In this document: positions 1 through 64,000 of the stretch, piece by piece | How the letters are laid out: each line of letters begins with the position of its first letter | Numbering within the stretch: position 1 is the first letter of the stretch | Source of the DNA: Salisapilia sapeloensis CBS 127946 | Lineage: Eukaryota > Protista > Oomycota | Reading direction: 5' to 3' | NCBI GenBank assembly: GCA_023334545.1 | Contig: JAADVB010000041.1 | Location: forward strand, 1-64,000 | DNA: 64,000 bases | Made by a program: the position numbers and the translations under genes | Notes under the pieces: generated by a model | The model's database searches: none | Told to the model about the DNA's origin: nothing | The model's input: only the letters and a program-made list of their open reading frames with translations

Positions 1-695
1 ATGTGGAATAATAAAATAACTGCCGGACAATTGTGGTAAGGGAGGAGAGCATTTTCGTATCGATAGAGAGTCATTGTTACGGTATCTGCTCTTTTAGTGT
101 ATGCAGAGTTTGTCACCCCATCTACTTCATCTCAGGAAGAGGTACAACCGGCGCTTGGCGATGCAGTGTAGGTTGACGGAGGATAATTTCTAGTGGCAGC
201 TTCAGCAGCGCTGACTTTCCGTGAATGATCATCTTAAATATTTTACGTGTACCTGTAGCTTTTCATGACTCGGAGGAAATCAGCTTCAATCGATCTATCT
301 AATCTGTGAATTTACCACGATTAATTCCAGTGCGCACCTATTTCGAGCATGCAGCCATGGTTGAGCAGAACGGCAAAAGTTGGCGACTGTGAAGCTTAGA
401 GGAATAGAAGCCTCAATGTACGTATATATCTTTACTTTTACTTATTTTGTATCCGGTAATGAGGAATAATACTGAGGATCCAATGTCGTTAATAGGAGTC
501 ACACAGTGTCTAAGGCCGACTTCAGAGTCTGAAACAGTCCGAGTCTACATTTGGGATTGAAATTGCAGCGAGAATGTTCAAATGTACTCGGTATATGCTA
601 CCACCAGCACAGCTGCATATACTAGCGATAAGAAAGAGATAGAAGTCGATCAAATGAACAAACTTGAATGATGTCAAAATCTCAACGTTATGTTT

Positions 696-2491
696 TTAAG
701 TCTTGATAATCTGGTCCTCCAGTAGATACTCAAAGGTCGTGCCTTTGATGCCAATATGGTTTCCACCCGTGTAAAACGCATCCTTTTCGTCCGTCAGATT
801 TTTTAGTTCGCCATCAGCGAGTTTACTAGAATTACCATTAAATATTATTAGATCAGTACTTGGAATTGGCTTAACAATCTAAATGAGAAGCGTACATTTG
901 ACTCGTCATGTTCATGGCGATCAAGGTTTCGTTCATTTTCAAATTGGCGTTTTGTACATCCCTACATCAACCGGATATTAGAATAAAGCATTTATCGCTA
1001 GAAAACGACGTACAAATACTGGATCAGCGACGAAGTCATTTGGATGTCTAATCCAGAGTAGAATGGTAAAGTATCCTTCTGCAGCGTCTGATTCGCGATA
1101 ACACTAAAAGTATCCTTGAATGACATGACGTCCTCAATCGAAAAATACAAGTGGCAACGTACAATTTGGTCAAGTTCGTCAGAGCGATACTGTTTTCCAC
1201 GGATGGCTGAGGTCGGAAACCGTCAAAGGTGATGCGGTTGTTTGCTAGCTCTCTGTTTGCCGAATATTAGTTTCGTTTTCTCGTTTCATCAGAGCGATGT
1301 ACGTACAGGAGGACCATGCTTGGTATGATAGCTGTGACGCCTTGGATCTTGTTGTGGTTCAGTTCCCTTTGAGATATAGTTCGCTTCATTAGGATAGATA
1401 CAGTCGGATACAAATGAGGATTTCATACGCCGCATAGAGAGAATTCCAAGAACCACTCCAAGACAAAATGCCGTTCTCGTTTGCATTTCTATGGAAATAA
1501 TGAGATACGACTCAGGCCAATGTTGAAAATAAAGCGAGTACATTGTGGAGACATTGGGGCCAAACACTTTTGCGTGGTCGTTGTTCAATGCGTCAAGTTT
1601 GTTGTAGCTTATATCGCTACAGTGAGCAATACGTTAGGGCATGGCAGTCTCTATAAATCTAAACCAACGTACACGTCTTGTAGATTCTTACATGCTCCAC
1701 TAAAAGACCGCGAGTTCAGCTCATTCTTCGAGAGATCTCTACAGTATATTGGTGAGATTAATCCGATCCGTTTCAAGTCAGTATTGTTCTCGTACAAAGA
1801 TAGCAGAGTCTCGTAGTCGCATTTGAACTTATCCAGCTTGTTATCGCTGAGAATTCTATCACAAGCACATGAAGTAAATATACAAAGTACTAGGCAGGGA
1901 AAACGTGACAGGCATTTACAGATTGTGAAGTTTCGGCATTTTCGCATCAAAGGTAGAGATCTTGCTTTTGTCAGCATATCTACAATATCGAGTTAGTTTG
2001 TTATATAGATGATGTTGATATGGACATTGCGTACACTTCTTCGACGCTTTCCCAAGTTCCGGTTATCTTTTCCAGTCTACTTCCCGCGCAAGACCTGGGT
2101 AAACTATCGTTAGTTTGATCGACTGGAGAAAGGAAAATAATGAATTACAAGACTTGTAACTTGGGAAAATATTTTCCATCCAGACTCTTGAGTTTCTTCG
2201 CTTTGTCTAAAGTCCTGGAGAAGTTTTCTTAATTCAAGTTCTAGACATTCATTTTGATGCAACACCTACAGATAAAGAAGATCCGGAAATTTCTTCTCTA
2301 GCTTGGTGACGTCCGTCCCAGTCAGGTTCCTGTCATGGAAGTTAAATTCAGTTATTTGTACAAAGGCTATGCGATGGACTAAGTAGAACGAACAAGTCTT
2401 TCGCTTTCGTATCAATTTTATCTATAGCGCTGACATGAACGAGTGACAAGATCAGGCACAGTTGGACAAAAATGAGTCTCAGACTTTGCAT
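696..2491 (-). CDS. Secreted leucine-rich-repeat protein, 14 exons (about 346 aa if it ends at the TAA at 698-696; 3' end uncertain)
   Basis: Manual splicing: ATG 2491, exons 2491-2394, 2329-2270, 2214-2149, 2094-2035, 1979-1920, 1855-1796, 1738-1673, 1616-1542, 1488-1429, 1366-1307, 1252-1163, 1103-1014, 961-896, 825-696. All introns are GT..AG, 52-70 nt, phase 2. The joined frame is open: signal peptide MQSLRLIFVQLCLILSLVHVSA, then LRR units such as LILSDNKLDKF, LDLSKNELNS, VDISYNKLDAL, AELNHNKIQGV, LELANNRITF. Confidence 0.85.
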
Positions 2492-2526
2492 GTTGGAGAG
2501 TAGGCTTGTACGTTTTCAGAGCTTTG

Positions 2527-2541
2527 AAAGTGAAAATGAAG
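2527..2541 (-). promoter_or_regulatory. Oomycete INR/FPR-like core promoter motif upstream of the LRR gene
   Basis: Minus strand CTTCATTTTCACTTT about 35-50 nt upstream of the ATG; resembles the GCTCATTYYNCAWTTT consensus. Confidence 0.4.
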
Positions 2542-3555
2542 ATAGTCGTTCTTCCTTCACCACTTGATACAAAGGTAGCAATATGAGGTCTTACCGAACC
2601 TGTTGTATGATTAAATCATATATTAGTCGAACTTATAGCGAGCGTCATACGAGGTCCAAATTCCAGCATTCTCTAGCTTGATTGTTGTTTCATATGTCCG
2701 TACTACATGCTCGTCCGAAAAATATGCGATAACCAAAGACACAACGTTATATACGCTTTACTTTCGATTTAAGGGTGGAAGATGACATATGCAGTCTGCA
2801 AGCTGCTCTGGCGATACCGCAAATCCCATGAAGAATTCCTTGAATCACATCTCACCCGCTGTTGTGGCACGAAGCTACCTCGGATTGTTCACAGATTTTA
2901 GCATCTTCGAATGAATTTATTTTATAGGTCATTCACAGAATCATAGATAGCATTAAAATGATTTAGTACGTTACTATTGGCAACAAGTACCTTGATGATC
3001 TATCGTGTCATATAGACTGTGCCTTATGTATCTTGCTATAAGGAAAATTTATGCCCTGCTTATCTTCAAACCATAAAAATTCTCCATCCGAATATATTAA
3101 TAGTGCATTGGGCAACGTAGAAGGTCTATGTGCCGCACAAATACAAAGTGTGATCTAAAGCATATAAAAGCTTGGTCGGTCTGTAGAAACATTTACGACC
3201 CCATCGTATGGGCAAGGCGTTCTATCAGCACAAAGCATTCATAATGTAGCTTTATTGAGCAAGAACGGTCTAGCTGCGCATACTCGACGGAATTAAACCA
3301 AAGCACCTTTATCATACGAGAGTTAGAATCTTCTATAGAAAAAGCATGACGAACTATGTGATCAGTCGAGACAAAATGACGACCTGGTCAGTTCTGACAT
3401 GTGCTATCCATTTTCACTTGTTACTCCTTTGACTTCGCTACCAATGGAGGATAGTCACAAGCCACATGAAGCGAGAGTTAATACGAGCTGACTTATCCAT
3501 TTTATACCAAAACATAACAGAGGTGGAAACTTGGAATGTCTGATCTATGTTTGCT

Positions 3556-5289
3556 TTATAAGTGATGAGTCTCGACGATGGTATTTGCTTTAACCCAAAC
3601 GCGAAGGTCTTGTGGCGAACGAATCTTTGTCCAATCCAAAGCCGACATATTGAACCACTTGGCCCCTCCTTTCTTCAGGAGGTACTTAGCAGTTTCCAAG
3701 TGTCCTTCGTTCACCGCACCGAAGATTGCAGGCGATGTAAAAGACGTGTAGGAGTTGGAGTAAAGATATTCCACAACTTCCAAATGTCCATTTCTTGAAG
3801 CGCGATTGATCGAAGCCACAGAGCATCCTTCAGTGCGGTTATGAAGCAACCATTGGAGCATCTCGAAGTGGCCTGACTCAGCTGCTCGGTCTGTGACAGC
3901 AAAGCTAAAACCAGGGCATTTGCTATGGCTAAGATACTTTATCATGTCAAAGTGTCCGTGAAGTGCTGCCTGCATAACCGCGTACGGAGAGCATCGCTCC
4001 TTTCGTACGTTGTATAAGAACTGGACAACGTTGAGATGTCCACACATTACAGCATAGTTGATTGATGCCACCGTGCATCCTTCCGATCGTTGCTCATGCA
4101 AAAACTTGACGACTTGAAAGTGGCCATTGCCGGCGCTTTGATCCATCGCTTCTTTCGTACAACCTTCTGTGCGGTGCTCATGTAGGAACTGAACAATTTC
4201 TAAAAACCCATTTTTCGCGGCTCTATCCATTGCTCGTTTAGAGCATCCTTCCGATCGGTTAAAGTGGAGGAACTTGACAACTTCCATGTGGCCACGCGCG
4301 CAAGCATCTTCCATCGCCTTAGTGGTGCATCCTTCCGTACGATGCGCGTGTAGCCATTTGACAATTTCAAGGTGGCCTTCACCTGCTGCCAAGTCCATGG
4401 CGTTGGTACTGCATCCCTCGGATCGGTGCTCGTGAAGGAATTGGACAATTGCGAGGTGATTGTTCCGACAAGCGTTATCTAAGGCTAGCTTCGTGCAGCC
4501 TTCGCGACGGTTCTTGTGCAGCCACACCACTACGTCCACGTAACCGGAAGAGGCTGCTGCATCCATCGCTGCCGTGCTACAGTCGGACTCAGCCAGCCCG
4601 TGGATCCACTCTATAACATGCAAATGGCCATTGCTAGCTGCTCTGTCGATAGCCGAGGATGAGCAGTGCGCGTTGTGGTCGTGGTACAGCCACTTCATCA
4701 GCTCTAGATGGCCTTTTTCAGCAGCACACGCTAGTGTGACGGGTGTCAGGCCTTTGGAATGGTCGTCTTGGAGCAGCCATTCCAAGATGTGTCTATGCCC
4801 ATTGCGCGAAACGACGTCAACGACGTAGCCGGCGCAGGGTATCGGTTGGTGGTTCTGTAGGTACTTCAAAGTAGCCAAATGTCCTGCGTATGCAGCTAGG
4901 TGCTTAGCAATCGTAAAATGTCGCGACACAAGTTCGTTCGCGTAGATCCACTCGATGGCATGTTGCTGGCCACGTCCAGCCGCTAGTTTGACCGTCGCTT
5001 GAGGAAAGTCCCAGTCGGGATATAATTCGTGGAGCCACTGCATCATGTCAATACGACCTTGTGCCGCAGCATTCGCCACGACTTCCGCCCATACTTTATA
5101 ACGAAGTCTTTGTCCGTGCTTCTTGTATAGCCATTGCAGCAGTGACCACTGACCTTTTTCGGAAGCTACAATCGGTGACCAGACGACCGAGTGGTCCACG
5201 AACTCATCCAGCATAGTGACGATAGGGTCAATCGCTAGAATCTGTTCACGTTCGCGGACAACCACGTTAACGCCGCATAGTATAGACAT
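3556..5289 (-). CDS. Ankyrin-repeat protein of the oomycete-expanded GCTTxAMDxAAxxGHL type, single exon
   Basis: Many tandem repeats such as REGCTKLALDNACRNNHLAIVQFLHEH and SEGCSTNAMDLAAGEGHLEIVKWLHAH. First in-frame ATG 5289 (MSILCGVNVV) fits the family N-terminus; the ORF track starts further upstream. Confidence 0.9.
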   Translation of the reverse strand: MSILCGVNVVVREREQILAIDPIVTMLDEFVDHSVVWSPIVASEKGQWSLLQWLYKKHGQRLRYKVWAEVVANAAAQGRIDMMQWLHELYPDWDFPQATVKLAAGRGQQHAIEWIYANELVSRHFTIAKHLAAYAGHLATLKYLQNHQPIPCAGYVVDVVSRNGHRHILEWLLQDDHSKGLTPVTLACAAEKGHLELMKWLYHDHNAHCSSSAIDRAASNGHLHVIEWIHGLAESDCSTAAMDAAASSGYVDVVVWLHKNRREGCTKLALDNACRNNHLAIVQFLHEHRSEGCSTNAMDLAAGEGHLEIVKWLHAHRTEGCTTKAMEDACARGHMEVVKFLHFNRSEGCSKRAMDRAAKNGFLEIVQFLHEHRTEGCTKEAMDQSAGNGHFQVVKFLHEQRSEGCTVASINYAVMCGHLNVVQFLYNVRKERCSPYAVMQAALHGHFDMIKYLSHSKCPGFSFAVTDRAAESGHFEMLQWLLHNRTEGCSVASINRASRNGHLEVVEYLYSNSYTSFTSPAIFGAVNEGHLETAKYLLKKGGAKWFNMSALDWTKIRSPQDLRVWVKANTIVETHHL

Positions 5290-5594
5290 CGTGTGCTTTA
5301 GACTCTTGAAACTTTGATTAGTGCTTAGTAGAAATCGTAGAGACTTGTAAAACGAACGAGGCTGAAACGTCGGGAAGCCGTCGCCTGCAATCATGAAACT
5401 CTTCCATTTCGTACCTTAAACGATCTTCACCTATGGATGGAAAACCATCAAGGAATTGCGAAAGCTTGATACTATACCTAGGTCTGTACTTACGAGTACT
5501 AACCGGATACAATTAATCACACGACATGTAGTCACAGCTCTAGCTACATTTAAATGAAAAGCTTCGTAAACAATCTGCAGATACTTTATTTGCT

Positions 5595-6794
5595 TTAATT
5601 CATTTGAAAGCGTTGGGTATCACAGTCAGCCACAAGCTCTTTCAACTGTTCCTCCTTGTCGTACATCCCAAATTGGCCACCAGTGTGCAGAAATAGAATG
5701 GAGGAGCCAGCAAACTTGTCCGGCGAGGCATTGAGTTCTTGTAACAAATGAAAGAGAGCCTTGCCAGAGTACACGGGATCCATCAATACGCCCGTCGACC
5801 TCGCAACGTCCCTGACGAATGATAGCTCTTGCTTCGTACTACGCGCGTACCCAACGCCCTGGGCATTGGTGATCTGTAGGAACTGTCGCGACGAAATGTG
5901 TTTTGGCACACCCATCTCAGGTAAGATTTTATCATCGATATGCGAGTAAAAGTACTCTGGCTTATCACACACAATGTATGCATGCACCGGAATGGTCTTG
6001 TCGAAAGAGAGTGACGCATCGGAATGCTCTTGAGCATAGAGGTAGGAGCCAAGTCCGATCCCCGCTGCCGTTCCTCCACTACCACATGCAAACGCTATAT
6101 CCGAAAACTCTACGTCCAAGCTTGCTATCTGCTGCTGCATCTCTCCTACTGCCTCTAGATACCCCCATGTACCCAGTCCGTTGCTTCCACCCACTGGAAT
6201 CGCATATGGCTTCTTACCTTCGGCACGTAACCTCTCACATGTCTTCTCGATCATGTTATCGGCACCGAACTTGCCATACTCTTGTCGTGACATTTGAAGC
6301 GAATGCGCTCCGATCATCTTGTTAAAGAGCACATTGCCCACGAGTCCCGGATCTTCGTCCGGATTATTTGATCGAAGGAGCAGGTAGGAGTCCAAACCGA
6401 ACATGCGAGCGACAGCAGCTGTCGCTCGACAGTGGTTGCTCTGCACGCCGCCGCATGTGACGATGCAATCGGCGCCAGCATCCAGAGCATCCTGCATTAT
6501 GAACTCAAGCTTCCGGATCTTGTTGCCGGAGGTTTCAAGGCCACTAAAGTCATCTCGCTTCATATAGAGCTTCACTCCGTCTGGTAGACCTGGAGGAGAA
6601 AGCGGTAGAATTGGGGTTGGAAAATGGCCGAGCTGAAGACGTTTAACAGGAGCATTGCGAAGACATGCAGCCCAGTCGGGTGCATCATAGGACACGCTAC
6701 TGAGCATTGTCGTGTACGATCTCGAGACAGATCTAATGCAGGCCGAAGACGTAGCAGGAGAAGTATGTGAAATTAGCCTTGAAGCACGCAGCAT
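5595..6794 (-). CDS. DCD: D-cysteine desulfhydrase (PLP-dependent, ACC deaminase family), probable mitochondrial presequence
   Basis: KRDDFSGLETSGNKIRKLEF (PLP lysine), GGVQSNHCRATA, CGSGGTAAG, DPVYSGKA and FLHTGG; Arg/Ser-rich N-terminus with no acidic residues. Confidence 0.9.
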   Translation of the reverse strand: MLRASRLISHTSPATSSACIRSVSRSYTTMLSSVSYDAPDWAACLRNAPVKRLQLGHFPTPILPLSPPGLPDGVKLYMKRDDFSGLETSGNKIRKLEFIMQDALDAGADCIVTCGGVQSNHCRATAAVARMFGLDSYLLLRSNNPDEDPGLVGNVLFNKMIGAHSLQMSRQEYGKFGADNMIEKTCERLRAEGKKPYAIPVGGSNGLGTWGYLEAVGEMQQQIASLDVEFSDIAFACGSGGTAAGIGLGSYLYAQEHSDASLSFDKTIPVHAYIVCDKPEYFYSHIDDKILPEMGVPKHISSRQFLQITNAQGVGYARSTKQELSFVRDVARSTGVLMDPVYSGKALFHLLQELNASPDKFAGSSILFLHTGGQFGMYDKEEQLKELVADCDTQRFQMN

Positions 6795-6975
6795 GATTCG
6801 TATTTGAGTACCAAGTACTCATTCATAATGAAATGCATACTCTATTTATATTCGTTTCATGTACGCATATTCAATATCCCTGGAATAGATCATGGCGATG
6901 CTACTGTATTGTTTTATGTCTACTGCTACTGTAGACGCAATGTAGGATAATCTTAAAAGTCTTGTGGGTGCAAGC

Positions 6976-8001
6976 TTATTTGAATGCGAGGAGAGTCACG
7001 AGGAAGAGGGTGAACGTAACCATCTTGAGCATCAAAGATTCAGAGTCTTTGGCACGAGCCGCAGGGTTACTGTTGCTGCCTTGGCCATCTTGATTGACAG
7101 CACTATTACTCTCATCTTCCTCAGTGCAAAAGTCACCGACGAAGCCGGCGTCGCATTCGCACACGCCACTTTTGCACGTACCGTGACCATCGCATGCATT
7201 GACCGATTTGTCATCACACTTGTCACATTGGTCACCGGTAGTGCCTTCTTCGCATGTGCATGTGCCAGTAATTTTGTCTGCTGGAATCTCACATTTTCCT
7301 TTGGCACCACATTGAGAGAGCGTAGTGCATTCACTAGACACCACATTGAGGCATTTGTCGCTGATATCATACCCTGCTTGGCATCTGCACTCGTACTGGG
7401 TTCCAAAGACCTTGGAAGGCACACAAGTTCCATGTCCGTTACAAAGTAACTTATTATCACCGTTGGTTGCCTCGCCGGCACATCCATCGGCGATAGAGTC
7501 ACTTACTGTACTCACGATATTGCCACTGCCAGACGTGTATTTATCGGCATCCACGCACTTGTACGTTCCATTGACCTTAATGTTTTCTTCTTCGATCTTC
7601 ATGCTCGCCGAGTAGCAAGAAATTTTATCACCACTTCCAGCTGCATCAATTACGACTTTGTCGTTCAAATCTAGTACTTCGTTGCAGTCATCGACAGGAA
7701 CGAACGCACAGACAGGCTGGACTTCTTGGTACTTGGATGGCCAGGATGTAAATGTCGGACAAGAACCAACGCTCTTACCTGAACAGAAATCCTGCGCAAC
7801 CGTGCACATATTCAGCATCTCAAGTCCGGCTGTATTTGTGTCGACCGAAACGCAGGCAAACTTGTTATTGTATTCCTCATGGCAGTATGTCGAGTTTTCG
7901 CATTGTCCTGGGAAGTCGGATACATCGACACCTCGGACAGAGACAATGGTGAGACCAGCCACAACCATTGCACGGATGGAGTTCTGGTAGACCATCTTCA
8001 T
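6976..8001 (-). CDS. Secreted Cys-rich EGF-repeat cell-surface protein, probably GPI- or C-terminally anchored
   Basis: ATG 8001 gives signal peptide MKMVYQNSIRAMVVAGLTIVSVRG; EGF-like units CNGHGTC..CRCQAGY, CTCEEGTTGDQC, CDGHGTCKSGVCECDAGFVGDFC; hydrophobic C-terminus MLKMVTFTLFLVTLLAFK. Confidence 0.85.
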   Translation of the reverse strand: MKMVYQNSIRAMVVAGLTIVSVRGVDVSDFPGQCENSTYCHEEYNNKFACVSVDTNTAGLEMLNMCTVAQDFCSGKSVGSCPTFTSWPSKYQEVQPVCAFVPVDDCNEVLDLNDKVVIDAAGSGDKISCYSASMKIEEENIKVNGTYKCVDADKYTSGSGNIVSTVSDSIADGCAGEATNGDNKLLCNGHGTCVPSKVFGTQYECRCQAGYDISDKCLNVVSSECTTLSQCGAKGKCEIPADKITGTCTCEEGTTGDQCDKCDDKSVNACDGHGTCKSGVCECDAGFVGDFCTEEDESNSAVNQDGQGSNSNPAARAKDSESLMLKMVTFTLFLVTLLAFK

Positions 8002-8555
8002 TTCCTGGATACTTGGATAAGGAAGGTGCGATCTGTGCGCTGCGAAGAAAATCCGATAATGCTCATCTGCGAGCAAAACCACCACCAGGTCTAATTTTAA
8101 CACACCTCCCGTCTTGTCTACTTTACAGCTATAAATATACGAATATGAAACCGCCCCCATTCCAAACGACCATCAATTTCAAACTCAAGCTCAGTGTACC
8201 AAATTCTCTTCTATTCCTAGACCGCAAGCGTTAAATGGAAAGTAGCAGTTACCTGCATATCCATTGTTGTTATACTCGTCCCAATGTCTATGGAGTGCTC
8301 TTGGTAGCACGCTGCGGTACAACTTCTACCAATGTAAATGGTATCCCTTCACTACGAATTGCATGCAAACTAGAAGCTCATTTTCATCAACAGATCGGAT
8401 AAAAGCGTATCATAACACTTCAACATAACTTCCAACAGAGGAGCCATCTGTCCTGCATATCCGGAATAATAGCGTCATACGTACACTTGATGAATGGAAG
8501 GAAATAGATGACGCGTTGGGACAGGTTGGACATCAAATTACGGACGACCGGAATC

Positions 8556-9469
8556 ATGAACGTGATGGATTGCGAAGAGGGTGTGCATGAAGCACTGCAG
8601 GACGATCGACCGAAGAGACTTGTTGAGATTATCAACAAGGTATTTTTCTATCGATAATGCGCTTTCTCGGAGCTTTCGGTATCATATCAAGCATTTCGAC
8701 AGTCTAAATCGTACTCGGTTTCTTTCTGTAGCACTTGAAGAAGAATTACCAGAACAAGGATGACCCGAAAAAGCTCGATTTTGTTTGTCTAGAATGCAGT
8801 GAAGCAGGTGGGTTATACGCAGTATGACGAAGCATCGTATAGTAGCCTCATTTATGTGCACTTGATATGAGCAGGACCGGAAGGGAAGGCTCGCGCGTTC
8901 TTCTCTGCACCTCCTCCAACGATCGTCTTCTGTGCCAACCGTCTTCACTCTTTCAAAGATATACACGAGACACTCGTCCATGAGCTAGTACACGCCTACG
9001 ACGTAATTTTCTGTATTACATCAGTCTTAGCGAGTTGAGAGCTCACGCCTTGTCCACTGCGTAGTTTTCCGTACGGGATATGGACATCACACAGCCAGAT
9101 CTCTTAGCCTGCAGGTACACGACGCTGTCATGTTCATTTCTGTAACCAGACCTTCACAATATGTACTCTTAGCGAAATCCGTTCCGCACGAGAAAGCGAG
9201 TGCTATCAGAAAGCGAACCTACTGGCATCCTTGTTGCCAGACACAGCATTCTTTAACAAAAGCGCCGACTGGTTTAACTCTCGCTGCGTCCGACATCATG
9301 CCATCCGCTCCACTCAAGTATATTCATATTCGTGGATAAAGGATATCACGCTTACAATCTCACTCTCTCTGCCTTTGTCTTCTAGTCTCTTTTCCCAGAT
9401 GAAGCCGAGAGCGACGTCGACAAGATGTTTGCTCAGTGCTATGCAGACAGATCACCTTTTGTAGAGTAA
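8556..9469 (+). CDS. ATP23: Mitochondrial inner-membrane metalloprotease ATP23, 6 exons
   Basis: Spliced translation MNVMDCEEGVHEAL..FVCLECSE..IVFCANRL..TLVHELVHAYD..LACSEIRSAR..MFAQCYADRSPFVE*; HExxH motif and ATP23 signatures CSEIRxA and CxxDxxPF. Not called by the ORF track. Confidence 0.92.
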
Positions 9470-9661
9470 CGCATTGAAAACAGGAAAAAGCACTCTTCAT
9501 TTACCTTTGTACAAAAAGCAGTTCATTCTACGAAACAAAGTATCTATAGATCGAATACGTTTAGCGTATCAAGTCATGAATGGAGTATGTATTTCTTTCC
9601 TATCAACACTTGACATGCATCCACAAGTCCTTCACATCCAAATCCGTCCTCCAATTACTTC

Positions 9662-11197
9662 TTAGCTCACGTTGAGGTTGGCAGTAAGGGAGATGTGGCC
9701 GCCCGCATCCGTTTGAGGGATCCACATCACCAGCGATCCACCACCGGTGCCGGGGAGACCGAAGAGACCAGGACGCCAGCGGTCCAGATATAGCGTCTTG
9801 TCTTGTAGGTCGGCAATGTTCTTCTCCCAGACAACCGTCTCCCCGCTCTTCACGTCCACTTGATCGACTTGTGTGCCAGCGGACTGGATGTTGACAGTTA
9901 CATCTTCCGTATCCGTGCTCACAAACGTGATGCTGGCAATACCATCGCCAGAGTACGTCCATTCACCGGAACTGTTAGTGAAAGCTTCGCCCATGGTCGT
10001 AAGTCCCAATGCTGGGTCTAAAGGCCCATCATCAATTTGTCCAAGCAGAAGGGTGGGCCCGCAGATCGGCTGAATGAATTCCTTTGCCATGTTGGCAATA
10101 CCGATGGGGTCGAAGACTGCGATAACCGTAAGTCCGAGCTCAGAAATCTTGCGGATGTAGCTACCAACGCCTTCGCTTAAATCCAGTTCTCCAGACGTGT
10201 CCACGACCTTGTCGATGACAGTTTGAATGGTCTTGCGAATGTCCGTGCGCTGCGAGTATCCGCCATCGTCCGTGCTGTTCATGACACAGAAGGAAGTAAT
10301 CTTGGGAATTTCAGTCAAGATAAGTGGCGACTCAGTGAGCAAGGCGTGAACCTGCTCCGTGGGAGTAGACGGATCATCTTCCTTGACTTTCTTCACAAAC
10401 TCGACGACCTTGTTGAGAGACTTGTACAGTTTAATACCACAGGTACCACCCATGTCAATTGTCTCCGAAAGGGTCTGCTTGTCATCCGATGACATTTCGT
10501 CCACACCGGTATCAAAATTGATGTTCGAGATAAAGTCGATAAAGCCATCAAAGGATAGCAGATTGTCGCCTTCACTCACTGCCTTCTTGACGACAGCCGT
10601 GACCATGTCGGACACGTCGCTAACAACATCCAATTGCTTCGGAACTGGAACACCGAGACAGGTGGCAACCGCTGTCGGTAGGTCGACCGTCGCAATCTGG
10701 GAATGAGCCATCAGAGACACGATCTCGTCTCCAGTGCTTTTGGGGAAATTGTTATGAAGTTCTTTCGCGTAAGCGACGACATCCTGAACGACACCAAAGA
10801 GAGACTGAGCACATCGCAGACCTCTGGGAAGTTCCCCGGCTGCGTTCGCGAGGGAGCCGAAGACCCCGCTCGTTGCAGCTTTAATAGCTACTTCCGCCAC
10901 GGTGGTAACCTTGCCAACGATTTCAAGAGTGCAGTCTTCATTTTGAGGGATACACTCGGCAGCACAGTCGACTGGGTACTCGATGGGGCATTCTGCCCAG
11001 CACGTCGCAACGTTGTCCGATACGTATCCTCGGGGACACTCATCCATCAAATGAGATTTACGATAGCAGGCCTTGTCTTCCACTTCTCCGACAAGAGGGC
11101 CAACCCAGTTTTTCACTTCAATCCCGTCAACATCGCTGGCGACGGTCCATGTAGGCAAAGATGCAAAAGCAGCAAGAAGGAAGTACCGAAGTACCAT
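9662..11197 (-). CDS. Uncharacterised secreted protein, 511 aa, with Cys-rich N-terminal module
   Basis: Signal peptide MVLRYFLLAAFASLPTWTVAS; CYRK..CPRGY..ATCWAECPIEYPVDC..ECIPQ..DC; C-terminal LYLDRWRPGLFGLPGTGGGSL; single open exon. Confidence 0.85.
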   Translation of the reverse strand: MVLRYFLLAAFASLPTWTVASDVDGIEVKNWVGPLVGEVEDKACYRKSHLMDECPRGYVSDNVATCWAECPIEYPVDCAAECIPQNEDCTLEIVGKVTTVAEVAIKAATSGVFGSLANAAGELPRGLRCAQSLFGVVQDVVAYAKELHNNFPKSTGDEIVSLMAHSQIATVDLPTAVATCLGVPVPKQLDVVSDVSDMVTAVVKKAVSEGDNLLSFDGFIDFISNINFDTGVDEMSSDDKQTLSETIDMGGTCGIKLYKSLNKVVEFVKKVKEDDPSTPTEQVHALLTESPLILTEIPKITSFCVMNSTDDGGYSQRTDIRKTIQTVIDKVVDTSGELDLSEGVGSYIRKISELGLTVIAVFDPIGIANMAKEFIQPICGPTLLLGQIDDGPLDPALGLTTMGEAFTNSSGEWTYSGDGIASITFVSTDTEDVTVNIQSAGTQVDQVDVKSGETVVWEKNIADLQDKTLYLDRWRPGLFGLPGTGGGSLVMWIPQTDAGGHISLTANLNVS

Positions 11198-11214
11198 TGT
11201 TGGTGGTTTGAGGT

Positions 11215-11230
11215 GAAATCAAGAATGAGC
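11215..11230 (-). promoter_or_regulatory. Oomycete INR+FPR transcription start motif
   Basis: Minus strand GCTCATTCTTGATTTC, 18-33 nt upstream of the ATG at 11197; close match to GCTCATTYYNCAWTTT. Confidence 0.65.
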
Positions 11231-12685
11231 TCTGGCATCGAGGTCAAGAATGGAATGCACATAGTGGGTTTCTGGACAGAGCGTTTGAAATGACAGCTAG
11301 CTGTTGGCCATAGAGGTCAAAGCAAGATTTGATCACCATCCGGTTGTCACGTTGCGGTCCATTAATATGCATTCTTCAATGACAGCAGTTCGTTACGTGG
11401 TACATGATACTGAGAATGTATAAAGGCTGACTGGATAATACCAGGCATTTTCACATCCTTCGAGCAATAGAATGACAGATTGATTTTAGGTAACAGATCT
11501 CCGTATCTAGCATCGAAGCATCGTCTTCGGAAAGTCGTTAAAGCAGAGGCTTTAGCTGGTGTATGAAAAGTGATTAATCTCATAAGATAGGCGGAAGGCA
11601 GAGGTATTGAACGAAGAACTGCAAAGGGGACCATAGCTTTACATATTTTTGTACCCTCTGTGTGTCTAAATACCACTCCAGGCAAAACGTGACCAGTTAT
11701 AGGTCATAGCTATGGTTATCACGTGTCAATTGTACGCGAACAAGACCAGCTTATATGAACCTACTATTTCGCTTGTAATGAACAGCCACGGGGATGACTG
11801 GGAATCAGATCTTCTTTCGCTGCTTCCTTTTTCTCGATCACTAAGTTGACAGACATGACTTAACACTATGTCTATAAGAAATCATCGCATGAGGGGTATT
11901 AGCTAACAAAGTCAATCAATATTCATATAATCTACTTAACACAAATTAGACGAGTATGCGGCAACGCAAAAACTGAACATGGTATCAACAAGTTATTAAA
12001 CGAATACGGCAATATACTACGCATAGATGTTTGGACTTGTTATCACGATTAATACGAAGTTTCTCTTCAGATTTGTCTCTATCTTAGGGCTCTTTCTCTC
12101 CGTCTTCAAGCTGTACTAACAAGTCTGTGTCAAAATTTATCACCTCTTCATCTGAGATAGCATGCCAAACGTGCACATCAGCTTTGTCGCGGGCAGAGAT
12201 GTTATCAGGCTTCAGGAGCATCTTATTCAAGATTTCGATCCAATACCTTCAAGCTACTGTAAGATTTGACATTAGCAATGTGACGGATATCAATGATTCA
12301 AACACTAACCTCGAGCGCCCGTGTTCTAAGAAACGTTATTCATTATAGGTTTGGACCGAAAAATGAAAGTGATGGGCTCACAATCCAAGCTGGTCTTTCA
12401 ACATTCCATTCGGGAGACTGTTGTCGATCGATACTGGACAGTTGCTTCTAATCGACCCGAAATGCAGGATGGACTGCATGTACCAACGCCAGCATCATCG
12501 ATGCCGGCACCTTCGTAGTCACATCAGCTTCCCGTGCTCATCACGTCTTCACAAGCCCAGCAGAGCCTCAACCAACACTAAGGCGGCTTAAATTACAAGA
12601 CCGTGACAAAAGCACACTTTATACCATTTATTCCAACTTTACTCAGATGATAGTAGTAATCATGCCTTGTAGCATCACGTGAGAT

Positions 12686-15600
12686 TCACGTAGGCACCGT
12701 TGCGTCTTTCGATTCGTTCAGACGGATGATGATAACAGTAATGTTATCGTTTGTGTATCTGCGTAGTGCCTCTTGAGCGAGCTCTTGAGTCGCAAGCTTC
12801 AAGTCCCCGTGCAAACTTAATCTGTCGTGCGCTAGTTGTACTGCTTCCTCGCTCGATAAGACTTCCCATAACCCATCACAAGCAAGTACTAGTAGTTCAT
12901 CTTCACTCGGGTCCAAAGCAATAGAATAGATGTCTGGATGAGCGGTCAATAGAGCTTTACCTGACAAATTTCTAGCCAAAACTCCACTCGGCATCATTCC
13001 TTTAAACTCGATATCTCCAAACGCTCGAGTAATTGTTATTACGCCATTGACTCGGTTGTTGAATATCTTACCCCCGAGCCCAAGGACCCGCTGCTTTTCT
13101 CGCTCAAGTTCTGGCCGATGGTCTTCTGTAATACACATTACAGTCCCATCAAGTTTCCGAAGGACGAGACGGCAATCTCCAACATGACCAATATGCGCCT
13201 CGATATGACTAGACTCAGGGCTTTTAAAAAACACTACACAAGTAGCGGTTGACCCACTTAAATCTTCCTTTTGTTGCAGGTGCTGACAAGCCTGAGTATC
13301 CATGTCTAAGAACGCTGCTTCTAGATGCTTCGCGACTTGAGTTTTTTGAGTTAAAGTAGACAAAATACGCTTTTCTAGTGATTGAAGGGTGTAATTCGCA
13401 CACGCGTCACCTCCGTGTCCGTCGTAAACTCCAACGAAAGATATAGCATTTGTTGCTTTGTGTTGATATGCTTCGTGAGCATCAGGAATGACGACCCATC
13501 GGTCTTCTTGAGCGCTACGTCTGCCTAATAATGAAGAAGCTCCAAACGCTAGAGGAAGGTGTTGACTTGCCGAGCAATACTGTTGCGGGTCAACACACAA
13601 ATCACTTCGTCCAGGTCCAATTTTGCTCAAGTCGGTAGGAGAGTCAGAACACTTATAATGCATCTCCGCTTTTTCTTTATTATCTCCATGTCCTGGAAGA
13701 GGTGGTAGTGACAAGGTAGACAACAGCAGTTCATCCAGCAATTGTGGCGATTGGTGTACTACGGGACTATCATCGTCGTCGTCACTAGATAGCTCACCTT
13801 CATCTAGATCAACCGAATTATCTGCAGCGTCTGCCAAGTTGTCTTCTTTATTAGTTCCAGTCGCAGTATCACATGAATTCTGAAAACACCTTGGACTATG
13901 CGTCAATCCTGCAGCACTTCCACTTGCTTTTTGTCGTAAAAACCTTTGACTTCTAAGCTGTATCTCTTCTTCTGAAAGCACTTTCGATTCGTCTTCTTTT
14001 TCTCCTCTCGCGTGCTTGCCGATAGTTGTAGAAACAGCGGAAGCGCTCTTTTCTTCTAGTTCATCTCGAGTTAACGCGTCATCTGTCCGGCGGTCAGTCA
14101 TGAGTTTCTGTACCGATTTCCTCCGAGTGCTTTGCAGCTGCCCCATCGCCTGTGTTTTCAAAATCGGGGAAGAGTTTTCTGCTTGACCGTTATGGGTGCG
14201 AAAGGTCCCAGAATGTTCATCCTTTGTCAGCCATGGATGGGTCATTACCTTCAATAACGTGAAACGGTCGGCAGGTTTCTTTGTTAGCATGCCTCGTAAT
14301 AAATCTTCCAAATAGGGATCGTCTACAGGTGATGGGAATACGAGTGGGTCCGACTGGATCTTTTCAAAGAGAGCCATTGCATTTGGAGCGACAAAAGGTG
14401 GAGTTCCGAACTTCAGCATGAACATCGTTGCGCCTAGGGCCCAAATGTCTGCCAGTTGACCTGAAAACTCACCTCCAGCACACATTTCTGGAGCCATAAA
14501 TGCAGGCGTACCAGCGGTGTCAGTGATGAGTTGTTGACTGCCGTACACCGACTGTGAAATACCAAAATCTCCTATCTTTACAATGTCATTTTCTCCGACA
14601 AGCAGGTTGTGTGGTTTGATGTCTCCATGAACAATGTTCTGATCGTGCAAGTATGCAACGCCCAATATCACTTGCAAGAATACAGAATGCAGATCTCTGT
14701 CAGATATTGTAGAGCAAGCAGATCCTCGCCGCTCTTTTTTCTTCTTTTGGTAACTTAGCAAATCGCCATGTTTCATATACTCGATGACAACAAAGAGCTT
14801 ATTCATTTTCGGATCATCCATCACTTCATACAGTCTAATCACATTCGGATGGTTCAGTTTCTTCATAATCTCAACCTCTCGCTTAATGTCATCAAGCTTG
14901 CTTTGTTGCCCCAGCTTGTCTTTTTTCATTACGTCCCGACCAATAAATTTCATCGCGAACATTTTTCCAGAAAATTTTTCTTTGCATAAGCGGACTTCAG
15001 CATAGCTACCGGCACCTAAAGACTCTAAAATGATGTAATTATTAATCATCGTTCTTGAGTTGAGCCAGTCTCCAAATTTTGGTTTAGGATGTGGAAGATT
15101 GTGCTGTGGTAGCTCGGCTCTTTTCTTCTTCACAATTTTGGTATCCAGGATAGGTATTCCTCCGGCACTTGACACAGGCTTTGGCTGATCGGGTATCATC
15201 ATGGGTATAAATTCTGCAGAGCCTGGATGAGATATACAGTGTTGGTATACACCATGTCTCGGTGGTGACATACTGACTTGAACGACGGGAAGGTTCTTGG
15301 ATGGAGATGCATTGTCGCGACAGTAAATTATTGAATGTGTTTGTGGTTTGCTCAAAGGTGATGCATTGGGAGTGCAGGGATTGGATGGAGGCGGATACCG
15401 GGGAGGAGAAGGCACTCCTCTAGCGAGCACTGGCATTAAGAGTGGAAGACTGCTATGAAAGCTTTCTGGAGATCCGCTCATACTCTGGGGGAATTGCAGC
15501 TGAAATTTATCTCTTGTCAGTAATTTTTCTCGGGAAACTGAGTGATGCCTTAAGGTAGCTTCCGACTTAGCGTTTGGAAACGTCGGTATATCATCAGATA

Positions 15601-16366
15601 ACCAATCATGAACGATGCCGTCGTCGTCGTCTTCGTCAGCATCAGATAGACTGCTATTACTCGAGCTATCTGATTCAACCGTCTCAAAGTCTTCACCTGC
15701 CAAATCGACTGCAGTTCTAAACTTCATAAGCTGCATGGACGCCGATGGTCTTGCGACTGGAGCACCATCATCCAACTTTGGTGGTACCGCCTCCAAGGCT
15801 TTTATCTCTAAAGGAGCTGATAAGAGTGTAAGATCTTTATTATACGTAAAATCTTCATTGCGTGTATTTCTGTTGTGCTCCTCTCGATTTAGTTTATCGG
15901 TTAACCTCCCCAATGCTTCTTCACCACTTTCGGTATTGTCAGAACTGCTTTTTGTTTTGTCATTTTCATTGCCCAAGACAGGCAGCATAATTGGTTTATG
16001 ACTAGAAACTACATTTAAGTCTATTCCGAGATCATTCGCCATATCTTTTGGATTGATCGACTCGTTTCTAGCAGAATAGCTCGTACCTGGTAAGCCACCT
16101 GGAAAAGCATGCTGACTACGAGGATCCTCTCCATATTGAATCCTGTCTTGGGCTTGGATTGGTAGTCGGTTTGTACTGTCTTTAACTTCATCTCTCCTCG
16201 TAGAATGTAATTTGCTCCCATTATCCACAGCCATGGGTCTTGGAGCATTACACTTGCCATGCTCGTCGTGTCGCTTGTCAGCAGATAGACACCTGAGCTG
16301 ACCAGTATTAGATGCATCCGATTGTAGCGCCATGCCGGGTGAACATGTCCTGTCTGTATTTATCAT
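12686..16366 (-). CDS. CaMKK/SnAK(GRIK)-like Ser/Thr kinase fused to a C-terminal PP2C phosphatase, single exon
   Basis: Kinase: LGAGSYAEV, FAMK, HGDIKPHN, DFG, GTPAFMAPE. PP2C: RSAQEDR, VYDGHGG, HVGDCR, TRAFGD, ACDGLWE, NDNITVI. First ATG is 16366 (the track starts at a TTG). Confidence 0.92.
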   Translation of the reverse strand: MINTDRTCSPGMALQSDASNTGQLRCLSADKRHDEHGKCNAPRPMAVDNGSKLHSTRRDEVKDSTNRLPIQAQDRIQYGEDPRSQHAFPGGLPGTSYSARNESINPKDMANDLGIDLNVVSSHKPIMLPVLGNENDKTKSSSDNTESGEEALGRLTDKLNREEHNRNTRNEDFTYNKDLTLLSAPLEIKALEAVPPKLDDGAPVARPSASMQLMKFRTAVDLAGEDFETVESDSSSNSSLSDADEDDDDGIVHDWLSDDIPTFPNAKSEATLRHHSVSREKLLTRDKFQLQFPQSMSGSPESFHSSLPLLMPVLARGVPSPPRYPPPSNPCTPNASPLSKPQTHSIIYCRDNASPSKNLPVVQVSMSPPRHGVYQHCISHPGSAEFIPMMIPDQPKPVSSAGGIPILDTKIVKKKRAELPQHNLPHPKPKFGDWLNSRTMINNYIILESLGAGSYAEVRLCKEKFSGKMFAMKFIGRDVMKKDKLGQQSKLDDIKREVEIMKKLNHPNVIRLYEVMDDPKMNKLFVVIEYMKHGDLLSYQKKKKERRGSACSTISDRDLHSVFLQVILGVAYLHDQNIVHGDIKPHNLLVGENDIVKIGDFGISQSVYGSQQLITDTAGTPAFMAPEMCAGGEFSGQLADIWALGATMFMLKFGTPPFVAPNAMALFEKIQSDPLVFPSPVDDPYLEDLLRGMLTKKPADRFTLLKVMTHPWLTKDEHSGTFRTHNGQAENSSPILKTQAMGQLQSTRRKSVQKLMTDRRTDDALTRDELEEKSASAVSTTIGKHARGEKEDESKVLSEEEIQLRSQRFLRQKASGSAAGLTHSPRCFQNSCDTATGTNKEDNLADAADNSVDLDEGELSSDDDDDSPVVHQSPQLLDELLLSTLSLPPLPGHGDNKEKAEMHYKCSDSPTDLSKIGPGRSDLCVDPQQYCSASQHLPLAFGASSLLGRRSAQEDRWVVIPDAHEAYQHKATNAISFVGVYDGHGGDACANYTLQSLEKRILSTLTQKTQVAKHLEAAFLDMDTQACQHLQQKEDLSGSTATCVVFFKSPESSHIEAHIGHVGDCRLVLRKLDGTVMCITEDHRPELEREKQRVLGLGGKIFNNRVNGVITITRAFGDIEFKGMMPSGVLARNLSGKALLTAHPDIYSIALDPSEDELLVLACDGLWEVLSSEEAVQLAHDRLSLHGDLKLATQELAQEALRRYTNDNITVIIIRLNESKDATVPT

Positions 16367-16564
16367 TTCAGCTTTCAGAATGATCAAGTCTCAATTCTAA
16401 CTTTAGCTTGTCTCGTACTTACGTTTTAACTAATGTCTTGGACTATACAATCCACCATATAATTATTTTCAGCAGTAACCTATAAATTGCCATAAAGGGA
16501 GGTATACTTAAAAAAAGATAAATAGTAAAATGCGACGAATACATCGTTCTGACACGCTTGAAGC

Positions 16565-18796
16565 ATGTCGTCGCGAGAACTCGGCTATGGTACGGACGTC
16601 GTGCCTCCCTCCTCGCCTCCCTCCTCGGCCTGGCGCATTGGAAACGTCGTTATACGCCGACCTCTGCCCAAGCTCGCCGCTGCAGTTGTACTTGTCACGA
16701 TGATATCCTTCTACCTGACTTTGTGGACATCGCCCCTCCTCTCTACCACCCTTGAGCGCACAAAGACAGAAGATGAATCGCTACCACTCCCGACAAACTC
16801 TAGCTACTCTGCTTTCTATAGTGAAGTGGAGGCAATGGTCGATTCTAGTGTCGATCCATGTCAAGATTTCTACGCGTATGCTTGTGGAGGCTGGCTCGAG
16901 TCTCACGAACTTCCGGAAGGAGCAGCCGCTATTGACACCTCGTTCAGTGTCGTTGCCAAGCGCAATGCTGAGATCATTAACGATATCATCGCATCCAAGC
17001 CTCCGGTTATCGATGAGTTCTACTCTTCGTGCTTAAATCAGGAGCAACCGGTGGAGCCGGTCGGATTCAGCACCATCATGGTAGCTCTCGAACAGATCCA
17101 GACACTGCAGACACAGACACAATTGATGGCGTATGCTGGTCAACTATTCGTAGAGTTCGGCATCGCGAGTCCGTTTCTAAGCCTAGGCGTTTTCCCCGAT
17201 CTCAATAATCCCGACATCTACACAATCAACTTGGCTCAAGGCGGATTGACGTTGCCATCTCGAGACTATTATCTAGACAAAGAAAGAAGAGACACATACG
17301 TTCCATTGCTAGAGACATATGCGACGGAACTCTTTGAGGCAATGGCCGAACTCAATGGATTAACGTCGGATAGCGTCGACAGTATCGACTTCACGGGACC
17401 TGTCAAGCAGATCATTGAGCTGGAGACGCTCTTCGCAGATGCTTCACTATCGAACGCAGCTCTACGTGATGAATGGAAGGCTGATAACCCGTACTCTTAT
17501 GAGCGATTTGCAGCAGAGTTTCCATTTGCGTACGATTACCTGGTCGGAGTTGACTCCCAGGAACCTTTTGGAGCACTAAGCTCCGACACAGATGGCTCTC
17601 AGATGATTGTCTCTACGCCATCCTTTTTTGTCAAACAGAATGTGATCCTACTGACATCTGAAATGGAGACGCTGCAGGCTTACCTCATGTTCCACGTACT
17701 CCACTCGTACGCTCCGTACATTGGTGAAAGCTTCCGGATCCTCCGTTCTTCCTTTGAGGCACAAACGTTCGGTCGGAGCACTATTGCGACTCGAGACAGC
17801 TTCTGTCGTGGCATGACAACTAGCTACTTGGGCGCCTATGTCGGTCAGATCTACCTTGAGCAAGTCTTTGACGATCAGGAGCAGCAAGAAGCACAGAATC
17901 TTATTGACGAAATTGAAAACGCTATGAGGGAACTCTTGGAGGAAGAGGACTGGATGGACAAACGCACGCGTAAGGCTGCGTTTAAGAAACTGAGTCAGCT
18001 CAAGGACTTTATCGGAGGTCCTTCTTCCGTTAGCCCACTTCCGTTTGACTTGAACCCTGCTAGCTTCTTCTATAATGCTCTACTGATGCGACAGGCAGCC
18101 AGCATCGGGTACATTCGCATGATCGGCAGTGAAGTCGACCGGAACGACTGGAACATGCAGCCGTCGGTCGTGAACGCCAACTACATGCCGAGCGAGAACA
18201 AGATCACGTTCCCGGCTGCCATCCTCCAGCCTCCTTTCTACGACGCCCACAACTTCCCTATCTTTGCCAACTATGCACGGATCGGCATGGTCATGGGACA
18301 CGAGCTTTCTCATGGCTTTGACGACCAAGGTAGAGACTATGATGGCGAAGGAATGCTTCGAGACTGGTGGTCGCCGAAAGTGTCGAAGAGGTTTGCACAC
18401 AAGGCAGAGTGCATCTCGGAACAGTACTCGGCGTACCCTGTGACCGTGCCTCACAACGGGTCGGAAGAGACGATCGGGTACGTCAATGGAGACCTGACGC
18501 TTGGCGAGAACATTGCCGATATCGCTGGCCTGAAGCTTGCTTACAGAGCTTATGAACGCCACGTTGGTGCCAAGTTGAGCCAAGACGAAGCTCAGCTTTT
18601 CTTTACGGCGTTTGCCCAGGCGTGGTGCGAAAAGAGGTCGGAGGGATATGCCGAGTTGCTGCTTGCAATCGATCCGCACTCGCCTGGTCACTACCGCGTG
18701 AATGGACCTGTGAGCAACAATGACAAGTTCAATCGAGCCTTCGAATGCGACATTGGAACGCCCATGAACCCACAGCACCAGTGCAAACTTTGGTAG
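16565..18796 (+). CDS. M13 family zinc metallopeptidase (neprilysin/endothelin-converting enzyme-like), type II membrane protein
   Basis: N-terminal TM, DPCQDFYAYACGGW, VNANY, HELSHGFDDQG (HExxH), GENIAD, HSPGHYRV, C-terminal CKLW. Confidence 0.95.
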   Translation: MSSRELGYGTDVVPPSSPPSSAWRIGNVVIRRPLPKLAAAVVLVTMISFYLTLWTSPLLSTTLERTKTEDESLPLPTNSSYSAFYSEVEAMVDSSVDPCQDFYAYACGGWLESHELPEGAAAIDTSFSVVAKRNAEIINDIIASKPPVIDEFYSSCLNQEQPVEPVGFSTIMVALEQIQTLQTQTQLMAYAGQLFVEFGIASPFLSLGVFPDLNNPDIYTINLAQGGLTLPSRDYYLDKERRDTYVPLLETYATELFEAMAELNGLTSDSVDSIDFTGPVKQIIELETLFADASLSNAALRDEWKADNPYSYERFAAEFPFAYDYLVGVDSQEPFGALSSDTDGSQMIVSTPSFFVKQNVILLTSEMETLQAYLMFHVLHSYAPYIGESFRILRSSFEAQTFGRSTIATRDSFCRGMTTSYLGAYVGQIYLEQVFDDQEQQEAQNLIDEIENAMRELLEEEDWMDKRTRKAAFKKLSQLKDFIGGPSSVSPLPFDLNPASFFYNALLMRQAASIGYIRMIGSEVDRNDWNMQPSVVNANYMPSENKITFPAAILQPPFYDAHNFPIFANYARIGMVMGHELSHGFDDQGRDYDGEGMLRDWWSPKVSKRFAHKAECISEQYSAYPVTVPHNGSEETIGYVNGDLTLGENIADIAGLKLAYRAYERHVGAKLSQDEAQLFFTAFAQAWCEKRSEGYAELLLAIDPHSPGHYRVNGPVSNNDKFNRAFECDIGTPMNPQHQCKLW

Positions 18797-19170
18797 ATAA
18801 CTGTAAGAAATACAGTAGAGCTATCCAAATGATACTTTGGCTTTAAGCGAACTTCGTTTGTGTTGTATCATGATGTCGATGCAATTTTGAAACAAGACGC
18901 ATGTACGCAATGAAGTGCCACCAACTGCATGCAAGTGAACGCGTTTTCGTCCAAAGCTTACAGCATTCCAGTTCGTCTACATCCGATTATGTTTAACAAA
19001 ATCATACTTCCACAGATGTACTGTGTTTGCTTCGGATGGATCAAGACTGTATTTATAAACCGTTTCGGCATAACGATACCATCACACCAGCTATTCTTGT
19101 CTGCTAATTCGATGCAGAAAGTGTTCTTGGTCAAGTAGTCGATCTATAAGGAACGAATACGGTACTGCGC

Positions 19171-22100
19171 ATGGGGGATTCGAGGCCGACTTCGGTGGAC
19201 CCAGTCCAAGGGACAGGGGCTGCAGGAAAGGATAAAGAAACCGTCAAAGTTGTAGTCAGGTGTCGACCTCTTTTCGGTAAAGAGCTTGTGGAAGGTCGAA
19301 CGTCGATCGTCTCACTTGATCTACCGGCGGCTGTGATCGCAATCAAATGTCCTGAAAATGGTCAAGTCAAGCCATTTACTTTCGACTCGGTATATGATGA
19401 AACAACTACACAGCGACAGTTCTACGACGAATCCGCTTACCCGCTGGTTGAAAGCATCTTTGAGGGTTACAATGGAACCATCTTTGCTTATGGACAAACA
19501 GGGTGCGGAAAGACGCATACGATGCAGGGTCAGGACGAGCCTCGAGAGCTACGAGGAGTGATCCCGCTCTCTTTCGGCCACGTTTTTGAAAACATCAGTG
19601 CAGATACCAAACGAGAGTATATGGTTCGTGCTTCATACTTGGAAATATACAATGAAGAAATTCGAGACCTTCTCGGAGACGATGCAAAGAAACGACTGGA
19701 ATTGAAGGAAGGAGCTGATGGAGGCGTATACGTAAAAGACTTGACCGAAGTCGTTGTAAGCGACTTTGATGCAATGAACAAAGCGATGATGCGCGGCTTT
19801 AAAAATCGAACGGTTGGCGCGACACTTATGGTAGCCTTGTCATTTCCCGAATCTTGATACATGGGCCACGTTAACATCCAACAAATGTAGAACCAAGGCT
19901 CTTCACGATCTCATTCGATATTTACAATTGTTGTGGAGACAAGTGAGAAGGTTGACGGAGACGAAAGGTTCAAAGCAGGAAAGGTACACTTTTCTGTAGT
20001 TATGCTGTGTTTACAAGATCGATGCTAACCTGGACAATGTATGATACAGCTCAATCTTGTTGATTTGGCTGGAAGCGAGAGACAAAGCAAGACTGGGGCC
20101 ACTGGAAGCCGTTTAAAGGTACTTCTTTCTTTCCAAACTAAATCATTTGGTATGAAAGCAAGTGTTCTTACGCATGAATAGGAAGGATGCAAAATCAATT
20201 TGAGTCTTTCTGCATTAGGCAACGTTATTTCGGCACTTGTGGATGGCAAAGGCAAGCACATTCCGTACCGTGACTCGAAACTCACACGACTACTTCAAGA
20301 CTCGCTCGGTGGAAATACGAAAACACTTATGGTTGCTGCTGTTAGCCCAGCCGACTACAATTATGACGAAACACTATCGACGTTACGCTATGCTAATCGA
20401 GCAAAGAATATTAAGAACAAACCAGTCGTTAATGAAGATCCAAAAGATGCCAAATTGCGAGAGTTTAAAGAAGAAATTGATCGGCTTCGCAAACTACTGG
20501 AAACCCAGACAAGAGGTGGCAATGGAATTGAGTCGTTAAGTGGAACAACTACGCCTGATCGGTTGATTACTCCGAATGATCTCACAAGGCCAGATATGTA
20601 TATGCCACCAGTTTATGAGGCTAACCTAGCGAAAGAAAGAGAGGAAGTTGCGAAACGCCAGCAAGAAGCTCAAGAGATGTACCAGAAAGCCCAGAAAATG
20701 ATGGAAGAAGCAAAAGCTCTTCAGCAACAAAAGGCTGCGCAGATGAAGGAATTAAAAAGTAACCAGTTAGTCACACCAAGATTGTCTACCTCTACCCTCT
20801 CCGAAGATGTTTTGCGTGGTGAAGAGTCCGATGACGATCAGGATGAATCCTACTCACCGGGACGAGGCGAAAGCGGTGCGGACATGGCTTCACTAGAACC
20901 TACAGTACCCTCAACAATTGAAGAAGGTTACGAACATACGCCAAACGAAGATTCGGATGGAGATACACCAAATGAACATTACGATAACGATCTACCAAAG
21001 GGACATTCAGATGAAGATACCTACCAAAAGGAAGCAGAGGTAGCGGCTGCGCTCGAGAAAGCAGAGCGAATGGACTCAGAAGCTCGAAAGATGATGGAAA
21101 TGGCAGAAAAGCTAATGAAAGAAGCATCAGAACGGTCGGAGCAGACTCCAAAAGTCGAAGTTGTGAAAGAACTTGTCTATAAGGAAGTGATTCCGGATGA
21201 TCATTTAAAACAACATGAAGAACTGAAGAAAATGAACGAATCTATGCTAAACAAGCACGCTGTAATGGGTCAAGAACTCAAGCAAGCCCAAGACATCATG
21301 GAAGCCCACATGCGTGAGAAAAGTGCGATAGAAGCAAAGTTGCGTAAGATTGAAGGTCAAATACTTGGAATGTCAAATGGAAAAGAAAATTCTTCGACTG
21401 GAGTCGACGATACGGAAATTGCGTTAATAAAACAACAGGTTGAATATAGGCGCGCACAGATAAAGCTGCGTCAGAAAGCAAAGAAGGATGCGAAACGAGA
21501 GGCGGAGAAGAAAGCACTGGAAGCTGAGAAGCACATGATTGAAGAGGAGCTAAAATCGACTCAGGAACAAGTTCAGGTGAGTCTTGCAGCGGCGAAGAAA
21601 CGAGAAATGAAATATAAGCACAAGATGGAGGCAGCTAAGCAAGAAGTTACTGATCTCACGACTGAATTTGAACGTGAGCGAGAAAATTTATTAGATACGA
21701 TACGAGAACAGACAAAGGAGTTTAAGCTGCTGGAGCAGCTAGTAGAGCTGTTTATGCCGCATAGCGAGCTCGTAAAAGTTTGGGAACGTTCGGTTTGGAA
21801 TGAGGAAAAAGAAGAATGGCGCTTGCCAAAAATCAAGCCTCGAAGTGACTTCCAAAAGTTAAAGCTGCCTACCTTTCAAAGCTCAGCTGGGTCAGCTGAC
21901 ATAAACAAAAAGTCAAGCGGTGAACGTCCTCCGTCGTCTGAAGCCGAAACTGGTGGAGCAGTTGTAGTCTTGGATGATGAATACATGCCAGTACAATCTA
22001 CTCGAAATCCACCCAGTGCTCGTTTACAGCTGACACCACCTTCTTACGCCACAGCTCGCAAGCGTGCTCCATCTCGATCGAAACTTCACGGCACAGTGAA

Positions 22101-22905
22101 TGGAAGGCTCACAGCCATTGGGCATTCTGCAGATCATAATATAAATGATGCTCAGCACAAAGTTACTATGTCAGATTTTGAAGAATCAGTGAGCAACAAT
22201 GCTGCTACGACAAGAAAGCACCTCGGTACACTGAAAGTGGATAGAAAGTACGAAAAGATGCGGCCTGAATACGATAATGAGCTGTACAGTTTGAAGATTG
22301 GCAATGGCTCAGAATATAGTACGAGCCAAGAGCAGGCTACTAATGGACGCAAATCAAGAGAGGGGCTGTTAAAGTCTGGCACGAACTGCCTGGACGGAGG
22401 TCAAGGACTATCATCGCAACTCAGCAATCGAGCATCTGCATTTACGACTAATAAGATGGATTTCTCGTTCGGCTCAGAAGAAGAGCTTTTGGCTGCAATT
22501 GAAAAGGAATACGAGCCTCGAGATCGACTCGAATCAAGACAAGGATCACGAGGTGATTTGTTAAAGAGTAGAAACGGACACCACTCTGAGTTCGGGTCCA
22601 GTCAGTCTATACTGGGAGAGTTTGATCGACCGGAACAGTCAGAATCATATCAAACTACTGGTGCATACGATGCCTATGAAAAAGCAAGCCGGGAAAAATC
22701 TAAAAGCAAGAGTGGAAGTCGGAAACATCGTGATAAGAAATCCAAGTCATCTAGAAAGTCGCAAATTGGGGAGGGTGGAGGAGAGGAAGTTCATGTTGAT
22801 CAAGAATTTGCCGATGTCACCGGTAAAAGCAAGCACAAGAAGAAACACAAGCATAAGGAAAGAGGTCGGGATGAGCTTAATGATTTAAAGTATGAAGAGA
22901 TGTAA
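19171..22905 (+). CDS. Kinesin-2 (KIF3/KIF17-like, intraflagellar-transport type) motor, 4 exons
   Basis: Exons 19171-19830, 19891-19983, 20050-20118, 20182-22905; [47 protein letters not shown]; coiled-coil stalk and [11 protein letters not shown] tail motif. Confidence 0.92.
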
Positions 22906-22962
22906 GACCGATCCCTTTTTCTTGCACAGAACTCCGACTCCAGGCACCCATCTATCCATGGA

Positions 22963-25428
22963 TTAAAATCGACAAATCTGTTTTCGCGATGTTTTAACTG
23001 TTAATGCGTTGATCTCTGCGAGTTTTCGCATCTTCTTTTGGGCTTGGAAGAAAGCAACGGAATCGGGATCCTGGGCTCGAACGCGCTCTAGCTCTAATTG
23101 CTCGTAATTTGCTCCTTCACTGAGAGCTTCCAGCATTGTCGGATCTTGCTGCGCATACCACTCGTCAAAGTCACGAGCAAGACGCATTTTGAGCAATTCA
23201 ACACTTCTCTTTGCAAACTCGATTTCTGATGTTGCTTCTTTAAGTTCTCCATAGAGATTCCTGTAGTCTCTTTTCGCCTGGCGTTCTGCAGTCATAGCAA
23301 GAAATTCTTCTTCGTCAACGACTTCTTCATCTTCTTCTAAGCCTAGTTTGGCACGCTGCTTGGCTGTGATTGTGCCGTTAGCCTTCGCATTCTCTTCCTT
23401 TTGGCGTTGCTTGTCCATAATTTTGGCTTGAGCTTCATCAATTTTGGCTTTTGCTTCATTTAGCTTGCTCGTAAGCTGTTTGGCTTTTTGCTTTGCTTCA
23501 GAAAGTTTCGCTTTCTCTTCACCAAGATCATTCCTCACTTCTTTTCCGATATTCATTTGATAATGCTTGAAGACCTTACTTTTCATAGCACTTTCGTATG
23601 CGTTAGGAGGTTGGACCTGGACTTCGATTGTCTCTGTTGTATTGTTTCCAGCTTGAGTTTCAGGTTGTTGATCACCTACTTTGTGGTTTTGCTTTTTAAG
23701 TCGCAAAGATCCACCTCTTTCTGGCTTTGTTGGATGAGCATCGGTATCTGGTATATGCTTCACAACCACTTCAGGAGCGTGCTCTTCCACCCTATCACTC
23801 TTCTTTTTCTTCATACTATCAATGGTCGTTGGTCGAGCACTATTCGCAACTTGCCCGAGAGGAAATCCGATTGATTTTGGATCTTCTTCTCCAACAAGCT
23901 CTTCACCTTGTGACCTCGCTGAGTTTCCGTGATGGCCATCGCCTAAGACGGCAGTGGAAGCTTGGGATCTGGACGCATTAGAACCAGCCGAGTGCCCTCG
24001 AAGAGTAGCTGTACTAGCCCTCAAAGTCGAGACATCGTTCTCCACGTTTTTATACAGACGCTTAAACTGACGGAAGAGCTCTCGAATCTCATTGACACTG
24101 CTAAAGTGAAGCATTTCGTCTTCTTCTGTCTGAGACGTCGCCTCCAGAAAGTCTTGTATACGTTTCAATAGCTGATGTTTTTGCTCCGGAGTATGCTCAT
24201 CGTAGATGACACCACTGCGTTCCGTTAATGCATCATGCATGACTAACTCCTGCTTGAGCTCTTTGATCTGCTTCTCATATTTTCTGAGTAGTATTCCTGG
24301 ATCCGTCTCGTATATCGTTGATGTTTCGTTCTGAACACGCATCATGCGCTGCGCTAGCTTCAAAGTCGAGATGGTCTCTTCTAAGTGGGTGCTGTCACCC
24401 CAAATGCAAGCAAACATAAGCGTATTCGAGTTTCCTCCCAAGGAGTCCTTTAGAACGTTTGTGAGCTTTGACTGTCGATAAGGCACGTGGCGGTGTTCTT
24501 TTGAACCTAGCGCAACAATGCACTGCTCCAAGAAGCTTAAACTCTGATTAATGTACATGGACTCTTTCTGCAAGGCTGACACACTTGTTTCATCATCTAC
24601 CGTCTTCTTTAACCTTTCACTGCCAGCCAAATCGACGAGGTGGAGCTTGCTGTGAAGTACCTTTTCGTTGCCTCCAATCCTAGACTTTCGAGCAAGGTGG
24701 ATTGTAAATATGCAATGTGACCGATTCGATCGCTTGTTTAGCCGATGCTCGGAAACTGTCCGTTGGAGTTCCCCGTAAAACAACTGATCCAGCGCTTCTT
24801 GTTCCGTGCGCACAGCCACATGTGTGAGGCCTCGAACGTATGTACCTTTTCCATCTTCTATGACCACCGGTTCACCGGTTCGATTGTCAGGAAGTTCAAT
24901 GCCTGCTGCTGGGTCCAGGAGATCGTAGATGCGGTCATTATAGATTTCCATGTAGGAAACCCAAATATCGTACGACATTTCGATTCGGTTGTCTACTTCC
25001 TGAAAGATCTGTGCAATGGAGCGTGGTGCAATACCACGATGCTGGTAGTTGCGCGTATCTCCGATCATGGTAAAAGACTTTCCCGTACCGGTCTGTCCAT
25101 AGGCTAAGATCGTTCCGTTGACACCTTCACCTACAGTGCCTTGCACAATGTCTTTTGCCATCGACTCGTATACGTGCTCTTGATCACAGTCGTGCAGGAC
25201 TTGATGGAACTTGAAGTTCCACTGATCCTTTCGATTAGAAGGCGCTGAGCCGTACTTGGACGGTGACGACGCTGGCTTCAGTGGCGAAGAAGGCAAATTC
25301 GATTGCTGCCCAGTCTGGTTCCGAAGCACTGTGATGGCATTTTCATCCGGATCAATCTGAATGTGAGACAATGGCATGTTGGCCATCGGACGCATCCGAA
25401 TTGTGACTTTGATGCCGCTTCGACCCAT
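22963..25428 (-). CDS. KIF9: Kinesin-9 (KIF9/KLP1-like, flagellum-associated) motor, single exon
   Basis: [28 protein letters not shown], and C-terminal DPDSVAFFQAQKK typical of kinesin-9. Confidence 0.88.
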   Translation of the reverse strand: MGRSGIKVTIRMRPMANMPLSHIQIDPDENAITVLRNQTGQQSNLPSSPLKPASSPSKYGSAPSNRKDQWNFKFHQVLHDCDQEHVYESMAKDIVQGTVGEGVNGTILAYGQTGTGKSFTMIGDTRNYQHRGIAPRSIAQIFQEVDNRIEMSYDIWVSYMEIYNDRIYDLLDPAAGIELPDNRTGEPVVIEDGKGTYVRGLTHVAVRTEQEALDQLFYGELQRTVSEHRLNKRSNRSHCIFTIHLARKSRIGGNEKVLHSKLHLVDLAGSERLKKTVDDETSVSALQKESMYINQSLSFLEQCIVALGSKEHRHVPYRQSKLTNVLKDSLGGNSNTLMFACIWGDSTHLEETISTLKLAQRMMRVQNETSTIYETDPGILLRKYEKQIKELKQELVMHDALTERSGVIYDEHTPEQKHQLLKRIQDFLEATSQTEEDEMLHFSSVNEIRELFRQFKRLYKNVENDVSTLRASTATLRGHSAGSNASRSQASTAVLGDGHHGNSARSQGEELVGEEDPKSIGFPLGQVANSARPTTIDSMKKKKSDRVEEHAPEVVVKHIPDTDAHPTKPERGGSLRLKKQNHKVGDQQPETQAGNNTTETIEVQVQPPNAYESAMKSKVFKHYQMNIGKEVRNDLGEEKAKLSEAKQKAKQLTSKLNEAKAKIDEAQAKIMDKQRQKEENAKANGTITAKQRAKLGLEEDEEVVDEEEFLAMTAERQAKRDYRNLYGELKEATSEIEFAKRSVELLKMRLARDFDEWYAQQDPTMLEALSEGANYEQLELERVRAQDPDSVAFFQAQKKMRKLAEINALTVKTSRKQICRF

Positions 25429-25704
25429 CTTTCGCCAATCCTACGGTTCTACCTGTATGGATTCAATTGCTCTTCCAATGAAACTCTCTGAAGAGGGTAT
25501 TGGTTTTCATCGCAATTGATATTTATATCTCCAACTGTCCGAAACGTACCCGACATAGTCCATAGACTATAAAAAGTGTTTTCAAACAAAAAGTATCCGA
25601 TTGAATAAACGGCACACAAATGGTACTATACCACCATCCAACGACTGGATCAAAAAGGGCTCGAGCACCTCGGACGATCGCTACCTCTATTCAAGATTAG
25701 AACC

Positions 25705-26906
25705 ATGGCGGCTGCTGCAACGGAGCTATCTACCTTTATCAACAGGCTGCAGCCAGAAGGCAGCGCCAACCTCGATCTAGCCACCTCCATCCAGTCGGAG
25801 GACTGGAAGGCTGTCGTACAGGAAGCTTCCCCCCGTGTCCAAGCTCTGCTCACGCCTGACGCTGAAGAGACTGACGTCGAAGCTTGCTTCCGTCTCCTCA
25901 CAGATGTAGCGCTCCAGCTTCCGTCGCCTCAGAACGAAGAAACGCTTCGTCAGGTCGTTACGGAAGCTCTGAAATCCGTCGACGATGCACCTCTCCTCCG
26001 TCTTCGAATGTACGTTTGTCTATCCCAACTATGCTCCTGATACATCTACGTATCGAGGTATTCATATTTCTGTGCAATAGTGCTTCGAACGTATTCAATC
26101 AGGCATCTGCCCTCCACAACTTCCGTGTGGATGTCCTCCTTCAGCTCATTGACGCCGCTGGACGTTGCAACCGTCTCGAGCTCCTGTCGAGCTACTTTGA
26201 GAATGTCGAGACTCTGCTTGGAAACTCCTTGACCGACGAAAAACGGTGCCACTTGTACATTGCCATCGCTGATGTGCTTGAAAAGCAGGACTCGAAAAGC
26301 ATCAAGTCGCTTCTCTTCCTCGAAAAAGCTGCCTCCACACAGAAAGACACCGACAGTGGCAAAGACTTGGCCGTTCGATGCGCTCGTCGATTCGCACAGC
26401 AGCCGATCTCGGCGTTCCTATCTGGCGTCGATTTCCTCGCCAACCCTTTGATCCAGTCTTTGAAGCAAAGCGAAGCGCAGCTCTTTGAACTGGTCGACAT
26501 CCTGTCGTCCAAGACCATCGTCGAGTTCACTGCCTTTGCATCCAAGGCCGGAAGCGACTTTTTCAAGACGAATGAAATTGATGAAAAGGAATGCGCCAAC
26601 GCCATGACGCTCCTGTCGCTATGTGCATTGCCCACTGGCTTTGACACGGTGTCGTACGCGACGCTGGCTAAGCAGATGCAAGTGGACGAGGCAGAGGTGG
26701 AGAAGTGGGTCGTGAAAGCCATCACTGCGCACGTGGTGGAGGCCAAGGTCGACCAGCTGAGCCGTGCAGTCGTGCTAACGCAGACGTTGTCGAGAGGGTT
26801 CCAGACGGACGACTGGAAACTTGTGCAAAAGCGTTTGGCAACGTACAAAAAGAACGTGCGAGCGTTGTTGGATACGGTCCGTCAGGCGAAACTGAATGGA
26901 AAGTAG
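25705..26906 (+). CDS. EIF3M: Translation initiation factor eIF3 subunit M (PCI domain), 2 exons
   Basis: Intron 26010-26080 joins LRLR-I-ASNVFN; C-terminal PCI ..SYATLAKQMQVDEAEVEKWVVKAI..VEAKVDQL..W..VQKRL. Confidence 0.85.
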
Positions 26907-27138
26907 AACCGGCATGAAGAATTTTGGAGGCTGCGAATGCTTAGGGCACGATACAATAGTAGGCTTTGGAAGTGAGCGCCTCTAAGTAGAGAAAAAAAAG
27001 CAGAAACAGGATCGAGACGTATACCTTTTTTTACTCTCTCGTTTGCATTTGATACTCCCTTACTAGCTGTAACCTTGAACTATTCCTCCTATCGGTCGTT
27101 ATTTTTGGAAACGTGGCTACTTGACAGCAGCAGCATAG

Positions 27139-29025
27139 ATGTTTGATGTAGATGAACCATCCAAACAAGACATGGAAGAGAATGAGGTGAAGATAGACCA
27201 AGAAAAGCTTCAAGATGATGCAGCTCGAGATGAAGTAGATGAGAGTGAGTCGGATAATCGAGATGAAGCAGACGACAACGAGTTAGATCATCCAAATGAT
27301 AGCGATGCAGAGAGTATCGAGTCTAGTAGGAGTATGTCGGATGATGCACTTGTAAGTTATTGTATCGAAGTGATTGCATGACGTATTGATGAGTCATGGT
27401 ATGGATGGAAGTAGGTCATGCAGATCGGTCAGAGCTTTGCTGAGGCTATGCTATTTGCCTTTTCGATACCAGAAGGTCCACCAGAACCTCCTTCCTTGGT
27501 GGATTTATCCAGAGAAGTGGAACCTGTCCCGACACAAACCGATCGACGTGTACATAAAGCGAGTGCGAGGAAGCGACGGTCGAGCACAGGTACAACGTCT
27601 CAGGCGTGGGAGGATGAAAGTGCGTATGGAACTCGGCGAAGTTTGCGTAAAGACCGACTGACGGTAGGAAGTAGAAGACCATCGCACGCGTCAGCGTATG
27701 TGCCACCTAGATCCTCCGCTTCCGTCAAAAATCCCTTCTTCGATTCATTGAAACTCAAGAAGCATCGTTCGCCACCCAAGAGAGATACGTCAGAGTGGGG
27801 TGACTTTGGAGCAACTCTTGATAATCTGTCTCCAAGTAGAGGAATATCAACTGCCGACCATCTTCAGTACTCACTTCAAACGCCACCTACCTGTCTTTCC
27901 GTCGATCGAGGAGAATATCAGCGACGACAAAGCGTCGAAGAAGAAATCCGGAGGCGAACAACTCATGCAAAAATCCAGGAGCAGAAGCTGTGGCAGCTAT
28001 CACAACTGCGCATTCCGCACGAAAACACAGTTGAGACTCCATCCAAGAGCAATCCGACCGAAAGTGTTCTGACGAGAGATGCAATTGTATCCGAAGTTCT
28101 GTTCAGGGATCGCTCGGGAAGTCTAAGCATCGCTCGAGACGGTATCGTGGGAGAAAGCACAGATACTATGGGTAAGAGGCATCAACTCAAAGGAGCCACA
28201 ATCGACCTTTGCGTCAAGTTTCCACTCGGTCCCACAAATGACACGACTGCGAACACCGACATGGATGAGGTTATCGTTTCATCAACAAAGGACGAAAGCA
28301 TTGAAAGCAGCGTTGTCATCTACCCAAAGCTAGAGCTGGACACATCCAAAACAGAATTGGCGAAAGGCGTCAGAATAAAATCACCTCGTCGGCTTTCTCC
28401 TATGAAGTCACCATCAGCATCTCGGCAAATCAACCCCAACGAGGCGCTTTTTTCGGTCGGAAAGCCATCTAATCTATCTGTAATACCTGAAGATAGAAAA
28501 GCGTCTTCCAGTAGACTTCAAGGACAAGTGCTTTCGAATGCAGCACTTGACCAGTCAAATGATGTAAATACGCTCTCATTAAACCAACTAGGCGATAGCA
28601 CCACATATGCCGTGACAGCTCGCTCTCCAATATCACGCAAGTCCATGGTAAGCTGCTAATTGACTTTAATTTGCTCAGCACGAGAACAATTAATTTTTGA
28701 AAAGCGTCAGGAACACACTAAACCCAAGCTAGTTCGTACTAGAACTCCTGCACTTCCCAACCGTGTATCGAGAAAGTCGATTGCAGCATTGCGTGATCCG
28801 TTTGAAGTGTCAATAGATGAGGAAGAAACAGCTTTATCTCCCATCGATGCGTCTATACAGACTCCAAGTAGACTAAAACAGCGATATTCTCGATTGTCAC
28901 AGTCAAAGTACATGCGTGAGTTTCCTCGACCTAGTGACGGTGCTGTTCGTGTCTACCAAGACACAAGTCCTCAAGCGTTTTCTCAGATCATGCAAACACC
29001 GCAATTTATCAAGGGCAAACGATAA
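27139..29025 (+). CDS. Uncharacterised low-complexity, probably disordered protein, 3 exons (about 586 aa)
   Basis: Two 63-nt phase-0 GTAAG..AG introns (27352-27414, 28648-28710) join three track ORFs into one frame; acidic N-terminus, many S/T-P sites; no recognised domain. Confidence 0.7.
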
Positions 29026-29078
29026 TCCTTTTTGAATCGACTGGAATGGAAATATGATTTTTAAAGCATGCACCATGT

Positions 29079-30623
29079 CTACGAGTGAACGTTCTTTGTC
29101 TTCAAATCCTTGTCTCGCTTCATGGCAGCCGCGACGAAGGCTGCGATCATTTGAGAGTGGAAGACCTGGTAGACTAACGTCCCGGCGTAAAAGAAGTTCG
29201 CGTTCCCAGAGCCTGGAAACAACCATAGGAACCACATCACTGGAAACATGACGGAAGCTGCACCCAAGCCAAGGACGTAGAGGTATCCGTTTTTCATCAC
29301 TATGCACAGGAATGTTAAAATAAAGTCAGTCTCGTTTATGGGTTTCTAGACATACTCGAAATGTTTTTTGGATGCATGGACAAGAGTGCAAGTAACAAGC
29401 CAAAGTCCGCAAGAGATGGATATGCTTGAAAGGCATTTAAAAGACCAAATAAGACGGCTGCATACGCCTGTGGTCGATTCCTATGATACAAAAATGAGAA
29501 CAAATGTAGACTTTAATAGGCTATTGGGATCATACTGGAGTCGTAGGTAGATTGGAAAAATGTAGATGTACGGATGTAGGTGGAAGATGCAGAGAAAGTA
29601 GGGAACGAAGCGGTCGAAGACTTCCATGAAGAAATACCAGAATACACCAATGTTGGGTGTCAAGTCCGAGTACGTAGCAACCCACACGTACGTTTCCTAC
29701 TCCAGTACACAATAAATAAAGATAAATGCTCAGGTATTTCAGCGTTCATACCTGGAAAAATGTCCAATCCCCAGTCACGAGGTAAGATGCAAAGAGTAAG
29801 AGGCATGTAGATACTGCATTGGCGACGAAGCATTTTGTATACACGAGAGCAAGGGAGGAGGACGGTTGTTGAGACTGGATTTCGAGGCCAATAGGAATGA
29901 TCAGGAAAAATGGATAGAAAGCCAAGTACGTCGCGATAGACAGACTAATGGCGGATAGAACGAGATTTCCTATTCATGAGAAACCGGTAAGTACTAGCGC
30001 ACGCAATATGGCATTGCACAGTAATCATACGTTGAGCGGCGAACATAAGACTGTAGGTTACTGCAAGATGTGTGAAGCATGACGTCCCTAACGCGACATT
30101 GGCTGCCAACGTGTACGGATTAAAGAGATATCTACGACAAGTATGAGTGTTTCAGATACTTTCTATCTAGAAGGCTAATTACGTACACGCAGGCAGAAAT
30201 GATGGGGACATTGACATCTCGGAATAGTTCCGAGACAGGAATACTCTCTTTGAGATTGGTCTCCTCTGTCTTTATCACTCGTTCGCATAATTTGTAGCAT
30301 CCGATCGCAATGAGGACGTCGACAAGTATGAACACAGCGACGATTACATAGTGTCGAAGGGGTTCAGTTAAAGACGATACAATTGGATGAAAGAGAGCAA
30401 GAAGAAGTGGTTGCTGGTGATAGATATCGCCACTATAGGCCGATCCAGTGTGGTCTAGTAACGCAATTCCTTCCAATAACCTTGAAAAGGAAGAGAGTGG
30501 TGTCACGAGCTCTGGCCTGGAAGACAAAAGATTCTCCAAGTAAGGATATGAATGAAGAACAAAGCGTAAACTTGCCCCAATGGCCAATGCAGCGACCAGC
30601 GACCGAGGTACTGCCGCGTCCAT
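29079..30623 (-). CDS. PIGU: GPI transamidase subunit PIG-U (GAB1/CDC91), multi-exon
   Basis: SSRPELVTPLSSFSRLLEG, SGDIYHQQPLLL, SDLTPNIGVFWYFFMEVFDRF, GSGNANFFYA; GT-AG introns between the ORF pieces. Confidence 0.92.
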
Positions 30624-30858
30624 GATGCTAGATCGAAATGTGTTGTAAGAGGCATCTTTTACCACATATTCTTTGCATTTTATTTTTTAAGTATGCGTAA
30701 TTATTCAATAATTGTGTCTTATTGGTGGATATGTATATAATTCAAACATTTTACAACTGATTTATATTAAACCGCGTATTTGCAATATAAAAGGAGATAT
30801 GGAAGTGACTAAACATCACTAACGTGACGAACGATACTGAGAAAGGCGGCTGGGAAGA

Positions 30859-31788
30859 ATGGCGAACAGCCAAGGCATGCGGCGTATTGGTCTCGCTGCA
30901 GGAGGTGCAGTGGTCTACATCAGTGCCACGGCAGCTGCGTATCTGTACTTTTACGAGCCGAAAGAACCGTCGAACAAGTTCACGAACGATGATCGACTCC
31001 AGGTCTTTAATGCGAACGCCAAACGCTACAACCAAGGTCTACTATCAGCTTATGTCGTATTAAGCGGCTGCATCAGCCACTATTGGTGTTTTGATTCTTA
31101 CCATGCATTCTGCGTACCTGTGTATATAATAGATATCGGATGGGATGAGCACTTCACCGGCATCTCGTTAATGCGTCGAATGCTATTAAAGAAAGCAACC
31201 GGATCGACCTTAGAAGTAGCTGCTGGGACTGGAAGAAACGTGGACTATTATCCAGCTCAAGTCCAAAAGCTCATGCTTACGGACTTTAGTCCCGACATGC
31301 TTGAACAAGCACCTACGTCCACCTCCAACTCGGCCCTCGATCTACAAACCAAAGTACGTCCTTTTGTATAGGTTTCTTCTGCGTTACCCTTATTGATACG
31401 TTGATAGGTGATGAGTGCAGACAACCTAGAGTTCAACACCAACAGCTTTGATACAGTTGTGGATACATTCGGATTGTGCAGTGTGGATGATCCGGTCCAG
31501 GCGTTGCAAGAGCTGCAGCGAGTGGCAAAGCCAAATGCTAAGATTTTATTGCTAGAGCACGGTAGGAGTCACTACCACTGGCTGAGTAGTATATTGGATA
31601 AGTTTGCACCAGCGCATCTCCGTCGGTGGGGATGTGAGTGGAATCGAGATATGCTGCAAGTTGTGGACGATGCAGGGTTGCAAGTGGAGACGGTGCATCG
31701 CTTCCATTTCGGGACAACGTACTATATCGTTGCTAAACCATCAGAGAAGAAGCAATTGAGTGAACATGAAATGGAAACGGAGACGTGA
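30859..31788 (+). CDS. SAM-dependent methyltransferase, OMS1-like, 3 exons
   Basis: N-terminal TM, LEVAAGTGRN, FDTVVDTFGLCSVDDP, LLLEHGRS, WGCEWNRD. Confidence 0.85.
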
Positions 31789-32452
31789 TCAATATAAACA
31801 CAGGTTTTGCTGCTGATGAAGATACTATTGCTTGGTCCGATCCTGTTGCTGTGGATGAATGCCTTGATAGGATCTACGTCTCAATTTGCTTTAATTGTAA
31901 CGAATTGTTATGATGTTTACTATTGTATCCAGTAGCTTTAATGAACGAATCGTTTGGTGTAGATTTGCCTCTGTGGATGGAGCTGAGAAAGATGTGATTG
32001 ATACTGTAATCAGACGTCAAGTGGTTCACTAGTATCGAAATGCACCGTCTCAATCTCGTACAAATCATGCATCATCTTCACTTCATCCGGTACGCATAGG
32101 ACCAAAGCTACATGCCTAGTACTATCGTTTAATAGACAGATTACTTTTTTATGTGGCCACCTCCTTGTTCAATATCATTGAAATGATCAAACTTGTCCTA
32201 TCACACAAATATACATGAGGCATCGCCTCTTGGTTACCATAGGCAGTACATGGTGTCTATAAAATATTAAAAGCACGAGCAAATACTTTACTGCTTTACA
32301 ATCCAGTAGACGAATATTGAAGGGAAGGTATCATATGTGGCCTGGGTACCAATATTGAAGCTATACGCATATAAACTCGTAAGAGTGAACGTTACAAGAG
32401 TGAAGCGTCACCTTGAGTGCTTCCCATTCCAAGTCTCAAGTATAGCGACAAC

Positions 32453-32813
32453 ATGTCGGAAGTAGAGGAGACAATGGAGCGTATCAAGGTTCATAAAGGT
32501 GTAGAAGGGTATGTTATTGCAGATCGACAAGGTACAGTCCTCCGACGCCACCCGCAGATGACGCAGCAAGAAGCTGAAAACTATGCTGCGTACATGATGG
32601 AGCTAAGTTCAAAAGCACGTGGTGTCGTGCGAGACCTCGACCCAAAGAACGACCTGGAGTTTATGCGCATTCGAATTAAAAAGAGCGAGCTCCTCATCGC
32701 CCACGGTATTTATCTTGCATCCATTCCACTAACATAACTAACCACTTGCTACCTACACAGGTAAAGACTATCTCGTCGTGGTCATACAAAAGTGGACTCC
32801 AGCCGCCACATAG
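32453..32813 (+). CDS. DYNLRB: Dynein light chain roadblock (LC7), 2 exons
   Basis: MSEVEETMERIKVHKGVEG..KARGVVRDLDPKNDLEFMRIR; 55-nt intron 32706-32760; last exon KDYLVVVIQKWTPAAT*. Confidence 0.93.
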
Positions 32814-32839
32814 GATGCAGCAGTCGACTACACTTGGTT

Positions 32840-34656
32840 CTAGAAGGAAACAAATTCTTCGGACGAATGTCTTATATCTACTTGCTTCTTTCCTCTCTCT
32901 TCGCTTCCATCTCGAGCACCTGTTGCCAGGTATCACTCGACACTTGTCCTTCTCCTTTACTAACGGCCACAAGTCGAGCTAATCTCAGCCACCGGTGCAG
33001 ATCATCCGCCTATGCTCATACATTTAGTTTTGAACAAATACCAAGTACAAGTCGACATACCTGAACGTCTTGACTATTCTGTCGACAGCTCACAAAATGT
33101 TTCTCAGCCAACTCTGCCGTCTCGTTCCCGATCTCCACCTGCATCTCTCTCATGATGCTAATATACTTTCGCATACCATCCACCTCACTAGTATCAACGA
33201 CCTTTTCGGCATCCGGTACAATCGGCAGAGATAGCGTCACAGGCAACAGACTCTTGTGCTCTGAGAAGGTTACAATAGGGGTATCTTGTGGGAAGTCCAT
33301 AGGATAGTAGTTAAAGTCGTACTCGACCACTTGTTTCTCGGTCAGTTTCTTCAGTGCATCGACGTTCTTGACACCATTTGCATGCAACTGTCCTGTGCTT
33401 AAGTAATTCTCTTTTACGAGCAGCAAAGTGCCATGACTTAGCTGCAGTTCTCCTGGATTTAATCGGTCGTTCGAGTAGTCTTTCACAGGTCGGAAGGACG
33501 ATTTGTTAAGATTGGAGAGCGACAGTTCCATTGGACATAGCAGAGGGACAAGAGAAGAAAGGCACGTTTCCAACGACTTTTCGACCGTTGTGCTGCTGTC
33601 TTCACTTGCTTTAGAGGCTAGATTAATGGAGAGATTGCCTAATGGCATCATGTCCTCTGCACGAGCGTAGACTCTCGACAAGAGTGTCAAGAGGATGTAC
33701 TCGGCTGCTAGCGTATCTCCTTGGAGACTGGAAGCAATGTACTCGATTGCTTTCTCTCGCATGTGAGCGATATCTATAGATGCATCCTTTAATATCGACT
33801 GCAGCACATCCTTTTCGTGGTTTGAGATCGCGTGTAACTGGGATTTATCAGTCGAGACGCTGGTGAAGCTGTAATTCGTCAATGGAACGTAGTTGCAACA
33901 ATGAAAGATAGCTCCAGTCTGTTGCTTTTGCTGTTCCTGAGTTAAAATGTCAGCTATGGATGGATGCGCATCGTCCGTAGGGAGCGGTTGGTCGACGAAT
34001 AAGTCGAGAAAACCGACAAACTCGAACGCATCGTTCACTTTGAACGAAGACAAGGACGTGGTCTCCGTCTCATAAACGTAGACATTAAGTTCCTGCACAT
34101 TTAAAAAGCTTGGAGCTGCTTCGTCTGTACTGTTGGAGGGTTGTGGCTTGGATTTCTTCACATGCTGGTCACTTTCTGCCTCCGTAGGTGCTGTTATATC
34201 ATCTGTCTTTGTAGATTCAGACATGGATGTGTCTTCTACAATCGACTCTGCACCACGCTTCCGGTCATTCGGTGCATGCGGAGTATCTCCAGTGGTAAAT
34301 GCCTGCTCTTGCTCAGTAGATTCATTTGCAGTGTATAACTCGGCGGCCCAAGGCGTAACATGGGGCATCACAGTCATTTTTAATTGAATACGCTCTTGTA
34401 TACGATTGCCATTGTCCTTGGACAAGTCTAGCTTTTCCAAGTCGTTTTGTATTTCGCTTGCACTCTCGTCTTTGGTTGGAAAGACGACCAATTCGGCATC
34501 ATTCATGTCCCGTATGAGACCTCGGAAGCGAAGTAGCGCGCCTTCTGTATATCCACCTCTGTGAAATGTCTCTGGCGAGAAGATAGGTATATCATCCAGA
34601 CGACCCGGTGTTGCAGTCGAGTGGTACGTAGCGAAGAGCTGCTGGAGATCGAGCAT
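32840..34656 (-). CDS. MCMBP: MCM complex-binding protein, 2 exons
   Basis: LRFRGLIRDM, GDTLAAEYILLTLLSRVY, PVKDYSNDRLNPGELQL, YDFNYYPMDFPQD; short intron near 33.01-33.06 kb, then ADDLHRWLRLARL..FVSF*. Confidence 0.92.
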
Positions 34657-34675
34657 TTTGATTGCTTGGCGGCGG

Positions 34676-34689
34676 TTTTCGCGGGAAAA
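34676..34689 (-). promoter_or_regulatory. Putative E2F/DP site upstream of MCMBP
   Basis: Gene-sense TTTTCCCGCGAAAA (contains canonical TTTCCCGC, with overlapping TTTCGCGG on the other strand), 20 nt upstream of the ATG. Confidence 0.6.
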
Positions 34690-34991
34690 GTGAATTTTCC
34701 GGATACAGTCCGTATAAAGGTGTATTCAATTACGAAGGTTGCACATTGAACTTGCATGTTTGGATGACCTATTCCAGGCTCTTCCTATCGTCTTCTGCAG
34801 GTCTGTTAAATGGGTACTTCAATGCTGTCCAATTTAATCGTACTTTATACACTTGCAAAACAAATGTAAAAGTCTTTTTTACTCAGGACGATCCCGAAGA
34901 GAAGTGATTATCTGCTCCACTTTCCGATTTGCCGACCAGCTCCCACAGCGTCCATCTCCTCAAACGAACTTCTTCTCACTGCCATATCCCC

Positions 34992-35267
34992 ATGAAGCGC
35001 GCTTTTATTCACTCAACGGCCAAATCCTTGTCCAGATCACTTAAGCGTGCGGACAACAAGGTCGCATCCAAGTTCAACCTGGCCTCGATGAACGAAGGCA
35101 AAAGTGCGTTTAACGTTTCAAGTGAACAATTATTAAAGCCGATGAAGAAGCAATCTAAGAACGCCGTGAATGAGAATCCGTTTGCTCTAGAGAATTTACT
35201 TAAAGAGACGACGAAGGGGAAGAAGAGTAACGACCCATTTAACGTTCCCAGCTCCAAACTCATGTAG
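34992..35267 (+). CDS. Putative small basic protein (91 aa), head-to-head with MCMBP
   Basis: MKRAFIHSTAKSLSRSLKRA..ENPFAL..NDPFNVPSSKLM; an upstream intron-like segment 34801-34886 suggests transcription; no homology recognised. Confidence 0.45.
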   Translation: MKRAFIHSTAKSLSRSLKRADNKVASKFNLASMNEGKSAFNVSSEQLLKPMKKQSKNAVNENPFALENLLKETTKGKKSNDPFNVPSSKLM

Positions 35268-35713
35268 AGCGCAGCCTTATAAAGGTGCTTTTCCAATCGA
35301 ATTGAAGTTTTATCCCGACTTCTTCCGACTTTATTCTTTTCTATCCTCTTTCTTTGGAATTCGTCAATGGACTTCAGATACTATCTTCCCATCGAGATGC
35401 ACTTAAATTCTATCTTTTATCTTTCATTGATTATGTTTATGCTATTATATGCTTAGTCGTTATACACTTTCATGTCTGTCTGTGCCCATGCTTGCCTTCA
35501 CAGTGAAGAGGTCATGCAAAGAAAAGTTATACTTAGAATGGATTCTGAACTGACTCATATCTACCTCGCGTTCCTTACAGGTACTAGCACTACGTTCCTG
35601 TGTACCTAACTGGAAGCTGTTTTTAACCAGTACAAGATCGAGTTGCTCTTATCAACATACGTGGTTATACAAGAAAGCAAAGGAAAGATATCTTTCAATC
35701 CAATCTGATTGAT

Positions 35714-36834
35714 TTACTGCAGCAGCTTTCGAAGGATGTTGACAGACTCGAGAAGAGTTCGAGGATACTTTGGTGTCTTTTGCTCAAAATCTCCTGCTTG
35801 GTCGATTCGATCCGCAATCTGTTCGAGTGTCAGTTCAGACTTTTCAAGTCGTAAACCGGGTGCCTGTTGCCAACGAACTTCACCAAACCATCCACCGCCC
35901 ACTTCATACACTTTTCCACTGCGACTACAGTCTTCATGGCAAAGATATGCAACGTATGGAGCTACATTTTCAGGCGTAAGCTTCTCTAGCAGCTTTTCTT
36001 CCAAAATGCCTTCTGTCATCTGTGACGCAGCAAGTGGGGCCACGGCGTTGACAGCGATACCGTCCTTGGCTCCCTCTTGGGCAAGCGTGAAAGTAAGGCC
36101 ACATAGTCCACTTTTCGCAGCGGAATAGTTTGCTTGTCCAAAGTTTCCATACAACCCGGAAGCGGATGTGATGTTCACAATTCGACCGTACTTTGCTTGC
36201 TTCATGTACGGCCAAGCAGCTTGAGTAATGCTACAGAAGCATGTGAGATGATGGTAAGAGTGGATATCGCGTCTACAATACGTTTTTGTGCCCGTAAGAT
36301 GGACGTCAAGTACATCTGTCCAATCCTGTTCGGACAGCTTTGGGAAGGATTTATCACGGATAATACCTGTAGCAGCCATCGTTATTAAGCATGAACATAT
36401 AGAGAAAATGCTAAAGAAAGAATATACCAGCGTTGTTAATGAGAATGTCCACTTGTCCCCCTATACTAGCAGTTAATAATGGAAGAGTAGTAGTGAGAGA
36501 CTTCTATGCTCTCACATTTGTCCATGGCTTGTTCGACGATATTGCTTCCCTTAAGAATATCGTCACCATTGGCAATTGCTACCCCATTGCTTTCGCGTAT
36601 AGACTGTGCCACTGTCTCTCCGGCCTTTTGGTTGACATCATTTACGATTACACGGGCTCCTTTAGAGCCCAAGTACTGCGCATACGCTCGACCAAGGCCT
36701 TGGCCAGCTCCTGTGACTATGGCGACTGTGTTCAAAGAGACAGGTGACACCGAGACAGTCGAAGGGAGATAAAATTAGTGCTTGAGTATACTCATTTCTT
36801 TTGTTATTGCAGTACCTCGGTTGCTAAAGTTCAT
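35714..36834 (-). CDS. Short-chain dehydrogenase like the (3R)-hydroxyacyl-CoA dehydrogenase domain of peroxisomal MFE-2/HSD17B4, multi-exon
   Basis: Start 36834 MNFSNR, intron, then VAIVTGAGQGLGRAYA; GRIVNITSASGLYGNFGQANYSAAK (YxxxK); YEVGGGW. Confidence 0.88.
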
Positions 36835-38514
36835 GTTCGAGCAAGACGCGAGCGGTCTTTAGATGCAATAAGTTAGTTTGGGTAGAAAGCATTGCCATAA
36901 CAACTTATGAGGTAGAGTGCGTGATAAATCTCAAGATGTGAGAATGATTTTCAGTTTGCAGCGAATATTGATATATACTTCAAATGAAAACCATGCTGTG
37001 GAATATACCTTTGTATACGCGTATGTGTTGATAAGCTTTGTGTACTTGTCACGCAAAGAGCTAGACTCGATTTGATTGAGCTCCCTTTTCATCAGATCCG
37101 GATAAATGTCCTGCAAAGATTACGTAAGCAACCATATCCCTACTGAGTAAAGCTTCAAGTGCATATGTTAGCAAGAGACAGATACGGACCTCTCTTCAAC
37201 ATCAATTTCTAGGTAGCTGACGACTATCGAGTGTTAAACTTAAGATCATACATCGTTGGAGTCCGACCTAACAGGAGTATCTCCTCTCACAGAAGCCGTT
37301 GAACCTTCGAAAGAATCAAGTACATGATGTATGGTGCATGAATATATGTTGTCATTCGAGCTTTTCCATCCGAGTGCACAAGTCGCATTCTATCAGAAAG
37401 GAGATCGATTGATGCACAGCGATTCAGCGCATTCTGCTTAATAGAAGTAGGAAAAAGAAATTTTCCATAGCTCCTCGATGCATACATGCAACTAAAGCTA
37501 TGAATTGTACAGACGACAGGTAAGTATCTTGCTACGAGCAAATGATCGTCGAGTGGATGGCTTTGTATCTTCATCACAAAAGAAATTTATAAATGATTTT
37601 ATTTAAAAAGATAAACTTTGAATGGCAGCGAAATTGTGCGAATGCTTCTTGAATATTGTGTAGATCATTTATCTCGTTTTCAGAGGTTCGATCTCGACTA
37701 TCCTAGCATGCTGGTTTTTACGATAAATGACCTTGATTCTCAATATGTCGACCATGATAAGCAAGATATATCAAGATGCTTGGTTTATTTTATCCCATCT
37801 ATCTAATTTGTTTATGCTTATATTGATGTTACTATTCATTTTCATCTTTCGCTGTCTATTGATACGCCGCCATGGAAATTCCGGTTCACTACAAAAATGT
37901 TAAACTATATATATGGGAAGTACTATTTTTATTCGAGTGAAAGACGGACTGCTGTATTGGACACCAATAGTTTCTAGCTATAGAGGTAGACGCTGCATCC
38001 GAGTACGCATTGGATCCTCTTTAAGCTTTTTAAGACCCCGACGACGCGTGGTCCATTTTTAATCTGATCGAGAGCGCATAGAATACCTCGCGATACGAGA
38101 AGCATGAGAGAGTCATATTTGGTATTCAAGCTGTAGTATTCAAATCCACACGAGTAGTAAAGTGGCGTTGTATCGTACACGCTGTGTGGGATGGAATAAT
38201 TTCCAAATTTTGCTCGAAGGACATACGTACGTGCCTGTGCTTCCGATTATCACAAATAACTACCTGGTCGTTCCAATGACAGAACCAACAGTCTAAATGA
38301 ATGCATCTGGAAAAAAATCGGTAGATGTAGACCGCAAAATATAATGGATAAAAGTTGCGTCTGTTCTTCTCTTGGTTAAATTTGACGCGGAAATTATCAA
38401 AATATCAGCCAGGTTATCATTCCAAGTTACCAGGTCTAAAATCCACTGTTGACTGCAGCCAAACCTTACGTCCATTAATTTTACTTTTCACTGCCGGTTA
38501 CACGACCATACTCT

Positions 38515-41500
38515 CTACTTTGCCGATTCCATCTTTGCCGACTTCGCCATCTCCAAATCTACTTTTTGGCATACAACACGCAATTCAGATCGCTGCCACT
38601 TGTGGCCGTTCCCTCGACTGCAGACAAACGCTTTCATTGTCTCCTCGCAAGCTTTAAGCTTGCTAAGTAAATCCCATAGATCTTTCTGCGCATTCGTTGA
38701 ATACCACTTCAAGCCTTTGTACAGCTCACAAGCAGTTGTAGACAGTGTTTCTTGTGGTTGTATCCCAATGTCAGCATCGCCAATACTCAGACGGATGGAC
38801 GACATGAACCTAACGCGACCTACGGCGTTCACAGCATACAATGCCAATCTAGCATTGAAAAATTGATTTTGAGACTTTGTGGGTGGACTCCAAATGTGGC
38901 CTAAGATCGCATGGGCTTCTTGGCCATCCAACAATGCCACCGTATTGTCTCGAAGGGTAATCATTGGGTCAGATATCCAAAGGTGCTTATCTAGCCCCTT
39001 GCATCGATAAGATTTGCGGTATGTGCTCTTCGTTTTAGTCATCATGTGTCGGAAGTTAAGCGTACAACAAAGTCTAGAAAGGTCCCACCGAATCCTGTTA
39101 CCCAATGTAGCTCCGATTCTCCGTGTGAAGAAATATCCGAGCTGCCTGGTGTCAATAAGATACTTGACATCATGTGCGGAGGTTGCTCTTAAAGCTGCTC
39201 AGTAGTCCCAAAGAGCATGTTCGCAGCAGTTCACGGATGACAGGGGTATCTCCGCTTCTTCTTTCTCCTCCCCTTCGACCTGAAACTCAGTCTCTTGATT
39301 GTTAGAGTGCGAACCTACGACCACTTCGCTATCAAATCCGTACGATCGACCTTTTTCAGCCATGTGTCGAATGATAGCAGGTAAGAGCGACCGATCTCTA
39401 GTTGAAACCTCGGGATACGCCTTACTGACGCTATTCGAAATAACATGAGCAACCTTTTTTTGTTTTGTTTGGATCGTCATATTGGCGTGCGAGACTCCAC
39501 TCATCCTCAATCAACTCTGCACTCTGAGACATACGTGCCCGATTAAAGTGAGCATCATTGCCAGCCCATCCCGTCAATCCATGCACCGCTTCCGATATAG
39601 CGCTAGTCATTACCCATCCCAGAATCTCAAATGTGGAAGATTGCTTTGTGCGAGTCTTGTGTCCGTGCTTTCAAATACTCTCAGTCACCTCTTCCAAAGC
39701 GGCAAAGTGCAGTTGCTGATGGCATCCAAGCTGGCGCAGGCGACCTGCTCCTTGCATAAGCTTATCTTTCGTGATTTCAGGCCCGAGTGTCTGCAATGCA
39801 GATGCCTTCATCTGAAGCTACATGTCGGCTGCGCGCAACCGAGTCTCATCGAAGATCACAAACGTGTCCCTCTCTTGAATCGCAGAGTTACTAAGCCGAG
39901 ACAAAAAGTTACGCTCCTTCTCCATCACAACCCGGCAATCGTATCCACATCGGGTGTCAAAGTACGTTACTCCCTTGAAGGAAAACTCATCTCGGTCGGT
40001 GAGGTAGGTAGCAACATCGTGAATAGACACACCAGCTAGCAACGCACTGGTATCAATGATATCATTTTGCGCTTTCTTCAATGCTAAAATGACAACTTCT
40101 TGCCATACGACACAGCTCGAGACGCCATTGCAAATGACTTCGAATCCTTGACTCACTTTCAAAATCAAGGTCAGCATCTTTGAATCCGTACCACACAACG
40201 ACGATTCACTTGGCTCGCATTGCCTGTCGGACAATGGGAGCAAGCGAAGGTTATCCTTCGTGCCAGAAAAGCCCACCACTTGTTCTCCGGCACTAAGATT
40301 CCATGCTGTGCGCGAGAGTCTTTGCTAATACTGAGCTATATCAGTTAGGAAAGCGTGGTAGTCAAGGAAGGCGTTAATTAGAGGCGTCGAATATCGAGAA
40401 ATCTCAATGATCCGTTTTCGCTGGCTTCGACCATTCAGACTGATATAGTCAAAACTTTGCACCTTGGCAAATGTTTCCTGCTTGAGCCCATCTTTGACGG
40501 AATTAAAACATTTGACGTAGTGGTACTTTTGACTGGCCATGCCCAGTCGAATCATGGTCTTGAAGATGCTGATAGCCTCCCTATTTTCTAGTTCATACTG
40601 TTAGTAAGACAACTGCGTCAAGAAGATGCTGACACCCCGTTGACTGAATTCCGATCGGTCACTTGTCAAGCCGGCGACTCGAAATCGAACTGCCAGTCGC
40701 TTCTTGTGGGAGTCTCGTAGTGGCAGTCCATATTCCACACGATGGCGCTTCAGCAGACAGTAATGCAATATCCCGTGCGCTACAAGTCCACAAAGACTTC
40801 GCAACGAGGCCGTAAAATTTGTCAGTTTCTATGCGAGAGCTTCGCCCAGCGCTTCTTGTAAACTTCGAGAAGCATCCATGATGGCGCTTACCAACTTGTC
40901 CTTCGTCTTGGGATTCCCTTTGCCAAATTTTTCGAGCCATAAAAGGTCAGAAGGAGCATGATGGATTATAACCTCTGCTAGCGCACACTTAAAACGCTTG
41001 CTCCAATTATTATCGGACTTCGTCTAGGGTTTATTCGAAGTTCGTTGTATGCTCCGAGTCGATCCCAGTACTCACTCACGATACTGCTTGCGTTGTCTTG
41101 TGCAAGTAGCTGCGATGTTTGAACGCTTCCATTGCTCACGACCACTTAAAGAAGTGCTTGGGCTGCCGTCCATCGATCTGCACTGTTCACAAGCGGAATT
41201 AGGTGGCCCATGGCGTATACTAAGTGGTACTTGTAATGCAGGAGTGCATCCGATTGATCCAGAATGTCAATATACTATTCTGGACGGAGCAATTCGTAGA
41301 TGAGAGTTACAATCGCTTTCATCTCCCTATCATTAGCGTTAGCATACTCTAGCCGCTTTAGCTTCAACGATAGTCGACGCTCTGGAGCAACCATCATGAA
41401 CCCTCCACCCCGCTTGGTTTCTTTGATCCTTTCTCGCATTGATTCCAGAATACACAATGAAATATCCAAACCACGATTTAAGGGCTGCTCGAAAATGCCA

Positions 41501-44500
41501 ATCCAGCGCTACTGGCTGTCCGGTAGCGGTGCATGTAGTGACGCGTTTTGCTGAGGAACAGCGTGAGGAAGTGTGTACGGGCAACTTGGTTCGGCTGATG
41601 CTCGCTGAAATACAGTAGAAGCATGGGAAGAATGACTCGCGTCTTCCCTCGACCCATGTTGAGCTGACAGATTGGACCTCAGTTCTCGATTAAATGCTTG
41701 GCGTTCACATACTGCCCACGTCGAATCTGGATGCAGCCTTCTACTTCAAATGGCAGCCATAATCGGTGCTCTTTACTGTCCCATTCACGGACACAATGCA
41801 AGTCGTCGATAAAGTGCTGGAGAGACACCAATAGCAAATGCACTCCACGATACTTAAACTGATCCAATTCGTCTTTAAGGACCCACAACTCGCTGAACGT
41901 CATACTGCATGCTAAAAGTTCACGCAATCTTGGTAATTAAGCTTGGGCGCTAGACGCTGAAGTCTTAGCAGATCAAACGAGCGTCGTACGATGTCCACCG
42001 CTATCAACTTGGGTGCGCAGTTTGCACTAGCCAGCAACCGGTCGCGATCACTGCCTTTATCATGTGTGAAAGCTTCACGTAAATAATTCTCCATATCCGA
42101 TCGGTGCGCTCGTACTTTGTCCAGACACTTTCGGACTACTTCTAGAATTTAAGGAAGCTCTACCGAGATCATTAGATGGCCATGATTGTGCCAAGGATAC
42201 CAACTGTCCACTAGCTCTGCTTGCATTTCACGACCCATTTGGCTACGTGCTATTTCAGACACTGGAAACTCTCTAGACTTGCTGTTTACATGCAGGTTCA
42301 CCAATGCAGCCAACTCCTTTTCGACCTCCTTGATAAACGAGTGATCAACAAGTGGTGAAGAAACTGCTAAAGATATCACCTTGCTATGCAGTTTCGACTT
42401 CACACTCGTCATGGCATGACCCAGGATCTTTTGCCTTTTCCGCAAACTGAAGTGACAACGAAGTCAATTACATACTAGAGTCGTGGCTCACATGGCGTGG
42501 TATCAGTCTTTCTGGTCAACGTACCAACATTTTAGGTTATCATTATCCTGCATTCCAGACAAAAACGCATTCCAGTTATTCTCGACGAGTAGATGTTCGA
42601 TATAGATCGGAGTTATGGGCTTTGTGTATCCGAATTTGACCAAATTTTACAACAGGCTCACTTTTATTGATAAGGCCGGCTATTTCGACATACACGCAAC
42701 GTTTGCAACGCTGCTTCCATGCCCATCATGTTAGGCTGAGCATTGGGTAATGATGTGCTTGAACTGGCGTACAACACCGCTAGTTGTAGTCTCACGCATA
42801 TAAATTCAGCCACAAATGTCTTCAAACGCGGATGCTCATCATATACAACATAGTCAAGCTATGCGTCACAAGCAGTGGGTACTTCGACATCTACCATGCC
42901 ATGCGCGCCGATGCACAAAATTCCAGCGGGCACCAGAATCCGCAATTGTGGGGAATTTTAATCCTCACTATCGAACGGTCGAACAACGAGGCATCGCCGA
43001 AATCGGGAAATGCAACCATCAAGCTGCTGATTGGTATCCAATTAGTCTCCTCTAATATTGATCGGCTCCAGCTGACTATGTTTTGACAGCTCGAAACTTA
43101 GATTGTACCGGGGCAGGTCGACTTTGAACGACTTTGCAGGTGTAAGCTTATAGTGCATGAATTCTAGCGACTCAAATTTCCCAAGTGCACCGCACACACT
43201 CACTTTATCGCGCACCAGTGCGGTGTATGTGTCTCATCTCTTCATCACATCAGACACTGGCCAGTCCTTCTCCGCACGAGGTACTTCATAGCAAAAACTT
43301 TTTCCGTTATTGCCGAACTGTATGATGTAGTAGACAGATCGCTCCAGAGCAGACTTTGGACGAAACACGACGCAGCTTTCATCCACAGAGTACCGATGGG
43401 AATACAGCTCATACAACCGTGGTGGGTACGTACGCTTCAACTTCTTGCGCATATCTCGCTTACAAAGCCGGAACGTGTCACACGAAAAATCTCCAATGTC
43501 GCTCTCTTCGAACAAAAGATCAGTCGCTTCCAAACTCGCAATCTTATTGTAGCGTTTTCCGATACGACGGATTGATCTGAATGTACTCTTGTTCCTTGAT
43601 ACTTCAAAGCCACGGTCACCAAAAAGCTCTTGAAATTGTGTCATCTTTCGAGTCTAAGAACGGAAAATTCCAGGCTCGGTACCATTTGTCAACACAATCC
43701 CATTCAGCAGATTGAGAGCATAGTGTGTCATGGATTGTGTGTCATACGCTTCAAAACTTGCCGATAGGTCTTTCGTTGTGTTGGCTCTAGACTCAATGGC
43801 AGTCCACAACAAATCATTTGGTACACTCCCGTTTACGAGTTTCATAAGAGACTTCAGAAACTGAGAGCGTCGACCAATTGATTCATAGAATAGTATATCC
43901 AAATTAGTCGTCCAGTTTATATTGTTTAATACGCAGACGCCGTGACGCGCCAAGATTTCTTCGGTCTCCGCTTTCATTGTCTGAATTGAAGCCCAAAGCG
44001 ATGTGTCACCAGAAAACGTTTGGCATTATAGAAGAGCACAATCAACTAACAGATATCATTACATTAGAGAGCGTTTGGCGAACTCGCGGACATACTTATA
44101 GTAGCGTAACCGTACAAGACACACTCTATTGCGCGTAATTTAGCAACTTCAGTTGCCTTGTAGATCTTCATCGAGGCGCACTCTGCTGGACAAATCTCAA
44201 GCCACTTGTGACACATAGCAACATACTCGCGGACAACCGGAATTGCGCCATCATGGTACTGAGAGAGCCACCCAGTGAGCTCACTCAGCAATGACATCGA
44301 CTTAAAGCTGCGAGATATATGCGATAAGGCCTCTGTCGTGCTCTTGAGTGCGTTCAAGAATACTTCGTATCCATTGTACTTAGTCATATCAAACTTTCTC
44401 AGCACCGCAGATCAATCTTAATTCGATAGCTCACCAACGTGGTAAATAGCTTGCTAAATCACCGCTTTTACTGCCGGATGTTCCCAATGCAGCTTGTTTT

Positions 44501-47500
44501 CCATTACAGCAGCACAAACTTTTCGCATCTGCTGATTCGGAAAAGCTCGCAGGGACCCCATTGCAATAAATGAATGACGCTCAAAATCTTCCTCAGGTAT
44601 CACATCAAACTTTGCATACGGGTAGTTACCACGGCTTCTGCTAACAGACGCATTTATTGTCCATTGAAGCTCCTCGCATGCTTTCAGCATTTCCGGCGTG
44701 AAGTTATTAACCGAGGATTTTCTTGCAATGTTGAACCGGTCGACAAAAGTGCCATCTCCACCTGCCCATTTCAATTCTAATCCGCTTGCCGAAGGGTACG
44801 AAACACATCGTTCAGTAACATCATCAAGCGCATCTACTTCTTCAATCCAGTGTGGCCCATAGCGATCAGGCTATTCGAGGTTTCAAGAAACGATCTTGAA
44901 AGAATTGGTGTGGAGCGAAAGATGACTATTCGTATTAACGGGACTACGCCAGTCTAGGCTGTACATGGATAATTCACTTAGCGACGAAGCGAGTGATCAT
45001 TAGAGTCCATTCAGAAATGACCGAGTAGCTCAATCACTCGTACAATTTTACGGCAGAGTAGTGCCTGAAATTCCTGGGTTTCCATAGAAGGTAGTGGGTT
45101 AGTGATAAATTGTGGCATTTCTCTCGCATTTCTTATAGCTCTTTCAATATGATATATATTTGCCCTCACTGCATGTAAACTGCTTCGAGCATCATTGAGT
45201 GGCCGGGCTGAGTAACGTCGCTGAGGGTGGGCATAAGGTCGAGCATTGAGCAGATCCTGCTCATTTTGATAGTGCTAGTGAGCATCCGGAAGCTGATCTT
45301 CTGCAGCACCTAATTCGACCTTTGAACACTCGACTTCAGCTTTTTTTCTTGAGAACTTTTTCCCGTTGTTACTTCACACAAGTCTCGATGCCTTGCTTCA
45401 CCTTGAGACGCACTCTATCATTCTCTGGGTCCGTTTCTGCCATTCTCTTGCCAAAGTCCAGCGTCCCATGCAGATAGCTCAAGTGAAAGATTGGATCCTT
45501 GCCATTCGTCCACGAGCGCAAGTACGAAGCCACATCATGAAGGGCAGTAACCGCCTCGTTATCCCGCAGCATGAGATGCTCAAGATCCTTGTAATTCAGT
45601 GCTGCGCTGTAATCTTTCGTAAAGGCCCACTTTCGAGCCACTTGCTGGTGTGTCAGAGCAAACGCAATCCAGCAGACAAGTACATGCCGGCTTATTTGCT
45701 TCATAACATCGACGGGGCTTTCAGACAGCTTCTTATTGGCAGCCCTTTTGTCGAAATGCGATGTGTGGTAATTCACAACATTCAGCAAGTCTTCTGCAGA
45801 TGGACCCTCAGGCGATCCAGAGCTATCACAAACACGCCTGGCTTGGATAAAGGTGTATATTTCAATCGCTCGTAGCACTTGCAGAATACGCGTAGTATCG
45901 GCACACTGCTCGGATGCAATGACGCCTACCCGGGTAAAAAGTTCTTGTATAGTACAAGTCGAACCTTCACAAAGGGTAGAGAACTCCAGCATCGGCAGTT
46001 GTCGAGCTTGTACTTTTTCCAGGTCGGGAGGTGTCAAGTAGATTTCTTGATAGCCGAATTCTTCGAGCTCAAAGTGCTTGAATGCCCATGCAGCTTGTTA
46101 TAAGCTGGCCCCAGTGTGGAGTTTGCCACTTGGAATTAAATCCGATGCGAAAAAGTCTTTTAATGTTATCTAATGTCGAACGGATGTGGCCACATCGCTC
46201 CACGAGTGTTTGTACATTGTAGCCGTCATCATGCAATGATACTCCTTTCATAACAACGCGTTGAATCATTTTTTGACATCTTCCAATAGATCCCAAAGTG
46301 GTGAAGGCTACTCATACATAAACAGGTAAATGAAGTTTGTGTACGTCGAAAACACATGAAGGTCAAACATCAGCATCACTTTATCAAAAAGAGCAACATC
46401 TCCAGGCAAGCTCTGTTTCACAGCTGCCCATACCAGTGCCTAGGACGTACCACGTACTTGTCCGCTAGTATAAAGGCCAATGTCAGTCGTACCAGCCCGA
46501 GACCCAGAATAGCCACCGATACGACCTAGTAATGGTTTCATCGCTCGCGTTACTAGGTTCGCAATAAGATGCGACGCCTTCTGATGTCCCAAATCATTTG
46601 CTGCTGCATTTCAATGTGACTTGTGGCGATTTTGTACCTCGCCAGCTCTGACCAAAACGCTTTATAAAACTTTTCCAGCGATGAAATCTCGATTGTATCG
46701 CAATCAATCACGGACATCGACTCAGGTACAGCGGATTGGACTGAGCTTGCAGGTGACAGTACATGAACAACACGTTTCCAGCTATCACGATAGACCAGTC
46801 CCACGTCCATATCGAAAACACTAGCCACCTGAGTCTGAATTACACAGCCGTAATCAGGCATCCAAAGCACACACCGAAACCCACTCTATCTTGAGTCTAG
46901 AAAGTCGTTCTAAACCTCCGCTTTGGGGCGCAGAAGGTCACAAGCAGCTTTCAAAAGCTGCACTTCGTTCGTCAAGAACTGCGCCACTTGGAGATCACAA
47001 TCACTTAACACTGTATTCTCCACTAAAGCTTCCTTGTCTTCCACTACATCGGGGCCTTCTATCGGCTTAATGGGCTTTACAAATCTTGTAAGATGGCTGC
47101 CAAATACTAGCAAGTTTGAGCTGACTGGTCTCAAGATGGACGACGATGCTGAAGCTGTTCCACAAGCAAAATTAGCTTCGTTATATCCGATTCTGACACA
47201 TCCATGGCTCAACACGGGTTGTAGACGTTTTCTCGCAGTCCAGGTTTTTTATCGGCTTGACCTCTAGCTCGCAAGTAGCGGAATTGGCCTTTCCAAACAA
47301 AGGACTGACTGCGTTGAAGTTTAGCGGATGATATCGTTGCACGAGGAAGCTTGGACATGCGTGATAGAGTCTCTTCGCAGGTCCAAACACATGCACCGGG
47401 TTGATTAATGGAACTTCTTTAAAGGGATGTAAAAAGTTCATGAAATAAAAGCCGAGTTCGTGCGTTCCAGGCACACCACAAGACCTGTCTTGTTTAAATC

Positions 47501-47642
47501 GACCAAAATATTTTGGATAGAAGTATATCATAACTACAGTTGTACATTTCGAGCTGAGTGGATAGCATAGTGAAGCTTCGTGTAAAGATATATATATATA
47601 TATATCGCGTAGCGTGTCGGCATGGGTGTATCCAGACAACAT
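38515..47642 (-). pseudogene. Decayed giant DUF3638/DUF3645 protein gene (about 3000 codons)
   Basis: Collinear minus-strand motifs broken by stops and frameshifts: FLHPF (~47.4k), GSLRAFPNQQMRKVC (~44.5k), WLPFEVEGCIQIR and QLNMGRGKTRVILPML (~41.7k), VAPERRLSLKLK and E*YIDILDQSDALLHYKYHLVYA (~41.3k), KRLAVRFRVAGLTSDRSEFSQ (~40.65k, DUF3645), GFSGTKDN (~40.27k), RAADM*L..TLGP..KDKLMQGAGRLRQLG (~39.75k), RGNGHKWQRSEL (~38.6k). Confidence 0.85.
47588..47605. repeat. (AT)9 microsatellite
   Basis: ATATATATATATATATAT inside the 5' part of the DUF3638 pseudogene. Confidence 0.9.
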
Positions 47643-47699
47643 ATGCGGTTTGAAGGAAGCATCATGCACTCGTAGCTATTGCTCAACGTTTGTAAATTA

Positions 47700-48480
47700 A
47701 CGTTCGAAACTTTTGTAAATGGTGTTTAGAGGAAACCATTTACCTGCCTTTGCACATATCCACTTAAGAATATCCAAAAGATTGGATGTAGTGACTTTAG
47801 TCCATGACAGCATGAGAAACCCCTTTAGCTCCGTGATGGTAAAGCTGTTTAATCACGCGATAGTGTCCATGCTTGGCTACCGTTTCACTTTTTAAATTAA
47901 AAATACTCGCTTTGAGTGTCTATGAATATGACGGTAATTGGCTTCTAGAAAAATGTGGGGTAGTTTGCATGTTTCCAAGCCTCGAATATCAATATTCGGA
48001 ACAATCAGCTCGAGTGTCTCTCTCGTCATATTGATTGCCGGGTTGAATGGATCAATTGGACAATCCTGTGAACTCGACACGCAAAATGGATTGAAATTCA
48101 CGAGGCTTATGTGATTGCATTCTCCGCTGGCGATTATGCAAGTGTGTAGACTATCGTCTTGATACGAGATTGTTGAGTGAATAGAAATCAAGTCATGTGA
48201 CTGATGTAGTGTCGCTGTTACTGAATAGGTGGCGGCTGAACGGAAATGAAGTATTGCATATTGGTCATTTCGAGATAGCTTTTCCAACATTGGCATGGAA
48301 TCGTTGGTGTTTAGAGCTGATCTCTCCATCGCATAACCTTTTGCCTATGTTTCTGTCCGTATAAAATCGCCTGATGAGTGAATTTCGTGTCGATACACAT
48401 GCTGATCGCTTGCCATTGTCCCTCATGTAGGCTGACTCAAGCACATGAAAGAAACTCTGGTAGAAGAGCTTGCACTGAAA
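47700..48480 (-). pseudogene. Degenerate ankyrin-repeat gene remnant
   Basis: Frame-broken pieces ESAYMRGQWQAI, VAKHGHYRVIKQLYHHGAKGVSHAVMD* and SNLLDILKWI resemble the repeats of the intact gene at 3556-5289. Confidence 0.5.
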
Positions 48481-48549
48481 GAAAAGAGTTACGAAAGAAG
48501 ATGGTCATCCCTCTGCATACTTCAAACGAAATGGAGTATTCGTATAAAT

Positions 48550-49984
48550 CTATATTTTCCCTGACAGGACTGCCTTGGCGTCTGCAATATTCATCTGACA
48601 CATCTTGATCATCTATATTACAAGTATCAAACCATAATCTTCTTCCAGATAAAAATGCACATGCAGTCGTACCTTGTGAAGCTGTTTTGTAAGATACTCG
48701 CCAGCTGCATGAGTATGTAAAGTTTGATTTAAGTATTGGACACTCAAGTTCAACTTCTCAATGGCATACAAATAAAACGCCTCCTTCATAAGAACGTTTC
48801 CTTGCTTCATAAGCTCCTGAATCTTTACCAAGCTATCTTGGAGAGAAACGGAAGTCACCTGCACTATGCCACTACCATGTCTTGTATGACCAGTATCCGA
48901 AGGATCTATCAACCATACCACATTCTTCGTAAGCAGGTATGGTCTGAACGTGGCTAAAAGAAAGCTTACTAGGGTCTGATGATGCCTTCGTGATCTTATT
49001 AGTGCATCTCTCCAATGCAGATGCAGAGTACTCTTCATTTGAATCCTATAAGACATATTGCCTGTAAGCTGTTAAAGAGACATAAAGAGTGATATGATTA
49101 CAAGTTCGACGGCTCGATTGAAATGTACTAGCGCTAGAAGGGTCGCATCTACACGATGAGTTGAGTCTACAGACCATTTGCTTGAATACTCGACTACTTT
49201 GCTTACCCATTCGCTCGAATGCTATTCCACGCAACTTCCATGCTTCTACGCAATGCCCGTGTCGAAGGAGGACTTGTTTCAAGGCATCTGTAGCATCCGC
49301 TAGTCTTTCTCCTTGTAATTCGCAACGGCTGAGTCCCAAATACAGGTCTTTGTACATCGTCTGTAGCATACTGCCAATATCGTTAGCTACACTCGCCTTG
49401 TCTTTAGACGGTGTACTTTTGTCTTTGCAGCATGAATGGCTGTTATGTAGGTCTTCATTCGATTTCGTAGGACAGTTCATGTCCATCTCACGGTCATCCT
49501 GTTGTTCTTGATTTTCTGGAGACGCAAACTTTTTTAAGCGAGGCAAAAGATCTTTTAACTCATCTGCTGCTTCGATTGCTTGTTGCAATAAGCCTCTTGC
49601 CTCTTGTAGATCACCTCCTTTCTCTAGTGCTTTCTCTCCTCGATTACGATTGTCCAAAATCGTTGTCAACAGTTCATGCTTTCTCTGCATGCATGCTGAT
49701 CTTTCTTCCAGCTGCTGAACATCAGCTTCTTTGTTATTTTTGGTACCAACAGTGGTCTTCTGCTTTCTCTTTCTCTTCGCTTTAAGAGCAGCTACTTTGG
49801 CATGCGCAGCCGCCGCCTCAGCTGACCTTTGACTCGACTCGGCAGCTTTTGCTTCTGCAAGTCGTTGTCGCTGCTGCTGTCTACTCTTTTCTTTTTCTTT
49901 CTCCTCTCTTTCTGCCTGTACATCAACTTCTTCTAGCTCCTTATCCACATTAAACCGCTCCCAAGCAGCGTACGATCGCTCCAT
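48550..49984 (-). CDS. TPR-containing co-chaperone-like protein (RPAP3/TTC12/SPAG1-type N-terminal motif), multi-exon, 3' end uncertain
   Basis: MERSYAAWERFNVDKELEEVD (YxxWxxFDVD motif), coiled coil, TPR-like ATDALKQVL..VEAWKLRGIAFERM|DATLLALVHFNRAVEL and KQGNVLMKEAFYLYAIEK. Confidence 0.7.
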
Positions 49985-50336
49985 GGTCCTCTCGTCGATC
50001 TTTTAAAGCTTGCGCCTTTTCACAGTATGCACATCCAAATGTGAAAATCAACAAATAGACTCCAATAAAAACTTTTGTATCAAAGATGATACTACTACTA
50101 GGTCCTTGTTAATCAAAGTATCGAAGTAATCAACGGAAAGATAAGAAAACACCCTGTACATCCCTTTTTTCAATCATCCTCTAGTAGCTATTAGAAAGGC
50201 ACCGTATTCTTGTAAGAAAGCATGCATGAACTCATCTAGAACTGATCACCGGAAGAGATCAAGCTAAGCTCAGTATGCAAAATACCTAGTCTTTAAACTT
50301 ACTTTTTGTATAGCATACAATTCTCCATATGATTAT

Positions 50337-50361
50337 TTTTACCGCCAAAACGCTTCGCGCC
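50337..50361 (+). promoter_or_regulatory. Putative E2F/DP sites upstream of POLA1
   Basis: TTTTACCGCCAAAA (reverse strand TTTGGCGG) at 50337-50350 plus TTCGCGCC at 50354-50361, 60-80 nt upstream of the ATG. Confidence 0.55.
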
Positions 50362-50419
50362 AGTAACCAAAAAGCTACCAGAGGATCAAGCGCATTCAGT
50401 GCCTTCTCTTGAAGCTGAC

Positions 50420-53400
50420 ATGAGTACGCGTCGATCAGCTCGGTCTACACAGTCCGTGGCACCTGGCACGGGTGGCTCAGGACGTAGTAGTGCTTTGGAA
50501 GAAATTAAAAAGCTGCGTGCGAATGGCTCTCAACTGTCTGCGCTGGAGAGCTCGTCTCGCGTTGCATCTTACAAGCCAAGTGAAGATAGCCTCTTTAAAA
50601 CAGTCACGGAAGACGAGTATGAAGAGCTAGTACGCAATCGACGGTCGCAGCTCCCGTTTGTCGAGAATGATGACCATGGCATGGGCTACTTTGACGATGG
50701 CGAAGAGCAGTTCTTTGACTCGAATGACGAATACGATGATGAAGAAATGGTGGATCCGGATGAAGAAGACGGAAAAGGCAAGAAACGTGGTGCGGGTGCA
50801 CTTAGCAGCTCGTACATTCGTCGGGCAAAAAAGTTGCAACGAGCAAAACTTGGTACGAAAGGTGACCAGAAGATCACCAACATGTTCTTTACTTCGCAAA
50901 ATGGAAAGTCAAAAGGTGGCGCAAAAGCTGCTGCTGCAAAAGGCAAGAAGGATATCGATCTGGACAGTATGCTTAACGACTTGACCAGTAATCCGAACGA
51001 ATCGACCTTGTATTATGCGCCGACAACGTCCTACAGCGCGCCCTCAAAGCCCTCTACTACCTACACTCATACGGAAGAGATTGAAGACGAAGAAGACTGG
51101 CAGAACGAGATGAACCAGGACGATGACGTCGTTGTCGACGAAGATGAAGACATGGAACCGCTAGCCAGTCCAGCGACAGTAACAGACGAAGTGGAGATGG
51201 ATAAAGCCAATATCGATGCCGGCACACCTGAAAAGGTTGAACCTATTAAAGAAGAAGCCACTCCCAAGTTGTCGAAGCGAGCTCAGCTGCTGCGTCAGAA
51301 GGCGCACCAGACGCAATTAAAGACCTCCAAGCCGACAATCTCCCACACACAGCCGCCTGTCAAGACAGAAGCAGTCGACAAGGACTCAGCTCCGTACATG
51401 AGCCACGTTCCATCGAACGAAGTTTCAGAGTGGTGGAATCAAAGTAGCACCGACACTCTCGACGTCACAAGTTCGAAGCACCACGCCGAAATCTCGTCGG
51501 ATGCCGTACACTTATTCTGGATGGACGCTGTCGAAGTGCGTGATCGTCCTGGAAAGCTGTATTTAATCGGCAAGAAGCAAAAGGAGGACGGCTCGAACGA
51601 CCTTGAATCCTGCTGTGTCGTCGTGAATGAACTGCCTCGTGTCATGTACCTCGTTCCGAAGCAAAACTTGACCGACATGACGAAAGAAGAGCGTCAGGAA
51701 GCGTGGATGAGCATGCACACTGAAATCCGATCGTTACTCATCCCTTCCTGTATCACTGGGAAAGTGGATCAACAGCGTTTCCAGTCGAAACTCGTGCAAC
51801 GTGACTATGCGTTCGAAGAAAGCGACATTCCACGTGGTAAGAACTGGTATTTAAAAGTACAATACGCAGCCAAGTACCCTGCTCCGGCGTCTCACGTCGT
51901 GGAGAACGGTGGCAAGACGTTTTCTCGTATCTGCGGAGCTTTCACTCGTCCTCTTGAGAACTTTTTAATCAAGCGAAAGCTGCTCGGACCTGGTTGGATC
52001 TCGATCAAGAACGTCGCCAAGTGCAAAGAGTCGACTTCCTTTTGTACATCTGAGTTTGAGACGTTTGATCCGAGCCACGTAGAGCCGCTGCTTGGTCAGT
52101 CCGTGCAATCTCCTCCTCTCAAGGTCGCCAGTCTTAGTGTCAAGACCGTATGTAACCGTACAACTGGCAAGCATGAAGTCGTTGCTTTATCTGCTTTGAC
52201 CGAGAGCAATGTGAATCCGGACGGTAAAGGACACAAGGGAGGACGGAAGCTGTCTCACTTCACGTGCATCCGGCCTCTAGAGAATGGATTCCCTCAAGAG
52301 TACGTGAACAAGGCGATGGAAGACCCTCGCTTCAGTGGTCCAGGTGACAAGCTGCGTGTAGAACCGAATGAACGGGCGATGCTGTCCTACTTTCTCAATC
52401 GACTGCAGCGTGAAGATCCAGACGTGATTGTCGGTCATAATCTCCATAGCTACCTCTTGGATCTCATCGTGTCTCGTATCGATCATTATAAACTCGGAGG
52501 CCTCTGGTCCAAGATCACGCGTCTACGTCGTGGTCGACTCACGCCGTTGAACATGGGCGAAGGATGGAATGAATACCGTCTAGACGATCTCCTAAACGGA
52601 CGACTGCTGTGCGATACCTACGTGTCATCGAAAGAACTGCTTCCATCGCAAAGCGACTACTCGTTAACGTACTTGGTCCAGTCGCAACTTCACAAGACTC
52701 GTGTCGACGTTGAAATGACAGACCTTCCGCAGCTTCTAACATCAGGTGCAGATAACTTTGTCAAGCTCCTGCGGCACACACTTGACGACGGCATGTTCGT
52801 CTTGCAGCTCATGCACTCTCTAGAAGTACTTCCGCTTAGTAAGCAACTCGCCAACCTCTGTGGGTACCTCTGGCCACGTACGTTAGAAGGAAATAAGCGT
52901 TCGGAACGTATGGAGTTCCTCTTACTCCACGAATTCAGTCGAAAGGAACGCAAGTTCCTCATTCCAGACAAGCAACGTCCAAAGGAAAAGAGCAAAAAGA
53001 CTCGAAAGCGAGATCCGGCGTATGCTGGTGGTATGGTCTTTGCGCCTCAGAAAGGTCTGTACGACAATTACGTCGTCCTGCTCGACTTTATGAGTCTTTA
53101 CCCTTCGATCATCCGAGAGTACAACATTTGCTTCACGACCGTCGATCGGAAGCTCCAGTCGGAGGATGAAGAGGTAGAAGTACCGCCACTACCGTCATCT
53201 AACGCAGAGGCAGGCGTCCTCCCAGATGTCTTCAAGCGTCTACTAGAGTCTCGAAAGCAAGTAAAAGCACAGCTAAAGGTTGAGACGAAGAATAATAACG
53301 TCGAAGCAGCCCAGCGTCTCGACATTCGTCAGAAAGCGATTAAACTCACAGCCAACGCCTTGTACGGATGTCTCGGTCTCAAGCACTCGCGCTTCCATGC

Positions 53401-54941
53401 CAAACCGATTGCTGCGTTGATCACAGCCACTGGTCGACAGACGCTGCAGAGAGCAAAGGAAGTGGCAGAGCAAGAGTGCGGATATGACGTCGTCTACGGA
53501 GATACAGACTCGATCATGGTGGATACCAAGGCGCAGGACGTGGCTGAAGCACAACGTGTAGGTAACGAAGTCATGGCGCAGTGTAACAAGCACTTTAAGC
53601 TGCTGGAACTCGAGGTGGACTACCTCTTTAAGACTATTCTGCTGCTGAATAAGAAAAAGTATGCTGCGTTGGTGGTACAGGATGCATCCAATCCAGAGGA
53701 CGTCAAGTGCAAGAAGGACGTCAAGGGTCTCGATATGGTCCGTCGAGACTGGTGTCCGCTGTCAAAGCAAGCTGGGCATGACGTCCTAGATGTCATCCTC
53801 TCTGGAGCTGCACGAGACGACGTGGTAGACAAGATCCATGACTATCTAGAAGCTCTTGCCTCTCGCGTACGTACGGAAGAAACTGCTTTGGATGATTTTG
53901 TCATCACCAAGTCGCTGAACAAGGCGCCAGAGCAGTATCCTGACAGTCAACGTCAGCCGCATGTGCAAGTCGCCTTAGCTCTCAAGCAACAGGGTAAACC
54001 GATTGGAGCTGGCACACACATTTCCTACGTCATGTGCAAGCAGGAGGAAGGCGGATCTGGTCGGAAGGCGTATCATCCGGAAGAGGTGAAGCGATCCATG
54101 GGCAAGTTGGAATTGGATCTCGAGTGGTACCTCGAGTCTCAAGTGCATCCGCCAGTCAACCGTCTGTGCGCACATATCGATGGAACGAGTAGTGCCCAGC
54201 TAGCCCATTGCCTCGGTCTTGACACGAAGAAATTTTCGCATAATATGGAAGAGGAAGTGGAAAACGATGTCATCCCGAGTGTGCTCCAGGATGACTCGGA
54301 GAGATTCCAGAACTGCTCTCCTCTGCGTGTGACGTGTAGAAGGTGTCAGGAAGAGAATGTCTTCCCTGGTGTACTCGATCCCATTTCAAGCAAGAGCGGT
54401 ATGGTGTGTCCGAATGCATCTTGTGGCGCGAATCTCTGGGGGTATGATCAGGAAGGCATCAATGGTACACCTGGAGACGATTTACTGTCTCTCTTGTCGA
54501 ACAAGGTGCATCTGGGTGTACGAGAGATTACGAAAAAGTATTATCTAGGATGGACGCAGTGTCTCGACAGCACTTGTAAGTTGAGGACGCAAAAGCAGAG
54601 TCTGAGAGGAAAAGGGGACAGATGCGCGGATCCACGATGTCGGTCGCAAGTGTCGCTGGAAGTACCAGATGAAGTCGTGTACACCCAGCTCAAGTACTTT
54701 GCGTCGTTGTTTGACGTCGAGAGAGCGCAGAGCAAGCTTGAGGAGAAGGGAAAACCGAGGGTCAATGTGGATGCGAGACACGCCGAGATCTTCCATGTAC
54801 TACATAAGCAGGCGGAAAAGGTATTTTATTATGCAGTGTATAGTAGGAGAGGAGATGCTAATGAGGTTGATGATGTAGACGGTGCGCCAGAACGACTTTA
54901 ATTGGGTCAAGCCATCTATTTGGCAATCGCTCTTTGTCTAG
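50420..54941 (+). CDS. POLA1: DNA polymerase alpha catalytic subunit, 2 exons
   Basis: DGMGYFDDGEE, LFWMDA, DPDVIVGHN, LLDFMSLYPSII, YGDTDS, C-terminal Cys4 zinc modules. Intron 54821-54878 gives the true end TVRQNDFNWVKPSIWQSLFV*; the track ORF reads into this intron. Confidence 0.97.
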
Positions 54942-55366
54942 ATTGGACGATAGCCTCTATAATTGAAAAAGGGCTACTTGATGTGTCTACTTAGTGCTTA
55001 AAAGTTGTTGGAAAGGGTCATCAATGAACTGCACATATCTAGCCGTATCTAAATGCATCTTGCGATCACTATACTCATAGCAAAAGCTATCATACCCTCT
55101 TTATAAACCAAACCACGATTGTATTCGTTCGGCTAGGCTAATGGAATGTGTCAAGCTCAATAGATGGTTAGCTAGTACTCGTGCACTAAATCATTCTCTT
55201 CACCTGACCAACATTCCGCTCAACTTCTACGAAACTACGATGTTGAAGTTAGTGACATTATAATTAGAAGCGTGCCAAATGGTACACCCTACACAACATC
55301 AGCCAACCAACACACCAAGTAGCAATTGGCCTCGTCTAGACTCCTGTGCACTTGCCTACATCGGTC

Positions 55367-58300
55367 ATGTCGTCCACTTCTGCTGCAAATGCACCTCCGG
55401 CTGATACGTCAGACATGAACGCAGCTCAGTTGCGAAAGCATTTATCCAAGTACGCTTTACCCAGCGCCAATGAGCTCCAGCACCTCCAGTCGGCGGACCC
55501 GACGGCGTCCCATCGATCTTCTTTCTTTCGCATGCAGACGGAAGAGCTTCTTTCGCGTATGCAAGTGAAGCCGAGCAGTCAGAACTCGGAAGGATTGCAA
55601 AAGGTGCTCTTTCAGGTTAAAGACATGTTGCTCGATACGCCGGAAAACAGCCAAGTCACGTCGGAACTACTTGAGCACATGGCACTACCCATTCGCAACT
55701 TTATCAAGCGCAAGGAGATTGTTCTGTCATTTTCAAAACCGTCTCGAGTGGATGTGATTGGTAGCTTTATTCTTGGCACCATGGCTCACTCGAACTCGAA
55801 GAAAAGCGAAGCGTATGGTGACTTTACCATCGACTTGGCTGTCGAAATGCCATCCGAGTGCTTTTTACCAAAAGACTTTAGCAACTATCGATACTTTGAC
55901 AAGCGGAATCTATACGTTGGCGTCCTCCTCTCTCGCCTACAACAGGACAAAAGCGGTCTTTTCAGCGACGTCCAGTTGGCCGACTTCCAAGGAGACACTG
56001 GAAAACCGATTCTATCCGTAAAAGTTGCTCCGAAAATGCTCAAGAGCCTTGGTATCAAGTACCACAGCCTCGTGCTTCATGTACACCCTGTGATCTCGCC
56101 TGAAGACACATTCAAACTAGCTAAACTCGCTCCATCTCGCAACAACATTCGCCACGAAGCAACCATGAGCGAAAGTGAGATGCAAGCATGCAACACGCCT
56201 CTGTACAACACATCCATTCTAGAGGACATGATGTTGAAACGACACTCAAGAGAGCTCCACACTGCGTGCAGCAGTGACAACTTTAAGCAAGCGTGCGTCC
56301 TCCTTCGCATTTGGCTACGTCAGCGACAGTTTCACAAAGCGATGGACAGTCTCAACGGCTTCCACCTGTCCATGCTACTACTGTACCTCTTCGAGCAAGG
56401 ACGAGTGAATCAGCATACACCTCCTGATCAGATGTTTAAAGTATTGATGCAGTTCCTTGTGTCTCACGACATCCAGTCCACTCCTCTCATGTTCTCTCCA
56501 GCTGATGACGGTGTCGCGTTAACAGAGCAAGGCATCAGCGTCTTCCAAGAAGCTTTCGATACAGTCCTTCTCGACTCATCCGGTCGACTCAACTTGCTTG
56601 CAAGAGTCACGATGAACGCGTATAAGGAAGTACAGCATGCTGCGAAGGAATCTCTCGACTTGCTTCATCGCGGATCAAGTGAAGACTTCCAGGCTCTCTT
56701 CATTCAAAAGAGACCATTCTGGACGCGATTTGATGAATATTTTTGGTTCCCATCTCCTGTGGCAGTAGATGAGTCGGATGAAACGACGTACACCAAGGAA
56801 GAGAAACGTCAGATCAATGATCTTGGTCTCGAACGCTTCTGGCGACGTAAACTCGAGAGCCTCGTCACTCGAGCACTGACGGATCGAGTGCATCTAGTCT
56901 CCTCGTACTCTCAGAAGGCTGTTACTTGGAAAGGAAGCATGCCTGAATCACGACCTGTTGCCATCGGAGTGGTTATCAACAAGACCAATGCGTCACGTAT
57001 CGTTGACAAAGGTCCATCTGCAGATGATAAACAGGCCAGTAGAGAGTTCCAGGTGTTCTGGAAAGGCAAGTCGGAGCTACGTCGCTTCAAAGACGGAGCT
57101 ATCGTCGAGGCTGTTGTGTGGGAAGAAGTCACCTCCGAAACGAGACATCGTCTGCTAGAGCTGATCGTTCGCTATATCACAGCTGCCCACTGTCCTCAGT
57201 TGACGTCATCATCGCACATTAAAGGCTCCAACGCTCCTCTCCACGCACTCGTGGACCATTCTCTTCGTCAGGGAAACCAGTCTGGAAACCTAGAGTCCAG
57301 CATGACATCCGTCAACCACCTCTGGGTCGTCTTTAATCGCATCGCGAAACAAATCCGATCTCTCGAGACGCTACCTCTGTCCGTATCAGACGTTCAACCG
57401 GTACATCCTTGCTTCCGCTACACGAGTGTTATTCCTCCGACGCCCCATCCACTCGCGTACTCTAAAGGCGAGAAAAAGACTTCATCCGGATTGACGCACG
57501 CTACAACTGTATTGGAGCCATTGCAAGTCTTTGTCAAATTCGAACGATCTTCCTCCTGGCCGAGTGAAGCGAAAGCTTTGGAGCATGCTAAAATGGGTTT
57601 CTACGTCCACATGGCGCATGAGCTCGAACGCTCTTGCCACCTTCGATGTGAAGCGACAAAAGAGAGTGTAGACGTCTTCAGTGGAGGCTTTGCCTTCCGT
57701 CTTTCCATCACGAGTGATAACGAAGTGTCGGTCGTAAGTGGTCAGAAGAAACTGGATGTGCTCCAGTCCACAGCCTTCGTACGTGCCAAGCAGCGAATGC
57801 AGTATCTACCGCAGCACGCCAACGGTGTCCAGGCGTTGCACACCAAAAGCGGATCGTATGGTCCGACGGTGCGTTTACTCCAGAAATGGATCGCCACGAA
57901 CCACTTGTCCAACAGCTTTTCGCAACAAGTGCTCGAGCTCCTTGTGGCTCATGTCTTCACGACGTCTTCCCCACACTCCGTTCCGTCATCCATGATGTCT
58001 GGATTTATGCGCACTCTCAAGCTTATCTCAAGTCACGACTGGCAAACGATGCCACTGATCGCATCTCTAGATGACCCTGCGAGTGAAGACAAGAGCCGGG
58101 AGATGACAAAACGGTTTGAAGCATCCGCAACCAAACCTTCCACCCACCCAGCCATGTTCATCGCTGCTACCTATGAAGACATGGAGTGTCTATCTAGCTG
58201 GACACGCTCGAGTCCGTCGAGAGTTGTTGTCCAGCGCCTGCAGTCACTGGCGAAGATGACGTATGAAAAAGGCGTGGCGTGGTTGAGTGGAGGTCTCCCA

Positions 58301-58753
58301 GCGCATGGGTGGCACAAAGCCTTCCACCTATCGGCTCCAGCAGACTTTGACGTTGTTATCGATCTGCAGACGAATAAACTACCGAGTAAGACGATGAAGA
58401 CAGAAAAGAAGCAGGCGTTTAGTACCACCGTATACAGCAACATGCGCTCTTCGGATGTAGAGCTACTGCCTGGATTCGATCCTGTCCATCGTCTTGTGCA
58501 GGACATTGAGAGTCGATTCGGTAGCCTCTTACTAGTGTTTGTGGACGTGTTAGAGAAGGACCAGATCATGCTGCTGTGGAAACCACCGGCTTTCGTGCCG
58601 AAGAAGAGGAGGCCGTTGGAAGCGAATGGGATGCTTCCGCTAGATAGAGACAACAAGTTCGAGTCTGTGCCGAATGTGTTTGAGATTCTGTCCGAGATCA
58701 AGGGTATGGGCGACGGAATGATCGAACGCGTACAGGTCGCACCATTCGAGTGA
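55367..58753 (+). CDS. NOL6: Nucleolar protein 6 / Utp22 (Nrap family), single exon
   Basis: DVIGSFILGT, IDLAVEMP..KDFSNYRYFDKRNLY, FWKGKSELRRFKDGAIVEAVVW, DVFSGGFAFRL. Confidence 0.95.
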   Translation: MSSTSAANAPPADTSDMNAAQLRKHLSKYALPSANELQHLQSADPTASHRSSFFRMQTEELLSRMQVKPSSQNSEGLQKVLFQVKDMLLDTPENSQVTSELLEHMALPIRNFIKRKEIVLSFSKPSRVDVIGSFILGTMAHSNSKKSEAYGDFTIDLAVEMPSECFLPKDFSNYRYFDKRNLYVGVLLSRLQQDKSGLFSDVQLADFQGDTGKPILSVKVAPKMLKSLGIKYHSLVLHVHPVISPEDTFKLAKLAPSRNNIRHEATMSESEMQACNTPLYNTSILEDMMLKRHSRELHTACSSDNFKQACVLLRIWLRQRQFHKAMDSLNGFHLSMLLLYLFEQGRVNQHTPPDQMFKVLMQFLVSHDIQSTPLMFSPADDGVALTEQGISVFQEAFDTVLLDSSGRLNLLARVTMNAYKEVQHAAKESLDLLHRGSSEDFQALFIQKRPFWTRFDEYFWFPSPVAVDESDETTYTKEEKRQINDLGLERFWRRKLESLVTRALTDRVHLVSSYSQKAVTWKGSMPESRPVAIGVVINKTNASRIVDKGPSADDKQASREFQVFWKGKSELRRFKDGAIVEAVVWEEVTSETRHRLLELIVRYITAAHCPQLTSSSHIKGSNAPLHALVDHSLRQGNQSGNLESSMTSVNHLWVVFNRIAKQIRSLETLPLSVSDVQPVHPCFRYTSVIPPTPHPLAYSKGEKKTSSGLTHATTVLEPLQVFVKFERSSSWPSEAKALEHAKMGFYVHMAHELERSCHLRCEATKESVDVFSGGFAFRLSITSDNEVSVVSGQKKLDVLQSTAFVRAKQRMQYLPQHANGVQALHTKSGSYGPTVRLLQKWIATNHLSNSFSQQVLELLVAHVFTTSSPHSVPSSMMSGFMRTLKLISSHDWQTMPLIASLDDPASEDKSREMTKRFEASATKPSTHPAMFIAATYEDMECLSSWTRSSPSRVVVQRLQSLAKMTYEKGVAWLSGGLPAHGWHKAFHLSAPADFDVVIDLQTNKLPSKTMKTEKKQAFSTTVYSNMRSSDVELLPGFDPVHRLVQDIESRFGSLLLVFVDVLEKDQIMLLWKPPAFVPKKRRPLEANGMLPLDRDNKFESVPNVFEILSEIKGMGDGMIERVQVAPFE

Positions 58754-58813
58754 AGTATGCAAACGAGCTTATAGGGTCCAATAAAGAATCGTTGATTATG
58801 CAAAAGCTTCATT

Positions 58814-59512
58814 TCACTGGTTATCCACTTGTTCCGACGAAGCAGTCTGGAGCTCATCGTAGAGGAGAATGAGTTCTGGAAAGAGCTCTTGGAAGACTTT
58901 ATCTTGACAGTTGAAACGAAGCGAATCTTTCGCGTAGGCCCTTTTCTACATTATACAAGTGAGTGTGGATGCGTATGGCAAGTATATCTTTGCAAACCTC
59001 TTCAAGTGTTGTGGAAATGCTGCCAACCGTCTTGTGGTCTTCCAGCTACGATAATGCAACTGAACAATAAATGGCACCTGAATAAATAGAATTCGAGTAC
59101 CATGAACGAGTACAGGCCGATGAGAATAGAAATGGGAGACCAAGCAGGACTCCAGGACTCGGGGTGGTGGTCCGAGTTTGTCATGCAAATGCGTTTATTC
59201 ACCTCGAAACGCCCATTCGGTGTTATCATCATAATGCTCGGTGGTTTCCACGGATAGTCTGTTGGAAACGTGAGCTTCCCGTGGTAATACCCGCCTTCAT
59301 ATGGCGATCCACTTGTGCCTATGGGTCGTATTGAGCTTTTAGTAACGCAATCTTATGTCCATCAGCTTGACGTCTTGTATCCTACCGATGAGGACGTAGT
59401 GCCATACCAAGATATTCTCTTCCAACGGAGCGACGCACAAGTTATTCACAGGAGCCTTGAGGAAGCTCATAAACTCTTTTCGAAGTCTCTTCTTCGCGAA
59501 AGCGTCCGCCAT
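58814..59512 (-). CDS. Ubc6/UBE2J2-like E2, copy C (174 aa, no tail anchor), 4 exons
   Basis: Exons 59512-59386, 59318-59101, 59045-58998, 58945-58814: MADAFAKKRLRKEF..WHYVLIGTSGSPYEGGYYHGKL..GRFEVNKRICMTNSDHHPESWSPAWS..ELFPEL..SEQVDNQ*. Confidence 0.9.
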
Positions 59513-59728
59513 GGGGGGGAAGCAGGAAATGGCTTCACTCCGAAGCGGCTATGCAGAGGTCGGCCAAACCGGATGGTACTGGCACCACATATTAGTGTGG
59601 TACACATTACTATCGAGAAGTGGCTACGTATTGGTTTCCAATGTCCAAGCCGAGGATTCCAATGGTTCAGCAAAATTCACGATATATTGCCAGGATCTTA
59701 GAAATAACGAATAAAATGGAATGTCGGT

Positions 59729-60388
59729 TTAGCTCACATCTTCCTCTATCTCGGTGGACTCGTTGCTTTCATCGTCGGATAGTGGCTTTTCAACCAGTTC
59801 TGGAAATAGTTCGAGAAACCTTGGATCGTTACGGTTATAAGCTTTCGACATTGTCGCCAGCTCTTGTTTCTAGGAAATAGACAAGAGGTTATGATTAAAA
59901 GATGTAGGTGTGCTTAGAAGTGGGTACCTTAGCGTTTGATGTTCGGATACCTCCAGTTGTAATCTCGTTTGTCAGCTACATGTCCATTTGCATTTATAAA
60001 GATCAGTAGGCTAAATATGCAAGCAATTGTCCAATATCCAAACCATAAATTCGTAGATGGCATCAAGTATGGCACCAATAGTCCAATGTGGATTCCATAG
60101 TTCCGGGTGGAACGACGTTAGCGTGAGGCATATACTTTGACCGACTTTGAATCTTCCACTCGGAGTAAGCATGGAAACACTAGGCGGAGCCAGCGGATAG
60201 TTGTTTGGGAACATTAATTGGCCATGGTACTCACCACCAGCATACACCGTCAAAGGCTTTCCAAGAATCACAAAATGCCATTGCAGTATGTTGTCCTCAT
60301 TCGGCTTGACAACGATGTTTGAAATTGGGTTTCTCGAAAGTGCAATGTATTCTCGCTTCAGCCTTTTCGTAGCGACTGTAGATGCCAT
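59729..60388 (-). CDS. Ubc6/UBE2J2-like E2, copy B (177 aa, acidic tail, no tail anchor), 3 exons
   Basis: Exons 60388-60044, 59975-59928, 59869-59729: MASTVATKRLKREY..GRFKVGQSICLTLTSFHPELWNPHW..ELFPELVEKPLSDDESNESTEIEEDVS*. Confidence 0.9.
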
Positions 60389-60716
60389 GTTCTTAGGTTG
60401 ACTGGAAGCAGAAAAGTGGCTGCAAATTGCGTTCGATTTTATTCGATTCACAGGCGTACTTGATCGAGCGTGTGATGCAGCATAAAATAGCTGGCTAAAT
60501 ATCGATAATGGGCAAAATACTAAGAAACTGTCAAAGTCATGCACATAGACGATATACTAATTTACGTCACTATACGTCATGGTCCTTTTGTGGTACACTT
60601 TTATCTTGCTTTTTGTAGCAGACATTAAGCTCAAGGAATTGTACACTAAGACCAACGTCTTTCGCGTCGAGCTCCTCGCTCCTCTCTCTTCTCTTCTTGC
60701 GTCCACATAATCAATC

Positions 60717-61496
60717 ATGGCATCTACAATGGCAACAAAGCGTCTACAGAAGGAGCTAATTGCTCTTCAAAAGAAACCGATTGAAAACATTCAAGCAGTG
60801 CCGCTCGAATCCAACATTTTGGAATGGCACTACGTGGTCAAGGGAACGGAAGGTCCTCTTTGCTAGCAGTTTCACTACATAAAAGCTCCATTTAACCAAT
60901 TATGATGCAGGTACGCCCTACGCTGGGGGATACTACCACGGGTACCTCCGGTTTCCACCCGAGTACCCGATGAAGCCACCGTCAGTACTCATGGTGACGC
61001 CAAACGGTCGATTCAAGACGAACCAACGTATATGCCTTAGCGCAAGCGACTTCCACCCTGAAACTTGGAATCCAATGTGGTCTGTCTCTTCGATCATCAT
61101 CGGCCTTTATTCTTTCATGGTACTTGAGCAATCCTTATAGCGCTACTTGGTCATAAACTTACCTTGAGCTAGTTAGACAATCAGCAGACGTTGGGCAGTA
61201 TGAACACGTCCGACGCGCAGAAACGAAAGTATGCTGAGGCATCTTTGGAGTGGAACGTGAATAACGACCCGAAATTCTGCAAACTTTTCCCAGACCTTGT
61301 ACAGCTATACGAGGAACGCGTGGAAGAGGAGAAATTACGAGATCCGGATGGCCTGCAGAAGTCCAACTCGACCGGATCGAACGGACTAGAGGTGCAATCT
61401 ACCATTGACAAACTCGTGCGAGGCGAGTATCCCAACGTCGTGACCGGATTCTTAGTAGTTGCTCTCGTCATTCTCATTTACATTTCTGAATTTTAA
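60717..61496 (+). CDS. UBE2J2: Ubc6/UBE2J2 ER tail-anchored E2, copy A (222 aa), 3 exons
   Basis: Exons 60717-60852, 60911-61119, 61173-61496: [34 protein letters not shown]-terminal [21 protein letters not shown]. Confidence 0.93.
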
Positions 61497-61528
61497 TTTG
61501 TGCACGGACTCGAAAATAAAGCGGAGTT

Positions 61529-64000
61529 TTATTCATTTTGCAAGAATCGAGGTTCAAATCCGAATGTCTTACTATCTTGCTGGTCCTGGAAAGGTATCAT
61601 ACGAGCAAGTCGGTGCGTGAGTTGACTTGCTAGCGATCGAGTTGCCATCGCTTTCTCCACAAAAGCATCTAATGCCGTTCGTTCGTTTGCGTCCTTTAAT
61701 TCATCTTTTACGTTCAGCTTACTGAGCCACGACAATCGCTTTGTAAGCTCACCACTCTTCGCTTCTGGTTGGTCGCTCGACTTTAAATGAAGTAGCTCGT
61801 TTAGCTGGATCATCTGGTCGTTCAGACTTGACAGCTCAAATGTTGATTTTTCGTTGAAGAGATGGACGAGTGTCAACCCAGCGACGTAGACACCGTCCCC
61901 GTAGTAGAGAGAGATCTTGCTGTCATTTGTAATTACAAATTCGAGCACTGCCCAGAGTTGTCCGAAGAGTATGGTATGGGAAGAGTTAAAGCTGGAGAGA
62001 GACGAGTTCTCAAGTACTGATTGAATCGTTGAGAGTGCCTCTGGTACCAAGTCGGAAGCGCATGTAGGAAGAAATGAGTCGTACAGGAGTATCTGACTTT
62101 CCTATTAACAACTTTATCAGACAAGTAAGATACATAAGAATAGTTTGAATCTACCATCAAATCGTGAAGGAGGAAGAGAAATGTGAGAGTGTTTCCAAGC
62201 TCACGCAATGTTTGAAGTACATGCGTACGAAGCTCGGTGGACTTAAACACATCCTGATAGGTCTCTTGCATCTTTAAAAAGTCTACCCATAGATAGTGAA
62301 TAAAGTTCCTGGCATATTAAATTATGTAGATTACCTTGGTACTGGCTCTTGATAGTAGGCACTTGAAACGCCTTAATGGAGAAAGCAATGGACGGTAAGC
62401 TTTGTGCTAGATCTTGCTGGATCTAGTAGTACGTGTAAATACATCATATCCATTTATTAGCTGATAAGAATTGATCTTACTTTTGTCGTAATGTAGCATG
62501 TACAGTCTTTTACGAGAGCTTCTATGTCCGACGGTGAAAGCAGCTCTAAGATACTTGCTATATGATCCAGCCTATTTGGGTATCAGTATTGAATACAAAA
62601 GTTATCGAATAGGTCTTCATTAAACACAGATACATGCCTGAAATCCCCACGACCACTCTTGTTAATATACTCGCCAACTTTCCGCCATTGGTTACGTAAG
62701 CATCCTTCGTTTATGCCTTCAATTCCTCTGTTCATTGCCATCCTTTTCCTCATTGTACTCATGCGACGGTGATTAATCGGAAACTTGCCGATTTGACCAG
62801 GAAGAGTGCGTAATAAATATCGCTTGTGCTTCCACTCGATAGCAAAGTTTGGAAACAAGTCCGTGAGGAGGCTTTGCACTACAATTGTTTTAATGTACGT
62901 TGTTTTATCATACCAAACGCTATCGTTTGGCGAAGTATCCTGAGATAGCTTATGATCGGCTAAAAACCGGTTGTACATTGTGTAAAACGAATCAAAATTT
63001 AGCATCGGTAGCCCTCTTTCGATCGCAGAAAGCGTTTGAGATATGACTTTACGCTGCTTTATAGCAGCAACAAAGTATGTTGAATCACTCGAAGCAGTCT
63101 TCTTTAGCCAAGCGGTCATATCCGTATGCAGTTTGTGCATAAAGTATTCGGCTACCTTGTCTGGGATGTACGACTTATCATGAAATGGACCAAATGTCAG
63201 CTTTGTAATCATCTTCTTTAGCCTTTCAAGCGATGGAGGTTGTACAGACATTGTATGTCCCTGTATATTCTTTTCTCGGTTGGATTGTTCAGATGCATTA
63301 AGAACACGGGTTAAAGATGATAAGAGGCTTCCGTTAGAGTCGAGACTCTTCTTTCCGCATTCGACTTTGTACCAGTAGTAAATGTCTTCCACAAGCTCAC
63401 TTAATGTATGACGCAGTGCGAAATCTGCTTCAGCTTGCACCTCATCCGCCAGGTATTTCACTTGAAACACTTCTAGTGATTGATGTAGCGCATCCAAATA
63501 GATACTGAAGACCGCAATAGGATCTTGAAAGTGGTTAGTCTTTCGATGGACGGATAGCAAATTCCATGGGATGGAATGAACAAGTGAATAGCGGGAGGTT
63601 CGGGACTTTGTACTTTGATCGAGAGATTCTCGAAACCAAAGCATAGAGCAATCGCCGAGAGATTGAACACACTGATCAAACTGTAGCAAGTGGCTAAATG
63701 AAGTTACTTCACGACCAAACGATAGCAGAGGCTCGAGATCCGCTCTATGCAATATTGAGCTTATGCAGTATACGCACTATAAGTTTATTTTACGTACGTT
63801 GTTAGTTGCTCGGTAGAGAAAGATTTAAAGAAAGAGTTTGACTTGGCAGGCGTTTGTCGTATGACTGCGTCAATGAGCATCTGAATCATTTCTAGTTGGC
63901 AAATAGAAGGGCTGGCAGACCGATCTAGGATTTCTGGAAACACACGCCTCTTTCTTGCTTTCGTAAAGTCATCTACGACAAAGTTTGGGTCCTTCCAATC
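61529..64000 (-). CDS. CYFIP: Divergent CYFIP/Sra1/PIR121-like protein (WAVE complex scaffold family), 5' end outside the window, multi-exon
   Basis: Segments match recalled CYFIP motifs: SPSIWQLEMIQMLIDAV, LGDCSMLWFRE, IPWNLL, YLADEVQAEA, QTLRELGNTL, GQLWAVLEFV, YGDGVYVAGLTLVHL. Confidence 0.78.

Follow-up and report, generated by a model that had tools for sequence, protein, structure and literature searches.

A gene hidden from ORF-based annotation

This locus raises two questions: whether a region in which the mechanical ORF list holds only short ORFs carries a gene, and whether the layout of that gene, with one LRR per exon and every intron in the same phase, is in use today as a device for diversifying a recognition protein. 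The locus lies at positions 2491-696, minus strand, of the window, by which we mean the whole 64,000-nucleotide stretch of Salisapilia sapeloensis DNA analysed here. Spliced exon by exon with a script, it yields 14 exons and 13 introns (Table 1), and the sizes of the internal exons match exactly those given in a preliminary description, which had proposed a gene hidden from the ORF track. All 13 introns run from GT to AG and are in phase 2, and the codon that each of them interrupts is that of the LxL core's first hydrophobic residue, so that the earlier claim of a uniform phase at an equivalent residue applies without exception. None of the 14 exons contains an in-frame stop, and the predicted product has about 346 residues. 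At the level of sequence, 2491-696 is confirmed as a genuine, intact gene that ORF-based annotation misses.

Two details of the model concern its 5' part. The donor of intron 1 is the sole GT that links exon 1 to exon 2 in frame. In the paralogue on contig C313 the in-frame candidate donors of the first intron are likewise GTT only (GTTGTT or GTTTAA), and the first-intron GTT donors of these two genes contrast with the GTA donors found at the LRR introns. Upstream of the ATG, the TCATTTT/CACTTTC stretch is what we take to be a possible core promoter of the oomycete type. We further note that retention of intron 6 would add 19 residues and keep the frame; an ORF at 1651-1977 (minus strand) runs through this intron, and a weak paralogue on C685 aligns over the same span with one TAG.

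Table 1. Predicted features of the 14-exon LRR gene and its upstream region, in window coordinates.
Feature	Position	Strand	Length (nt)	Phase	Split codon	Remarks
INR-like TCATTTT, then CACTTTC	2533..2539	-				42-48 nt upstream of ATG
exon 1	2394..2491	-	98			ATG and predicted signal peptide
intron 1	2330..2393	-	64	2	L	donor GTTCGT, weakest of all donors
exon 2	2270..2329	-	60			LRR unit 1; one N-glycosylation sequon
intron 2	2215..2269	-	55	2	L	
exon 3	2149..2214	-	66			LRR unit 2; 'DG..FP.L' type, also in paralogues
intron 3	2095..2148	-	54	2	L	
exon 4	2035..2094	-	60			LRR unit 3; 'G.W..(L/V)E' type
intron 4	1980..2034	-	55	2	V	branch-like CTAAC at -17
exon 5	1920..1979	-	60			LRR unit 4; 'MPKL' type, same place in seven paralogues
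intron 5	1856..1919	-	64	2	L	
exon 6	1796..1855	-	60			LRR unit 5; canonical head; Cys retained in most paralogues
intron 6	1739..1795	-	57	2	L	in frame, stop-free
exon 7	1673..1738	-	66			LRR unit 6; conserved Cys, 'C-K-x-L' type
intron 7	1617..1672	-	56	2	V	
exon 8	1542..1616	-	75			LRR unit 7; paralogue counterpart 72 nt
intron 8	1489..1541	-	53	2	I	
exon 9	1429..1488	-	60			LRR unit 8; 'W.G.W..L' type
intron 9	1367..1428	-	62	2	A	
exon 10	1307..1366	-	60			LRR unit 9; 'IP.(I/M)' type
intron 10	1253..1306	-	54	2	L	
exon 11	1163..1252	-	90			LRR unit 10, long variable part; 'F/Y-R-P-x-P' type; paralogues 84-117 nt
intron 11	1104..1162	-	59	2	F	
exon 12	1014..1103	-	90			LRR unit 11, long variable part
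intron 12	962..1013	-	52	2	L	
exon 13	896..961	-	66			LRR unit 12; two N-glycosylation sequons
intron 13	826..895	-	70	2	I	
exon 14	696..825	-	130			degenerate last LRR head, short tail, TAA at 698-696

The exon chain exceeds chance expectation

Splice dinucleotides alone are uninformative at this locus: a loose search allows 34,560 phase-2 chains, and chaining for maximum length is equally uninformative. Because loose chaining admits tens of thousands of chains, we instead applied a cassette test that was untrained on the target gene and that asks for an AG, an exon of 3n nt, a GT[AG] donor, an open frame and an LRR-type head. This test returns a chain of nine consecutive cassettes at 2491-696, with chains of at most two in all other 1.9-kb tiles of the 64-kb window, whichever strand is read, and likewise of at most two in 300 dinucleotide shuffles. 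The composition of the parts agrees with the model, as GC content is 43.3% in exons versus 36.8% in introns and a branch-like CTAAY lies 17-26 nt upstream of the acceptor in many introns. Codon log-odds trained solely on twelve long ORFs nearby come to +0.27 bits per codon in the frame of the model, versus -0.56 and -0.19 in the other two frames, and are negative for the introns in all frames. For comparison, the neighbouring ankyrin ORF scores +0.17.

The 3' end of the coding sequence

The preliminary description had offered two 3' ends, a stop at 696 or further splicing beyond it, and the first is the better supported by both codon scores and paralogues. For exon 14 the codon score is +0.50 bits per codon when read in the frame of the model and below zero in the other frames. 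In the paralogues on C1106, C937 and C617, the last exon resembles exon 14 and has its stop inside that exon; the likeness consists of a D-G close to the exon start and a G-G or H-G preceded by an aromatic residue, at an identity of only 19-28%. Since stops fall in the similar last exons of three paralogues, the stop at 698-696 is favoured, and on these sequence comparisons the coding sequence probably ends at this TAA.

It is unlikely that the coding sequence instead continues by splicing to more exons, for example to one encoding a membrane anchor, by way of a donor at about 777 or 729 and an acceptor at 622. GT and AG dinucleotides are present at the proposed sites, 695 nt of contig remain downstream, a further exon could sit past the contig end, and a search of 1.84 billion representative proteins yielded no genuine relative of the 42-residue last exon. 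Such an extension, however, requires an intron of at least 108 nt, compared with 52-70 nt for all the others, and its donors are weak (GTTTTA, GTATCT). The segment 621-442 is negative in each of the three frames, stop-free stretches within 1-700 score at most 0.27 bits per codon, and the downstream sequence holds no LRR cassette; the stop within the equivalent exon of the three paralogues likewise argues against it.

The lone match of the last exon in the protein search was a bacterial tail-fibre-like repeat protein, found through a low-complexity Y-T-G-G...G-T-T stretch and rejected as spurious. A search of the species' own genome with the same exon returned the exon itself as the sole match.

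The predicted product

According to the per-exon translations, an LxxLxLxxNxL core spans each junction, with N or an N-like residue at the N position in most units. The units are mostly 20-22 residues long, with 30-residue units encoded by exons 11 and 12, and are about 20-25% identical among themselves. A profile built from 56 exon units of the target gene and five paralogues matched 11 proteins in a PDB search (best E 1.9e-6), all 11 of them LRR proteins: designed LRRs, a bacterial Roco LRR domain, internalins, fibromodulin, decorin and LRRTM2. The core in each exon and the LRR-only matches of the profile together bear out the proposal of one LRR unit per internal exon. Pfam searches with single exons (19-42 residues) and with a 60-residue read-through piece, all very short queries, gave no LRR match, and the read-through piece had no relative among metagenome contigs.

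Exon 1 encodes a basic n-region, a 13-residue hydrophobic core (Kyte-Doolittle mean over a 12-residue window, peak 2.8) and V-S-A ahead of the likely cleavage site. The C313 and C191 paralogues likewise begin with exons that resemble signal peptides, and the signal peptide that had been proposed for the first exon is supported by both the hydrophobic core with V-S-A and these similar exons. Beyond the signal peptide the predicted protein has no hydrophobic segment, and it contains seven N-x-S/T sequons. The gene model includes no kinase exon and the downstream sequence carries no coding signal; ROC GTPase and COR domains are absent after the LRRs, as the gene stops after the LRR exons.

We propose that exon 1 provides a signal peptide, that the 12 internal exons provide one short LRR of 20-30 residues each, and that exon 14 adds a degenerate LRR and a short tail. 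The product would be a soluble, secreted LRR-only protein. Judged by its domain type, it would fold as a curved LRR solenoid and might serve outside the cell as a non-enzymatic module that binds a ligand of the wall, the matrix, a partner or the host.

An intron-dense gene in an intron-poor genome

The neighbours of the gene are long uninterrupted ORFs, which encode an ankyrin protein, a PLP enzyme, an EGF protein, an M13 peptidase and kinesins. Because these neighbours are uninterrupted, the 13 introns within 1.8 kb make this gene an outlier. The 14-exon LRR gene thus sits in an otherwise intron-poor oomycete genome, the assembly of which totals 22.4 Mb.

Twenty elicitin loci lie above the Pfam cut-off genome-wide, which supports the oomycete host that had been assumed for this DNA. 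Examples are found at C656:64252-64515, C512:30282-30548 and C471:1074-1334, and several of the loci are paired on one contig. Elicitins are not known outside oomycetes.

A dispersed family with a common exon order

No near-identical DNA copy of the gene was found in the genome, since the DNA search matched the gene itself only. Candidate paralogous loci were found with a two-cassette DNA pattern and an 'MPKL-exon' pattern, which placed LRR cassettes on many contigs. Taken in bulk, the two-cassette pattern showed no enrichment (66 matches versus 73 in controls); the individual reading of its matches was informative. Twenty loci were modelled with a dynamic programme that uses our own scoring and admits phase-2 cassettes only. 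Seven collinear paralogues were recognised (C1106, C313, C876, C937, C191, C617 and C1211), and paralogue scores in the programme range from 86 to 155, versus at most 26.8 in 30 control tiles.

The exons of these genes fall into types that follow one another in a common order. The first half reads 'DG..FP.L', 'G.W..LE', 'MPKL', a Cys exon and a 'C-K-x-L' exon of 66-75 nt, and the second half reads a 72-75-nt exon, 'W.G.W', 'IP.I' and two long exons. Cys is retained in exon types 6 and 7 across most paralogues. When exon order was tested for five paralogues, the summed similarity along the best diagonal exceeded all 2000 permutations (z of about 6-8), and the same test on two unrelated LRR genes gave no excess. 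Exon number varies among the paralogues at both gene ends. By these sequence comparisons, the gene is a member of a dispersed family with at least eight paralogues in the genome, whose exon types are position-specific and follow one order.

Further LRR genes, on C56, C587, C786, C626, C656, C1154 and C1256, likewise carry introns at this position within the repeat. At C656:74500-80500 (minus strand, about 1340-3000), faintly kinase-like exons come after three good phase-2 LRR cassettes. The kinase reading downstream of these cassettes is weak and falls below the cut-off (Pkinase, E 0.07); this locus may encode an LRR receptor kinase that is split in the same way. The copies on C685 (about 2200-3300) and C847 (about 2360-2910) have only two to five good cassettes and may be decayed or diverged.

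Several members lie on very small contigs, namely C1106 (3.3 kb), C937 (5.5 kb), C876 (6.5 kb) and C847 (7.1 kb), and others at contig ends, namely C313 and C617 (last 3.5 kb) and the target gene itself (first 2.5 kb). This placement of most members suggests that they occupy poorly assembling regions, whether repeats, clusters or divergent haplotypes.

Inherited layout or device in current use

We consider it highly probable that the locus is an intact 14-exon gene for a secreted LRR-only protein, that it belongs to an old dispersed family, and that its layout is inherited rather than a device in current use. The family shares exon types in the same order, and this marks the layout as an inherited footprint, which would have arisen through old duplication of exons and exon blocks followed by duplication of whole genes. 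The similarity of exons within a gene peaks at an offset of four exons in the paralogues on C191 (12000-17500, exons 1-8) and C1211 (37000-41000), and reciprocal best exon matches pair exons 2 and 6 and exons 4 and 8 in C191 and exons 3 and 7 in C1211. In sequence terms, this four-exon periodicity fits an old tandem block duplication. Tandem or direct DNA repeats are absent from within the gene, no recent duplication of exons was found, and comparison with five paralogues showed no re-ordering.

The opposing proposal, that the exons serve today as frame-neutral cassettes which are skipped, duplicated or swapped to yield variable recognition proteins, as proposed for the ROCO genes of brown algae, is in our judgement very unlikely. 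Its premise holds: with internal exons that are multiples of 3 and introns all in phase 2, the frame survives whichever of the internal exons are kept; paralogues do differ in exon number, the periodicity in C191 and C1211 points to block duplication in the past, and alternative splicing of LRR exons has been reported in Ectocarpus (PMC11378527). Against it stands the conserved exon order. Paralogues do exist, but re-ordered exons, which the preliminary description suggested looking for, do not appear in the five tested. Position-specific residues (Cys, Trp, MPKL; the long exons 11 and 12) mark exon types that are not interchangeable, the mutual identity of the units is low, and exons of 60-90 nt are uneven compared with the uniform 72- or 90-nt arrays of shuffling systems. 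With an order that beats all permutations, a gene without DNA repeats and a genome without a near-identical paralogue, the claim of a working diversification device is not supported. Regulated exon skipping or intron retention, by which secreted LRR proteins would come to differ in repeat number in the course of infection or development, seems to us similarly improbable; if true, it would parallel the alternative splicing of brown-algal ROCO genes. We give still less credence to the reading of the locus as an unexpressed or decaying member of the family. The C685 and C847 copies do yield partial chains only, the intron 1 donor is weak, and the gene lies 696 nt from the contig end, but 14 exons without an in-frame stop, GT-AG borders throughout, a codon signal as strong as that of the neighbouring genes and the retention of conserved position-specific residues all argue for an intact gene.

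The gene family does not amount to a new way of generating diversity. ORF-based annotation overlooks the gene, and catalogues of secreted proteins for this species are likely to lack an LRR family of at least eight members, which stands out by its intron density in a genome poor in introns. The match in intron position and phase with plant LRR kinases contributes a stramenopile case to the debate over an ancestral or a convergent origin of the layout.

Comparison with known one-LRR-per-exon systems

A non-exhaustive literature search found no published description of a one-LRR-per-exon layout in oomycetes. The parallel that had been drawn with genes of plants and brown algae holds (PMC3050792, PMC3341825, PMC11378527). 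In rice LRR kinases, the introns of the LRR region fall in phase 2 within the first Leu codon of xxLxLxx, often leaving one-repeat exons of 72 nt (PMC3050792). The oomycete gene resembles plant LRR receptor kinases (rice group 5; ERECTA or SERK type) in having one LRR per short exon, and the position and phase of its introns are identical to those in rice LRR kinases for all 13 introns (PMC3050792). The two differ in exon size, as plant exons are mostly 72 nt and encode a 24-residue plant-type LRR, whereas those described here are 60-90 nt and encode 20-30 residues (PMC3050792). They also differ in what follows the LRRs, which is a transmembrane segment and a kinase in the plant proteins and neither of these in the oomycete one (PMC3050792).

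The LRR exon genes of brown algae are the source of the diversification idea. ROCO and LRR-only genes of Ectocarpus and Saccharina consist of 72-nt phase-2 LRR exons and show shuffling and alternative splicing (PMC3341825, PMC11378527). Like the gene described here, they belong to a stramenopile lineage, carry one LRR per exon in phase-2 symmetric exons and include LRR-only genes (PMC3341825, PMC11378527). Their exons, however, are a uniform 72 nt, in contrast to the 60, 66, 75 and 90 nt found here, and they carry ROC-COR domains that the oomycete gene is without (PMC3341825, PMC11378527). The brown-algal genes also show recent shuffling, intronic relics of non-coding LRR exons and positive selection (PMC3341825, PMC11378527), none of which was found for the oomycete gene.

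In Tetrahymena, 90-bp LRR exons number in the tens of thousands and are bordered almost exclusively by phase-2 introns (PMC6564038). This ciliate shares with the oomycete gene the arrays of LRR exons, the phase-2 introns and a junction residue built from two exons, but its exons are exactly 90 bp and form young, species-specific expansions, unlike the small, old family with uneven exons described here (PMC6564038). The vertebrate glycoprotein-hormone receptors also resemble the oomycete gene in having LRR ectodomain exons with introns all in phase 2 (as cited in PMC11378527); these exons form the ectodomain of a GPCR, and the relation is one of repeat type only. The layout of the oomycete gene is thus one already known from plants, brown algae and ciliates.

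Follow-up and report, generated by a model that had tools for sequence, protein, structure and literature searches.

Gene structure and transcription

Within the window, a 64,000-nucleotide stretch of a Salisapilia sapeloensis CBS 127946 contig, positions 58814-61496 hold three intact J2-type (Ubc6/UBE2J2) E2 genes, here called A, B and C. Gene A is located on the forward strand (60717-61496; exons 60717-60852, 60911-61119 and 61173-61496) and encodes 222 residues. Genes B (60388-59729; exons 60388-60044, 59975-59928 and 59869-59729; 177 residues) and C (59512-58814; exons 59512-59386, 59318-59101, 59045-58998 and 58945-58814; 174 residues) are both read from the reverse strand. All seven introns are bounded by GT..AG, and in each gene 345 nt (115 codons) precede a common phase-0 intron that follows the ..FM codons. 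C presents an additional intron inside exon 1, which sets it apart from the short copies of other oomycetes described below.

Expression was assessed on contigs assembled from four public runs, which come from three samples of a single study. The seven introns are removed in these contigs exactly as modelled, which identifies all four runs as RNA. Contigs cover the transcripts of B over about 59662-60420 and those of C over about 58778-59605, with a k-mer depth of the same order as that of A. The first-pass annotation had placed three E2s in 2.7 kb, each with 115 codons before the shared intron, a description on which gene models and spliced contigs agree. It had also allowed that B and C might be unexpressed; both turn out to be transcribed and correctly spliced in the four runs.

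A and B are divergent, and the distance of 328 bp previously given for the region between them is indeed that between the two ATGs (60389-60716, unstranded). Approximately 200 bp of this region (roughly 60421-60626) carry no transcript contig: B contigs reach 60406-60420, A contigs begin at 60627-60695, and the bin 60446-60542 has a depth of 0 in all four runs. B and C are separated by a spacer of 216 bp (59513-59728, reverse strand), in which the 3'UTR of B extends to about 59662 and the 5'UTR of C begins at about 59605. One run (X1) yields a contig that is continuous over 59385-59869, through this spacer, while in the others (X2-X4) B and C lie on separate contigs.

The C-terminal anchor

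A carries a tail anchor at residues 204-219 (61437-61484, forward strand), three residues before the stop. The mean Kyte-Doolittle hydropathy over 17 residues is 2.78 for A and 1.6-3.3 for the long copies of other oomycetes, as opposed to -0.18 for B and 0.55 for C. The last exons of B and C align with the last helix of the UBE2J2 crystal construct, and both proteins stop at this last UBC helix, with polar or acidic tails of 10-17 residues; that of B is acidic (..SDDESNESTEIEEDVS). PPR matches to the last exon of B were discarded as low-complexity noise. Hydropathy and RNA contigs thus bear out the earlier statement that A alone is tail-anchored and that B and C end without a transmembrane segment.

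We also considered a transmembrane exon downstream of B or C and rejected it. In the contigs of the four runs the stop codon lies within an unspliced last exon and the transcripts end 35-67 nt further on; the single longer contig runs, again unspliced, into the neighbouring gene. It is very improbable that the anchor is simply hidden, either in a rare splice form of B or C that reaches a hydrophobic exon or in the form of a lipid anchor. Contigs may drop rare variants, alternative splice forms of B and C included, and elsewhere there are anchorless J2-like proteins with CVIM or GCC at the C terminus; however, besides the transcript ends just described, B terminates in ..EEDVS and C in ..QVDNQ, with no Cys near either end, and the orthologous short copies of 18 species have similar ends.

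Assignment to the J2 family

Family and homology searches were run exon by exon, using stop-free windows around an exon in the length-filtered searches, while the spliced coding sequences taken from the window sequence were used for local alignment, trees and counts. Every exon of scorable size in A, B and C matches Pfam UQ_con (gene B, 5e-18), and the named matches in the protein searches are Ubc6/UBE2J2. Exon 1 of B scores 5e-38 against UBE2J2 (2f4w) and 8e-38 against Ubc6 (9en5), compared to about 1e-12 against other E2s.

Ubc6 and UBE2J2 align with the window genes without gaps over residues 1-131, with Cys87 in identical register. A, B and C all share with them the GRF motif (residues 78-80), which stands in place of the HPN loop in the J2 family (PMC11649903), the Cys87..His94-Pro95 arrangement with His at C+7, the insertion of three residues in the loop that carries His94, and a Thr-flap that contains Thr121 and has the J2 length. 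Glu119 and Thr122 are also common to B and Ubc6. A matches their architecture in full, with a tail anchor and a Thr-Leu flap like that of UBE2J2, whereas B and C have neither the linker nor the transmembrane segment.

Several states are reminiscent of UBE2J1/Ubc6e (J1). The His-His-Pro at C+6 to C+8 of C is the J1 state, the human and mouse UBE2J1 loop being CLSISGHHP (supplement of PMC11649903), and WHF and RFKVG of B resemble EWHF and RFEVG of J1. B and C nevertheless differ from J1 by the J2-like N terminus, by the ..FNC.DK.F..LFPE helix and by the flap length, which is six residues from FM to xG[SG] in the J2 type (..QQTLGS in A, ..EITTGG in B, ..HKTVGS in C) and seven in J1. Neither protein bears the J1-type flap (..PTKGEGAIGS) or the ..DFCCEGCG C-terminal region, and a J1-type HHP loop is absent from the best 150 exhaustive-search matches of B. 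Membership of B in J1, as its WHF, KVG and TSFHP states might suggest, was therefore ruled out on flap length, C-terminal helix and best matches. Ubc7/UBE2G2 belongs to another E2 family, whose homology to the window genes is limited to the UBC fold (E about 1e-10). It has the canonical HPN motif, lysine chemistry and an acidic loop.

Origin of the anchorless copies

A short anchorless copy beside an anchored one is found in 18 oomycete species, with 164-200 residues and a 17-residue hydropathy of at most 1.1; Pythium, Globisporangium, Phytophthora, Lagenidium and the Saprolegniales carry the anchorless and anchored J2 pair. Examples of the short copy are Poli38472_011620 of Pythium oligandrum, F441_18042 of Phytophthora nicotianae, a 175-residue E2 of P. 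infestans and a 180-residue E2 of Thraustotheca. This paralogue is like B and C in its length class, in stopping a short way past the ..LFP.LV helix and lacking a hydrophobic tail, and in having introns after codons 115 and 131. Its Thr-Thr flap is common to B; the RFEVN and NCQDK.F..LFP signatures are common to C, which differs from it by Val122 in place of Thr122. The intron that follows the mini-exon at codon 131 was tried as a marker of the anchorless clade and rejected, since the long copies of Pythium and Albugo have it too; it is thus ancestral and was lost in A.

The gene order in the window is POLA1, Nrap, C, B, A, CYFIP. As synteny marker we used POLA1, the DNA polymerase alpha catalytic subunit (50399-54901, forward strand; Pfam DNA_pol_alpha_N, DNA_pol_B_exo1, DNA_pol_B and zf-DNA_Pol). 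CYFIP (FragX_IP) lies downstream of A on the reverse strand and is the same neighbour in Pythium, Phytophthora and Thraustotheca; by its position, A is orthologous to the long copy of oomycetes. Consecutive locus tags carry the series POLA1 - short - long - CYFIP in Pythium and Phytophthora, in orientations that differ from those of the window. POLA1 flanks the short copy in the peronosporalean loci read (Pythium, Lagenidium and Phytophthora), in Lagenidium without an anchored neighbour. The saprolegnian anchorless copies are unlinked to the anchored gene, and in Albugo and Bremia the surroundings of the anchored copy yielded no short one. The locus studied here stands apart in three respects: it has two short copies (B and C) as opposed to a single one per genome elsewhere, the orientation of B and C is opposite to that of A, and Nrap intervenes between POLA1 and the cluster.

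The tree nests B and C among the peronosporalean anchorless copies (100/99). The AU test rejects a single clade that unites A with B and C (p=0.015), but not B and C as sisters (p=0.154). Both have the longest branches of the tree, that of B measuring 5.9 against a median of 0.18, and in a broader tree B groups with other long-branched J2 sequences, so that its exact position is unsure. The first-pass annotation had described two paralogues that lost the ER anchor, and had called for phylogeny and synteny. These comparisons uphold the three J2-type genes, but not an anchor loss in B and C themselves: the copies in 18 species, the synteny, the 100/99 clade and the AU test make the anchorless gene ancestral. 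Tree, AU test and synteny alike reject a scenario in which A was recently duplicated and the anchor then lost twice. As B and C are nested in the anchorless clade and the grouping of all three genes is rejected, the anchor loss is old and occurred once on this lineage. What is new here is the duplication and the remodelling of the loop; the anchorless form itself is old.

A close orthologue of B was absent from collections of 5.8 and 1.84 billion proteins, both of which exclude the window's own proteins; the best identity to B is 59% in a word-index search and 57% in an exhaustive search of cluster representatives. Three metagenomic proteins were set aside as having no shared synteny or lying on tiny contigs: two that resemble A and B (P0001 and P0002), and a third, P0063, that resembles C and has YPWKPPSIMM and ESWS in common with it.

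Active-site loops and Thr-flaps

The loop of A (residues 87-95, 61033-61059, forward strand) reads CLSASDFHP, with Cys87, Ser89 and His94. On the reverse strand, B has CLTLTSFHP (60104-60130) and C has CMTNSDHHP (59161-59187) at the same residues. Position C+2 (residue 89) is thus Ser in A and Thr in both B and C, while the catalytic Cys and the HP histidine are kept, precisely as first annotated. Compared to Ubc6/UBE2J2, B further replaces Arg85, Ser91 and Asp92. Residue 85 is Ser in B and Arg in Ubc6, and since residue 92 is changed as well, the Arg85-Asp92 salt bridge is left with neither of its partners. In C the replaced residues are Leu88, Met90 and the aromatic residue 93 (Tyr/Phe to His), while His94 is kept.

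Roles in Ubc6 have been described for Ser89, His94, Glu119 and Thr121/122 (PMC11649903), in line with what the annotation had stated of Ser89 and His94. Ser89 touches the ubiquitin tail in J2 E2s; the S89A mutation kills Ubc6 activity, and the corresponding Ser is also essential in UBE2J2 (S96A) (PMC11649903).

The loops of B and C are unusual among oomycetes. CLSMSDFHP or a one-residue variant of it is present in 45 of 45 other oomycete copies (18 short and 27 long), the 18 short ones all having CLSMSDFHP except for one with CLSISDFHP; relative to this type, the remodelling that had been proposed for B and C is evident. Among 329 J2 loops, about 12 (about 4%) carry Thr at C+2, all in full-length proteins of 214-319 residues, and each single substitution of the B loop occurs naturally in other J2 enzymes. 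His at residue 93, as in C, occurs in 0 of the 329.

In the flap, Thr121-Thr122 is found in 18 of 18 short oomycete copies and in 0 of 27 long ones, which have Thr-Leu/Tyr. The flap of B (residues 116-124, LTNEITTGG; 59949-59975, reverse strand) has TTG at this position, with Glu119, Thr121 and Thr122 as in yeast Ubc6. That of C (LEDHKTVGS; 59019-59045, reverse strand) has TVG, keeping Thr121 and presenting Val122.

These changes raise the question of whether B, C or both are catalytically weakened regulators. Such proteins would be inefficient at ubiquitin transfer, and would act on A or the pathway as modulators that bind E1, a RING ligase or ubiquitin. A loop that is remodelled only here, the essential Ser89 of Ubc6 and UBE2J2, the missing Arg85/Asp92 pair of B, the missing aromatic residue 93 of C and the very long branches of both would fit such a role. 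We nonetheless consider it quite unlikely, as a non-catalytic protein would be free to lose Cys87, His94, Pro95, GRF and Thr121, all of which are kept despite saturated synonymous sites. In addition, Thr retains a hydroxyl side chain at position 89 in B and C, and the natural occurrence of every single B-loop substitution in other J2 enzymes points the same way.

Selective constraint

With saturation at synonymous sites and no orthologue from a sister species among the matches, dN/dS is not estimable; constraint was gauged in its place by pN versus pS, by the codon-position pattern and by a simulation of ORF survival. In the comparisons with window genes, pS is 0.73-0.87 (saturated), as opposed to a pN of 0.25-0.37. 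The differences between B and C at codon positions 1, 2 and 3 are 0.46, 0.34 and 0.64, that is, 3>1>2. In simulations of neutral copies, no more than 0.3% still had an open frame once substitutions reached 0.5 per site. Together with the intact ORFs and splice sites, these results indicate that B and C are under purifying selection, and the neutral evolution that had been named as an alternative does not describe them.

The opposite view would take B and C as duplicates in decay: still transcribed, but without a function maintained by selection and on the way to becoming pseudogenes. Their branches are the longest of the tree, the billions of proteins searched yield no close orthologue, and the anchorless copy may be dispensable, as none turned up close to the anchored gene in Albugo and Bremia. 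We give this view hardly any credence: both frames are intact under conditions in which neutral copies seldom stay open, the five GT..AG introns of B and C are accurately used, pN lies far under the saturated pS with codon positions ordered 3>1>2, and contig depth is similar to that of A.

Proposed function of A, B and C

The explanation that we favour, with a probability of about 0.6, is that A is the ordinary tail-anchored Ubc6/UBE2J2 orthologue of this oomycete, while B and C are tandem descendants of a second, anchorless J2 gene known from both major oomycete lineages, which would still have J2-type reactivity. B and C have evolved several-fold faster than their relatives, active-site loop included. 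Because Cys87, the loop insertion with His94, GRF, Thr121 and a hydroxyl at residue 89 are kept, we infer that both still accept ubiquitin in thioester linkage and transfer it with a reactivity that would reach hydroxyl groups; catalysis by B and C is, on these residues, likely. They would act free in the cytosol or nucleus, or peripherally recruited by a partner, presumably with altered reactivity or partner choice. Several observations count against the explanation: S89A abolishes the activity of Ubc6 at a residue where B and C carry Thr; B is without both salt-bridge partners and the aromatic lid (Tyr/Phe93) of C is replaced by His; and the branch of B is extremely long, as expected after relaxed constraint or changed function.

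From these features we infer that B and C would be soluble in vivo and catalytically competent, would use hydroxyl chemistry and may have a role outside ERAD, and the 'non-ERAD, non-lysine' branch put forward by the first-pass annotation is best read as a hypothesis. Yeast Ubc7 (UBE2G2), a soluble, UBC-only E2, acts in ERAD at the ER, recruited by Cue1. A missing anchor hence does not place an E2 outside ERAD, and B, C or both could be recruited peripherally by a membrane receptor or by a Doa10/Hrd1-type ligase, forming a second tier of ERAD E2s. The linkage to the anchored, ERAD-type copy that is kept in Pythium, Phytophthora and this genome supports such a role, and the 328-bp divergent promoter region shared by A and B is compatible with co-regulation. 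On the other hand, the saprolegnian anchorless copies are unlinked to the anchored gene, no receptor is known, and the Ubc6 anchor itself helps recruitment to Doa10, a contribution that would be lost (PMC7319771). On balance we regard recruitment to ERAD as possible but rather unlikely.

A more specific form of the anchorless-descent explanation would be that anchorless J2 proteins constitute a conserved oomycete branch of non-membrane, hydroxyl-capable enzymes, with the Thr-Thr flap as its signature, represented here by two divergent enzymes to which Thr89, the lost Arg85-Asp92 bridge of B and the J1-like His93 of C would give distinct nucleophile or partner preferences. The Thr-Thr flap may make this branch similar to the promiscuous yeast Ubc6, and the anchored copies, with Thr-Leu, similar to the Ser-selective UBE2J2. 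Two origins are possible, since the short copy of saprolegnians occupies another locus and groups with their own long copy; Leu122Thr would then be convergent. Taken as a whole, this specific form is unlikely.

J2 E2s are the best understood enzymes that attach ubiquitin to serine and threonine, and all described members of the family are tail-anchored ERAD enzymes (PMC11649903). If the favoured explanation is true, the conserved natural lineage of bare J2 domains in oomycetes, which is expressed and selectively maintained, would extend this chemistry to sites off the membrane or to a different mode of recruitment. Oomycetes include many crop pathogens, and the anchorless J2 protein is for them a widely conserved ubiquitin enzyme, annotated but apparently unstudied: the literature searched contains no paper naming both UBE2J2 and Phytophthora. 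B and C are also natural variants at positions of Ubc6 mutagenesis (85, 89, 92, 93 and 122) and, being predicted to be soluble, should express easily and be convenient for structure-reactivity work.

Gene models and domain identity

Three genes with the ubiquitin-conjugating enzyme fold, all intron-containing, occupy 58814-61496. Gene A (plus strand; 60717-60852, 60911-61119 and 61173-61496) encodes 222 amino acids, gene B (minus strand; 60388-60044, 59975-59928 and 59869-59729) 177, and gene C (minus strand; 59512-59386, 59318-59101, 59045-58998 and 58945-58814) 174. All seven introns have GT..AG borders, and in each gene a phase-0 intron after ..FM is preceded by exactly 115 codons. Every exon large enough to score matches Pfam UQ_con. 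The first exon of B aligns without gaps over residues 1-115 to human UBE2J2 (2f4w, 5e-38) and to yeast Ubc6 (9en5, 8e-38), all other E2 families scoring ~1e-12; given the gap-free alignment to Ubc6, residue numbers in A, B and C are those of Ubc6. The loops headed by Cys87 read CLSASDFHP in A, CLTLTSFHP in B and CMTNSDHHP in C, only A has a hydrophobic tail (residues 204-219), and 328 bp separate the start codons of A and B. Gene models, loops and tail scores thus bear out the triplet in all the details that the first-pass annotation had given. At 50399-58753, POLA1 (1500-aa ORF) and Nrap/Nol6 (1135-aa ORF) are each one unbroken ORF, compared with two to three introns in each small E2 gene.

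Transcripts of B and C

The same annotation had left the transcript ends of B and C to be confirmed. Four public runs (three samples, one study) contain 58–68% of the stretch's sampled words; in their contigs precisely the seven modelled introns are missing and the A/B intergenic bin is empty, indicating that the runs are RNA. Three runs present one contig per gene (C ~58778-59605, B ~59662-60420, A ~60627-61543), and the fourth a single 3148-nt contig joining the 3' end of convergent Nrap to C and B, with all introns removed and the spacers unspliced. Both genes are therefore expressed and spliced, and in their contigs the stop codon lies inside the unspliced last exon, 35-67 nt before the contig end. 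The contig k-mer depth of B and C is within ~1.4-fold of A, such depth being a poor measure of expression.

A hidden anchor in B or C is highly unlikely. No contig joint in the four runs leads to a further exon downstream of either gene, leaving a missed transmembrane exon unsupported, with the proviso that contigs may drop rare isoforms. The final helix of the UBE2J2 crystal construct aligns with the last exons of both genes, which then add 10-17 polar or acidic residues; the gene models contain neither an N-terminal extension nor a C-terminal Cys. As UBC-only proteins, B and C should be soluble.

Within 58700-60420, the convergent stop codons of Nrap and C are just 60 bp apart, so that the two 3'UTRs must overlap. 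Transcription of B may read through into C, which is conceivable because the 3' ends of B lie ~57 nt from the 5' ends of C. The longest 5'UTR contig of C carries a short upstream ORF of 13 codons plus stop (59550-59591, minus strand); shorter C contigs begin downstream of it.

Selection and rate

End branches in a 53-sequence tree measure 5.9 for B, 2.55 for C and 1.02 for A against a median of 0.18, and the protein collections searched contained no relative closer to B than 57–59% identity. That B and C are decaying copies is nonetheless very improbable. All comparisons involving the window genes show saturation at synonymous sites (pS 0.73-0.87), with pN far lower (0.25-0.37); B and C differ at codon positions 1, 2 and 3 by 0.46, 0.34 and 0.64; at 0.5 or more substitutions per site, the reading frame stays open in at most 0.3% of copies simulated under neutrality; and the RNA contigs show accurate splicing retained in the five introns of B and C. 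Together these results exclude neutral decay, which the first-pass annotation had named as a threat to its reading.

Origin of the anchorless genes

Short J2-type oomycete proteins were first found exon by exon, and the pattern was then shown by a search with the Pythium short (anchorless) copy. Two J2 copies occur in each of Pythium, Globisporangium, Phytophthora, Lagenidium, Achlya, Thraustotheca and Aphanomyces: a short one of 164-200 aa without a hydrophobic tail (mean Kyte-Doolittle score over 17 residues at most 1.1) and a long one of 208-236 aa bearing a tail anchor (1.6-3.3). The gene order POLA1 - short - long - CYFIP, with both J2 copies side by side, is seen in Pythium oligandrum and Phytophthora nicotianae; along the window it is POLA1 (50399-54901), Nrap, C, B, A, CYFIP. 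B and C hence sit in the short-copy slot, with orientations changed and Nrap inserted; the linkage of long copy and CYFIP is kept in Thraustotheca too.

In the maximum-likelihood tree of 53 sequences, the peronosporalean short clade includes B and C (100/99). The AU test rejects a grouping of A, B and C in one clade (p=0.015) and does not reject B and C as sisters (p=0.154). Derived states agree: C shares RFEVN and NCQDK.F..LFP, B shares EITTGG and ..IGAIL, and A has RFKTN and QTLGS, as long copies do. A broader tree groups B with further metagenomic J2 sequences on long branches, B staying attached among Pythium short copies, which we read as long-branch attraction. Clade placement, synteny and shared states therefore indicate that the anchor was lost once, long ago, on the lineage of B and C, and that the anchorless gene was duplicated in the window genome. 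The earlier proposal that two paralogues lost the ER anchor holds in that both are anchorless, but the loss predates these two genes; what happened here is the duplication, together with the remodelling of the loops.

A single origin of all anchorless oomycete copies is not rejected (AU p=0.176); both two origins with convergent Leu122Thr and gene conversion are possible. In Saprolegniales the short copies (L006:10001-10543, L011:6001-6522 and L010:6001-6645, loci in other genomes) are intronless, lie at another conserved locus (6PF2K - RPL6e - E2) rather than beside the anchored copy, and group with saprolegnian anchored copies (97/97). Albugo candida (L007:1-20806) and Bremia lactucae (L008:1-20739) show the anchored copy only, with no short copy within 10 kb, and none from Albugo, Peronospora, Bremia or Plasmopara occurs among the 120 best matches; obligate biotrophs may have lost the anchorless gene.

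All peronosporalean copies share the intron after codon 115. The one after codon 131, which closes a 48-nt mini-exon, is ancestral to short and long copies; A has lost it, and so have the long copies of Phytophthora and Bremia. Exon-1 introns in A (after nt 136; 60853-60910) and C (after nt 127; 59319-59385) are found in the window genome only. Both are phase 1, and 9 nt separate them once the genes are aligned. Neither B nor any of the eight further oomycete J2 genes that were modelled has either of them; the two introns appear to be gains specific to this lineage, or a single gain followed by a slide. The annotated 194-aa model of the Lagenidium giganteum protein P0044 (L005:10001-10664) reads through the intron after the mini-exon and so gains ~23 spurious residues; the actual protein probably has ~170 aa.

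Active-site loop and flap

CLSMSDFHP or a one-residue variant is present in all 45 other oomycete copies, short and long, against which only B and C deviate strongly. We mapped the three proteins onto the J2 signature positions defined for Ubc6 (PMC11649903). At positions 85, 87, 89, 91, 92, 93, 94, 119, 121 and 122, A has Arg, Cys, Ser, Ser, Asp, Phe, His, Gln, Thr and Leu; B has Ser, Cys, Thr, Thr, Ser, Phe, His, Glu, Thr and Thr; C has Arg, Cys, Thr, Ser, Asp, His, His, His, Thr and Val, together with Met88 and Asn90. Neither partner of the Arg85-Asp92 salt bridge survives in B, which has kept a complete Ubc6-like flap. Each single change in the loop of B occurs naturally somewhere in the family, and ~4% of 329 J2 loops have Thr at C+2. 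In C, His replaces the aromatic lid at residue 93, a state absent from those 329 loops and found in the UBE2J1 family (CLSISGHHP; supplement of PMC11649903). Flap length, N terminus and C-terminal helix of B and C are nevertheless J2-like, unlike J1, and an exhaustive search returned no J1-type loop among the best 150 matches of B.

The flap separates the two lineages. Thr121-Thr122-Gly occurs in all 18 anchorless oomycete copies, as opposed to Thr-Leu/Tyr-Gly in all 27 anchored copies and 5/5 outgroups; B keeps TTG (59949-59975) and C has TVG (59019-59045). Thr122 and Glu119 are the flap positions that separate the more promiscuous Ubc6 from the Ser-selective UBE2J2, and T122A weakens RING-stimulated discharge onto serine (PMC11649903). 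The anchorless lineage may thus differ in chemistry as well as in location, the residue-122 split being the best sequence-level hint.

The retention of Cys87, His94, Thr121, the GRF motif and a hydroxyl at 89 leads us to expect that B and C load ubiquitin and still react with hydroxyl groups in the J2 manner, with the loop changes tuning this reactivity. Catalytically weakened regulators, which the loop deviations might suggest, are unlikely given these retained residues. The Ubc6 anchor is one element recruiting Ubc6 to Doa10 (PMC7319771); lacking it, B and C must use other ligases or a peripheral receptor. They may act outside ERAD; a role as peripheral ERAD E2s is possible, if doubtful.

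Relation to known J2 proteins

The J2 family and its chemistry are already known, and anchorless J2 models sit, generically named, in public annotations of many oomycetes. The literature searched yielded no paper naming both UBE2J2 and Phytophthora and none on a natural anchorless Ubc6; the duplicated, loop-remodelled anchorless pair B/C is new only as a variant of these known proteins.

Three proteins of 674-739 aa (P0200, on a 1.7 Mb ENA contig, P0201 and P0202) have two J2-type UBC domains each. Their rank at the top of the match list of B is due only to both domains matching, and His94 (CFSLSDFYP) or Ser89 (CFALSDFHP, CFELSDFHP) is missing from their loops. Anchorless J2-like proteins also occur outside oomycetes (P0012, P0170, P0005-P0007 and P0073), some of them with CVIM or GCC at the C terminus, perhaps as lipid anchors in place of the transmembrane segment, and four Kickxellales fungi have anchorless versions of 155-156 aa.
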